A stretch of DNA of 64,000 bases. Origin: Hypanus sabinus. Lineage: Eukaryota. Shown here one piece after another: positions 1 to 64,000 of the stretch. The notes under the pieces were generated by a model. It ran no database searches. It was given only the letters and a program-made list of their open reading frames with translations, and was not told the origin of the DNA. The stretch lies in assembly GCF_030144855.1 (NCBI RefSeq), contig NC_082708.1:59582001-59646000 (forward strand), given 5' to 3'. Position numbers and translations under genes: made by a program. The first letter of the stretch is position 1. Each line of letters begins with the position of its first letter.

Positions 1-761
1 GTTCAAACCTTCTAGATCAGCCTACCATGCAAACAAAGTTAATAGCTTTATTACGCTGTTATTGTTTTACCTTATTCAAGCACAATGCACTATGTAATGA
101 TTCGATCTGTACAAACAGTATGCAAGGCATGCATTTCACTGTATCTTGGCACATGTGACAATAATAAACCAGTGCTCAAAATCCACACAGACAATGCCTA
201 CTGCCTGCTCTCATTAAATCACTTGCTCGCCTTCAAAAAGTTCAATTAAGAGACATGATTTCCCATGCAAACCCTGATCAAATGCAAATGAAAGTTGCTT
301 CTTAGAAACCAACCTGCAATTTTCCCACCACTAATGGAAAACTCACCTGCTTGTGGTTTTGTCCTTAAAGCCCTTCTTAAATAAAGGCACAACATTAGGT
401 ACCCTCCAGTCTTCAATTAACTCACCCATGGCTAAGGAAGATACAAATATTTCTTCTCTGGTTTCCCACACTTGGGCAGGCCCCAGTAATTTATTCACCT
501 TTATGCATTTTAAGACCACCAACAGATCCTCCTTTGTAACAACAGTATGTTTCAGAATATCACTTTTTCTTCCCTGAATTCATTAGCTACCATGTCCTTC
601 TTCCCAGTAAGTACATATCAGTCCTTGCCCATCTCCCTTATCACAATACACAAATTACAACACAGATTCTTAAGGGGGTCTATCCTGTCCTTTGCTACTC
701 TATTGTTTTTTTATATAGTTACAGAATCTTTTAGGATTGTCCTTTACATTATCTATCATTA

Positions 762-2330
762 ACACAGAACATAAACAAATCTACAGCACATTACAGGCTC
801 TTCGGCCCACAATATTGTGCCGACCATGTAACCTACTCTAGAAACTGCCTAGAATTTCCCTAGCACATAGCCCTCTATTTTTCTAAGCCCCATGTACCTA
901 GCTAAGAGACTCTTAAAAGACCCTATTGTATCTGCCTCTACCACCGTTGTTGGCAGTGCATTCCACGCACCCACCACTCTCTATATGAAAAACTTACCTC
1001 TGACTTCCCTCTAAAGCTATTTCCGAGCACCTTAAAACTTTGCCCCCTTGTTGTAGCTATTTCAGTCCTGGGAACAAGCCTCTGGCTACCCACACAATCG
1101 ATGCTTATCATCTTATACACCTCTATCAAGTCACCTCTCACGCTCCATTGCTCCAAGGAGAAAAGGTCAACCTTTTCCAATAAGGCACACTCTCCAATCC
1201 AGGCAATATCCTTGTAAATCTCTCTGCACTCTCTCTAGCCACATGCTTCTTGCAGTGAGGCGACCAGAGCCGAACACAGTACTCTAAGTGGGGTCTGACC
1301 AAGGTCTTATATAGCTGTGACATTAACGCACGGCTCTTGAACTCAATCCCACGACTGATGAAGGCCAACACACCATACGCCTTCTTAACAACACTGTCAA
1401 TCTGCACAACAGCTTTGAGTGTCCTATAGACATGGACTCCAAGATATCTCTGATCCTCCATACTGCCAAGAGTCTTACCATTAATATTTTATTCTGTCTT
1501 CAAATTTGATCTACCAAATGAGCCACTTCTTGCTTATCTGGGTTGCCACTTCTCAGCTTAGTTCTGCATCCTATCGATGTCCCACTGTAAACTCTGACAA
1601 CCCTCCAGACTATGCACAACACCCCCAACTTTTGTGTCATCAGCAAACTTACTAACCCACCCTTCTACTTCCTCATCCAGGTCATTTATAAAAATCACAA
1701 AGAGGAGGGGTCTAAGAACAGATCCCTGCAGAACACCACTGGTCACTGACCTCCATGCAGAATACAAACCACCTACAATCACCATTTGCCCTCTGTGGGC
1801 AAGCCAATTCTGGATCCACAATGCAAGGTCTCCTTGAAACCCATGCCTCCTTACTTTCTAAATGAGCTTCACATGAGGAACCTTAGCAAATGTCTTACTG
1901 AAATCCATATACACTACATCCACTGCTCCAACTTCATCAATGTGTTTTGATACATCCTCAAAGACATGACCTGCCCTTGACAAAGCTATGCTGACCATCC
2001 CTAATCAGATTATGTCTCTCCAAATGCTCATAAATCCTGCCTCTCAGGATCTTCTCCAACAGCTTGCCCACCATTGAAGTATCACTAGGCTACAACTTCC
2101 TGGGTTATATCTACTCCCTTTCTTGAACAAGGGAAGGACATTTGCAACCCTCCAATCCTCTGGTACTTCTCCAATCCCTATTGATGACACAAAGATCATT
2201 GCCAGAGGCTCAACCATCTCTTCCCTCACTTCCCACAGCAGCCTGGGGTATATCTCGTCCAGACCCAGCAACTTATCTTACTTAACGTTTTTTAAAAGCT
2301 CTAGCATATCCTCTTTCTTAATGTCTATAT
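762..2330 (-). mobile_element. CR1-type LINE, 5'-truncated and degenerate (RT plus 3' end)
   Basis: Minus-strand ORF fragments read VTSGVLQGSVLRPLLFVIFINDLD...KFADDTKVGG, LYKTLVRPHLEYC and VPEDWRVANVLPLFKKG. The CR1-type 3' end lies near 765-830. Confidence 0.9.
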
Positions 2331-2454
2331 GTTATGTGTTATATATTTATAAACATAAATATTTCATGCAATCTATTTTCCTTTCTAATCTCCTTCTTAA
2401 ATGTCCTTCTTCACCTTATCATTTCTTTTATTAGTTTGTGGGTCATAAACTGAG

Positions 2455-3915
2455 CTCAAAGTTCAAAATAAATTTATTACCAAAGTACACACTTGTCAGC
2501 ATATACAACCCTAAGATCCATTTCCTTGTGGGTATACTAAATTAATTCACAATAGAATAATAACCACAAAAGAATAAACAAAAGACTGCTCAAACTGAGT
2601 GTTCACCAGTGTGCAAAAGACAACAAAGTGTGCAAATACAAAAACGATGAAGTAATAATAAATAAATAAATAGATAGATAGATAAATAAATAAATAAGCA
2701 AGCAAGCAATAGGTATCAAGGACATGAGATGAAGAGCCCTTGAAAGTGAATCCACAAGTTGTTGGAACATTTCAGTGATGGAGCAACTGAAGTTGAGTAA
2801 AGTTACCCCTTTGGTTCAACAGCCTGATGGTTGATGGGTAATAACTAACAAGAGAAAATCTGCAGATGTTGGAAATTCGAGCAATTCACACAAAACAGTG
2901 GAAGAACTGAGCATGCCAGGCAGCATCTATTTTTTTCCATAGATGCTGTTTGGCCTGCCGAGTTTCTCCAGCCTTCTGTGTGTGCTGAGGGGTAATAACT
3001 GTTCCTGAACCTAGTGGAATGAGCCCTGAAGCTCTATACTTTCTTCCTGATGACAGCAGCAAGAAGAGAGGACGATCTGGGTGGTAGGGGTCCCTGATTA
3101 TGGATGCTGCATTCCTTCAACAACACTCCATGTAAATGTGCACAATAGTAGGGAGGGCTTTATCCATGAGGAACTGGGCAATATCCACTACATTTTGTAG
3201 GATTTTCTGTTCAAGGGCAATGGTGTTCCCATATCAGGCTGTGATGCAGCCAGCCAGAACACTCTACACTACGCATCCATGAAAGTTTGTCAAAGTTTTA
3301 GATGTCATGCTGAATTTTCACAAACTCCTAAGGAAGTAGAGGCGCTGCAGTACTTTCTTCATAATTGCACTTACATGCTGGGCTCAGGACAGGCCCTCTG
3401 AAATAACACCGAGGAATTTAAAGTTGTTGACCCTCTCCACCTCTAAGGACTGGCTCATGGACCTTTTTGGTTTTAATGACATTGAGTAGGAGGTTGTTGT
3501 TAAGGCACCATTCAGTCTGGTTTTCAATCTCCCTTCTATATGCTGATTCATCACCACCTCTGATTCAGCCTACAAAAGTGGTGTCCTCAGCAAACTTGAA
3601 TATGGCATTGGAGCTCTGCTTAGCTACATAGTCTTGGGTGGAAAGTGAGCACAGCAGGGGGCTACGCACATAGCCTTGAGGTGCACTTGTGCTGATAGAG
3701 ATTGTGGAGGAGATGTTGCCAGTCCAAACTGACTGAGATCTGCAAGTGAAGAAATAGAGGCTCCAATTGGACAAGAAGATATTGAGGCCAAGATCTTGAA
3801 GCTCATTGATTAGTTATGAGGGGATCATAGTATTGAAAGCCAAGCTGTTATCAATAAAGAGTATCCTGATGTATGCATTTTTGCTGGCCAGATGCTCCAA
3901 GGTTGAGTAAAGAAC
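2455..3915 (-). mobile_element. Rex1/Babar-like (CR1/L2 group) LINE fragment
   Basis: RT remnant SAPQG..SPLL.SL.TQD...IFKFAEDTT (3565-3774). The (TTTGAAC)-type tail reads TCAAAGTTCAAAATAAATTTATT at about 2456. Contains a compound (AAAT)/(AGAT)/(AAGC) microsatellite at about 2656-2708. Confidence 0.75.
2847..2983. mobile_element. Fold-back mini-insertion derived from the Penelope-like pseudo-LTR
   Basis: Inverted arms CCAGGCAGCATCTAT / ATAGATGCTGTTTGG. Flanked by a 17-bp near-duplication (2830-2846 vs 2984-3000, 15/17). Confidence 0.75.
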
Positions 3916-4487
3916 CTTTCAGGGTTTAGAGTACTTGATAGATCATTTCAGATGGCAGATTAGTGAACCATGTTACTGAGTTTATTGTTGCATACAGGCC
4001 AAAATGTATAACAAATTTCTATCCATAGAGGCAGGTGAATTGCAAAAGATCTTATAGCAATTTAATACAAAATACTCAACAAAGCTCAGGATTGAAACAA
4101 TACTGATATTTCTGCCCCATAAATCATATTTTAAAAATAATGTACAAGGGGAAGTCATTCACTCCCATGTCAACTAAAAGCACAGCAACTTATGTTTATC
4201 CTCCCTTCCCTGCTCTCAACCACAACTTCCACAACTGCTTGCCCAGAAACTTTAAATATGTTGTGTTTCTACCTTCCCACTATGTCAGGCAAAGTTCCAG
4301 ATGATTACCATTCATATATACACTTCTGCATGACCTGCCTCTATTCCTCTACTTCATGTCTGGTCCAATAAATGTAAGTATGTTGCATGTCTTTTTATTC
4401 TCTACCTATCCTGTTACTTTCAGAGACTAGAGAACATATGCTGCAAGCTCTCTCTGTTCTTGTTATCCCAATGTTCATCATACATTC

Positions 4488-4696
4488 AAAATGCCGCTGG
4501 AACACAGCAGGCCAGGCAGCATCTATAGGACGAAGCACTGTCGACGTTTTGGGCTGAGAACCTCCATCCTGAGGAAGGGTCTCGGCCCGAAATGTCGACA
4601 GTGCTTCTTCCTATAGATGCTACCTGGCCTGCTGTGTTCCACCAGCATTTTGTGTGTGTTGCTTGAATTTCCAGCATCTGCAGATTTCCTCGTGTT
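4488..4696 (+). mobile_element. Fold-back Penelope pLTR mini-element with minimal hammerhead ribozyme motif
   Basis: Inverted arms of about 75 bp. CTGAGGA-A-GGGTCTCGGCCC-GAAA-TG-TC-GAC at 4569-4599. 14-bp TSD (4474-4487 vs 4697-4710, 13/14). Confidence 0.8.
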
Positions 4697-4869
4697 TTCA
4701 TTATACATTCTCTTGGTTTGTCATTCCCCCCCCCCCCCATATTACCTTAAAAATCTGAATGCTGAGTTGCATTTGCCACTTTTATACCTAGCCAACAAGT
4801 GGTATATTCTTAAGTCACAGAACTTCTTTCGACAGTGCCACTGTTGGATCAACAGCAAGCATCTTAATT

Positions 4870-5100
4870 ATGCAAAACATTATACAGTACAGTGCCAGTG
4901 ACCTGGGTTCAATTCCCCTCACTGTCTGTAAGGAGTTTTTACATTCTCCCCAAGGCTGCGTGGCTTTCCTCCTGCCTGGTGCTCCAGTTTCCTCCCACAT
5001 TCCAAAGACGCACAGATTAATAGATCATATGGGTGTAATTGGCTGCCATGGGGTCTTTGGGCCAGAAAGATCTGTTACCACACTGCATCTCCAAATTTAA
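4870..5100 (+). mobile_element. HE1/V-SINE-type tRNA-derived SINE
   Basis: B-box GGGTTCAATTCCC, followed by a V-domain-like core GGAGTTT..CATTCTCCCC...GTGCTCCAGTTTCCTCCCACA.TCCAAAGAC. Confidence 0.75.
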
Positions 5101-5234
5101 AAAGACATAATTGCAAAAAGCACATATTTACATATTTACCCAGAGGGTTGCAAACCTTTGGAGTTCTCTCTGGGGAGGCTGAGTATATTCAAAGCATATT
5201 AATAGCCTTTTGGATAAATGGAAATCAGGTAATT

Positions 5235-5520
5235 TGGGGCGCACGGCAGCATAGTGGTAAACACAAGGCTTTACAGTACAGGGGACCTGTGTTGGAAAGC
5301 AACTCTGCCTGAAAAGAGTTTGTATGTTATCACTGCGTCTGCAGGAGTTTCTTCCAGGTTTCTTCACACAGTCCAAAGACGTATTGGTTGACAGGTTAAT
5401 TCAATTTTGCAAATTGTGCCATGGTTCGACTCACATTAAAACTGAGGGATTGCTGGATAGTATGGCTCAAAGGGCCAGATGGGCCTATTCTGCATTGTAT
5501 CTCAACAAAATAAGAACTTA
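5235..5520 (+). mobile_element. HE1/V-SINE-type SINE
   Basis: tRNA-like head GGGGCGCACGGCAGCATAGTGGT, core ..TTTCTTCACACAGTCCAAAGAC, and a tail resembling the CR1 3' end. Confidence 0.7.
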
Positions 5521-6340
5521 AAAAAACAGGGGCAGGGTGCAGCAATGAGCCCTATGAAACTCTATTTTCCAGTTACAAAAATTCCTGATTAATCTGACAG
5601 TTCTTTGTTTTATGCCAATAAGCATTTTTAAATCCAACTTGTCATTTTCTTTTGAAACCTTTCTTCATATCTTTTAAATTTCTCAAAGAATTTTGTCCAA
5701 TACCTTGACAAAAGCACTCCTTCCTAGCACCTCAGAAAAAAAATCAGTGCAATCAGTTACAATCTTCCCTTATTAAATCTTTCAGTAACTAAAAGTTTAG
5801 TTTCAGATTAGAATTTATAAATCATGGCTGATAAAATTAATAGGGGAATTACTTACTGAACTCAATTCTGTGACTAATAGTTCACTGGAATTTTCACCTC
5901 AAACGTTGGCATCAAAGAAAACACAAAGGCAATATTTAATCGTACGATTTATGATCCTTGGCATGGGGCAGGGGTGGAAGAGGAGTAAAATAACTATATC
6001 ACGCCCACTTCTAGAATTATCAATACACTGCATTGATGTCGTCAATGGAAACTAAGTATCCATCAAAAAATCGTCAGGGCTATTAAGATGGTGAGAGGGA
6101 AAGGGGTGAGAAATGGGGTTCTAACTCTGCATTCCCACAGAATCAGAAAGATGCCGGTCAGTCTGCCTGCCTGCAGCGCCTGCGTCACTTCGGTGTGAAG
6201 AACAGGGGCTCGTCCGTTCTCGAGTACCGAGCACCCAGGCAGTGGCCTAGGCGGTCAGCTTTCTTCCCATGCCTACGTTCCTCAGACAGACTGCCTTTTC
6301 CACTACGAATCAATAAGGCTGATGGCGCCTCAACACTCAC

Positions 6341-6424
6341 TTGTCCTCGCTCTTGTTTTTCTGTTTCTTTCCCATCTTCTTCGCAGTTTTCCTCTGTCAC
6401 TTTCTTAAAATCTCTTTCAGACAT
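6341..6424 (-). CDS. Putative first coding exon of an unidentified gene (MSERDFKKVTEENCEEDGKETEKQERGQ)
   Basis: ATG at 6424 within a CpG-rich region, then 28 codons and a consensus donor CAA|GTGAGT (phase 0). Promoter motifs lie just upstream. No homologue recognised. Confidence 0.5.
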
Positions 6425-6560
6425 ATGGCAAGGTGCGGGGGTCTGCGCGTGCGCGGCACCCGTTGACGCACAGCAGACTCCGAGTTCTGATTGGTTTGTT
6501 TAGCAAACCACCTGTAGGTTCAAGGGTCGAGAATCCGAGCGGAAGTAGAAAGAAGTGAGC
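6425..6560 (-). promoter_or_regulatory. CpG-rich promoter of the unidentified gene
   Basis: TGCGCGTGCGCG (NRF1-like), TGACGCA (CRE-like), CTGATTGGTT (CCAAT box) and GCGGAAGT (ETS) are clustered within about 120 bp. Confidence 0.55.
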
Positions 6561-7199
6561 GATGTGAATAAAGCGAAATTGAGGTTAGATTACGATATTG
6601 CCCAGACTGGGATATTGTTTTTATTTTTATATTTAATGCTAATACAAAATAATATAGTCAAACTGTGAGGCAGGAAACATATGTTTATTTTCAGGAACAA
6701 AAACAATCGTGTTATAAGGCCTCGATCGAAACGTCCACCATTGTTTTGTCCAGATACTGCTTGACCATCTGTGTTCTTCCAGCACTTTTTTTTACTACAG
6801 AGTCCATCACCTGAAGTCTTTTGACACTTACATTTGTTTTTAATTTTTTTTCTCTCGGTAATAAGGAAGTGTTGTCTTAAGCTTCCCAACCATTATAGCT
6901 AACTGACCTCGAGTCAAGAATTATCATTAAGACTTACTGCTTAACTTTCATTTTAGTTTGGAGATTATTTATCCTATTAAAACGTTAAAAACAAAGTATT
7001 AGCTGTTAATTTAAATTCATTGTTAGACACAAATTTACAAAGGATATAAATTCTCTGAAAATTTGCTTTTGAGGCAGCAAGATGAGGACAAACATTAATT
7101 AATTTAACTTAAGTTATACATAACTTACACTTTTGCAAAGTAAACATAACACTTACCCAAGATTAAGACTAAAGAAAAATGTGTATAGTTCAAGGTTCT

Positions 7200-8000
7200 G
7201 TTCAGGTTTTACGGGTTGGTTCATGAACCTGATGGCAGTGGGAAAACGTAAAAAATAAAGGAATAAGGTAGTTTTCATGGACCGTTCAGACACCTGATGA
7301 TTATGGAGGAGAAACTATTCCTGAATTGTTGAGTGTGTGTGTTCATAGTTAGTAACTCCTCTCTGACTGTAGTAATGAGAAAAAGAAATATCCCAGATGG
7401 TGTTGGATGCCACCTTATTGAGGCATTGCTTTTTGAACATGCCCTCAATGGTGAGAGGTTTGTGCTCTTGATGAAGCTGGCTGAGTTTATAATACTTTGC
7501 AGCCTGTTGCAATCCTTTTCATTGGAACCTCCATATAAGGCTATGTGCAACCCGTCGGAATGCTCTCCACTATACCTCTACAGAAAACTGCTTTGATGAA
7601 ATACCCAATCTGTTCAAACTCCCAATGAAGTAGAGCTGTTGGCATGCCTTCTTCATGATTGTTTCAATGTGTTGGGCCAAGACATGTCTTCAGAGATGTT
7701 GACAACCAGGATCTTAAAATGCTCACCCTTTCCACCGCTGATCAATCAATAAAGAGTGATGTGTGTTCTCCTGAACTCCTCAGTCAATTTCTTGGTTTTT
7801 CTGACATTGAATACAGAGTTGTTGTTGCAACACCGCTCAATCAGCCTTTCACATTCTTGTACAATTTCTCATTGCTACCTGAAATTTTACCAACAACAGT
7901 GATGTCATCTGAACTTATAGGTGGTGCTTTGAGTTATGCTTAGCTACACAGTCATGGTTGTGAGAGAAAAGAGCACCAGCCTAAGTATGTGTCCCTGAGG
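7200..8000 (-). mobile_element. Rex1/Babar-like LINE fragment
   Basis: Same family as 2455-3915: degenerate RT C-terminus and 3' region. Confidence 0.65.
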
Positions 8001-9337
8001 TGTAGCGGTCAAAGTTCAAAATAAATTTATTATCTAAGTATGTATATGCCACCATATACTGACTTGAGATTCATTTTCTTGCAGGCATTCATAGTAGAAC
8101 AAAGAAATGCAATAGAATCAATGAAAAACTACACACAAATACTGGCAAAACAAACAATGTGCAAAAGACAACAGTACAAATATTTAAAAGAAATATAATA
8201 AGTAAATAAGTAATACTGAGAATATGAAAGTGAGTCCATGGGTTGTGGAAACAGTTCAGTGTTAAGTTGAGTGAAGATATCCATGCTGGTTCAGGAGCAA
8301 GATCAGGTTGGATGTACTGTAGCTTTAGGACAAGAACTGTTAGGATGGACAAGAACAGCTTCTTCCCCCAGGCCGTAAGACAACTGAACTCGCTGCCACC
8401 ACCCAGATTTCCTCATGCATGAGTTTCACTAGTTGCGTTATACTGTTTACTTTTTAACCTACCTTATTATTTATTAATTTATTTGAGGTAATATTACTTT
8501 GTGTATGTGACTGTGCTGTGCACGTTAGTCCAAAGGAATGTTGTTTTTGGCGGTATATCAAAGGCCTTGCTGAAGTCCATGTAGAAAATATCCACTGTCT
8601 TGCCTTCATCAACTTTCCTGGTAACGTCATTGAAGAACTCTATAAGATTGGTTGGACATGACCTACCACTCACAAAGGCTGCTGACTATCCCTGATCGAT
8701 CCCTGTCTATCCAAATACTCATATATCCAGTCTCTTAGCCTTCCAATAACTTTCCCACTACTGATGTCAGGTTCACCAGCCTAAAATTTCCTGGTTTATT
8801 CTTAGAGTTTTTCCTAAACAGCAGAACAAGATTAGCTATCCTCCCATCCTCCTGTACCTCACCTGTCACTAAGGATGATTTAAAAAGCTCTGCTAAGGCC
8901 CCTGCAATTTCTGCTCTTACTTCCCACAGGTTTGGAGGAAACACTTCGTCAGGTCCTGGGGATTTGTCCACCCTGATTTGCCTAAAGACAGTAAACCTCC
9001 TCTGTAATCTGTATAGGGTCCATTGCCTCACTTCTGTAGACTCTGTGTCCATCTCCTGAGTAAATACAGATGCAAAAAAATCCATTCAGGATCTCCCCCA
9101 TCTCTTTTGGCTCCACATATAGCTTACCATTCTGATCGCTCAGAGGACCAATTTTGTCCCACGGAATCCTTTTGCTCTAAACATATCTGTAGATACCCTT
9201 AGTATTCTCTTTGACCTTGTCTGCTAGAACAACCTCATACCATCTTTTAGCCCTCCTGGTTTCTTTCTTAAGTGTTTGTGTGCATTTCTTATACTCCTCA
9301 AGTACCTCATTTGTTCCTACCTGCCTATACCTGCTAT

Positions 9338-9811
9338 TATTGGAGTATAAAAGTTGCATTGTTTGCTGTGTAACCAAAACTAAGTAGTCAGTGTTGAACT
9401 TGCTATTTGCTATGCATGTATCCAATTTAGTTTGCTGTGTAACCAAAACTATGTAGTCAGCTTTGAACTTGCTATTTGCTATGCATGTATCCAATTTAGT
9501 AGGAGAATGAAATCTTAAGAATGTAGAAGACAATGGTGTGTTAATGAGAGGTAGCTAAGATGTAGATTAAGTCAATGGGTAGAAACAATAGTGGCGGATG
9601 TACTTGTGATACGCAACTGTAGACCCGATTGGATATGCTAATGCAACTAAACCAGGAGATTGCTATAAAAAATGCTATGTACAAGGATCGGTGGGCAATC
9701 AGTGACTAGCTCAATGACTGTCTCAGCTTTGATTTGCAAATTAAAGTTTAACCCTTCTGGAAGAATCTTCTGCGTCTCCTGGTTGTTTGTGGGGCATGAG
9801 AAACCATGACA
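9338..9811 (+). mobile_element. Solo LTR (474 bp) with 4-bp TSD CTAT
   Basis: CTAT at 9334-9337 and 9812-9815, and the element ends in ...GACA. ATTGG 9628, TATAAAA 9664, ATTAAA 9740. Removing it restores the host CR1 sequence. Confidence 0.8.
9361..9498 (+). repeat. 69-bp tandem duplication inside the LTR U3 region
   Basis: 9361-9429 and 9430-9498 are near-identical, and each contains CCAAT. Confidence 0.95.
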
Positions 9812-10294
9812 CTATGCACCTCCTTTTTTTCTTCATAACTTTAACATCTCCCAAAAAATAAAGGTTTCCTAAGCCTGGTGTCTTTGCCTTATATTTTGAC
9901 AGGCACATACAACCTTTGGACTCTCAAAATTTGTTTTTGAAGGCCTCCCACTTTCCAAGAAACAGCTTGTCTCAATTGACACTTGCCAGCTCCTTTCTGA
10001 CTCCATCAAAATTGGCCTTTCTCCAATTTAGAATCTCAGCCTGAGGAACTAGCCTGTCTTTTCCATAATTACCGTGAAACTCATGGCATTATGATCATTA
10101 GACGCAAAGTGTTCCTACACAAATTTCTGTCTCAATCCTTAATAGGACATCAAGCATGGCACATTCTCTTATTAGGATTTCTATGTACTGATTAACGAAC
10201 CTTCGTGAGCACATTTGACAAACTCTATGCCATCTAGTCCTTTTAAAGTATAGGAATCCCAGTCAACATGTGGAAAGCTAAAGTCACTAACCTT

Positions 10295-13219
10295 ACGTTT
10301 CGTGGAACAGTCTGCATTCTCTGCATCAAGCAACAGTTGAGGTGTTCCAAAACCCACACGAGAGCCAGCGTCTCCTATTTGATTTGGGGACAACTGTTCT
10401 TTAGGACTCAGTACTCTTGAAGTACCGTACATGCTACCTGTTTCCATACACCACTTCGGTTTTACACGAGTACTCCCCCTAGGCCAAAGGGAGAGGCGTC
10501 TGCTGAGACCTTGGTTAATTTGTTCAAATCACAGAATGCCAATGTTGGCAGAGAGATAAGCTCTGCTTTTAGTGATGAGAATTACTTCTCCTGTGGTGTG
10601 TCTCAGGTCCAAACGTTTTCTGAAACAGGTCTCATATTGGTTTTCCTTTCTCTGCCAACTCTGGAATGAACTTTCGCAGCTGTTTAGCATGCCAGACAAA
10701 CTGCACATCTCTGATACATTCATAGATTGTTCCATGTTCCAAACTCCTGCCAGTTTATCTGAATTTGGTTGCGTTCCTTCTGAGGGCAGTTGGTGGCCCA
10801 AGAACTTTAACTCCAACTTTGCAAATCTGTATTTCTTTTTATTCAGGGTGATTCTAGTTTGTTTCAGTTTTTTCTAAGGCAGCTTCTACTCTTTTGTCAT
10901 GTTCCTTGGAAGTTCTCTGAGCCTCTGAAGTTCAATATATTGTCCATATGGCAAACTACTCCTTCCAGTCCTCCAAAATCTGGTTCATCCTGATCTGAAA
11001 GAGTTCAGGGATTGATGATATGCCAAAAGGGATTCTCTTGAAGGCATCGCATCTATATGGTATGATAAAGTTAGTGAGCTTCTGTGACTCAGGAGGTAAA
11101 CGGATCCATGAGTGTGCATCTAGTTTGGTGAAGAACTTTGCTCCACCAAGTATACCCAAATGGGTGCTGAACAGAGGGCAGAATAAACTTCTCCCACTTC
11201 ACTGCATTACTAACTGTTGTTATTCAACACAGATCCTCACTGTGCCATCTTGGTAGGGGCCAGGAACAATGCCCATGTACCCAGTCAGTTGTCCATTCAT
11301 GCTAGATGTCAAGCACCTCCATTCTCTCAAGTTCAGCTTTGACTTTGTTCATTAATGGGATGGGTAGACTCCTCACTGTGGTCAGAGAGAATGGCCTCAG
11401 CTGGATAGGATACTCTTCTTTCAGTAACCCCCCAGGCCTGTGAACAACTCCAGGTACTTCTTCTACCACTGAACATTGTTTAGCAAATCCAATCTTGCAA
11501 AGAGGTTCAGCTTCTCAATGGCATGTCATCCCAGTAGTGGTCATAAAATATTCTGAACAACATTGACATCTTTTAACTGTTTCTCATTTTTACGGGTGGA
11601 GTAGTAAACATTCTTTTCACACTGAGCTTATGTTTCCCTGGCCTGTGAGCACTTTCTTTGGGTTGAGTGCAATGCCTGTTTCTCACACCAATTTTATGAA
11701 TAGACATCCGAGGATGGCTGTGATGTCTACCCCAGTGACAATACTGAATGTCACTGCTTCATTTTGCAACTGAGCCATAGTACACCAGCCTTTTCTATTT
11801 GAGTCTAAAGGCCGAAGGAAAGTTCTCGCTCTGTCTGAATCATGGTTTTCTTTGACTTCCCGAAGAACTGTTTTTGAGTGACGTTTCTATAATGGCCAAC
11901 TCTATTTCATTGGTGGCATTTCACTTCTTTTGCTGGACAGAGTGGTTTGACATGGAATGGAGACTTGCTGCATCTGCAATTGGACATTTTACCTGCTCTT
12001 TGTTTGCTTGTCTGTTTTGTTTGAGCTGAGCTCTGCTGTCACCTTTTACTGCAATCTTTCTGACTGCACTTGTTTGTACCCTTCTCTTTGTACAGCTTCT
12101 AGCTTTACCTCAGCATCGTTATCGTGCCTGAGTTCTGCCTATTGCTGACAAACGTTCTCACTCTGTCTGCCTATAGTAATAGCTTTCTCTAGTGTGAGAT
12201 TTGCCAGCAACTGAAGTCTCTCTGGAAATTTGGTGTCTAGTAGCCTAATGCCAGTCCTAATGAGCTCTAATGAGCTCACCTCTTAGATTTCCATGTGTAC
12301 AGTTGTCTGACAGGGCTGTGATGAAGTCATTTACACTTTCATCTGGCTCCTGTTTTCTGGAGTTGAACTTTGCCTTCTCTTATATCACATTTCAGTTTCC
12401 TGTGAAATTTTCTTTGAATTTGTCCTGCACTGTTTTGTACTCCCTCTTCTGAGCATCTCTCAGTCCTAATCCACCCATGATGTCATCGGCTTTGTCACCC
12501 ATGCAGTATATCAGTGTGCTGACTTAATGTTCTTCCGATGCCTGGGTGAGATTGCTTGCAACCCTAAAACTCTCAAACCATCCGAGCTATCTCGCAAAGT
12601 TTCCTGGTTTGGACAAATCATATATCTCAGGGGGAGGGGAGAACTTTATTAGGTAAATAGAGGTAGAGACTGCAGGTATTTGCGCTATTTTCCTGTTTGC
12701 TTGTTTGTTTATTATTTTATTTATTTGAACTGCAAAAAATCCTTCCTCTGAGAGTTTGACTGATTCCTCTGACCTTTCTGCTATGTGTGTGTCTCTGTGC
12801 ACTTCCCCAGACTAGTGGCCCACAGAATCCACTTGAATTATCCACTTGAAGGTGTTGCCTGGCAATCCTGGCCGGTTCTCAGCTCAACCTTCATGGTACC
12901 TACAGTTAGCAAACTAGCATAGACAGCTTAGGTTGATAAGACTCTGGATATTTTCCATAGATTTATACAAACAAGAACAGTCTGACTGGAATTTCTTTCT
13001 TTTTGGGGATCACAGTGGGTCTGTAGCACCAATGCACTGATGATCAACCACCTGACACCATGTTATATTTGTTCTTGAGGGATAGTGCAGAGCACACCAG
13101 GAGGCCAGTATGCAGGATATTTCACTGAACATTATAGATAACTCTGCTTGTATGTGAACTTTTCCCATGTGGGAGTGGCTAACACAGTGGCATAGGAATA
13201 ACACTTAACTACCACAACA
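10295..13219 (-). mobile_element. Degenerate Ty3/Gypsy LTR retrotransposon (5' LTR, PBS, gag, protease, RT, RNase H start; 3' part missing)
   Basis: LTR TGTT...AACA at 13219-13061, followed by PBS TGGTGTCAGG (13060-13051). Gag remnant with a zinc-knuckle relic at about 11900, RT FFTKLDA..IPFGISS, and RNase H VSADASPFGLGGVL at about 10490. Confidence 0.85.
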
Positions 13220-13613
13220 AGGTGTGTCCTCCACAATGAAGACTGATGCAAACTGTCTTACAAGACTTCGGCTATTTCTACAATATCCAATATTAATTCC
13301 CCCATTTCATCTTCCAAGGGACCTATGTTCACTTTAGCCACTCTTTTCTGCATTATATAACTATATCAACTTTAAATGTCTGATTTTTGTGATAATTCAC
13401 TTTCATAATCTACCTTCCCTTATTGCTTGATTAGTGGTTCTTTGTTGCTTCTTTAAAAAGATTTCCGTATCTTCTCGTTTCCCACTACTCTTGACAACTT
13501 CCAGATTTTGCCTGAAGGTGTGGTGGAGATAAATGTTCTCACAGCATTTAAGAAATATTGCGAATAGGCATTTGAAACACTGTGACTTGGAAGGCTACAT
13601 TTTGCCTGTAACT

Positions 13614-13838
13614 CAAAACGCTGGAGGAACTAAGGGGGCCAGGCAAAGAGAAAAGAGAACAGTGGACGTTTTGAGCCTAGACCTTTCAGCATCTCTACTG
13701 AGTACTGCTGAAGGGTCTCGGCCCAAAGCGTTGACTAGATTTTTCCATAGATGCCGCCTGGCCTGCTGCATTCCCCCAGCATTTTGTGTGTGTTGCTTGA
13801 ATTTCCAGCATCTGCAGATTTCCTCGTGTTTGTGTTTG
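13614..13838 (+). mobile_element. Fold-back Penelope pLTR mini-element with decayed hammerhead motif
   Basis: CTGCTGAAGGGTCTCGGCCCAAAGCGTTGAC, with the same 3' arm as 4488-4696. Approximate 15-bp TSD (12/15). Confidence 0.7.
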
Positions 13839-14129
13839 ATATTGCCTGAAAGTCTGATTAGCATCCAGAGGTACTTTATGCCCGGCACCGATACCATGGG
13901 CTAGTTCTATGCTGCGTGATTCAAGAATTATATAAATTTGTTCACAGGCATGGCATGTAAAATAAAAATACTACTGGCAATTTCATTGTATTAGAGTATG
14001 CCATTTAAGGGCAGCATGTCAAATTGGTGGCCCGATTTTTGCAGTTAAAACGGTGATTAACATTAAAGAGAGACTTGGTGATTTTGGCTATAATTCAGCT
14101 GGGAGGATAATAAAATGTTACTAAATGTA

Positions 14130-14360
14130 CAGCGGTACGAACAAAGAGACGGAGCTGGGTCACTGGCCATCTGCAGCGCGGGCAGCGTTGCGCTTCCTTC
14201 CCTTTGCTCCAATTGGACAGCCGTTGCCAGGGAAGCAAACCCCGTGACACCGGCAGCGACGCAGCGAGAAGCGGAAGCGGAAGCGGACGCGGACGGTTGT
14301 GCGAATGGACTAGAGCTGCGTAAGTAGGGGCGCTGAGTCTTCCTGAGTCGGCGGGAGCAA
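14130..14360 (+). promoter_or_regulatory. TXNDC9: TXNDC9 CpG-island promoter and non-coding exon 1 (donor after 14319)
   Basis: CpG-rich. CCAATTGG at 14209, tandem GAAGCG/CGGAAG ETS-like sites at 14268-14287, and donor CTGC|GTAAGT at 14320. Confidence 0.7.
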
Positions 14361-15858
14361 TCGTTGGTGCATTTATGTGTGGGGAGTGATGCTGGAGTCT
14401 TCTGTTTCTTGTCAAGTTCTTTTTTACTGATCTGATATGGTCTTAAACAGAACATGTGGGAGGCGAGAGCTGCACTGACCGAATGGAGGGAGATTGGGCC
14501 TGAGGTTTTTCAGTTCACAGTCTGGCAGCTCACACTTGCAACCCCGCCTATTTTTTACACATGCCCGTACGACACAAAAGAGTCCATTTCAGCTGTCTGG
14601 AATGAAGCAATACATCTCCCCGCTATTCTTCTTGCATTTTTATCAACTCCCTTAGATTCTACAACACTACTTGGGATAATTTACTGTGGCCAATTAACCT
14701 TTCAATCTCCACATCTGTGGGATATGATGATAAAGCGGATCATCTGGGGGGAACCTACACAGGCCCATTTTAACTCTGTTAACACCGTTATATAGGGGTG
14801 GCCGAACAGTAGGAGACAGAGTGGGACTGATGGGCAGATAGTCAAATGACAGGAATTGACGCGAGAACTTTACAATTTCGCGTATTGAGAATGATTCGGA
14901 TAATTCGTCAAATTATATAAAACACAGTTATCGGAAAAAAGTGAATGGCATGTTAAATTATCTTTTTAGATTGAGTGAAGAGAGAAAACATTCAAAATGG
15001 TGCTAAAATCTGATTGACACATTGTAAGGAATTTGGTTTGTATACATTAGCATGTCATGAACTATTATAGGAAATTACCCAACAGTTCTTTAGGATGCTG
15101 GCCTTTTACTTTAAGGTAAAAGACGGGAGAAGCTCACGAAATAGACTAATAATACCATTTTGCCTGTAAATCTTTAAGTTTTGTACAGAACCACGCCCTC
15201 TGCCAGTCGAAGAGCCTGATGAGATTGTGATTTTTCCTTGAGCAAAGTCAAACCAGTTCCCCTCTCAGCCACTCCGCTGTTCTGTGTAGTTGAATCTTTC
15301 ACATGAAATAGTTTCTCCTTTGACTTCTAAATAAAAAGTGTTGTTGTGGGAATCTGGATGGACTTAGTCACATTCAAACCACTTAGATTCCGTCTGGAGT
15401 GCGAAATTTCATCATCGTTGTTAATGGCTCCGTTTACCACATCTCCTGTCATCCTGCTTGTACGGAGTCCACTCTCATAGTTTCTCCATGTTCGCAGTAT
15501 TTGTGCAGAAAATGACACATTCCATACCGATTTTTCACGGGCAGTGTGATTTTTTTTTGGGGGGGGGGGTAGCGAAAGGGGAGGAATTGTATACCGGAGC
15601 TGGATGTGGAGGCTAAGTCACTGCGTATAGTCAAGAAAGATTTTTCTGGTATGAAGGGATATAGTTGGTGCAGATTTGTATGCAAAACATATTTAGTCAG
15701 CTTTTAAAATTCCAACTAATTGCTTTCTGTATAATGTGGAAATAGATTATTTTGTGTTTTTACTAGACGATAAATTCAACAGTATTACATTAATGCTATG
15801 TATATTTATTTCGAAAAGCCTATTGTTTTTCTTCTGAGTTCTGTGAAGATTGGCAAAG

Positions 15859-16047
15859 ATGGCAAGTAATCCCTCGATGGCTGTGCTCAGTAAAGTAATT
15901 GAACAGCAAATGCTGCAAACAACAGAAATTGTTGAACAACATTTAGATACCGAGATTGAAAAATATGAAACGATGGATGGAGATGAACTGGAGAATCTCC
16001 GAGCAAGAAGACTTGAATCACTGAAGAAAGCACAACATCAGAAACAG
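15859..16047 (+). CDS. TXNDC9: Thioredoxin domain-containing protein 9 (phosducin-like 3 family), coding exon 1
   Basis: MASNPSMAVLSKVIEQQMLQTT...KKAQHQKQ matches the TXNDC9 N-terminus. Donor CAG|GT. Confidence 0.95.
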
Positions 16048-16797
16048 GTGAAAACTTGAAAACAGATTTTGATCAATTTTGTACTGACTAGAACTGCTAG
16101 TGCAAACTATACAGTAATTAGTGCTAACAGAAAGTGCATGAATTTTATTGATAGTTGGAATTTTAATTCAAGTGCTTAAATTTTGTATGTTTATACTGTA
16201 TGGTGCAGCAATGATACTAAAATTTTATTCTTGAGGGTAAAGTACAATTGTTTTTACATTGATTTGTTAAAGTACAATTTTTTTTTCAAGTGGATCAGAA
16301 TCCAGTTTAATATCACTGTTATATGCTGTGAAATTTGTTAATTCTGTACTGCAGTAGCAGTAAAAAGTAGCATGCGGTACTTGAAAAATGCGGTACATAA
16401 GTAGCATCCGGATCATGCGGTAGCATGATCAATAAAGAAAAAAAGGTAAATGAATTACAGTAGGTATACAAGTGTATTAAATAGTTAACATTAAAATTAG
16501 TAGTGCAAAAACAGAAAGTGAGATAAGGTTTATGGGTTCAATGTCCATTTAGAAATCAGTTGACAGAGGGGAAGAAGCTCTTCCTGAATCACTAAGTGTG
16601 TGCCTTCAGGCTTCTGTACCTTCCTGGCGGTAACAATGAGAAGAGGGTATGTCCTGAATGATGGGAGTCCTTAATAATGCACACTGCCTATCATGAGAGC
16701 TTAACAACCTAGGATTTGATTTAATGCAGATATGCTTTCTTATTTAGATAAAAAGGAACATAAACATTTTCACATGTTGTTTTCCATTTGTCTGCAG

Positions 16798-16916
16798 GAA
16801 TGGCTATCAAAGGGCCATGGTGAATACAGGGAGATTCCCAGTGAAAAAGATTTTTTTCAAGAGGTTAAGGAGAGTAAAAATGTGGTTTGCCACTTTTATA
16901 GGGATACGACATTTAG
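16798..16916 (+). CDS. TXNDC9: TXNDC9 coding exon 2
   Basis: [39 protein letters not shown], with AG/GT borders. Confidence 0.97.
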
Positions 16917-17048
16917 GTGAGAAGTTGGATTTTGGATAAGAAATTACATTTTGAACAAAAGAATGCATTGTCTTTTTTAACTTGGGGTGGAGGGGGGTAA
17001 GAAAATAATTCTAAATTTGTTGCATTACTTCTATTTTCTTTAATCATA

Positions 17049-17747
17049 TGTAACCCCCTGGGTCGCCTCAGGCTCGCTCAGCTCGTTCTCGTCTAGGGGG
17101 AGCAGCCTTCGGCCCCGCCAAACTGGGTAATCAGCTGGTGTGGATGCTGTGTGATGTCCCCGCCTCGCCCAAAACCAGACAGTACACCATATGCAATTAA
17201 ATGAGTACAATTTATAAAGGTTACTATAACTAAGTGATTAATAACGATACAGTATATATGAAGAGAAAATTAAAGAAAAGGCACCAAATGTATCAAAGTC
17301 CAAACCACTTCGTGCACAACCGTTGGAGCTCAATTACTGAAGTCTTCTGGCCACCATTCGATCCCCTCCGAACTCCTCGACTCACAGCTCAGGACCCTCC
17401 GAACTCGACTCTCCAAACAGCTCAGGACCCTCCGAGTGGTCAAACAAGCACATCTAGCTTCATCCCCCCCCCCCCCCCCCCCGGAGAATTTCCCGGCCTC
17501 GGACCCCCCTTTGGGGTCCGGTCCTCGCCCAGCTTAGAGCATTGCGTCCTCTCTCTCGACCCCCTCGCGCCGATCTGCCCAAAAGCCCGTCAACAAAAGC
17601 TTACAGACTCAGAAGAAAGAACATTAATCCCCATTTGGTTTACAAAGGAATACCATTCTCGTTATCAGTAAATTAGCATTCCTGCTAGTTAACAAAAGGA
17701 AACCCTTTCCCAACAGTAACAAAGAAAAAAAAGAAACCCCCTTTACA
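17049..17747. mobile_element. Solo LTR (699 bp), TGTAA...TTACA, 4-bp TSD CATA
   Basis: CATA at 17045-17048 and 17748-17751, perfect 5-bp terminal inverted repeat. CpG-rich, with internal CAGCTCAGGACCCTCCGA direct repeats. Confidence 0.88.
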
Positions 17748-18555
17748 CATAAATGAATCCCAAATTAAAATACAATGCAAATTTATTATCTCTAAAATAT
17801 ATAGTGAATACTCTTTCTATCAACCATTTAATGATCTGCTGATTCAGCACCAATCAAACTTAGTGCACAATGCCGAAAAACTGTTAGTGTCAATCTTTGT
17901 TGCATTGTTGATTTTGTAACTCATGACATGGTTCCAGCTGCCAGTCCAGATAAAACTTCCAAAAATCCACAGCCTTCAACTGTGGCTTAAATTCTCCCTG
18001 TGCAAAGTGCAATGTTTGCTTGGTACACTAGCTGTTCTGATGAATGAACTGAATAGTCTCTGCAGCAGGAGGTTGTAAAAGCAAACTCAAGCTGTATGAT
18101 CAACTAATGCAGTACCAGAGTAACATGAGTCAGGTTAAAAGAAAAGCTGGGTGCCTTTAACACTACATCCTCCCATCAAATATTTGTGGATCCTTTATAA
18201 CTTGGTGCTTTAGGGATTAAAGCACTATGAAGCTGGTCTCCTGGAGAGATGCATGCAGCAAATGACATATTCACCCAAGCTCTTGTTCAAATTATCTATT
18301 AATTTTCTTTGAACAAGTGCTTTAGCTTCAGTCATTTTGGGACAATACATTTAAGCAGGTAATACCTATTATTTTGATGTCTTTTACTGGGTGTAATAGG
18401 TGGACAAAATCCATTGAATTCCATGAATCACGATTTTTCATTGATTCATCATCATTTGTTTTATTTCTCTGCTCATACTGAATATTTCTATATTTTAAAA
18501 AGACCAACAATGCATGTTGAAACTATATAAAGTTAATTTATTCTTTCATGTACAG

Positions 18556-18810
18556 ATGCAAGATAGTAGACAAGCATTTGACTATTCTGGCTAAAAAACA
18601 TATTGAAACCAAGTTCATCAAATTAAATGCAGAAAAAGCTCCTTTCCTTTCTGAGAAATTACGAATCAAAATAATTCCAACAATGGTCTTAGTGAAAGAT
18701 GGGAAAGCAAAAGATTACATTGTTGGGTTTGATGACCTTGGTTGCACAGATAATTTCACTACAGAAACTTTGGAATGGAGATTGGGATGTGCTGCCATCA
18801 TTAACTACAG
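18556..18810 (+). CDS. TXNDC9: TXNDC9 coding exon 3
   Basis: [20 protein letters not shown]...[11 protein letters not shown]. Phases are consistent with neighbouring exons. Confidence 0.97.
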
Positions 18811-19226
18811 GTAGGCTTATTTTATGATGTGGATATATTGGTACATTTCATTTCTAGAATTATGTTTTTTTATCTTGAATGTATGGTTTTCAAAGAAAAT
18901 ATTCTTGACATTTTTTAACATTCACAACTTTAAGCTGATTCTAATGTATAATCTTCTTAAAAATGCTGCTTGGGGGAAGAAGCTTGATAGAATTCTGTTT
19001 TGTCAGAACCTATCCCCTTTACACCAAATAAATTATTCTGAAACTGGGCCACTGTTGTAAAGGTTAGAAAATACTATAGTCATTTTTCACATGTATGGGT
19101 CTCAGAAACATCAACAAGATGATTACTGGGTAATCTAGTTAATGTTGCAGACTGAGGGATAAATGTTAGGTCAGACACAAGGAAAATCCCTTGACCTTTT
19201 TCAAAAACAGCCATAGGATGTCAGGA

Positions 19227-19262
19227 TGTCCTGACGAAGGGTCTTGGCCCGAAACGTCGATA
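19227..19262 (+). ncRNA. Minimal type I hammerhead ribozyme motif (Penelope pLTR type) with intact core
   Basis: TGTC-CTGACGA-A-GGGT(CTTG)GCCC-GAAA-CG-TC-GATA. It lies within a 104-bp insert (19222-19325) bounded by the 9-bp TSD ATAGGATGT. Confidence 0.75.
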
Positions 19263-19444
19263 GCGCTTCTCCCTATAGAAGCTGCCTGGCCTGCTGTGTT
19301 TACCAGCATTTTGTGTGTGTTGTTGATAGGATGTTTATGTAAGTTTGCAAAGAGAACTGAAGCTATGATTTAAAATTTACATTGCCTTCCCATTTAAATG
19401 CTGTGCTTATAGCACATTTGACATATGAAAGCACTATCCTTAAG

Positions 19445-20020
19445 CCAAAGTTCCTCAGCATCCACATCACTGAGGACCTCACTTGGTCTGTACACACCAG
19501 CTCTGCTGTGAAAAAGGCACAACAGTGCCTCTTTCACCTCAGATGGTTGAGGAAGTTTGGTGTGGGCCCCCAAATCCCAAGGGCTTCCTACAGAGGCACA
19601 ATTGAGAGCATCCTGACTGGCTGCATCACTGCCTGGAATGGGAACTGTACTTCCCTCAATCGCAGTACTCTGCAGAGAGTGGTGTGGACAGCCCGGCATA
19701 TCTGTAGTTGTGAACTTCCCATGATTCAGGACATTTACAAGGATAAGTGTATAAAAAGGGCCCGTAGGATCATTGGGGACCCAAGCCATCCCAACCACAA
19801 TTTATTACAGCTGCTACCATCCGGAAGTGGTACCACACCATAAAAGCCAGGACCAGCAGGCTTCGGAGACAGTTTCTTCCACCAGGCCATCAGAATGATG
19901 AACTCAAACTGACTTGAGTGTACTCTGACTGTTACATTGACTGTTCTATTTATTATAAATTACTATGATTACACTTACTCCATGTATATGAAGGATGTAA
20001 GAAATAAAGTCAATTCAATA
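19445..20020 (+). mobile_element. Rex1/Babar-like LINE 3' fragment
   Basis: KFLSIHITEDLTWS..KKAQQCLFHLRWLRKF..YRGTIESILTGCITAW, followed by an AATAAAGTCAATTCAAT tail. Confidence 0.85.
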
Positions 20021-20169
20021 ATTGGCAGATTGTACAATACAAACAAATACTCCAACAAATGACTGGATATCCTATTATTGACCTGCTATTTTCTCACCAA
20101 AATCTGCAGTAATTTTACACTCCAGACTCCTTTGCCACTTGCCTATGGCTACCCAACTTATTTAAAATG

Positions 20170-22100
20170 TTGAGCACCACACAGTGCTGGAGGAACTCAG
20201 CAGGTCAGGCAGCATCTATGGAGGAAAATTAACAGTTGACATGTCAGGCTGAGATCCTTGATGAGCACTGTAAAGAAATAAGCAGGGCCAAATTTCAAGG
20301 GTGGGAGAGAGCAAGGAGCATGAGCGGGCAGATGGCAAGTGAACCCAGGTGCGAGGGGGAAGATGGGATGTGAGGTGGGAAGGAACAATGTTAGAAACTG
20401 GGAGGTAATAGGTGAAAGATGCAAAGGATAAAAGGTGAAGAAGGAATAGGATGGGAGAGTATACTAGACCATGGAATAAAGGGAAGAAGACAACCAAGGT
20501 GAAATATGTAGTGTTATTCATTCTATCTGTGTTTGGGCTCAAAGTGGCAGTATGGGATCAGGAAGTGGGATTGAAATGATTGACCACTGGGAAATCCTGG
20601 CCAATCTGCATCAGGTCTCACAAATGTATCTGGCTGCACTGGGAGAACAGGATACAAATAATTGACTTTAATGGATTTGCACGTGAAGTTCTACCTCACC
20701 TGGAAAGACTATTTAAGACTCTGCGTGGTGGTGAAGGAGGTGGTGTAGCTGCAGGTATAAAAGCACAATTGTAGGGATGAGTACTTAGACGGGATCATTG
20801 GAGAGGAATGAATGGACAAGAAGAGAGTGATCCTGGGGGGGAGGGGAAGATGTGCCTGGTGTTGGCATCTCATTGGAGATGACGGATGTTGCGGATAATG
20901 ATGGGTTTGATGCAAAGGTTCGTGCGATGGTAGGTGAGAGAATGGGCAGAGTGGGGATGGGGCGGTAAAAGGAGAAGTGTGTGAGGGCTGTTTTGATAGG
21001 GAGGGGAAACCCCATTTTCTGGGGGGGGGTGAAGAAGGACATGTCCGAGCATGGAAATCCTCATCAAGAGAACAGATATGCAAAGACAGAAGAACTGTGA
21101 CAAGAACTTGCAACTTGCAACCTTGCAAGTGACAGTGTGGGAAGAGGTGTGGTCAATGTAACTGAGTCAGTAGGTTTTTATAAAAGATAGTAGAGACAGA
21201 TCAACAAAGGGGAGAGAGTTGTCAAACATGGCACAGGTAAATTTGAAGGTGGAGTAGAAGCTGGTGAGATTGACAGGCTCTGCATGGGTGCCGGAAGCAG
21301 CATCAATGCAGCCATCAGTGTAGCAAAAAGTTAGGGAGCATTACCAGTTTAGGTTTCTAACATGCATTGTTCTATGTAGCCAATGAAAAGACAGAATTGG
21401 GACCCATGCGGGTGTGAAAGCTACACCTTTCATCTGGAGAAAGTGGGAGAAGTGGTTCAGGGCAAGTACCAGGTTTGCCAAATGAACGAAGGAAGGTGGT
21501 GGTGGTGAGGGGAACTGTAATAATAATAGAAAAGCAGAGACTGTTGAGGCCTTCCTGCTGGAGAATAGAAGTGTTCAGGGACTGGATGTCTGGTGAAAAT
21601 GAGGCAAACAGCTGTAGGGAACTGAAAGTTGTTGGAAGTACAGGAGAGCATGCAAAGTGTCATGGATGTAAATAGGAAGGGACTGAGCTAAGACAGGACA
21701 AAATGAAGTCGCCATACAAGGAGGTAAGTTCGGTGGGGCAGGAGCAGTGTGCTTACTGGTGCAGTTAGGTTTGTAGAACTTGGGTAGGAAATAGAAATGT
21801 GCAGTGCGAGGTAGGGAAACTGAGGCGGGAGTCTGTGGAAGGGAGGTCTCTCAAGGTAACGAAGTCAGTGCCAGTGCGGGGGACGGTGGTCTGATGCTTC
21901 TCAACAGGGTCCTGATTCAGGGATAAGTAAGAGGAGGTATGGGAGAGCTGTGATCTGGTTGTCAGACTGCAACAGCACTGTCTTTATCGCAAATTTGGTA
22001 AGTTTGGGATTAGTAAGGAGAGAGAGGAGCAGTGCATTCACAGGGCGAGATACTGGTGTAGGTGAGTGGAATTGTGAAGAGATCTCAGCAGTTTGAGATG
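20170..22100 (-). mobile_element. Penelope-like retroelement, degenerate
   Basis: RT relics IFT.DIQSLNTSI (about 21570) and QMKGVA..TRMGP (about 21410). The pLTR with a decayed hammerhead lies at 20170-20270. Confidence 0.75.
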
Positions 22101-22227
22101 AAAAGTCTTTTCCACCAAACACAGGCATTACTCTAATAGTGTATAATATAACCTCCAAGCAGAAATTGTCATTGAACTTTAAAAGAACACATTAAAATCA
22201 ACTAAAGTCTGACTGTTTTCTTCTTAG

Positions 22228-22342
22228 CGGAAATTTGATGGACCCACCTTTCCAGATGCAAAAAAAATGTGGAAACATCACAAAGATGGAGAAAAGGACA
22301 ATTAGAGGAAAGAACAATGATTCTGATTCAGATGATGATTAG
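22228..22342 (+). CDS. TXNDC9: TXNDC9 final coding exon
   Basis: GNLMDPPFQMQKKCGNITKMEKRTIRGKNNDSDSDDD-stop. AATAAA at 22429-22434. Confidence 0.96.
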
Positions 22343-25300
22343 ATTGTTAAGCATATTTCTTAATCCACACAACCTTTTATTCTTATGTATTGTTAAATTT
22401 TAATTTCAGTAATTAATTTTCATAGCCTAATAAAAAATTATTGCAATGCAAATTAGTGACTTGGAGAATGTTACCTGTTAGACAGAGGATTAGAATATTA
22501 GCTCCATGAATGAAACTTTAAATCTGTTTTGCTCCAGTAGCATTCTTTTAAGGATGGTTTATTCAGAACATTTGTAGACATTGAAGGGAATCAGCAAACT
22601 GTACGGAAGGGAATATACAGGGTTGCTGGGAGTATTGATGTTGCTTCTCAAGCTCTTCTGACTTTAGTAATTGGCCTTTTGGCCTCCATATCATCCTGTA
22701 GACTCCCAAATCCTTGGTACATTCTCAGATGTGTTCCTGCCACTTTGTGTAATTGTGGATTAGGGATTACTGCCTATCATCAAGAAGGTTTTGAGGTAGC
22801 GATGTTTGCATAATGTTCAGCAACATTTGCAACTCAAGTAGTGAAACAGTCTGTTTTGAATGTAACAAGACCTCAACACCCAGGCCTGAGCTAATGCATT
22901 GCAAGTAACTTTTGCAACACACAAGTGCCAGGCATGACTATATCCAACAAGAGAAAATCCAGTTATCACCCCCTGACATTCAGTGGAATTACTATCACTG
23001 ACTTGTCTGCTTAATTAGGTTACTATTAACTAGAAACTCAAGTGGAGTAACTGCATACACTATGTGGCTACAAGAGCAGGTCAGAAGCTAAGAAGTCTGT
23101 GACAATTAACTCTCCACCTCATTCTCCAAAACGTGTCCACCGTCAATGAGGCTCAAGTTAGGAGTGTGATGAAATAATCTCTCCTGGCCCAAAGAGGCTC
23201 AAGATCACACTGAACATTGTAGCCTACTTCAGAGGCACCCCATCCACACTCATTTGCTAACTCCACCAGCAACATGTAGTGGTAGCAGTATGTATCTTCT
23301 ACAGGTTGTACTGTAGAAATTCAGCAAGACTCCTTAGATAGCATCAAAATCCACAACCTCTACCTGCTAGAAGGACAAGGGCAACAAGTACATGGGAGCA
23401 GCACCACCTCCAAGTTGCCTTCCAAGTCACACCATCCTTCATCACTGCGGGGTGAAAATCCTGAAACTCTCTCCAAAAGCACACCTTAGGAACTGCAACA
23501 GTTCAAGAAGGTAGTGTACCATCACCTTCAAGGGCAACTAGGAATGGGCAATTAAATGCTGGCTCAGCTTGTGAAGCCCCCGTCCTCTGAATATTTTTTA
23601 AAAAGTAATTTCTGAGTATGCTTGAATCGTATGCTGCATGCTGGAGTTCTTGGTTCAGGCATGCAAAAAATGCAGTCGATCAAAGTTGGTCATGCCTGAG
23701 CATTGCTGTGGTGTTTGCCTGAGAAAGGATGCAGCTGTAGCTTTGAAGAATTTTATGAAGGCAATATTGGTGTTACCTTAATGCCTTTGAGATACCTTCT
23801 ACAAGTTATGGATCACTGGTGCACTGTAGATTGCAAGATTGATGCTGGTTTTGGTGCATCACTGATGCCTGTCATGCATATGAGTTGACTCCTGAGATAT
23901 GTAGCATATTCCACATTCAAGTTTCTCTCCATGGATCGTGCCCGTCAGGGGCAGCACAGTGTCCTGCAGCAGAGGCAGATAGTGAACATTTGGTCAGCAC
24001 CAAATCCATTATGATCATTAATCACTAACTTTGAACCCCTCTCCAACCACAAGGCTTCAGTTTTATTGTGCTTAAGCACAAGATGAGCTTCTGACAACTG
24101 GTACACACGATCAGCGATCTCCAGTTCTGTCTTACGCTCACTTTAAGTACTGCTTAAAGATGCTACTTACTGTTAAACATAGATGTAGCTGGTTTTCTGC
24201 ACTAGTAAACCAGACCACTTAATTCTACCTCTTTGACCTATCCACAAATCTTATTCACAAACATGTTGGGTTAAGCAACATACAATACTAATCTTTCAAA
24301 TCTCTAATCCTTTAATACAACAGGTAAGCACACTCAAATTTTGGTTTCATCATTTCTGCCCCTATAAAGGCCTTGAGTTATCAAATTCCCTTCTGAAGTC
24401 TCTACCTAACTACTATGGGAGACTGTGCATGATCTTGAAACACTAGTAGTAGTTTAATACAGTAAGCTTAATCATTTTGGTACCAAGCAATTATATTGGC
24501 CATGTTAGTAGCATGTATCCTTCTCCAAGGAAGATTAATGAAACAAATTAAGTTTATTTTAGCAATACTGTCAGATTTGAATGTTCCTTATTTCCAAAAA
24601 TTTTCTGAACTCAACCCCCAAACAAGTCAAAATCTGCATTGAGTGTTTACCCTATTTCATGTTATACTGTACATTGTTTTTGCTGCAGTTTTACATAATA
24701 ATCACTTCTGCTTGTATTTGAGTGACAGCTTCAGACAGGCATTTGTATCTCTGGGCATGTGAGAAAGACAACTATCCATCCATTTTCAACACAGTGTTGA
24801 AGTGCTGGCATTGACTGACTACATAGTGAAATGCAATACCAATGTAACTATTAATATTACACTAAATTTTGCTGGAAGTGTTTAATATGCATATTAATTT
24901 ATCCAGCATTTGTAATTTCCACAAGTATATAGACTAATTATTTTATTCCATTTTAAAGCTTATTAAATTAGTACCTCAATGTAAGATTCATTATATTTTT
25001 GAATTGATGTTATTTGATCACAAATTTAGAGCTGCTAATTAAAAACATACTTGCACTTGTAGGTGATTTACAACCAAAGCTGATTTATATGCTGGAAATA
25101 TCATTCATGATCTCCACTCCAGAAAGGGAACACCCTTGCCCGAATTTAAATGTTAAATTGCTTTGCAAAGTATCATTTTTTTCTGTCCTGATTTAACTCA
25201 ATTTCCATCTGTTACCTTCTCAATCTTTAAAGTGTGATTGTTCAATTCCATCATTTGCCATGTTGTCCTAGCCAGAATGTTAATTGTCTGCACTTTAAAC

Positions 25301-25635
25301 TTGCTGATTTTTTTTTAAAAATCAGTTGATTTGTGAAGGTCTAACTAAATGGAACAAAGTGAACTGTTTCAGAAAAATTAAGGCTGCAGTGATCATTTGA
25401 AGCAATGTTTAATAGCTCAAGAAGTGGGCCGCTTTCCAAATGAAATTTTGGTTATAGTAAGGCAAACTAGTGCAGAGGTTCAAAATTAATAATATCACAT
25501 TTTGGGAACAGCTCCTGTGGAGAGTACATGTTTCAAGACAATTAACTTTATTGGAGTGGGTAGATATTACAGATGGACAAGTCTAAATATAAAAGCAGGC
25601 AAGAAACACTAACTTGTAATCAAGAGAATGGAATA

Positions 25636-26355
25636 CAGTCAGCCCTCCTTATCCGCGGGGGACCCCTTGCGGATGCCAAAAAACGCAGATGCTCAAGTCC
25701 CTTATTTAACGTGTCTCAGTGCAGTGGACTTTAGGATCCAGCGGAGATCAGGACTCACCGCCCGCGGCTGCTGCTGAATCTGTAGTGTTTCTGTTCCGTT
25801 GACTGAGAACAATCACGAATGAAAATAAAGTGGAAATAATAAAGTGATCGGAAAGAGGTGAACCACCACCGGTCATTGGAAAAGCATTAGGCTACAGTCA
25901 AACAACGAACGAAACAATTTTAAAGGATAAAGTGAGAATAATGGAGCATGTGAAAGGCCCTGCCCCAATGAAAGCTACTATTACAAAGAAACGCAGTAGT
26001 TTAATTATTGAAATACATACATTTCTTAAGTTTTATATGCATAGAAAGGTAAAATATATACTAAGACAAACGTTTGACTGATGCTAAATAATACCGGATG
26101 TATCTGTTCCGACTTGCATACAAATCTGACTTAAAGACTGCCTGTACTTTAAATCATCTCTAGCTTACTTATAATACCTAATACAATGTAAATGCTATGT
26201 AAATAGTTGTTATACTGTATTATTTGAATAATGACAAGAAAAAGCGTCTGTACATGCTCAAACAATGAGTGCTGAAGAGAGAATTTACAGGTTTTCCTGA
26301 TCTGCGGTCAGTTGAATCTGTGCACGCGGAACCCGCGGATAAGGAGGGCCGACTG
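25636..26355 (+). mobile_element. Non-autonomous Tigger/pogo DNA transposon (720 bp), MER2-like ends
   Basis: 24-bp TIRs CAGTC(A/G)GCCCTCCTTATCCGCGGG (23/24) with a TA TSD on both sides. Internal decayed transposase HTH fragment. Confidence 0.92.
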
Positions 26356-26726
26356 TACGTTCAAGCAACAGAAGAGATAGGTAAAAAGCAGAATAATAAA
26401 TGTATCTAGAAGATACAGGGACTAATTATGGTAGGGAAAATTTGTCAAAGCAGAGTAACTAGAAAGGTGAAAGGCATGTAAATAGAAGGTCGAAAGTAAA
26501 TCCTGTTTTTTGTTGTACTGAGATTAGGGTAGGACAATAAATGTATTGTCTATTTCTGACATTGTCCAAAACCATTCTTATACATGATTTAATCCTGTCT
26601 CTCCAGCTAGCTGTTAAGCAGATGTACAATGTGAGATTTAGATTGTATTTCAATGAAATATTGTAGCAAACATCAATTTTTAGAAATAATCTAAAATTTA
26701 TTTCATGTACAAGGATAAGTAGCAAT

Positions 26727-26859
26727 TTAAGATTCATGACTTTTTTCTTTTAATGGCTGAAGATGTCGTCTTATTATTAATTCCCCAGTGCTCTTCAGGT
26801 AAGTGTCAGCTAGTTCCTGCTCCGTCGGTAGTCCTTGTGGTAACTTCAGAGGTTGCACT
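26727..26859 (-). CDS. MRPL30: Mitochondrial ribosomal protein L30, final exon
   Basis: VQPLKLPQGLPTEQELADTYLKSTGELIIRRHLQPLKEKSHES-stop. Minus-strand AATAAA at 26702-26697. Confidence 0.95.
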
Positions 26860-26955
26860 CTGGAAGTATACAAAGCATTGTCACAAAACCTTAGTCAAAA
26901 TTGAAATTTATACCAAAAGAGAAAGGTGCATTTAATATAAAAAGTGCTCACATAC

Positions 26956-27029
26956 CTTATAAGATGCTTGATGACTTTCAATTTGCTATTAACTGATGAA
27001 ATATTCTTATGGATCTGTGGCTGATTTGA
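26956..27029 (-). CDS. MRPL30: MRPL30 exon 4
   Basis: SNQPQIHKNISSVNSKLKVIKHLI, with AG/GT borders. Confidence 0.95.
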
Positions 27030-29682
27030 CTGGTGAGAGAATATTTTAGTTACTTAAGGCAACTAAGTCAACTGAATTGTACCTAAGAAACTGTCTTTCA
27101 AAATCTGATTGAACAAACTTATCTACCTATGAACTCTCAATGGCATTCATTATCTTAATAGTTACTCAATATCACTGCAAAATCTTAATGCAAACCTTAC
27201 TACAACAAATGCAGCCATTCTTTCAACAACTTGAAATAGCTTTTAAAATATTATTTTTCTGTTTCTAAGCGGGGTAGACGTAACTAAGGTGTTGTAACTG
27301 TATAGCATTGTACCATTTAGGATGAGCAAGTACTTAATCATGAGTAATATTTGTTAATCATCCAAAGAATATTCAATATCTGTGCTAAGTTATGTGGAAG
27401 GCAACAAGCTACCGAAACAATTAGGCCAATCAAAATTTCATACATCATTTGTATGAAAAGTGATCTTTAAATAAGTCATTATTAACCAGCCATGCTTCTC
27501 TACCTAACCCTTAATTCCCTTCCCTCATTACTTGGCCTCCACAACCTTTTGTGGCAATGAATTCCACATTACCACCTTCTTAAATCTGTCCTTGAGAAAT
27601 GTTTTCCCTCTGTAGTAAATAGTCAGCAATTAAATTTAGGAAATCTACATCTTTCTGTTTCGTTCCTGCCATTTTCTCTTGAGTTTCAAGTTTTAATTAT
27701 TGCCAGAAATGTCAACTTGCCCTTTGGTGTGACATCCCAAATGAAAATTTATTTTGATGAATATAGGATTAGTTGATGAATTATAACCACAAACAAGGAG
27801 CACAGCATTAAAAGTCATGCCAAAAATGATCAAAAGGATAGATTTGATTAATACTTCAGAGCCAAGAATGCCAGTAATAATGCTGAATATGAAGAACATG
27901 CACAGAAAAACCCAGCAAATAGAATTGACTATATACATCCAAGTATACCACTTATGCCCTGACAGCTCATGACTGTCAAAAACTATTTACAAGGAAAGTC
28001 TCTAAAATGAGGTTAGAGGGACAATTATGGGCCTTTTTTCTTTAATTATCATGACATGATAAAATTTCAGCCTCCTAACACAGCAATCCCATCAGTTCCT
28101 TTCTTCTTTTCATTTACCTATCCTGGTAAAACTTGTGCTTTTGCATGCTTATTAACTGTCCTTTGGTTCTTTTGAAAACTAACCTATACCAGGGGTTAAT
28201 CTGCAGTAGCCAGTTAACTTTGGCACATAGAAATGAAACAGCACCCAGAAGAAACCCAGCCAGTGACAGAGAGAACATCCAAACTCCCACAGACATCACT
28301 CAAGATCAGGATCAAACCCAAGTCTGTAGAGCTGTGGGGTCACTGAACAAAGATTATTTGGGACAAAACTCCAGACTGGATTTGAAATGTAACTGTCCCT
28401 CTCAGCTCAATAATTAGCCTCAACTTCATCCAGCATTTCCCCTATTGAAGCATCTGTTAACAGGTCAATTTGGCCCATTTTTTAAAAAAATATGCAAATA
28501 GAAATTCTTTAGCCAGTGAGTAGCAAATTTGTTGCCACGGGCAGCAAATGGACGCCAAGTCTTAATACATATATTTAAAGCAGAGGCTAGTAGATTGATT
28601 TGTCAGGGCATGAAATGATATGGGGTGAAAGCTGAGTGGAAAAATAGATAAGCCATTATGAAATGATGGAGCAGACTCAATGGGCCAAATGGCCTAATTC
28701 TGCTCTTATGGTCTAAAATCATGTTTCACTTCAATGTAAATAAAACAGTTCACGGGTGCACCCAAGGTTACCCATTTAAAAATTCCCTGGTAAACGTTCT
28801 TTTAGACAGGGAGGATATAGTTGACTACCATAAATTTGAAGAAGTGAGTACATAAATTGGTAATTACAAGAGCTATTTGAAATGAAATTCAGTGGAGCAA
28901 TGAAGGGGCCTCTTCTGCTGAAATGAAGAGGAACTAAACAAAATGCAAATAGTCTGAATAATAGCACATACAATTTAATGCACAAGTTTACACTACTGTG
29001 TACATGGAAAAATAGCCAAAATGTATGCTATGAAAAATGAAGGAAAGGCTCAGGAATAAGCGAAAAACCTAAAATTTAAAATTATTCAAGCAATACAGGG
29101 CAATAGCAAAGCCAACAGAATGCTGTTAAACTTAAAGCAAAGTTAAGTCTAGTTAGACTATCTCCAAGTTTATTTTTTACTCCACCTAATTGCTGCAATT
29201 GAGATTCAGCTAATGAAGATTATGCAGGGAGGAATAATAGGGTGAATCATCAGTGTCAGGCACTTGAGTTTGAGAATGACTGGATATATTTAGACTTCAG
29301 CTGACATAATTGTTTTATATTTACTATTGTGGATTTCTGTAAAAGTATACACAATTATAAGATTAAGAACTGAATGAAGCTTTAAAGTTGACATCACCAG
29401 AGTGAAACCACATGTACTGAAAATTGTACAGCCATCAGCAGATTAGTGGTCTGAGGATGAGGATGTTAAGTAGAAAGGACCCACAACAGGGCCAAAAGGT
29501 CAAGTAGGTCATTGAGGAAAAAGGTTGGATACAACAGCTAAATAGCAAAGATGCAATAGAACCAAGGGTCCAGACTACCAAAGGACAAAGATCAAAAAAG
29601 GATTCATTGGTTTTAAACTGAAAACAAAACTTGTGTATTAAATCACAGACCAAAGTGTTATAAGCACAAAAGGATAATTTAC

Positions 29683-29829
29683 CTTATCCAATCCAAGATC
29701 ATGAACAATTTTCTTTTCCCAATATGGACGCCGTTTTGTACATTTTATTCTGGTAACGATGTGCAGTTGATGTGGTTGGTTTGGATCACCATTATACTTT
29801 TCATGAGCTGCTGGTTCTACTTCAAACAT
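29683..29829 (-). CDS. MRPL30: MRPL30 exon 3
   Basis: [49 protein letters not shown]. Confidence 0.96.
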
Positions 29830-30078
29830 CTATAATCAATGATGACAAATACAAGTGTGGATAGATAAATAAGTTGTAAGACTCTTAACCAAACCCAAAT
29901 TGCAAACTTGGGATGATGAATGTGTATTCTCAAATTGTGATAATCAAACTGATCCCATTCCCTTGATTTTTTCCCATAAACTTACAGAATTTCCCTCAAG
30001 TATTTATTCAATTCCCTTTTGAAATTCTTTACTGAATCTAGTTCTACTCTTTTAAGCTACCCCCATATATGTAACAAA

Positions 30079-30230
30079 AAAAACCCCACATTGATCAACT
30101 AGTTTTTAACTTCGTATTCGGCTTAAATTTTTCTTAGCAAGATTCACCGTGACCCCACCCAAAAACCCCACATTGATCAACTAGTTTTTAACTTCGTATT
30201 TGGCTTAAATTTTTCTTAGCAAGATTCACC
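30079..30230 (+). repeat. 70-bp direct duplication with 12-bp spacer
   Basis: 30079-30148 vs 30161-30230, one mismatch. Confidence 0.95.
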
Positions 30231-30254
30231 CTAACTGACCCCCCCCCCCCACCT

Positions 30255-30962
30255 TTTCTGGTCGGCTGGTGGCACAGTGAGATCAGTGCCGGGCTCGAGA
30301 ACGGAGGTTCCCAAGTTCAATCCAGTGACCGACCGCTCCTGAGCGCACTCTTCATCTGTGCTGGGTTGATGTTGAACTTGTCAAAAAAAAACACTGCCAC
30401 TTCCAGTTTAAATTCCCACGCGGAGTATCATGGAGGATCAAATACCCAAACCCAGCACAGCCCCCACATGTCCCATTTAACCTGGCTCAGAGCGGTGGAC
30501 TTGAGGACCTGGTAAATGCAGTGTGGTGGTCCTTAGGACCCAGCAGAGCTTGGGTCTGTTTTCTGTTCCATTGACGGGAAGCGATCACGATTGAAAATAA
30601 AGTGGAAATAATAAAGCGATCAGAAAGAGGTGAAACATCATCAGTCACTGGAAAAGCATTAGGCTACAGTTGGTCGACAATCAGAACAATTTTAAAGGAT
30701 AAAGTGAGAATGATGGAGCATGTGAAAGGCCCTGCCCCAATGAAAGCTACAATTATTACTAAGCAATGCAGTGGTTTAATTATTGGAATATGTACGTTTC
30801 TTAAGTGTTTTATATGCATAGAAAGGTAAAATATATATATATTATGTACTAAGACAAACGTTTGACTAAATAATACTGGATGTACATATTCCAACTTACG
30901 TACAAATCCGACTTAAAGACGGACTCAGGAACGGAACTCGTTCATAACCTGTGGACTACCTG
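30255..30962 (+). mobile_element. Tigger/pogo-family non-autonomous element (left end missing)
   Basis: HTH fragment KVEIIKRSERGETSSVTGKALGYSWSTIRTILKDK. The right end reads ...GTGGACTACCTG followed by TA. Confidence 0.8.
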
Positions 30963-31189
30963 TACTAACAAAGTGTATGTAAACTTCTGACCCACTGGGA
31001 AAGTGATGAAAGAAATAAAAGCTGAAATAAATCATTCTCTCTACTATTATTCTGACATTTCACATTCTTAAAATAGTGATCCTAACTGACATATGACAGG
31101 GAATGTTTTCTAGAATTAAATGTCAGGAATTGTGAAAAACAGTTTAAATGTATTTGGCTAAGGTGTACGTAAACTTCTGACTTCAACTG
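30963..31189 (+). mobile_element. Tc1-family right IR/DR terminal repeat of Sleeping Beauty type
   Basis: Inner DR GTGTATGTAAACTTCTGACCCACTG and outer DR GTGTACGTAAACTTCTGACTTCAACTG, then TA (31190-31191). Preceded by TAC-TAA, consistent with the transposase end. Confidence 0.9.
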
Positions 31190-32024
31190 TAAATGTACAT
31201 CTGACTAGCAGCCACTGGAAAACATAGTACTTACTTTGAGTTTAATACCATTTCCAGTATTCTCTGTGGTTATGAAACTGATAAAAGCTTGTTGCCATAG
31301 TTGCTTATCAAATGCACCTCCTCAAACATTGAGAGCATATAGTTTTCCAACTGCTAATTCATGTATACTGTGTTTCATACAAAGTAAATGTTTTCATATT
31401 TGCATATATGCACACAGATGCAATGTTATTCATTGATTTATTTAATGTCTCATGATTAATTATGGTTTAATACTCCTCCTGAGGGATTTATACAGGTGTT
31501 ATACAGTGGACAGCAGGAAGTACACATTTTATAACACTGGTGGGGTGGGGGAAGCCTCCAGATTTGCATGCAATTCAGCAATTATTGCCCCTGAAAAATT
31601 AGGAGAAAGTTGAACAAGTTTACTGGAGGAATCTACCCATCTCTGACCTTACTCCCCTCACCCTAATCCTTCATTGTTTTGCTTACCAAAAGTATTGATT
31701 TAAAGATTCAAGCACTTATCCAACATCCTTCCTGACCTCAAAGTCCTAAAATGAATTCTATGCACTTACAGCTTTCCAGTTTCTTCCTTACCTATGCATC
31801 TATACAAGATCGGCTTATAAACCAATCGACATAAGACAATTGATGTGAAAGAAAATTAAGACATGACTCTGATATAAAACAGGTCTGTCAAGTAACAAAA
31901 TAATTGACCACATTTGTGCAGCTCTGCTAGATGTTTATACCATCTAAGGAAGATTGCAGTTTAACAGGTAGTCAATAAATCTCATTTAAAAGCAGGATAT
32001 AAAAAGTGGAAGCCATGCTCTCAC

Positions 32025-32108
32025 CTTTGCTGGAATACGAGATTTTGTAAACTTCAATCGTTTGAATCCAGGCCATGGTGACAGAACGGCTTTTACTTCC
32101 ACTAAGTT
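32025..32108 (-). CDS. MRPL30: MRPL30 exon 2
   Basis: NLVEVKAVLSPWPGFKRLKFTKSRIPAK. Borders TTTTCCAG| and |GTGAGA. Confidence 0.9.
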
Positions 32109-33559
32109 CTGGAAAAACAAAGTAAGTTTTGAAGTAGTTAATTTACTTCATGCAACAAATTAAAATGTGATGTTAGCTTCCTGGGGTCCATGGAACATTC
32201 CAAATAAATGGAAGTTGCAAAAGTGGTTGACAAAACTGCCTTAATTTTAAATAGGTGGGTAATATAACCACAGTTAAATTTTTTTAAGATTTAACTGTTT
32301 GAAATAATACTATTCGGTCCCCATCCAGCTCAGTAGCCATGATCTGATATCTGATCTAGTAAATCAAGAGAATGATTGTAGGATAAATTGGCAATGGATT
32401 ACAGGGAGGCGATGTCTAAAACCTGAATGTGTTTCATGTCTGACATTTCTGTACAATGATAATTACCAATTATTGATCCCCAAATACCACTCTCATAACT
32501 GATTCTTCAATGAGTTCAGGAAAGTTTTCTTTAGAAATATGTAGCTGGAAGTGAGACTGGGCAGGTGCTAAAGTGTCAGTAGGAAAGTGCTCATTCTGGG
32601 ACCAGTGAACATAATTGTTACTTTCAGAACAGTTACAGAAAAAAATACTGCTTCCACGCAGTCTAGCTCTATGCACATCATCTCAATATTATGTAAATTT
32701 ATTTGCTAGATTGCATCTATTCTGATTCATGGAGTTCTGCCTGACATTTCATCAAGAACCCTTGCTTGTGACATTTAAAACATTTTACAGCACAGTACTG
32801 ATGAGCTTGAACTAAGTGTTTCCAATGTCAACAAAGCCATTTGTGAATGCAAGAAAACAATCTCGTTAATAGAAATAACCACTCAATTGTTGGAAATTGA
32901 AAAATTATAACAGGGTTTTCAAGCATTCCCATTTGTGCATATACAACCCACACTCCATGTTGAAATTCTTATAATTTTACGTTCTGTTGGTCTTTGAACT
33001 ACATTTGTTAATCTTCCTCGGTTTTTCAGTTTTTTTTTCGTAAATGTTGTTAACCTGCATAATCATTTGAGTATTATATTATGCAGGTTTGGTAACTTAG
33101 CCATTGGTCCACAAATTAACCTTCTCAGATAACAATCAAAAATATATGCCAATGACAGGTTTTTGATATCACCATCTTCCCAATATTTAAGCAAGATTCC
33201 TACACTTAATTCTTCACAAATTTTGAAGTAGCTTTGCAATTTGTTTAATAATTCAATGTGTATGAGAATTGTATGCTTCAATGTCTATTAACAAGATCAT
33301 TTTCCTACATTCACAAGTGGCTTCATAAGCAGCATCTTGCCCTTCTGTTAATAATGTAGTTTGCTGGCTTATGACTCCAAATTTTACGGCGCTATGTTCT
33401 TCACTACCTCATTCTCGGGACTTACGTTTTCTGTGGGTACTTTAACATGCAACTAAGACCCATTAAAAAGTATAGAATCAAACACCCGATACCCAAGCAG
33501 TTCAAAAGCTGGTGGTAGGGACCCAATACCCAACAAAAGTGTGTAATATCAAATCACAG

Positions 33560-33742
33560 ACAAGAGAAATTCTGCAGATGCTGGAAATCTGAGCAACACA
33601 CACAAAATGCCGAGGAACTCTGCAGGCCAGCTTGCACCTATGGGGAAAAAAAGGACTCCTGCCGAAGGGTTCTGGCCCAAAACGTTGACTGCACTTTTTC
33701 CATAGATGCTGCCGAGTTCCTCCAGCATTTTGTGTCTGTTGC
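33560..33742. mobile_element. Fold-back Penelope pLTR mini-element with decayed hammerhead motif
   Basis: Inverted arms around CTGCCGAAGGGTTCTGGCCCAAAACGTTGAC. Confidence 0.7.
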
Positions 33743-34206
33743 GTGTAGGATTAGCATGTTTTGGATATAAAGTTTAAATATTTTGAATTCATGCCTCTGA
33801 AAATGGTGCTGACTTCGAAATAACCACGTTGTCAATAACAGTTTTTCTGCAAGCAACAATGATTCTAACGATCAGCAAGGTGAAACCGGTGCATCGAGGG
33901 AGACCCATGTGGTCGCAAAGAGAAACGGACAAACCTCCTTACTGAGGCCAGATTTGAACATGGGCTGGTGGAACTCGAAGGCCTTGGCTCGGTTACTAGC
34001 ACAGGGTGTACAAGCACTAAGACACTGAACATAATTACCTTCACTCAACATTTATGGAAGTAAAACATCATTTATTTTTGTAAGTACATACTGTCCTCTT
34101 GAGAATACGTTTAAAAAACACAATGGCACATAAAATACTCAGGCAGGAGAACCGAGACTCCATTACGGTTTCGCACAGCAAAAGAAGGCCACAGTGTGAA
34201 ACTTAC

Positions 34207-34242
34207 CGTGAGTCGGCTCACGTTCCTGAAGAGAACGGCCAT
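34207..34242 (-). CDS. MRPL30: MRPL30 exon 1 (start of mitochondrial presequence)
   Basis: GCGATGGCC Kozak context, MAVLFRNVSRLT, and donor ACG|GTAAGT. In phase with exon 2. Confidence 0.85.
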
Positions 34243-34600
34243 CGCCGGAAACCCGAAGGCCGATTCGGTTGGAAACGGAGCTGGGAGTATGCTCAGCAAA
34301 GGCCAGGCGCAATGTCGTCAAGCAGCCCAACCCTCCCCCTTGACCACCGAGGGCAGATGGGCGCCCCGCCCCGGGGACCGCCGACAGCTTCCCGGCTCGC
34401 TGATCGACGCTCAGTTATGCCGCGTTCCTTTATTTTTGTACCTATTCTACCCGCTATTTGATCTTCCCGGTTCACTGCTGTGTTACGATGCGATTACATT
34501 GCCATATTTCGCACGGTTCTTAAGAGGAACGACCGGCTGGCGCAGGCACCTCTCCGAGCGGCCTTGCGAACTGCGCCGTTCCGCATTCACCGTGAGTACC
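34243..34600. promoter_or_regulatory. Bidirectional CpG-island promoter MRPL30/MITD1, including probable non-coding MITD1 exon 1 (donor after 34591)
   Basis: CpG-rich, with CCGGAA and a GC box CCCCGCCC. Donor ACC|GTGAGT at 34592, with an alternative GTAAGC at 34740. Confidence 0.7.
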
Positions 34601-35529
34601 AAAGCAGGGACAAACAGTAGACCGAAGGGAAAGAGACATAGTTGTAGGGTAAAGAGCAAACTGTCGGAGGGACCCAGCGGTGGCGATCCTTGATCCGGAC
34701 TGAAGGAGGGAGATGGCCAGTACAGAGAGGCGAGAGTTGGTAAGCGTTAGGAGGAGCTGAGTGAGGAGGAGTAATAGAGTTGGGAGAGGTGAGAGTAAAA
34801 ATAGTGAGGCAACCCATCCACCGCTTGAACTCTCGCTCATCCAAGATATAATTTTGTTATTTCAACCCCCCCCCCGTTTGTTTCGACAATAAAAAAAAAT
34901 CAAATGAATTATGGACTGTGCCTGTTTCATGCAGTAGAGAGGAAAATAGGTTAAGGTCCTGCTTCTGAACACTCACTATGAAGTTGACACATGTCGAATT
35001 TACCGCCGATACTCAGTCTGGACTTGAGTGGGATCATGCTGCTGACCACTAAGTGTCCTTACTGCTGACTTGGTGAATTGCGGTACATCTCAGTCATGTG
35101 TATTTTACATGGCTATATAATTCAAGTGCCAATGTGACTCCATATATCGCCCCCCACCCCCGTTCATCAGTTTGTTTCAAATCCCCTCTCAAACAACATC
35201 AATGTGACTTGGATATTACTGCCGCGTGCCCTAATGGTGGACGGGGAAACGAACTTTAAACAAATGCAGCTTTGCCTCTCAGGGTCCAAATACAACTCCT
35301 TGTATTCCTGGAGCTCCAGCCACCACCTGTTCTGAAGCCCTCTGGCAATTTCTTCGTTGGACCATAGAAAAAGAGAAAAAAAAATCACACTTGTCAATTT
35401 AACCAAAGGTAAAATTCTTCTCCTTGGAAAAATGAAAAATGCTATATCTCATGTTTTACAACTCTTTTACAAATTCCTGATTAAATGTGCCTGAAGAGTG
35501 GTCAAAAGACTGGGCATTATTTTCAAAAT

Positions 35530-36180
35530 AGGAAGAAAATTCCGAAACCAGAGGTGCAATGGGACTTGGTATTGCTAGTTTAGGATTACCTCAAGGTTCA
35601 CTTGCAGATTGTGTCAGTAGTAACGGTTGCAAATGCAATGTTGACATTCATTTTGAGAGGACTAGAATATAAAAGCAAGAATATACGGCTGAGGCTTTAT
35701 TAGGCAGACCACATTTGGAAAACTGTGAGCCCCGTAATCTAAGAAAGGATATGCTGGCCTTGAAGAGTGTTCAATGGAGATTCACAAGATTGATTTCAGG
35801 AATGAAGGGCTTAACATTAATAGTGTTTAATGTCTGAGCCTGTACTCATTGGAGTTCATAAGGATGGGGGGAGGGGAAGAGGGAATCTTATTGAGGACTA
35901 CTGGATTCTGAAAGGTCTGGATAGTATGGACAAGGAGAGGATGTTTCCATTAGTAGGAAGAGTCTGGACCTGAGGACAGAACCTCAGAATAAAGGAACAT
36001 TCCTTTAAAACTGAGATGAAGAGGATTTTTTTCAGCTGGGGAGTGACAGTTCTGTGAAATTCATTGCCACAAAGGGCTGTGGAGGCCAAGGCCAAGAACG
36101 GGAAGTGGGGTTGAAAGGTAGAGCAGACTTGAAGGACTGAACAGCCTAATTATGTTCCTTTGTGTTATAGTCTTATTATA
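35530..36180 (+). mobile_element. CR1 LINE 3' fragment
   Basis: Degenerate RT C-terminus and CR1 3' end (GAAGGACTGAACAGCCTAAT..). Confidence 0.7.
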
Positions 36181-36299
36181 CCTTAGGAGAATTGAAATGT
36201 TTTCCTGACTCAACAGAGTTCAATTTTAGATGCAGATCTGCAGGTGAGAATCCTATTTTACCTCTTGGTCCCATATTTTTCTTCCTAACTTATCATTCT

Positions 36300-38340
36300 C
36301 AGAATCTGAATCAGGTTTAATATCTCTGGCATATGTCATGAAATGTGTTTTGCAGCAACAGTACATTGCAATATATAAAAACTATAAATCACAGCTGTTA
36401 CATTAAAAAATTAAATTAGTGCAAAAGGCAAACAAAGAAGTGGTGAGGTGGTGTACATGGCAGAGGAGAGGAAGCTGTCCCTGAAACTTTGAGTGAGTGT
36501 CTTCAGGCTCCTGTACCACCTCCTTCATTGTAGCAATTGGGAAGAGGACATGTCCTGGGTGATGGGGGTCCTTAATGAGCAATACTGCCTTTTTGAGGCA
36601 TTGGCTTTTGAAAGTGTCCCCGATGCTAGGAAGGCTATTGCCCACGATGGTTTATAACTTTCTGCAGATTTTTTCTGTTCCTGTGCAGTGGCCGCTCCAT
36701 ACCAGACAGTGATGCAGCCAGTTAGAAAACTCTCCACGGTGCATCAGTAGAAATTTCCTAGAGTCTTTTTGTGGCAGACCAAGTCTCCTCAAGCTCGTAA
36801 TGAAACGTAGTCACTGCCGTGCCTTCTTTGAAATTACATGAATATGTTGGGCCCAGAATAGACAGTCAGAGATGATGACACCTAGGAACTTGGAACTGAT
36901 CACCCTTTCCACTTCTGATCTCTCAAAAAGAGATGTGTTTGTGTGTGTTTCCTCTATTTCCTCTTCCTGAAGTCCACAATGAATTCTTTGGTCTTACTGA
37001 CATAGAGTGCAAGGTTGTTTTGACACCACTCAACCAGCTGATGTATCTCACTCCTGTATGCCTCCTTGTCACTGTCTGAAATACTGACAGCAAATTTATA
37101 GATGGCATTTGAGCTGTGCCTAGCCACACAGTTATGGGTGTATTAAGAGAGATGAACAGTAGTTTAAGCACGAATCCTTGAGGTGCACCAGTGTTAACTG
37201 TCAGCAAGGAGGAGATGTTATTTCAGATCCATGGTCTCCTGATGAGGATCCAGTTGCAGAGGGAGGTGAAGAGGCCCACATTTTGGAGCTTGTTGATTAG
37301 AACCAAGGGTGTGATGGTGTTGAGCACTGAGCCTGACACAAGTATTAGTATTGTCCAGGTGATCCAAGACTGAGTGGAGAGCCAGTGAGACTGCATCCAC
37401 GGTGAACCTATTGTGGTGACAAGGCAAATTGCAGCTGGCCCAGGTACTTGCTTAGGCAGGAGCTGATTCTGGCCATGACCAACCTCTCAAATCACGTCAT
37501 CAAAATAGATGTGTGTGCAACTGGGCAATGATCGTTGAGGTAGCTCACCCTGCTCTTCTTGGGCTCTAAAGTGATTGTCACCCTTTTGAAATAAATGGGA
37601 ACCTCCAACTGCAGCAGTAAGAGATTGAAGGTGTCTTTGAACACTCTCACCAGTTGGCTGGCACAGGTGTTCAGTGTCCTACCAGGTACACCATCAGGGC
37701 CTCACAGCTTGTGAAGGTTCAGCTTCTAGAAAGAAGTTCTGCCATCTGCCTCTGAGACAGCGATCATAGGGTCAGCAGATGCTACAGGAATTTGCAAAGG
37801 TGTAGTTTTATTCTCCCTTTCAAAGCGTGCATGAAAGGTATTGAACTTATCTGGGAGTGAAACAGAGCAGCCATTCATGATGTTAGGTTTCACCTTGTAG
37901 GAAGTAATGGTCTACAAACCCTGCCAGAGCTGACATGCATCTGATTCCATCTCTAACTGCGATCGGAATTGTTTTTTTTGCTTGGACTTCTTGTATAGTT
38001 CTGGATTACTGGTCTTGAATGTCACTGATCTAGCCCTCAGCAAACTACAAATATCCTGGATCATCCACAGCTTTTGGTTTGGGTATGTCTGGTATGTTCT
38101 TAAAGGTACACTCAGCCACAGGTCTTAATAAACTCAGTGACTACTGTAGCCTATTCATTCAAATTAGATAGATCCCTGAATATTGTCCAATCCAATGACA
38201 CAAAGTGGTCCTCTGCCTCCTTTGAACAAACCCTCTTGGTCCTCATAGTCTCTGTCTATATAGCGGGAGTAGAACAGCCAGGTGATTGGACTCTCCAAAG
38301 TATGGGTGTGGGATGTCATGGTAAGCCATGACATTCTCTC
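36300..38340 (-). mobile_element. Rex1/Babar-like LINE, about 2 kb
   Basis: LTVNTGAPQGFVL, ESFLTGCITVWYG and KDPHHPGH.LF, with a CAGAATCTGAATCAG tail. Confidence 0.8.
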
Positions 38341-38959
38341 TTGCATTTGTACCTTCAACCCTTTTGATTGCAACACTTTCTAATGTACATGCTATCCCAG
38401 ACTTTGATTTCTTCCTTATATCTTTAATTTTCTTCCAGTGTATCTACATAATGTACATGATTTTTAACATTTTGCATTCTGATGCAAGGTCACTGATCCA
38501 AGAAAATAACTTTTTCCTCCGCAAATGCTGTGTGACCTGCTGAATATTTACAGTATTGTATTCATATTTTAAATTAGCATTTGATGCAATATTTAGCTTT
38601 CTATATTGTGTTTTTATTCAGTGTAATGGACAAGATTGAGGGAGATTTGATCAAAGCTTAAGATATTAACAGGAACAGTTTCCTTTTATCCTACCCTTCT
38701 CTCTAATTCGACTCATAACTGTGATCTTAACAGCCTTGATGGCATAAATATATTCCTTAATATATATGAAAACAGAAAGCCCATCTATAATGATAAAGCA
38801 GTTGATGTTTTATTTCTACTGTCCAATCAAGTTGAGATTCATTGTCATAGGTATGTAAACCCATGGTACAAATGTCATACAAATTAGCTTTTTTATGCAG
38901 CAGTTACATTAAAAAGTGTTTTGTAAACTTTTGTTAACTTATTTATAGATTCTGCTGCC

Positions 38960-39104
38960 ATGTCTCAGAGTACTTTGACAGGAGTGGAGAACTCAGCTGT
39001 GACAGTGTTGAAGAGGGCTGTTGAATTGGATAATGATTCCCGTTTGCAGGATGCATTGATTTGCTATCAGGAAGGCATCCATCTTCTTATGGAAGTGTTG
39101 AAAG
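38960..39104 (+). CDS. MITD1: MIT domain-containing protein 1, coding exon 1
   Basis: [36 protein letters not shown] (MIT domain). Acceptor at 38948, GCCATG start. Confidence 0.96.
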
Positions 39105-40441
39105 GTAATAAAGCCCCTAAAGTTCGCTCTGCTGAAATATCATGAGTTTTAGAACTTCCCAAAAAAAAACTGCATTTTTCCATAACTTTAATTCTAAACA
39201 ATGTTTCTAAACCAGAATGGACGTTTGCAAGTTGGCGTCTGACCTCGAATGAACAGAGTCTTACATCAAGAATAACTAATATAAAAAAAAGACAAGAAAC
39301 GGATAATGAAGTTGTTCCAGTTTCCATAGATTAGAAAGGAAAATAACTTACGGTCCTGCTTCTGATCATTTACTGTAAAGTTGAAAGTTCGTATGTCGAA
39401 CTTACCACTGATACTGAGTCTGGACTTGAGTGGTTTGGTGCTGACCACATCCAGAGAAGTCAGTGTTAAAAACTGAAGTTGTGTTCTTAATGCAGACTTG
39501 GTGAACTGCAGTATATCTTATTCACGTGTATTTGACATGGATGCACAAATCAAGTACCAATGTGACTCAATATTTTACATTGTTTGCTACTTGACAACAC
39601 TTGTGATTTCACAAGAACATTTGTTTAATACAGTATTGTAAATGCAAGAACTTTTCCTATTATGTTTTTCAGAAGTAAGTATTAATTATGAAAATACTTC
39701 TTGTTGCACAAGCTAAATAAACCGAACACGTATCAACTGAGAAGTAGGAAAATAAATCAGAGACTAGCTTTATTTGTCACATGTACATTGAACCATTGAA
39801 ATATACAATGAAGTGCATTATTTGTGTCAACAACCAACACAGACCGAATATATATTTGGCGGGGCATGTAACAGGAACTGTAAATGTGCTGTGCTAACCA
39901 CTCCACTACTGTGACGCCCCAAATTATTTTAAAAAAAATAATGCAAAGGGTTCACTTTTTTGTGTTATATGCTTATTGCCTTAATTGTTGTGGTTGTTTT
40001 ACAATTGCTCTTTTGACTAATGTATGAAATCTATATAGGATGTGATTTACAAGCATATTAGCCTTGAAAGTACAAGGCTTGAACCCTAATTTGTTAGCAT
40101 GTCTCTACTAAGCAGGAGCACAAGAATTAACTGCAACATGTCTTGGGTTAAAAGAGGAATACGCAATGCATTTCGTGCAGGTTGTAACACTGATCCCCAC
40201 ATTGAAGGGTCTAACGTTTAAAGTAAAAGTGGTCTCGATCATATGACAATATAATCAAATCATCTTTCAATTTTCAATCATGAATGAACACCTGGGTAAG
40301 ATAAATAAGGGTTGTAAAACCTAACCAAAAGCAAGCACGAGTCATCTACTTAAATCACAGAGGAATAGAAGCTGAATGTTAAACTGCCCATACTGTGTAT
40401 GTCATGACTGCCGAACTAATTCATTTGTTTTAATACTGTAG

Positions 40442-40543
40442 CTACAAAAGATGAAGCAAAAAAAGGCCATTATCGAAAGAAGATAACAGACTACATGGAT
40501 CGAGCAGAAAAAATTAAAGGACAGCTGAATTACCTCAAAGAAA
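40442..40543 (+). CDS. MITD1: MITD1 coding exon 2
   Basis: TKDEAKKGHYRKKITDYMDRAEKIKGQLNYLKE. Confidence 0.95.
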
Positions 40544-41284
40544 GTAACTATTTTTGCAGTCATTTTTGTAAGTCCCATATTTGATGTATTTTCTCATGCC
40601 AGATGAAATCTTTGAATACATTTTTTTTGTTTTCATCAATTCAAAAAGCTAGAATGGTTAATCAATTGTCTGAGCTGTTAGGTTGTCATACAGAAAATGA
40701 AAAACTCCTGGTAAAGGCTGAGTTAACAGATCTCACCTGGGAACAGACTTAATACAATCACAATATCCCCTGGTGAGGGGAAAGGCATCAACCAAATCCT
40801 CCATTCCAGTTCACTGCGCTGGAAAAGCGATGATAAACTTAACCTTGGCTGATATATACATTGGGCTAAGAAAATAGTATAGGCTTACACAGAAGCAATC
40901 AAATTATATGGTAGCATGGATTACTTATTCCAAATGCTTATTTTTTTGAAAGGGAGAGGAAAGCACGGGAAGATTAAAAGAAATAAAAAAACACCTGAAT
41001 TGTGTTTCAGAATTAGGTAGTACAGTTATGTCAATATTTCAACACCCTTAATGATGTATTACTGATCGATGTTATGTTTTCTTCACCCCCCCCCCCCCCA
41101 CCCCCAAAAGAAAATAGCGAAACATTTTGGTGGAGCCTCCTTGTGTTTTGCCCATATAGAATGTGACAAAGAAATTAAAGCATTCATCTCAATTAAGCAA
41201 TCTATTTAGCTCATGTGACAGATTCTGCTTTACACAAGTCTTTTATTGCCCCTCTATATGAAATCATATTCTTGCAATCTTTAT

Positions 41285-41552
41285 TTATTTTATTTATCGA
41301 GATACAGTGTGCAACAGGCCCTTTGGTCCCTTCAAGCCGCACCACCCAGCAGTCTCCGATTTAATCCTAGTCAAATCCCGGGACAATTTACAATGACCAA
41401 TTAACCTACCAACGGTTACATTTTTGGACTGTGGGAGCAAACCCACACGGTCACAGGGAGAACGTACAAGCTCCTTACAGGCAGTGGCGGGGATTTGAAC
41501 ACAGGTCACTTGTACTGTAAAGCATTGTGCTAACCACTATGCTACCATGCCA
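41285..41552 (-). mobile_element. HE1/V-SINE-type SINE
   Basis: Reverse-strand tRNA-like head, V-type core and (AAAT)n tail. Further copies at about 14640-14790, 28180-28340, 39760-39920, 44765-45020, 48030-48310 and 54780-54970. Confidence 0.75.
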
Positions 41553-42807
41553 CCCACTCACACATTTAAATAGTTTCTTCCTGACTGCATCTGTGTTAAT
41601 TATCTCACCTGCTCTCTCTGGCGGTGAGTTCACGTTCATAGAAAGTGGTCATCGGTCTATCAAATCAATACTGTCAAAGTCTTTATTAACTCTCATTGAA
41701 ATAAATGGCTTCTTACTTTAAGGCACTTTGTGTGCTTATGCTGGTAGTTTTAAAATATGATGAGTGATGCTGTTTTCCCAATCCATACCACTTAGTCTCT
41801 GTTCCTTTTATGAAAAATTGACATCCTGTATCAAAGTCATAGTGCAGTAAATTTTCACCAGTTAGGTGAGAATTAGAGTGTTTAAGGTAGTAACTTGATA
41901 CATTTGCCTTTATCAGCTGAGACACAGAATATGATGGGTGGTCAGTTTGGATCTGCATAAAGCAATAGACTGCTTCACATTACTGTGGATTATATAGTAA
42001 GTGGCAACCGTACTCACACTGTGACATGTTCTTGCTCTCCATGTCGTGTGACAACACTCTATACAATATACTTAATGTGGCAATGTAAGTTTCACACAAC
42101 TTCTACTTTTCCATCCTACACTATGGGAATGAACTTGGTGCCACTATTTAAAAGGATTGCACTAAAATTAACCTGCATCGCAGTTTTATTGATCTGTGCT
42201 CCTGTACCCCAAATCTCTCTTCTTCCCCATTCGGCCACATTTTTTTTAAAGGCAATGCACTGTCCTGAATCTTCATACAAGTGGGAGTACAATCTAACGT
42301 GAGAAAAAGCAAGAAAAATATTTATAGCCATTTGTTTAAAATGGAGTAAAGGCTTTAGTTGATATTTGTGGCTACTTAATAGCCAAGCACAGAATGGAAT
42401 GCAGTTGTACCCAGTCCAGACCAATTAATGGGACAGGCTTCCTTTTCAACAGACTATTAATAAATTAATTGTTTTTAATGCCAATGCATCAGCTTTGCAT
42501 TTCATTTTAATTTCCAGAATATTTTTAAAATTTGAAATAAAATTCAGAAACTGCTATTGTAGTATTCTCTAAATGTTGAGTAGCGGTTCTTGATAACACT
42601 TTTTTCAAAAAAATTACCTCATGAAATAGTAGTTTTGTTACCTCATAAGATTTTGAAAAAACAGATTTCTTCCTGATTGGAAATACTACTGAATCTTCAA
42701 ACAAGGGTATGGTTAATTGTCATAAAAGGTTAGCTCTGTGTAGTTTAGTTTGGAACTACTAGTAGTTGTCGTGAATAATTTGAAAGTAATCATCTTAAAA
42801 AATTAAC

Positions 42808-44670
42808 ACATAAAATGCTGGAGAAACTTAGCAAGTCAGGCAGCATCTATGAAAAGGAATAAATTCTGAACTTGTGTCTGTACATCTTGACTCCATTTTA
42901 TCCCCTTCAGTCCCTTCTCATAAACAGCTACATCCATGACATTTCACACATTCTCGATTTCTCCAACAACTTTCAGTTCCCTGCTCCTGATTGCCTCATT
43001 TTCACCATGGATGTCCAATCCCTATACCCCTCTATCCCCCCCCATCAAGAAGGCCTTAAAGCCCTCCAACTTCTTTATCAACTCCAGATTCAACCAGCTC
43101 CCATCCAGCACCTCCCTCCTCTATCTGGCAGAACTGGTCTTCCCACTCAACAATTTCTCTTTTGGCTCCTCCCACTTTCTCCAAACCCAAGGTGTAGCCA
43201 TCGGCAACCACATGGGCCCCAGCTATCTCTGCCATTTCATTGGCTATGTGGAACAGTCCATGTTCCTAGCATTTACTGCTAGTGCTCCCCAACTCTTTCT
43301 GTGCTACACCGACAACTGCATTGGTGCTGTTTCATGCTCCCATGCTGAGCTCATCAATTTCATCAACTTTGCCTCCAACTTCCATCGTCCTTAAATTCAT
43401 TTGATCAGCTTCGAAAATCTCTTTCCATTCTCTCAATCTGTCCATTTCCATTTCTAGGGACAAACTGCCTTTTAGAAATCTACTGATTGTCACAGCTGTC
43501 TTTTGACTATACTTCTTCCTACCCAGTCACCTGTAAAAATGCCATTCCCTTTTCTCAATTCCTTCATCTCCACTGCATCTGCCCTCAATGAGACTTCCTT
43601 TCCAGGACATCAGAGATTTCCTCCTCCTTCAATGAACAGGGTTTCCTTTTGTTGTCCACCATTGATGCTGCCCTCACCTGCATCTCCTGAATTTCCTGGA
43701 CATCCACCCTAACCTCATCTTCCCACTGCATTAACAGTGATAGATTTTCTCATTCTTTTCTACCACCCTATGAGCCTCCCCATCCAGCACTTCTTTCTCT
43801 GCAACTTCCACCACCTTCAATGGGATCCTAACACATCTTTACTCCCTTTCCCCTCAACTCTCTGCTTTCCTTGGGAGTCTTTTTCTCCATGATTCCCTCC
43901 CCACCACTCTCCTCCCAGCCCTTATCCCTGCAAGCAGAAGAAGTGCTCACTTGTATATCCACCTCCCCCATCCCCTACATTCAGGGCCCAAACCATCCTT
44001 CCAGGTGCAAATCCGTTGAGGTAGTTTACTGTATCTGGTGCTCCCAATGTACTCTCCTCTACATCGGTGGCACCCAGTGTAGATCGGGAGACTGCTTTGT
44101 CAAGCACTTTCATTCCATCCACAACAACCAAGATTTCCTGGTGGCCAACCATTTTAATTCCAATCCCTATTTCAATTCCAATATGATGGTCCATGGCCTC
44201 CTCTAATGCAAAGATGAGGCCACTTTCAGGTTAGATGAGCAACACCTCATTCCATCTGGGTAGCTTCCACCCTGAAGGCATGAATATTGATTTCTCTAGC
44301 TTCTGTTAATTTTCCCCCTGCCCCTCTTCCATTCTCCACTCTGGCTGCCCTCTTACCTCTTCTCTTCTCTTCACATGCCTATCACTTCACCCTGGTGCAC
44401 CTCCTCCTCTTTCTCCCATGGTCCATTCTCCTCTCCTATCAAGTTCCTTCTTCTTCAGCACTTTACCTTTTCCACCTATCACATCCCAGCTTCTCACTGC
44501 ATCCCCTCCTCCCCCACCTTCTTATTTGACTTCTTCCCCCTTCCATTCCAGCCTGATGAAGGGTCTCAGCTGAAACATTGACTGGTTTTCCATTCCACAG
44601 ATGCTGCCTGACTTGCTGTTTCTCCAGCATTTTGTGTGTTGCTGTGGATAAACAGCATCTACATAATTTT
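42808..44670 (+). mobile_element. Penelope-like retroelement (RT plus GIY-YIG endonuclease), 5'-truncated, with inverted 5' pLTR piece
   Basis: FTMDVQSLYPSIP, QGVAIGNHMGPSY and VVYCIWCSQCTLLYIG. 3' pLTR with CTGATGAAGGGTCTCAGCTGAAAC at 44553. About 16-bp TSD (13/16). Confidence 0.88.
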
Positions 44671-45238
44671 ATCTTAAAATTTAAACTGTTAGAAAGAATT
44701 TTAAACCAGATATGAAATTGGCTACCTTATAACTTTCAGTAAATATTCTGTACACAAAATTTCCACAGTAATGTAGTGGTTAGCACGACACTAATACAGT
44801 TCATTGAAGGTCAGTTCCGACATCATCTGTAGGAAGTCTATGCATCTTCCCTGTGGAATGTGTGGGCTTTCTCTGGGTCCTCTGGTTTCCTCCTACAGTC
44901 CCAAGACATCCCAGTTAGTAAATTGTCCCGTGAATAGTTTACGGTTAAATTGGAATTGCTGGGCAGCGCAGCTTGAAGGGCCAGAAGAACCTATTCCGCA
45001 CTGTTAATTAATAGTAAATAAATTCCCAGCCTTCAAGTTCCTTGTTAAAGTGAAACTACCGTGTTTCTGTGGTTTTGTATTTACACTTAATAATATATAG
45101 AATTTTAAATTTTCATCATTGCAGAATTTTTTATTTGGAAATTAAAATATGATAGTTCATTAAATATAAATCTAAAACATGCCTAAAAGATGATAAGATG
45201 GTGCTTGTATACTCTTGTCCTACCTTTCTGTATTTTAG

Positions 45239-45375
45239 AAGGAAAATATCATGAGCAGATCAAAATTCCAGAAGATGCTACTGGATTTAGTTACGAAAAG
45301 TTGTTCAAACCATACCTGGATTCTTTTGTTACTGAGGTCTGGGTAGAAGATCCATACATCAGGCACGTTCATCAG
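45239..45375 (+). CDS. MITD1: MITD1 coding exon 3
   Basis: [22 protein letters not shown]...[14 protein letters not shown]. Confidence 0.96.
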
Positions 45376-45632
45376 GTGACAATCACGCTAGTGTACCATT
45401 AAAACATCTTGTTGCCTTGCAAGTTTTGTCTTAATTTGTAAACAAGGTCACCATTTCTGTATTTTGACCCATTCAAGTTGCTGAGTATCCAAACCTAAAT
45501 AGTTTACAAATATTCAAACCTGTTCAGACAAAAATAGACTAAGAAATTGAAGTATACAACTTTTAAACTTAATGTAGTTTTAACTCTATAACCTACATAA
45601 CCAATACTCATTTTGTGGCATTTATTTTTTAG

Positions 45633-45716
45633 CTCTACAACTTCCTGAGATTCTGCGAGATGCTTATAAAAGGACCTTGCAGTGTGAAAACTATCCATCT
45701 GCTGACTTCACTTGAT
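45633..45716 (+). CDS. MITD1: MITD1 coding exon 4
   Basis: [28 protein letters not shown]. Confidence 0.95.
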
Positions 45717-46519
45717 GTACGTAATTTACAGTGATTCATTGTGTTAGGGCTAGGAGACCATGCTTTTCATTGCAAGTTTGTAATTAATTGCTGCAGGTAC
45801 ATTTTTAAAGGTGTTAACTGTACCAGTGTGGGGTTTTACAATTCATTTACTCTACTTTGAAAGTATCTTTCTTTTTTTGGAAAGGGGTGTTTATATTAAC
45901 ACTTCTCCAGATTTACTTCTACATCGTGTGCATAACAACTTCAGTTGTTTTAATGTGATGTCGATCAAGGAGAGATTTCCAAAGGAATAAGTTAAAATTT
46001 CAGCAGTAAAGACTTGTCCGTGGTGATTGACTTTGTTTTATCAGAGCTACACCTTTGTTAGACCCAAGAACAGACCTTGTCTTTTAACCACACAAGGTGC
46101 ACTCCCTGTGGCAAACATCTCTTTAACTAATCATTAAGTTATCTGAAAGCCAGAAAATAATTTTTAAAAATACTTAACATTGTTTTTGCATAACTAGTAT
46201 GAAACTAAGCTACCTTTGCCTATTTTGTATATTAGCTATTGGCTAATTTTATAAGGGCAAAAATTGGAACCTTTGAGCAGATTTCTTATATCCACAGTTA
46301 CGGAATGAGAATGCTACAAAAGGACAAATTATAGAAAGGAGGAAAAATATTTTAAGACAATGCCAAAATTATAACTATTAATTTATTTTTATGATTCCAA
46401 GTCTAATTTATTGGGATCTTACATATAGTATTGTTAATGCTATTTCTAAAATACTTATATCAGATTTTTTAAACTATAATTATGATATATATTCTTTAAT
46501 TTAATCTATTCAATTTTAG

Positions 46520-46635
46520 GATGGTAATAACTCGCAGCAGACCAATGGTCTTGAGGAAATAAAACAATCATTGGAGAGTTACAAGATAATGTTGGAGATA
46601 AAATATTCCTCGTCAATACATGATCGAGAAATCAG
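46520..46635 (+). CDS. MITD1: MITD1 coding exon 5
   Basis: [38 protein letters not shown]. Confidence 0.95.
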
Positions 46636-48742
46636 GTAACTTATTTGTAGTTTATTTTCAGAGAAATTGAAATTTTACTTTGTCACTCCTAGTGTTATTT
46701 TGCTCGATAATAGGTCTGAGTATTTTTTAGAATCAGAATCAGGTTTAATATCATCGGCTTATGTCATGAAATTTGTTAACTTTACAGCAGCAGTACAATG
46801 AAATATTTAATGTAGCTCAGTTTGTTTTTGTCTATATTTATTTGTGTGTGTGTATATATAAAACAGTTTAAAAAAAGTAGTGCAAATTTTTTTTGAGACA
46901 GTGGCAATTCCTTTCTAATATTTGTGCCTCCAAAGAAGCTAATAACATTGATCTAGAGCTATCAAATAAGAACTAAAATTTGATCCTGCCATTACATCAT
47001 TATAAACAAGAATTCACATTTAATAAGCTTTTGGAATGACAAGGACAATGAACCTTAAAATCATAAATGGATTGAACTCGATTTAAAAAGCAATGGAATT
47101 AGATTCATTAATGACTTTCCTAAAACAATTAGGTAGCAAGGAAAAAAGATTTGTGGGTTTGATACAAGAGAGGAAGTGTGAAAGTAAGTGGCTTGCTCAA
47201 AAGTGAGGAAGATTTGATGATCCAAATGGCTTCCTGCATTATTGAACTATTTTAGACTGTCTTGAGCATTACAAGCACTTTACTGCTATGATTCAATCTT
47301 TAATTCAATCAGAAAAGATAGCTGCTCTCTTGAAGACGTAAAAAAATTAGTATCTACCATACCAACGCCATTGTATTCCAAATACTTTCAATTCTCAGTT
47401 ACAGCAGGAAAATAGGGACACTGTCCATTCCTTTTAATCCTGGTGTGGACCACTCATCAGGTCACTTCAGTGAATAGTAAAATACATAGGAAGCGAAAGA
47501 CAGTATCGAAAACATACAGCAGGGCAGGCAGCTAACAGGGAATAAGAATGAGTTAATATTTTAGATTGATTACCTGCAAGCAAAACTTTCTAGCCCATGG
47601 TATCTAACTGAAGTGCTAACTTTATTCTTTCTGTGCACATGCATTTTCAGTGTTTGCGCTAATGTAGAAAGACCAAGGTGCATGTGTGCAGGCAAGGTTC
47701 TTCAGGTCATCCTACAGAGTCGTGGAGCACCACAGCAGGAAAATAGACCATTTGCCCCTTCCAGTCCGTGCCAAACTGTCAATTCTGCCTCGTCCCATTG
47801 ACCTGCACCTGGACCGTAGCATCCATTTCCCTTCCACTCGTGCACTTATCCAAATGACTCTTAAACGCTCTACTGAACCTGCATCCATCACTTCTGCTGG
47901 AAGATCATTCCACACGCACACCCCCGAGTGAAGTTCCCCCTCATGTTCCCCTTTCGTGTCTAGTTCTAGTCTCACCTGACCTCTGGAAAAAGCTTGCTAT
48001 GGAAACTAAAACTACTTTGTTAAGGATTAGTTTTGTTTGTCACACGTACATTGAAACAGGTAGTGAAATGTGTTGTTTGCATCAACGACCAATGCAGTTG
48101 AGATGTGCTGAAGGTTGAGTGTAAATCGTTGAGTATCTGGCACCAACATAGCATCCCCAAAACTCACTAACCCTAACTTGTATGTCTCTGGAATGTGGGA
48201 AGAAATTGGAGCACACAGAGGAAACTCCTTACAGACAGCGATGGGAATTGAACCCCTATCATACAGCTGGCATTTTAATAGTGTTATGCTAACTGCTACA
48301 CTACCAGGCCACACTTGCAGTATTGATGTAATCTGTTCAATATGTAATAGCATTTAATTATATTAATACATGGACTTTAGCTATGTTTTTCTACATTAAG
48401 TAGATTTCTGTACAAGGTAATAATTAGATGTTATCGACATTCTGCTTCCATTGTTCGTAATCCCTTCAGCAACCTTTAATGTGAAATGAATGTAGACTAA
48501 TAGAAGTAAATATACCCCACATTATAAATTGTAGAAAATAACTTCTAGAACGTGATTGGTATATCTATAGGTTTCTTATTTTATTTTCCATATGTAAAGT
48601 AAATCTCTTATAATTGATGTTTTAATGTTCTTTGTGCTATAATTTTGATAAGAACATTAAGTATACATTTTAAATTACTCTTCAGAAAACTACCTTTTTT
48701 AAAATAAGAAGTGTGTAATTGTAACATTTTTATTCATGCCAG

Positions 48743-48803
48743 ATTCAACAATGGGTGGATGATCAAGATCGGGAGAGGATTAGATTACTTTAAAAAAACA
48801 AAG
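48743..48803 (+). CDS. MITD1: MITD1 coding exon 6
   Basis: [20 protein letters not shown]. Confidence 0.96.
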
Positions 48804-50469
48804 GTTTGTTTCTTGAAGGAAGGCTGACCATTAAAAGAACACAATTTCTGACTAAACTGAATGCTCATATTTCTACATATTTTGGGTCAGGTATTTTTGC
48901 AGAAATTTACCATCCTTCAAAATTTGACTTTTTGCTGACGGCCTGATTTTCTTTTACTGCCTTTAGCAGAACTAGTGGTTGAGAAAGTGGTTGAGTGATT
49001 GAGAAATGGAACTTAATGTCAACTCTGATTTCAAAACCAGGTTTATCAAAAGGAGTTGTAGCTCGTACTGTAGAACTTATTTGGCCTGCAGTCCCAGATT
49101 TTCATTTTGCATGCATGTATTCAAGGAGCTACTGTTCTGTATTAACACTGTATTATTTGAGAAGAGATAACTACATTTACAAGAGAGTATTGTTTTGGAT
49201 GAGACTTTATTCACAATGAGACTGGGGTACGAGTCCAAACAGAGAGGTTATCAGAAATGGGGATGATGTAGACAGACTGGCAGGATCATGCTGATGGTTA
49301 GCCAACAGGAGTGTAGAATACCAGCAAATAACTATCAGTGGGGGCACTGGGAACACAACCCTTAGATTCTCATGTCTGCTCTGCACTAGTAACCACATTA
49401 CCTCAAATCATGGGGCTAGCATGGGGAAGACCAACTCAAAGGTTGGGTTAAGCATGATCCAGTCTGATGAATCACATTGGAGTTTTGAATTCTGATCAAA
49501 GCACCAATGATACCGGGGCAGATTTACCCTGAACAGATAACACATAATAGAAATGGAATGGACACTGCAGGGAAAGATAAGCTAATTAATATACAAATAT
49601 CAGATAATACAGAACATGTTCAGCTTGTGCACAAGATTGTCCGCTGTTGAACTGAACAAACTTCTATTCTTCTATCCCATTTTCCCCGTGATGCCGTAGG
49701 GTTAAATTATATCTTTTATTTCAGCAAGAAAGCAGACTTCGTGGAAAGCAACTCTGCTTTCTCTGCATAGTGAAGTTCTTCTTTCTAATTCCTCGTGATA
49801 TGATTAGTTGACTTGTATCTCATGATTAACTGGGAGAAACCTTGCTTTCCAGTTGTACCTTGATGCTGGTTATGAACAAGACATTAAAGGAGGCAGATCA
49901 GGTAATGGTCAGAAGCATTTAGAAAGGGAAATAAGAAATAAATCTATCAGAATTATCAAGAGGCACACCTGAAAGGTGAGGATCTCTGGCAGCATGAAAG
50001 AATATAACTACTTCATACTTTATTTATAAAATGTTTTATTTCTAAATTAATTATCATGTATTTCAAAGCTTTTTAGGCATAGAACAAACATTTAAAAATT
50101 AAACAATCTCTTTCACCATTATCTTTATTGTTGAAAAATATTTAGTATGTCTCATATCTCACTGGCATTTGAGTGTGACAAATATATTTTACAGTAACTG
50201 CCTTTTTTTAATCCAGTTAACCTTAAGATCAGTTACTTACATCCTATTACTTTCATGGCTTAATTTAAACAAATTCATTTTGAAACATTTTTCTCATTAA
50301 TTTTGCTGGTGGTTGATACAAATTTGGTTCCAATGAAGTTACCATCTGATTGCAAATTAAGTCACTTCCTTATGGGTTGACTGACTCGGTGCCAATAACA
50401 ATATTCCATTCCAATGTGAAGCTCTGTTTACATATTAAGTGGAGAATTAATAGGCAACATAAGTAAAAT

Positions 50470-51495
50470 ATAAACTGCTAGAAGTCAGCAGGTTTGACTG
50501 TATCTGTGAAGGCAAAAGAGCGGTTGATAACTTGGGTCAAGACCCTCTATCAGGACTGAGTGTAGAGGGAAGAGAGCCGGTGTATAGAAGTAAAAAGGAG
50601 GGGTAAGGCAAAGGGTGGGAGGTGACAAATAAAATCAGATTTCAGGGCCGGGGGTGATGGGGAGAGAGAGCCAAGAGAGGGATTGGGGATTGTTGAAACA
50701 GAGGCTGGTAGGTGATAGGTGGAACTAGATAATAGAGGGATGATGGATAAACAGAACCAGATGCTTAAGGGGAAAGGAAAGGTTGAGGTAGAGGGACAGC
50801 CCAATAGTTTGAACATTTAATTTAACAAATTCCCTGTGCTCTTTATGCAGCCACCAATCCACCTACAGTAGAGTTTATCCCCACCACCACCACCATCTCC
50901 ACCCTTATTACCAAGATTAATCACTCTCTCCACCTGCTCATCATCCACAAACCTCTATGGGTTTCTTCTTCCTTGGTTCAACTTTTCCTGTCATTCATCC
51001 TCTTTCCCCCCCCAAACCCCAGCCCACTCAGTCTGGTGCCATCTGCTCATACCTCCCTTATCTGCTTCCACTTACTACCTCTAGCCTCTACTCTTTCCCC
51101 CCCTCACCTGGCTACCTCTCTTTAAGATTGTCTTCCTTTACTTATGTTTCTGGTTATCGCCTACCTGCCCCCATCTCTACTCTTTTCTCCCTCATCTGGC
51201 TCCACCTTCTTAAAATGTTCTTCATTTTCTTTATGTTTCCACTCATCACCTAGCAGCCTCTTGTTGTTACACAGCCCATCATCCACCCCACCCCCCCCAC
51301 ATTTGGTTCCATCTATCATCTACTAATCTGTTCCACCCTTCCTCAATTCTATATATAGGCTTTCTTCCCTCTACATTCTGTCTTGACCTAAAACATGAAA
51401 CATTCCTTTGTCTCCACAGATGCTGCTGATCTGCTGAGTTCTTCCAGCAATTTATCATTTTTTGCTCCAGATTCCATCATTTGCAGCCGCTCATG
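50470..51495. mobile_element. Two oppositely oriented Penelope 3'/pLTR remnants
   Basis: Minus-strand pLTR with decayed CTGATAGAGGGTCTTGACCC at about 50535-50557, purine- and pyrimidine-rich tracts, and a plus-strand pLTR ACAGATGCTGCTGATCTGCTGAGTT at about 51417. Confidence 0.55.
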
Positions 51496-52337
51496 TCTTC
51501 CAATAACCTGTATCTTATTTCCATACGACATGGGAGCAGAATTGGGTCATTTGACCCATCGAGTCTGCTCCACCATTCAATCGTGGCCCCACCTCCTCAG
51601 TCTCATTCCCCATAACCTTTGATGCCATGTCCAATCAAGAACCTATCAATCTCTGCCTTAAATATGACCTGGCCACAGCCGCCTGTGGTAACAAATTTCA
51701 AAGTAGGTTGAAAAGGCAGTACTTAGTTTTTTCATGAAAGATATGAAGTAATAATGCAAAGTACATACAATCCAACAAAGGTGAAATTAAACAATATCCC
51801 CTGTACATCCAAGACATGACTTCTGGCAGACACATCTTCCAGTATTTAGAGATATATGTGAATCAAAGATTTCCCAATACAGAATATCAGCTATTTTCCT
51901 GGATACTCAGTATACAAATTATATCTTATATTTGATTTTGTGTAACCAACTTTTACCCAAGGGTATGTTAATTATTATTTTTTAATCCAAAATAATTGTT
52001 TCTGCAAACCTTGAGTGGAGAATCATCAACCATCCTAAACTAGTTTTATTTGGTGTATTTAGCTGAATCATTTGAGCAACCTGACTCATCAAGTGCATAA
52101 AGGAGAAATTAGTGAGAGCATAAATGATAAATGGAGAAAAGAATAGCAAAGAAGAGGGGGAGAAAATGGAAAAATAACCATCAGCAATCTGACAGCCACC
52201 AAATTGGTGATTGAGACAATTTGGTCAATTTATCACACAACTGTCTCTTTAAATCAAAAGTACTAAAAATGGTGAGATTTAATTTTATTTTAAGCTAACA
52301 AATAATTTTAAAGATAATTTTCATGTTTTGTCTCCAG

Positions 52338-52433
52338 GGCCGATTTTCCATTGGTTACTGTGATTTTGACCTGAGACACTGTCATGAAACTACAGTCGAC
52401 ATTTTCCATATCAAGCATACAAAGAATTCATAA
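52338..52433 (+). CDS. MITD1: MITD1 final coding exon
   Basis: [31 protein letters not shown]-stop. AATAAA at 52570. Confidence 0.96.
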
Positions 52434-53325
52434 TGAGAAGAAACGACTATTCTGATAATTTTATTACCATTATGTTTGAAAGTTATGTTGAAAAGATTTA
52501 AATATTTTGTAATTATTAAGTTACTATCACTTGAATACTTGGCACACTAAAGAAGTGATTTCTTATGACAATAAACTGAAGATACTGAATATAACAATTT
52601 TTCAGTTTTTGTTTCGAACATTTAATAGTTTAGTTTACATCTGATAACAGTTTTGTCTTACAGCTCCATGTTAATGTTTGGCTACTATACACACATACTT
52701 CGTGCACAAGCAGTAAGGTAAAGAATGAGCAATTTTAATAAGGTCGATTACAACAATGCTGGAAATTGATCACATGCTGTTCCAAAAGCATTACTTTCAT
52801 TTGATATACATTCTCAGGTCAGCTTTACACAGCTTGTACAATACAAAAATATTAAATGCATATTCATATTTAATCTGCAAACATGCAGTAATTTAACAAA
52901 AGTGGTAATAATGACCACAAATCATAGTTAAAGAAAAATGGCAGGTCTTCAGAAGGCTCTCAATTGGCCTGTATTTTTCTTGTTCAACTAAGACTTTGTT
53001 AGATAGTTTAATTTTTCAAGTCTCCATTTGTAATAGCAACAAGTAAACACCATTATACTTATTTTAAAATTTTCATTGAGGAAGAAGAGCATGAAAGAAA
53101 ATAATTTTACTGTGGATTCTTTTGACTTTCAAGAGTCAATTTGATACTAGAGTCATTACCGTTAGCTATTAAAAACATCTTTAACCACAGAGGATTGGTT
53201 CATACCTCAATGTAGATGCGCAAATATGAAGGTAAATCATTTAAAATATGCGGAGAAAATAAATGTTCATGATTTTCCAAGTGGCCATTAACTTACATCT
53301 TGTACGTACACAAGCATTGATCCAG

Positions 53326-53878
53326 CAGGGGTGGTGAACCTATGGCACTCATGCCCATGGGGGCACGTGCAAAAATTTTGTTGAAACGCAATAAACAGTG
53401 CCACCTCTTGATTCTTTAAACCCCGTCCACAATAATAAAAAATACGTACAATTTTTCTTTACTTCCAAATGAGGCAGTGAATGCTCTTTTTTTTAACAAC
53501 CCCAGTGTAGCGCAACATTTTCACAGGAAACATCTCACCAGCTTGGCACCAGCTAAGCAGTTGTGAAAACATGTGATATTGGATGATACGTTTTGAAATT
53601 CTCACAGACCTGGTGTAGACATTTGTGCTTGGATAGTAAACAGTTACAGTAACAATACTACAGTACTTAGAAATGTTACTTCACAATTGTCTTTAAAAGA
53701 TTAATAATTTTTTAACTTGTTTTCTAAAGTGGTTCATTTATTTCAATCTATCTCTGTTATACTTTTATTAATAGTAAAACACTGAATACACATAAATAAA
53801 CAACAGGACTCATGAATACACATTAATAAACAACAGTGCTCAATTTGAGCACGATCTTGAAAAGGTTCACCACCCCGG
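53326..53878. mobile_element. hAT (Charlie-like) MITE, 553 bp
   Basis: 16-bp TIR CAGGGGTGGTGAACCT (15/16). The 8-bp flanks match only 4/8, so the TSD is not confirmed. Confidence 0.7.
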
Positions 53879-56578
53879 CACTACAGAATAGTTTCAACAA
53901 CTGTTGAAAATTTTTAAAGATTTGTTTTTTTAAATAGTAAGATGCTCGAATGCCACGCAATCTTTCAGGCACTGGTTAAATTTGATTCAAAAATGGCAAT
54001 GCTTTAGCAATGTTTAAGTTATTCTACTTGAAGCAAAAAGTATTGCAACAGTTAGGAGCAACTCACCAGAACTTCAAATTCTCAGCAGCATTCCCATAAC
54101 AAGAAGTCCCTTAACCATATTATTGGAGCTAGATATACAGTAGATATTGGACAGAATACGCAACGGCATTTGTCACCAAACAAGAAACAAATTCTCCATG
54201 CAGGAAAACCTCTTAGCCACTTCCACAAATGGAGAAAAAGCAGACAGCCCAGTGGTAGGCCCACTCCAAAGCACAACAATGAAGATCAGCCCGTCTATAT
54301 AGAGCAATTCATAACAAAAACGTAACATTTTAATCTATCAACTGTATCTTCAATTTTAATGAGGCCCATTAAATGAGTTGGACTACCACTGAATGCTTCA
54401 AGTAAATTACATCTGATGTATTATTTTACTTCTTTAGTTTGCCATAAGAACTTCATCATAAGGAACATTTGCCCATGTCTTTCACAAACGTACTTTTCAA
54501 TTGAGCAATTATAACATGTAAAAATGTCATGATTTGTTGAACTGGTTTTCAACCTTAAGACTGTTTAATATTTCTTAATTGATAATCTTACTTTTTTGGA
54601 ACACTCAAATATGAAATAATATACTTATGTTATATTACAGCATTAATTCCAATTTCTACTTCATTTTCATAATAATTGAACAAAATATCTGATCTTTTCC
54701 AAATATTAGGATCATATATACATAGAGCTTGGAAACAATTCTTTCAATTCACTGAGTGCACGCTGACTGCAAACTCCCCTGAATCACTAATGCTAAATTG
54801 TTCCTTTTTCCTTCTCATCAATTTCCCTAGAGTTCTACCGCTCACCTATACACAAGGGGCAGCCTGGGGAAGCCCACCCCATCACAGGCGGAATGTGCAA
54901 ACTTCACACAGAGAGCACCAGATGTCACTGGAACTAGGAGGCAGTAGCTCTACCATCGACACCACAGTGATGTCCTCATTAAAAGTTATATCTGTTATAT
55001 TGCCCTAATTTTTTTCAGTTTGCTGAAAGAATTCCCACATGAGCAACATTTATACACACACACACCTGTTCTTTATGGGTTTAGTTCCAAGTATACAAAT
55101 ATACACACTTCATGCAAAAGTTCACAAAATAATCTAATTTTATCTGAATTTATTAGATTAACTGACAGTCTCTATTCGCCCATTCTTGTCTGACTGCTGT
55201 CCTTTCAGTTCCTATTGTACATCTCTGTCATCCTTGCCTGCTTATGATCTCTTCCCTGTTGCTTAATGACTTGTTCACCTCCTGGAAAAAAACACTCTGT
55301 CAACTGTTCTCTTTGTAGTTTTAGATATTACTTCTGTAACTTGTTAGCTTTGCAATATAGTTTAGCCTTTCTTCATTAAATCTGGCTTGATTACATTAAT
55401 TTCTTTCCACAGTCAAATCCTCCCCGTATTTCAGAATTGCGTTCTACAACAAACCTTTCCATCTCAAAGAACAAATGGATGACAACTTCAATAATGCACA
55501 GCTGCTTTTGCCATCATTTATCCCAATTAGCTCCACACTTACTCTGCAGTACCACTTCCGCATTTTTAACTCCACTCACTGAAAGGCAACTTTGAATACT
55601 TTTGGGACTCCTCAAGTTAATTTACAATTTTTCAGGCCACCTCACCAACATTCTTGATGATCTTCTTTGCTGAAGCACCATGCCTATTACTTTAAAAACT
55701 GCTATTTTCAACCTCTAGCATAAAAAAAACTTAACAGTCTCTACTTATTTTTCCAGGAAAATTATATTTTGCCTTTTCATAAGCCAGTACTAATGTTTGT
55801 TGCCATTGTTAATGGAAGTTACTTCCAACTTATGATCAGAAATAATAATTTGTTTCATTGCATTTTCTCAAACAGGATCTCATCCCTTATTTCCAGGAAA
55901 TCTCAACTGCTACTTCTATGTTCTTATTACAAGTCCAGTATCCATCTAAATCTGCATAGACCATATTTCTTGTAGCAGTTACTACAACTTATCAGGAATG
56001 TCTAATCACATAATATTTTGTAGTTATAAAATAATTTTATAAAATATATCATGACACTAGAATCAAGTGTTCAATCAGTAAATATCTGGTAAGTTATCCT
56101 GTTTCTATTTTCTTTGATATCTATACAATATCTGAATCATGGATGTTAAGAAATATATTCATTTATTCATCACAAATTGTGAAAACTTCTTTATAAAAAA
56201 TCTTGTGATTTTTTTTTGCAACCCTTCGGCTGAAGCATGATACATAGGCCAAAATGATGGGTGATAGTTCTTTTATAAGTTAAACAATTGCAGTGTCATT
56301 AGAAGTATTTTTTCAAAGCTATACATTTCATTTCAAAATTATTTATACAATACCTCAGTAATTGTAAAAGCTGGGGTAAAAATAAATTGTTGGAATTTGC
56401 CAATATCATCACAAAATAAACTATCACATAGATTACATTGGTGAGCTCTTATTACTCAGGTTTAGTAAATGCAGCAATTTAACTTAAAGTGCCATATAGT
56501 TTAGGACAAAAATAATTTAAGGCTTTTACTGTTACACAGTAATACAAGTACAATTATCAATACTTTAGGAGAAGTTTT

Positions 56579-57361
56579 CTATTTATATCGGACTAGACGA
56601 AGTACCTTGTAATTCATGAAATCAGAGGAATCTGGCTGTAGTGAATCTACATGGAATCCATCACTCATTGCTGTTTTTAGCACTTCCTCCACAAACAACT
56701 GAAAGTTATTAACTTGCTCATTTGTAGGCACAATCCAAAGTCTTTTTAAATGTTGCTTTGTGTATTCATCTTCAGGCAGCACTGCCACATGTCCAACCCA
56801 CTGTAATGTCAAATGGTGTGGATCCTTTATCTCATAGCCAATTGGTAAAAGTTTACCGTTAACAAAGTAACAAAACTTGGAGCTCAAATACTTCAAGAAT
56901 TCAGCTGATGTGCAAAATATGTTGGCATCAAAGACCTCTGTACTACATGAGGTTAGGTTGTACATTTGTGGGGCTGGTTTAACAGTGAAGTACACAGTCT
57001 GCAGTCTCTGGTCCAGAGTAATGTTGAGCATTGCATTCCTTTCCGCCTTGGCAATTTCAGACTCTCTCTCCTGTAAAGCCTCGATTAAAGGCTGGATCTG
57101 GTAAAAGTCAGCTTCTCTCTTCAAAAGCCTAACTTCTTGAAAATCATCTGGGAGGTCGAGGTTTGATGTGCGCAAAAAATTTAGAATATATCGAAATATT
57201 TTCCCATCTCTGTCAATGAAGTAATTACCGTGCTGATCACTAGTTGAGGGCATTTTCCCACTGAACATTACACCCAGCATCGAGTCTGGATATCGTGTTA
57301 AAGTTGCCAGAGAACTGGTATACAATTTTCCTCCTACATTTAATGTTATAGGCTCAGACAT
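56579..57361 (-). CDS. KCTD21: BTB/POZ domain-containing protein KCTD21 (single coding exon, 260 aa)
   Basis: [49 protein letters not shown] polypyrimidine tract and acceptor at 57398-57397 exclude the upstream ORF extension. Minus-strand AATAAA at 56167-56162. Confidence 0.92.
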
Positions 57362-58339
57362 ATTGAATTGATACTGTAATCTTAATTTCCTATAATCTGT
57401 GTCACAGAAGGAGACAAAAAGAGAAAAAGATTTTATGAAACAGTACTTAATGCAAAGATCAAACATACTCCGCACCACACATAAAGTACTGTTTCTAGCC
57501 TCCATACATTTTTTCCTTTTATGTGAATGCTTTGTTTCTTTATTTTATTGGCAACAACATATAGAATGATTTATTTTCCCAACATAGCTGGAAGGATAAG
57601 AGATCGGTTTTGTTGCAGATACCATCTTACATGGCTGATAATGTTGAACACCTCTTCTAATTTTGCAGAGCATTCTTATATTATGAAATGATTAACTAAA
57701 GGAGGACATTTGGAAAAAGGGAATGCAAGTTTCAATATCGGTAAAGGAGGGAATACATTTTGCCGAAAAGGTTGACATAACTAAGGAAATGTTAGATTGA
57801 ATGTGGTTGGAATTAAAGTTATCTTTATATATTATCAGATTGTGGTAAGGAAATAAGAGAGGAACTCTGTGGTCAGATTACACACAGAGGAATTACTACA
57901 GAGACACGTGATTGCAGATGCTGGAAAATAGAGTAAAATAATAACCACTGTAATAACTCAGCAGAATGAGCAACATTCTTCGAAGTAAAGGTTGCATGGA
58001 GCGTCTCAACCTGAGATGTTAATCAAAATTATTATAGTCAGTTTTAATTATTGATTTGACCACTGGTACAGAATTTAAATAGAGAAAAAGAAGAAAGAGG
58101 AATAGAATTTCAAAAGATGCAAAAGCTTCTACTTTAAGCCAATAAGGTGGCAGGGCTGGGTCTCATTTTGAATTATTGAAAAGATGAGGCTGAATATGAA
58201 ACAAGGAAAATCATTCTCCAAATCATGGTCACTACTTGATCAAAGTCAAAACAGACTAGTTCACAATACTTTTTAAATGGGTGAGCAGCTAACTAGGGCA
58301 TAGTGAAAAAAGAAATTGTCACTAAGTACCGACAATTCT

Positions 58340-58975
58340 CGTCAGTAAATCATCAAGAAGTAATAAAACTGATGAAAGTAGAGTGGTGGATTTGGTGTAT
58401 ATCGATCTTAGTAAGGCATTTAATAAGGTTCCCATGGAAGGCTTATGAGGCGTGGGATCCCTGGAAAGTTGGCAGCATGGATTTGGAATTGGCTAGGCCA
58501 CAGATGCTAGAGGATAGTAGTAGATAGAGTGTATTCTGTCCGGTGGTCCACGACTGACAGTATTCTGTAGGAATCTGTTCTGAAATCCCTGCCCTTTCTG
58601 AGTTTTATAAATGACTTGCTTGAGGAAGTGGAAGGGTGGGTCAGTTAAGTTTGCAGATGACAGAATGGTGGGTGCTATTTTGGATAGTGTAGAATGTTTT
58701 TATGAGTTATAAATGACACTCGGGATGTTAGAGCTGAGCTGAGAAGTGAGATGTGATACACTTTGGAAGGTTGAACTTACAGGCATAACAAAGTTAATGA
58801 CAGGATTCTTAGCAGCATGGAAGAAGCAAGTAGAGGCTGATACATTAGAGACACAGGAGAATCTTAGGCATAGGGATGGAAGGTAAAAAAAGCATTATGG
58901 GCTATGTGGCAGGGAAGGTTAAATTGATCATGGAGTAGGTTAAAAAGTTGGCACAACATCATGGACCATAGGGCC
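58340..58975 (+). mobile_element. CR1 LINE fragment
   Basis: RT relics VYIDLSKAF.KVP and KFADD, plus the CR1 3' end. Confidence 0.7.
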
Positions 58976-58979
58976 ATGT

Positions 58980-60390
58980 TCTCTAATACAAGCAAAATCT
59001 CAATAAACCTCTTCTCCACACTCACAAAGTTTACACAGCTTTCGTATAATGTTGCAACCACACACTTTTTAATTGTGGCTTCAAAATGTTATTCAACTGC
59101 AACACAGCTTACCAAGTTTTATATTCAATATCCTGACTGGTGCAAGCAAGTATTCCATACACCTTCTATACCACCCATGTACTATTGTTGCCACTTTCAG
59201 GGAGCTATATGGACTGCACCCCAACATCCCTTCTAGGAGTCCTGCCATTTACAATGCTGTTACATTTGATCTCCCAAAGTGCATTACTGTACATGTCTAT
59301 GTTAAATTCCATCTGCCATTTTCCTGCCAACATTTCCAACTGGTGCCAAATCGTTTGGCAAGCTTCCTCACTATCCACAATTCTATGAATTTCTGTGTCA
59401 TCTGCAAACTCACTACATAGACCACCTACATATTTGTCCAGATAATTTACATACTTCACAAATATCAAAAGTCGAAACACCCCTCAATGTCATAGCCCTC
59501 CAGTCAGAATTGTACTCTCTGCCATGACACTTTGTCTTCTATGAAGAAGCCAACATTGAATCTAATCCACCAAGTTTCCATGAATCCCACATGGCTTAAC
59601 CTCCTGGATCACCTTACCACATTGGAAACTTTACTGAATCCATGCATACAATATCCACCACCCTGGGTCATCATTCATCTTCGTCACCTCCCCAAAAAAA
59701 TTCAATCTAGTTTGTAAGACATGGTGTCTCCATGTTGACTATCCCCAAAAAGTCTATGTTTCTGCAACTGCGAGTAGATTCTGTCCCCAAGAACCTTCTC
59801 CAATAATTCCCCAACCATTGATGCAAAGCCCTCCAGTATAAATTTCCTGGTTTGTCTCTAGTGCTCTTAAATAAAGGAAGAAGATTTAGCTATTCCCCAG
59901 TTGATTGAGACTTCATTTGTGACTAAAGTCACAAAGACCTTTGTTAAGGCCCAGCAATCTCCTCATTGCCTCAATAATCTGGGATAAATTAATCAGCCCC
60001 CATGGACTTACAAGCCACATATGTTCTTCAGGAGCCCCCAATAACTCTTCCTCCTCCTTGAGATCAACCTGCCCTAGAATATCAATATAACCCTCCCCGA
60101 TCTCATTCTCCTCCATGTTCTTCCTCTTGGGGAATACTGACATTTGGTAACTAGCCCACTTACTCTCTCTCGTTACCTTCCTGTTTTCAATGTATCTATA
60201 ATATAGCTTGGGATTCTATTTAATCCAACTTGCCATATACATTTCATGGTCCCTTTTAGAATTCCCGATTCCCTGTTTAATTTCTATTGTTTTTCCTTCG
60301 TGTCCCTTCAAGGCCCTCTCTGGTTTCAGCTTTTTAAATCTTACACGTGCTTCCTGAATTCTCTTCTTGACTAAATTTACATCTCTTTAC
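58980..60390 (-). mobile_element. CR1 LINE fragment (opposite orientation)
   Basis: SEFADDTEI..WQMEFN and upstream CR1 ORF2 relics. Confidence 0.7.
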
Positions 60391-61199
60391 AACAAAGGAT
60401 TATGATTTATTATTTATATTTTTCTGGGATTATATCTGGGAAGTACAAGCAAAGAAAAATAAGGCTACATGCTTCAAAAAAAAGGTTCACGATAAACCTA
60501 AAATCAACTGTATTTCGCAGTTCAATTCTATGTATCTAAAGTCACTTCATGAAATACAACCTTTCTCTCACAGACCTCTTCATTTTTAAAAAAAAAATTA
60601 ACCATTTCTCATGTTCAATAAATTACAAGTGGTACCATTCCATCTTAATAAGAGAAAAAAAACAAACAGTTGTCAATATTCAATAAGAGTCAAAATGTGG
60701 CCTCGAGGCTATACATCTGTTGCAACAAGGTTAAAACAAAAAAAAAACTCAGCTTCTGTGACAACTGTTAATATATTTAGTACATTCATTTATGTTCTTC
60801 TTAAAGGAGGCTTTGATTGATAAGCGGTACTCTAACTTCAAACGACTATCAAATTCTTCCAGTAGACATTCCATAAAGTATCAGGTTAACACAAAGCAGA
60901 AATCTTATTTCCAAAGTTTATTCTGCTGGCCAATGTCATTTCTGCATTTCAGCGGCTAAATATTAAACTAGGTAAACAAATACATGTCAAAACTCAACTT
61001 TAACGCAGCATATACTTTCTAAACAATCAACAGTCGTGACCTCCCAGTGCGCTCTGAATCTGTTTTCGTCTCCACTACTTTAATCGTGAAAGCATAATTT
61101 TCGCTGACAGCGGATATGTTATGTAAAAAAAACCTTTCCGATTGAAACGCACTTAATGCAGAAGATTACGACACTATTCGAAAATGCACTTTTTACTGC

Positions 61200-61480
61200 A
61201 ACCTTGTCCTGAATCAGCGCTCCCGCGAGCACAACATCGCCAAACACTGCGAAGACGAGCGCACCTGCGAGCCACACAATCCTGCATTCCGCACAGTGCA
61301 CGCCACTCACCTTGCTTCAACCCAACTTCGTGACGAGTCCGTGGTGGAAGCTGGTAGCGCATCGACGTCCGGACTTTGTAGTTTTATGTCAGTGTTTTTA
61401 CGTGACTTTCCCTAAGCCTGATCCAATAACGAACCACAACTCCCAGATTGCAAAGCAGCACACATGCGCATTACCATGTG
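61200..61480 (-). promoter_or_regulatory. KCTD21: KCTD21 CpG-rich promoter and non-coding exon 1 (donor after 61311)
   Basis: Minus-strand donor AAG|GTGAGT. ACTACA-type/ZNF143-like motifs at 61371-61382 and 61433-61452, CCAAT at 61423, and NRF1-like CATGCGCA at 61463. Confidence 0.7.
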
Positions 61481-62339
61481 GATGGCTGTAATCAGCATTG
61501 AACCTAATGCAGTTCTTTCGTTTTCTATGCTGGGTTCATGAAACTCAACAGGCTTGTTTTGCTGGATTCATGAAGCAATACTTAAGTCACCCCCCCCCCC
61601 AAACAAAATGTCTAAAAGAGAAAAAGCAGTATTAAAAGAGAAAAGCTGAGTTAATATTTCAGATCAATGAAATAATTCTGAGCTATATTATTCTTTCATC
61701 AAAATTGATCAAAATGAAATCATGATAATTTATGTTTAATATTTAAATCCATTACAGTGTTTAAGAGTTGGACATGAAATTGGAATTGCTAGTTATTTAA
61801 AAGCCAACGGATCCAATTAACTGTGAGAAACTGGATACAACATTAGCTCAGTGTTAGGAAGAAAAGGAAATGGTTAACATGTTTTTTGTAACCAGTAGTT
61901 AAGTTACAAGTTGAGTTACATGGAGCTCAATTGGAGACGTGAATGAGACTTCAATATAACTATGAGGAAACTTTAAGACTGAAGGAAAATATGGATTGTC
62001 AGTTGTATAGACAAGTGACAAATGCAGAAGTAGACAGTTATATCTTTGGAAGATTTATGACATGGAAAGAAACTTCTAGCTCATTGGTATTTTGATGCTG
62101 TTGGTGTCCTTGGGTTCCAGGCCATGAAGATTATAGGTTTGGAATGGATTGTTGAAGAAGACTTTGTTTAGTCACTGTAGTGCATTTGATGGTTGGTGTT
62201 GAGTGAAACAAATGCTTAGGGTTCAAAGTTCAAAGTAAATTTACTATCAAAGTATCCACATGATACCTTGAGATTCATTTCACCTTGAGGTGTGGCAGGG
62301 CTTGAATACTAATACCTCATTAATTTAAATCATTCAACA

Positions 62340-63919
62340 TAGGCGATAGCAGGGCTTTGCCTCCAGAAGGACTCAATGCCTCCTATGCTCACGTTGACCG
62401 TCAAAGGAAAGAGGAACCTTCATGAACTCCAACAGCCCCTGATGATCCTGTGATTTCAGTATCTGAGGCAAACTTGTGAGCACCCTCAGGAGTATGAAGC
62501 CACAAAAAGCATCTGGCCCAGAAGGGGTACCTGGCCAAATACTAAAGACCTGTGCTGGGGTGTTCACCGAGATCTTTTGCCTCTCACTTTGGCAGTCTTT
62601 ACCTCCCTGCTTCAAGCAGGCTTCAATTATACTTCAATTAAGAAGAAGATGGCTACCTGCCCCAGTGACTATCATCCAGTAGCACTTGCATCCACAGTGA
62701 TGAAGTGTTTTGAGAAGTTGGTGATGAAACACATCATCTCCTGCCTAAGAAGCAACTTGGATATGCTCCAATTTGTCTGCTGGAGCAACACGTCCACAGC
62801 AAATGCCATCTCATTGGTTCTTTTCTCAATCCTGAAACAGCAAAGATGCATACATCAGGATGTTCTTTATCAACTACAGCTCAGCATTCAATGCCATCAT
62901 CCCCTCAAAACTAATCAATAAGCTCCAAGACCTTGGCCTAAATACCTCCTTTTGCAATTGGATTCTGGAATTCCTCACTTGTAGCCCCTAGTCAGTTCAG
63001 ATTGGCAACAACATTTCCCCAATCTCCACCAGCTCAGGTGCACCACAAGGCTGGGTACTTAGCCCCCTGTTCTACTCATTTTACACTAATGACTGTGTGG
63101 CTAAGCGCTGCTCCAATTCCATATTCAAATTTGCTGATGATACCACCGTCACAGGCAAAATCGAAGGTGGTGATAAAACAACATATAGGAGGGAGATTGA
63201 AAATCTGGCTGAGTGGTGCCATAACAACAATCTCTTACTCAAAGTCAACAAGACCAAGGAGCTGCTTATTGATTTCAAAAGAAGGAAACCAGAGGTCCGT
63301 GTGCCAGTCCTCATAGAGGATCGGAGGTAGAGAGGATCAGCAACTTGAAATTCCTCATTGTTATTTTTTCGGAGGACCAAGCACGTAAGTACAATTACAA
63401 AGAAAGCACACCAACGCCTCTACTTCCTTAGGAGTTTACATAGATTTGGCATGACACCTAAAACTTTGACAACTGCTGTGGACATGTAGTGAAGAGTATG
63501 TTGACTGGCTGCATCACAGACTAATATGGAAACACTAATGCCCTTGAATGAAAAATCCTACGAAAACCTGGTGGATATGAACCACTCCATGGCTAGACCT
63601 CTCCACTATTGAGCACATCTAAGTGAAACACTGTCATAGAAGAGCAACAGGCATCATCTGGGACCCCCACCACCCAGGACATGCTCTCTTCTCACTGCTG
63701 TCATCAGGAAGAAAGTGCAGGAACCTCAGGACTCACACCACCAGGTACAGGAAGAGTTATTACCCCTCAGCCATCAGGCCCTTGAACTAAAGGGGATAAC
63801 TTCTGTTACGGTTATTATTTAATGGATTTATTGAGTATGCTCATAATAAAATTAATCTCAGGGTTGTATATGATGACATATGCATTTTGATAATAAATTT
63901 ATTGTGAACTTTGAACTTT
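62340..63919 (+). mobile_element. Rex1/Babar-like LINE, about 1.6 kb
   Basis: KASGPEGVPG, DYHPVALASTVMKCFEKLV and IFKFADDTTVTG, with tail GAACTTTGAACTTT. Confidence 0.85.
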
Positions 63920-64000
63920 TTGCAGGCATTTACAGAAAAAGAAATATAATAGAATGTTACATAAATCTATACATAAACAAGGACTGACAAACAACCAGTT

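What the first reader, a model, noticed from the sequence alone, without database searches (positions are those of the whole stretch)
19213..19334. Intact minimal hammerhead ribozyme in the sense strand of a TXNDC9 intron
Seen: helix I UGUC/GAUA, core CUGACGA, helix II GGGU/GCCC with a 4-nt loop, GAAA, palindromic ACGU in place of helix III, and GUC cleavage triplet (predicted cut after 19258). The 104-bp insert has a perfect 9-bp TSD (ATAGGATGT at 19213 and 19326) and starts at a small inversion (TCAGGA-TG-TCCTGA). An antisense pLTR lies about 900 nt downstream (20170-20270) and could pair with it. Known: such minimal hammerheads cleave mainly as dimers. Inference: a latent self-cleaving site in a housekeeping pre-mRNA, possibly activated in trans by Penelope transcripts.
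Basis: partly seen in the sequence, partly recalled or inferred. Interest (0 to 1): 0.7.

Follow-up and report, generated by a model that had tools for sequence, protein, structure and literature searches.

The report
Penelope retrotransposon stub with hammerhead motif
The hammerhead ribozyme motif is really there and looks intact. It sits in a 104-bp dead-end stub of a common Penelope-like jumping gene lodged in an intron, a known kind of sequence that most likely does not cut the host RNA.

Summary
Observation confirmed. A 104-bp insert (19222-19325) between perfect 9-bp duplications carries a complete minimal type-I hammerhead, with predicted cut after 19258. A min-HHR descriptor hits only this site in the window and none of 300 shuffles.

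It belongs to a repeat family with 13 arms at 9 loci in the window. One copy ends a decayed RT + GIY-YIG element, so the family is the 3' end of a Penelope-like element (PLE). The family shows PLE hallmarks: an optional ~36-nt 3' tail, variable TSDs and head-to-head inverted insertions inside single TSDs. The insert lies sense, 411 nt into the last intron of a 225-aa TXNDC9-like gene.

The "latent, trans-activated self-cleaving site" reading is not supported:
- There is no helix III in cis and no second sense hammerhead in the coding span.
- Predicted folds bury the core in a -9.5 kcal/mol hairpin.
- The double-hammerhead fold scores -12.5 against -31.7 kcal/mol for the dimer optimum.
- The antisense copy 850 nt downstream has a dead core and would mask the motif in a ~96-nt duplex.
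- Published PLE min-HHRs cleave poorly even as tandem dimers.

The scan met such stubs before on other DNA of this genome (s1-187801). This is an ordinary new member of a known kind.

The parts
19213..19221 (.). Left target-site duplication ATAGGATGT
   Evidence: Read directly; best flanking direct repeat found by script.
19222..19325 (+). 104-nt insert: tail-less 3'-terminal stub of a Penelope-like element, sense to the host gene
   Evidence: 89% identical to copy 4567-4661 and 64-82% to the other arms. Same family as the 3' end of the RT + GIY-YIG remnant at 42872-44668.
19227..19262 (+). Minimal type-I hammerhead. Helix I 19227-30/19259-62, core 19231-37, bulged A 19238, helix II hairpin 19239-50, GAAA 19251-54, palindromic ACGU 19254-57, C17 at 19258 (predicted cut 19258/19259)
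   Evidence: [quoted passage not shown]
19220..19235 (+). Competing hairpin GUCAGG-AUGU-CCUGAC that sequesters core positions C3-C7. It is created by the tandem 8-mer AGGATGTC x2 (19215-19230) at the 5' junction
   Evidence: -9.5 kcal/mol, z -3.95. It is present in the MFE fold of 19213-19270, which makes up 62% of the ensemble.
19326..19334 (.). Right target-site duplication ATAGGATGT
20178..21452 (-). Antisense Penelope-like remnant in the same intron. Its 3' end (20178-20276) is the family copy, with a decayed hammerhead (CUCAUCA, GACA)
   Evidence: Collinear homology to the 42872-44668 element: 20390-20503 matches 44386-44497 and 21245-21452 matches 43166-43382.
18811..22227 (+). Intron 3 (the last intron) of the TXNDC9-like gene. 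Coding exons are 15859-16047, 16798-16916, 18556-18810 and 22228-22342
   Evidence: Splice sites and frames read directly. Pfam Thioredoxin at E 2e-6. Phosducin-like hits in the PDB and the Atlas. The name TXNDC9 rests on my recollection of the human protein.
42872..44668 (+). 5'-truncated Penelope-like element: RT motifs 42872-43394, GIY-YIG remnant within ORF 43871-44206, pLTR with decayed hammerhead near 44553, tailed 3' end at 44668
   Evidence: The RT piece finds 1117 relatives. Of nine long relatives scanned, eight carry a C-terminal GIY-YIG hit and eight an RVT_1 hit at E<=0.001, several below Pfam's own cut-off. BLASTP to P0100: residues 483-599 at E 6e-26 and residues 822-886 at E 6e-9.
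4482..4700 (.). Head-to-head inverted pair of the same family: a tail-less arm on the - strand and a tailed arm on the + strand. The right arm has a near-intact hammerhead (CUGAGGA...GAAA-UGUC)

Best explanation
The feature is the 3'-terminal stub of a Penelope-like retrotransposon (PLE).

How it got there (inferred from published PLE biochemistry). The element's reverse transcriptase primed on a nicked target in the intron. It started at the upstream (tail-less) of the two internal RT start sites of the PLE RNA and copied about 100 nt back through the hammerhead. The cDNA then ended or was joined just 5' of helix I, leaving a 9-bp target-site duplication.

What is shown. The hammerhead is the normal pLTR min-HHR of the element, carried along passively. 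Its core happens to be undamaged, and the perfect TSD is consistent with a recent insertion, though age was not measured.

What it does in the host (inferred). As a lone copy in TXNDC9-like pre-mRNA it has no helix III and no sense partner. It is predicted to fold into inactive alternatives or to pair with the antisense PLE remnant 850 nt downstream. It therefore most likely does not cleave, and it leaves with the spliced-out intron.
For: Motif and TSD:
- Read directly and beyond chance.

Repeat family:
- 9 matches to a 22-mer against 0 expected.
- 13 arms at 9 loci.

PLE identity, shown inside the window:
- Family copy 44547-44668 lies about 250 nt after a decayed RT + GIY-YIG ORF whose full-length relatives combine RVT_1 with a C-terminal GIY-YIG domain.

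PLE hallmarks in the family:
- An optional ~36-nt 3' tail is present in 5 of 13 arms, matching the two RT start sites and the 30-40-bp tail described in PMC11167929.
- TSDs of 7-11 bp.
- Four head-to-head inverted pairs, three of them with a candidate flanking TSD of 11, 8 or 7 bp. This is consistent with cleavage and extension of both target strands (PMC11167929) and with oppositely oriented dual min-HHRs (PMC4209133).

Inactivity:
- In the 41-nt construct, the monomer hammerhead-like fold scores -6.8 against a monomer MFE of -10.8, and the double-hammerhead -12.5 against a dimer MFE of -31.7 kcal/mol.
- A core-sequestering hairpin is present in 62% of the ensemble.
- A 96-nt duplex with the antisense copy scores -108 kcal/mol.
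- The other arms in the window have broken cores, or a non-palindromic spacer in 4613+.
- Published single min-HHRs show no cleavage and dimers only low cleavage (PMC4209133).
- No arm starts at the cleavage site, so the templates were uncleaved, as PMC11167929 also found.
Against: - No experiment was possible. Nearest-neighbour energies ignore tertiary contacts and protein chaperoning.
- The core is fully intact, and helix I of this copy (UGUC / GAUA) would be compatible in trans with the family's GACA / UGUC strands. A heterodimer with an abundant PLE transcript is therefore structurally possible.
- The exact 5'-junction mechanism, with its 8-nt tandem repeat, is not explained.
- The age and fixation status of the insertion are unknown.
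Confidence: 0.88

Rival explanations
1. One reading: a latent self-cleaving site in the pre-mRNA. It becomes active when a second hammerhead RNA (a PLE transcript), or the PLE protein, is supplied in trans, so that transposon activity is coupled to TXNDC9 output.
For: - The core is intact.
- The palindromic ACGU allows a 4-bp helix III in trans, and helix I strands are compatible with the family's strands.
- The PAc hammerhead cleaves only with its protein present (PMC11167929).
Against: - A bimolecular complex held by three 4-bp helices scores -12.5 kcal/mol, against two folded monomers at about -21.6.
- A competing hairpin buries the core, and an intramolecular duplex with the antisense copy would mask it.
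- Published activity is low even for tandem dimers (PMC4209133).
- In PAc the protein-binding region lies within the first 172 nt of the ORF, whereas only 67 nt follow the cut site here (PMC11167929).
- From my own knowledge (Fong et al. 2009), slow ribozymes placed in introns do not outcompete splicing.
Confidence: 0.04
2. It is not a randomly truncated PLE but a discrete short unit. Either it is a non-autonomous pLTR-derived element (a retrozyme monomer or SINE-like cassette). Or it is a run-off cDNA made when RT starts at the initiation site near the 5' end of a pLTR-initiated transcript.
For: - Earlier notes on this genome report many stand-alone ~100-110-bp units with their own TSDs (s1-187801, s1-216738; unchecked).
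- In the window, several arms begin within a few nt of the hammerhead's 5' edge, at q7-14 of the insert.
- Animal retrozymes are reported to derive from pLTRs (bioRxiv 10.64898/2026.07.22.740005).
Against: - The window sample is small, and other arms begin at q46-54 or extend more than 1 kb upstream.
- No tandem head-to-tail repeats of the unit were seen in the window.
- This rival concerns only how the stub was made, not what it does.
Confidence: 0.07
3. A chance hammerhead-like string with no relation to ribozymes.
For: Rfam models give no hit even at E<=10.
Against: - 0 of 300 shuffles satisfy the descriptor.
- The motif is homologous, position for position, to the family's hammerhead, and it belongs to a PLE.
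- Rfam hammerhead models appear to require a cis helix III (my recollection), which min-HHRs lack by design.
Confidence: 0.01

Closest known systems
Minimal hammerhead ribozymes (min-HHR) in the pLTRs of metazoan Penelope-like elements (Cervera & De la Pena 2014, PMC4209133; Lunse et al. 2017, cited in PMC6765202)
   Same: - Type-I topology, a short helix I of 4 bp, and an unpaired nucleotide between A9 and G10.1.
- A G10.1-C11.1 closing pair, no helix III, and palindromic 15.2-16.2.
- Thousands of dispersed single copies, mostly in truncated PLEs, with pairs on opposite strands.
   Different: - Helix II here is 4 bp rather than the 6-8 bp typical of Schistosoma or Drosophila min-HHRs.
- The host is a cartilaginous fish, for which my literature searches found no published sequence.
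Poseidon PLE of Anolis carolinensis (PAc), with internal RT initiation and a 'tail' (Frangieh et al. 2024, PMC11167929)
   Same: - The hammerhead lies a few tens of nt upstream of the element's genomic 3' end.
- There are two classes of 3' ends differing by a ~36-nt tail.
- Insertions carry the uncleaved hammerhead.
- The fold-back pairs are consistent with extension from both target strands.
   Different: - The 3' end here is 67 nt (tail-less) or about 103 nt (tailed) after the cut site, against 85-92 nt in PAc.
- The start region is GU-rich, not AC-rich.
- No biochemistry exists for this family.
Conserved intronic hammerheads of amniotes (Rfam HH9, HH10)
   Same: A type-I hammerhead in the sense strand of an intron of a protein-coding gene.
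   Different: As I recall them, those have a stable cis helix III and loop-loop tertiary contacts, are conserved across species and are active as monomers. This one has none of these, and Rfam finds no match.
Animal non-LTR retrozymes (Cervera & de la Pena 2020, PMC7229834; bioRxiv 10.64898/2026.07.22.740005)
   Same: Short non-coding units that carry a hammerhead and are related to PLE pLTRs. Monomers are dispersed, and in Xenopus about 43% overlap introns.
   Different: Retrozymes are tandem head-to-tail repeats that give rise to circRNAs. This is a single unit with a TSD and no tandem partner.

Membership tests
Hammerhead ribozyme (type I) | Conserved core C3-U4-G5-A6-N7-G8-A9, G12-A13-A14, A15.1/U16.1, and H17 not G | tested here: met
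   CUGACGA 19231-37, GAAA 19251-54, U 19257, C 19258.
Hammerhead ribozyme (type I) | Helices I and II flank the core, with a G10.1-C11.1 closing pair | tested here: met
   Helix I is UGUC/GAUA (4 bp, one G-U). Helix II is GGGU/GCCC with loop CUUG. One bulged A follows A9, a variant recorded for PLE min-HHRs (PMC4209133).
Hammerhead ribozyme (type I) | Helix III formed in cis, giving a three-way junction | tested here: not met
   Only A15.1-C-G-U16.1 is present, so no hairpin is possible. Helix III could form only between two molecules.
Hammerhead ribozyme (type I) | Match to curated covariance models (the Rfam hammerhead families) | tested here: not met
   No match at gathering threshold over the window or at E<=10 over 19150-19400.
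Hammerhead ribozyme (type I) | Self-cleavage 3' of H17 | not testable with these tools
   This needs in vitro transcription or mapping of RNA ends. Thermodynamic predictions disfavour the active fold.
PLE min-HHR (dimer type) | No or very short helix III with a palindromic 15.2-16.2, an unpaired nucleotide between 9 and 10.1, and a short helix I | tested here: met
   compared with the consensus described in PMC4209133.
Penelope-like element | RT followed by a GIY-YIG endonuclease in one ORF | tested here: met
   Not present in the 104-nt stub itself. Met for the family: 42936-43394 and 43871-44206 align collinearly to the RT and GIY-YIG parts of P0100, and the family repeat follows at 44547-44668.
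Penelope-like element | Optional 30-40-bp tail at the 3' end in a fraction of copies | tested here: met
   A ~36-nt extension is present in arms 4613+, 13747+, 2909-, 33649- and 44597+. It is absent in the other eight arms, including this insert.
Penelope-like element | Variable TSDs, 5' truncation, and inverted or partial-tandem arrangements | tested here: met
   TSD candidates of 9, 11, 8 and 7 bp. Four head-to-head pairs, three with a flanking TSD candidate.
Non-LTR retrozyme | Head-to-tail tandem repeats of the hammerhead unit | tested here: not met
   This is a single unit. No direct repeats were found in the intron, and all multi-arm loci in the window are inverted, not tandem.

The most novel reading that the evidence does not exclude
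A young sense-strand PLE stub with an intact min-HHR is cleaved in vivo when PLE protein or PLE RNA is abundant. Bursts of Penelope expression would then cut the last intron of the TXNDC9-like pre-mRNA and lower its output. Alternatively, the sense/antisense PLE pair forms an intronic dsRNA that recruits editing or silencing machinery.
Probability: 0.03. Interest if true: 0.6.

Novelty: new member of a known kind. Interest (0 to 1): 0.12.

Why it matters
On its own it matters little. Minimal hammerheads in truncated Penelope-like elements occur by the thousands in non-mammalian vertebrate genomes, introns included, and were described in 2014.

Its use is as a clean, datable example:
- It has a perfect TSD and an uncleaved hammerhead.
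- Its 3' end is tail-less.

Together with the fold-back pairs in the same window, it fits the internal-initiation, both-strands model of PLE integration proposed from Anolis biochemistry. It also extends that pattern to a cartilaginous fish.

If such a motif ever did cleave host pre-mRNA, it would be a new route by which transposon activity affects host genes. Nothing here supports that.

Tried and rejected
- Rfam gave no match at gathering threshold or at E<=10 locally. I did not take this as evidence against a min-HHR, because to my recollection those models require a cis helix III.
- Exact-pattern scans of viral contigs and of metagenome contigs, twice, found no outside copies of the hammerhead or of the conserved 22-mer.
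- A full-text search for family sequence strings found no paper. Lunse et al. 2017 is not held.
- Pfam on the decayed PLE ORFs gave nothing even at E<=10. The search for homologous proteins on the GIY-YIG piece gave nothing. The exhaustive HMMER search on the RT piece then solved it.
- A regex search for GIY-YIG motifs missed the decayed remnant.
- I rejected the idea that the antisense copy could act as a dimer partner, because it is the complement and its core is dead.
- I rejected the idea that the TCAGGA-TG-TCCTGA inversion is a true short inverted arm. Six nt cannot reach an RT start site. It is better described as a by-product of the 8-nt tandem repeat AGGATGTC x2 at the 5' junction, whose origin remains unexplained.
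- The search of earlier findings by sequence returned nothing.

Full report
**Observation**

- A 9-bp direct repeat ATAGGATGT (19213-19221 and 19326-19334) brackets a 104-nt insert (19222-19325).
- Inside the insert are helix I (UGUC 19227-30 with GAUA 19259-62), the core CUGACGA (19231-37) and one extra A (19238).
- Next come helix II (GGGU-CUUG-GCCC, 19239-50), GAAA (19251-54), the palindrome ACGU (19254-57) and the cleavage triplet GUC, with C17 at 19258.
- The exact core pattern occurs once in the window against 0 expected.
- A broader min-HHR descriptor that I wrote hits only this site on both strands, and none of 300 dinucleotide-preserving shuffles.
- Rfam reports nothing, at gathering scores or at E<=10 on the local 251 nt. 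I expected this for a hammerhead with no helix III in cis.

**Host gene**

Four coding exons on the + strand give a 225-aa protein: 15859-16047, 16798-16916, 18556-18810 and 22228-22342, with canonical AG/GT boundaries.
- The third exon scores as Thioredoxin in Pfam (E 2e-6).
- It resembles phosducin-like proteins in the PDB and the Atlas.
- The translation matches what I recall of human TXNDC9 (PhLP3) nearly residue for residue. The name rests on that recollection.
- The insert lies in the sense orientation, 411 nt into the last intron (18811-22227).

**The insert is a repeat**

A 22-mer from its 3' half has 9 matches in the window against 0 expected. blastn finds 13 arms at 9 loci (alignments).

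Five arms carry an extra ~36 nt beyond the GT-rich 3' end where this insert stops. Those arms are 4613+, 13747+, 2909-, 33649- and 44597+. The other eight, including this insert, lack the extension.

Four loci are head-to-head inverted pairs: 2844-2987, 4482-4700, 13611-13840 and 33548-33745.
- Each pair has one tailed and one tail-less arm.
- Three pairs have a flanking direct-repeat candidate. The 11-bp repeat (GGGTAATAACT) is clear. The 8-bp and 7-bp candidates are short, and the 8-bp one overlaps an arm end.

**The family is the 3' end of a Penelope-like element (PLE)**

This can be shown inside the window.
- Copy 44547-44668 follows, on the same strand, two decayed ORF pieces.
- The piece at 42936-43394 finds 1117 relatives in an exhaustive HMMER search.
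- Of nine long relatives scanned, eight carry a C-terminal GIY-YIG hit and eight an RVT_1 hit at E<=0.001, several below Pfam's own cut-off.
- That piece aligns to residues 483-599 of P0100 (E 6e-26). The piece at 43871-44206 aligns to residues 822-886, inside P0100's GIY-YIG domain (E 6e-9).
- RT followed by GIY-YIG is the defining architecture of PLEs (PMC4209133, PMC11167929).

**Comparison with the literature**

Cervera & De la Pena (PMC4209133) described this kind of motif in PLE pLTRs.
- It is present in thousands of mostly solitary copies, "probably related to truncated PLEs", sometimes as pairs on opposite strands.
- It is found in fishes, coelacanth, amphibians and reptiles.
- Single motifs showed no cleavage in vitro, and dimers or trimers only low cleavage.

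Frangieh et al. (PMC11167929) studied an Anolis PLE.
- Reverse transcription starts at two adjacent internal sites shortly downstream of the hammerhead, and the 30-40 bp between them is the optional genomic "tail".
- Both target strands are cleaved and extended.
- Uncleaved RNA is the main template.
- The hammerhead cleaves only with the element's protein present.

The window's family fits all of this. It has two 3'-end classes about 36 nt apart, and fold-back pairs of which three have candidate flanking TSDs. No arm begins at the cleavage site, which is position 38 of the insert.

I therefore read the insert as a TPRT product that started at the tail-less site and stopped just 5' of helix I. 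This mechanism is inferred from the published system. It is not shown for this family.

**Will it cut the host RNA?**

All the evidence I could compute says probably not.
1. There is no helix III in cis.
2. No other sequence in the window meets the hammerhead descriptor. The only near-intact copy (4613+) lies 11 kb upstream of the start codon. The remaining arms have broken cores.
3. For the 41-nt core region, the hammerhead-like monomer fold scores -6.8 against an MFE of -10.8 kcal/mol. The designed double-hammerhead scores -12.5 against -31.7 for the best dimer.
4. In genomic context, a hairpin GUCAGG-AUGU-CCUGAC (19220-19235; -9.5 kcal/mol, z -3.95) buries C3-C7. It is part of a fold that makes up 62% of the ensemble. 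An 8-nt tandem repeat (AGGATGTC x2, 19215-19230) at the 5' junction creates this hairpin.
5. The antisense remnant in the same intron is the complement of the motif, not a second ribozyme. Together they can form a ~96-nt imperfect duplex covering the whole hammerhead, at -108 kcal/mol against -49 +/- 6 for shuffles. That would mask the motif, not activate it.

Nearest-neighbour energies ignore tertiary and protein effects, so this is an argument, not proof.

**What remains possible**

The helix I strands of this copy are compatible in trans with the family's strands, and ACGU is self-complementary. A heterodimer with an abundant PLE transcript is therefore not structurally excluded, and protein-assisted cleavage has precedent. 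I put this at about 3-4%.

A second open point is how the roughly 100-nt stubs arise. Several arms begin within a few nucleotides of the hammerhead's 5' edge. Earlier notes on this genome describe many stand-alone ~100-110-bp units. They could be run-off cDNAs from an RNA 5' end rather than random truncations. The window is too small a sample to decide.

**Earlier work in this scan**

The same kind of stub was noted and followed up on other DNA of this genome (s1-187801), with the same verdict as mine. Fold-back PLE insertions inside one TSD were also noted before (s1-216734, s1-213532). I confirmed the fold-back pattern independently on this window's copies.

**Verdict**

The Penelope and dimer-type identification is right. 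The functional inference is unsupported. This is a new member of an already described kind and of low interest.

Noticed in passing
window 2844-2987, 4482-4700, 13611-13840, 33548-33745: Four head-to-head inverted pairs of the hammerhead-bearing PLE end. Each has one tailed and one tail-less arm (4 of 4). Three have a flanking direct-repeat candidate of 11, 8 or 7 bp. This suggests that the two target strands are primed from different RT start sites.
   Followed up: partly
window 19215-19230: The 8-mer AGGATGTC is repeated in tandem exactly at the 5' junction, overlapping the TSD. If one copy is removed, the TSD overlaps the start of the element by 3-4 nt (TGT/ATGT), as at a microhomology junction. 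The origin of the duplication is unexplained.
   Followed up: partly
window 19264-19344: The insert supplies a pyrimidine tract plus AG (cttctccctatag|A, 19276/19277) in the sense orientation. A perfect GTAAGT begins at 19339 in the flanking intron. A 62-nt cryptic exon is conceivable, but no expression data were available.
   Followed up: no
window 19382-19843: A stop-free stretch on both strands lies just downstream of the insert. The + frame hits Pfam PF09004 (E 3e-8). From my recollection this family often marks LINE ORF2 tails in fish genomes, so it is probably a LINE fragment.
   Followed up: no
window 56579-57505 (-): An intact 308-aa intronless ORF with BTB_2 and KCTD11/21 C-terminal domains (E 5e-69): a KCTD11/21-like gene.
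   Followed up: partly
window 20277-21452 (-) and 44287-44546 (+): The pLTR region upstream of the hammerhead is strongly pyrimidine-rich on the element's sense strand. GC skew is +0.21 on the + strand over 20001-24000. About 115 nt of it is shared between the two long copies.
   Followed up: partly
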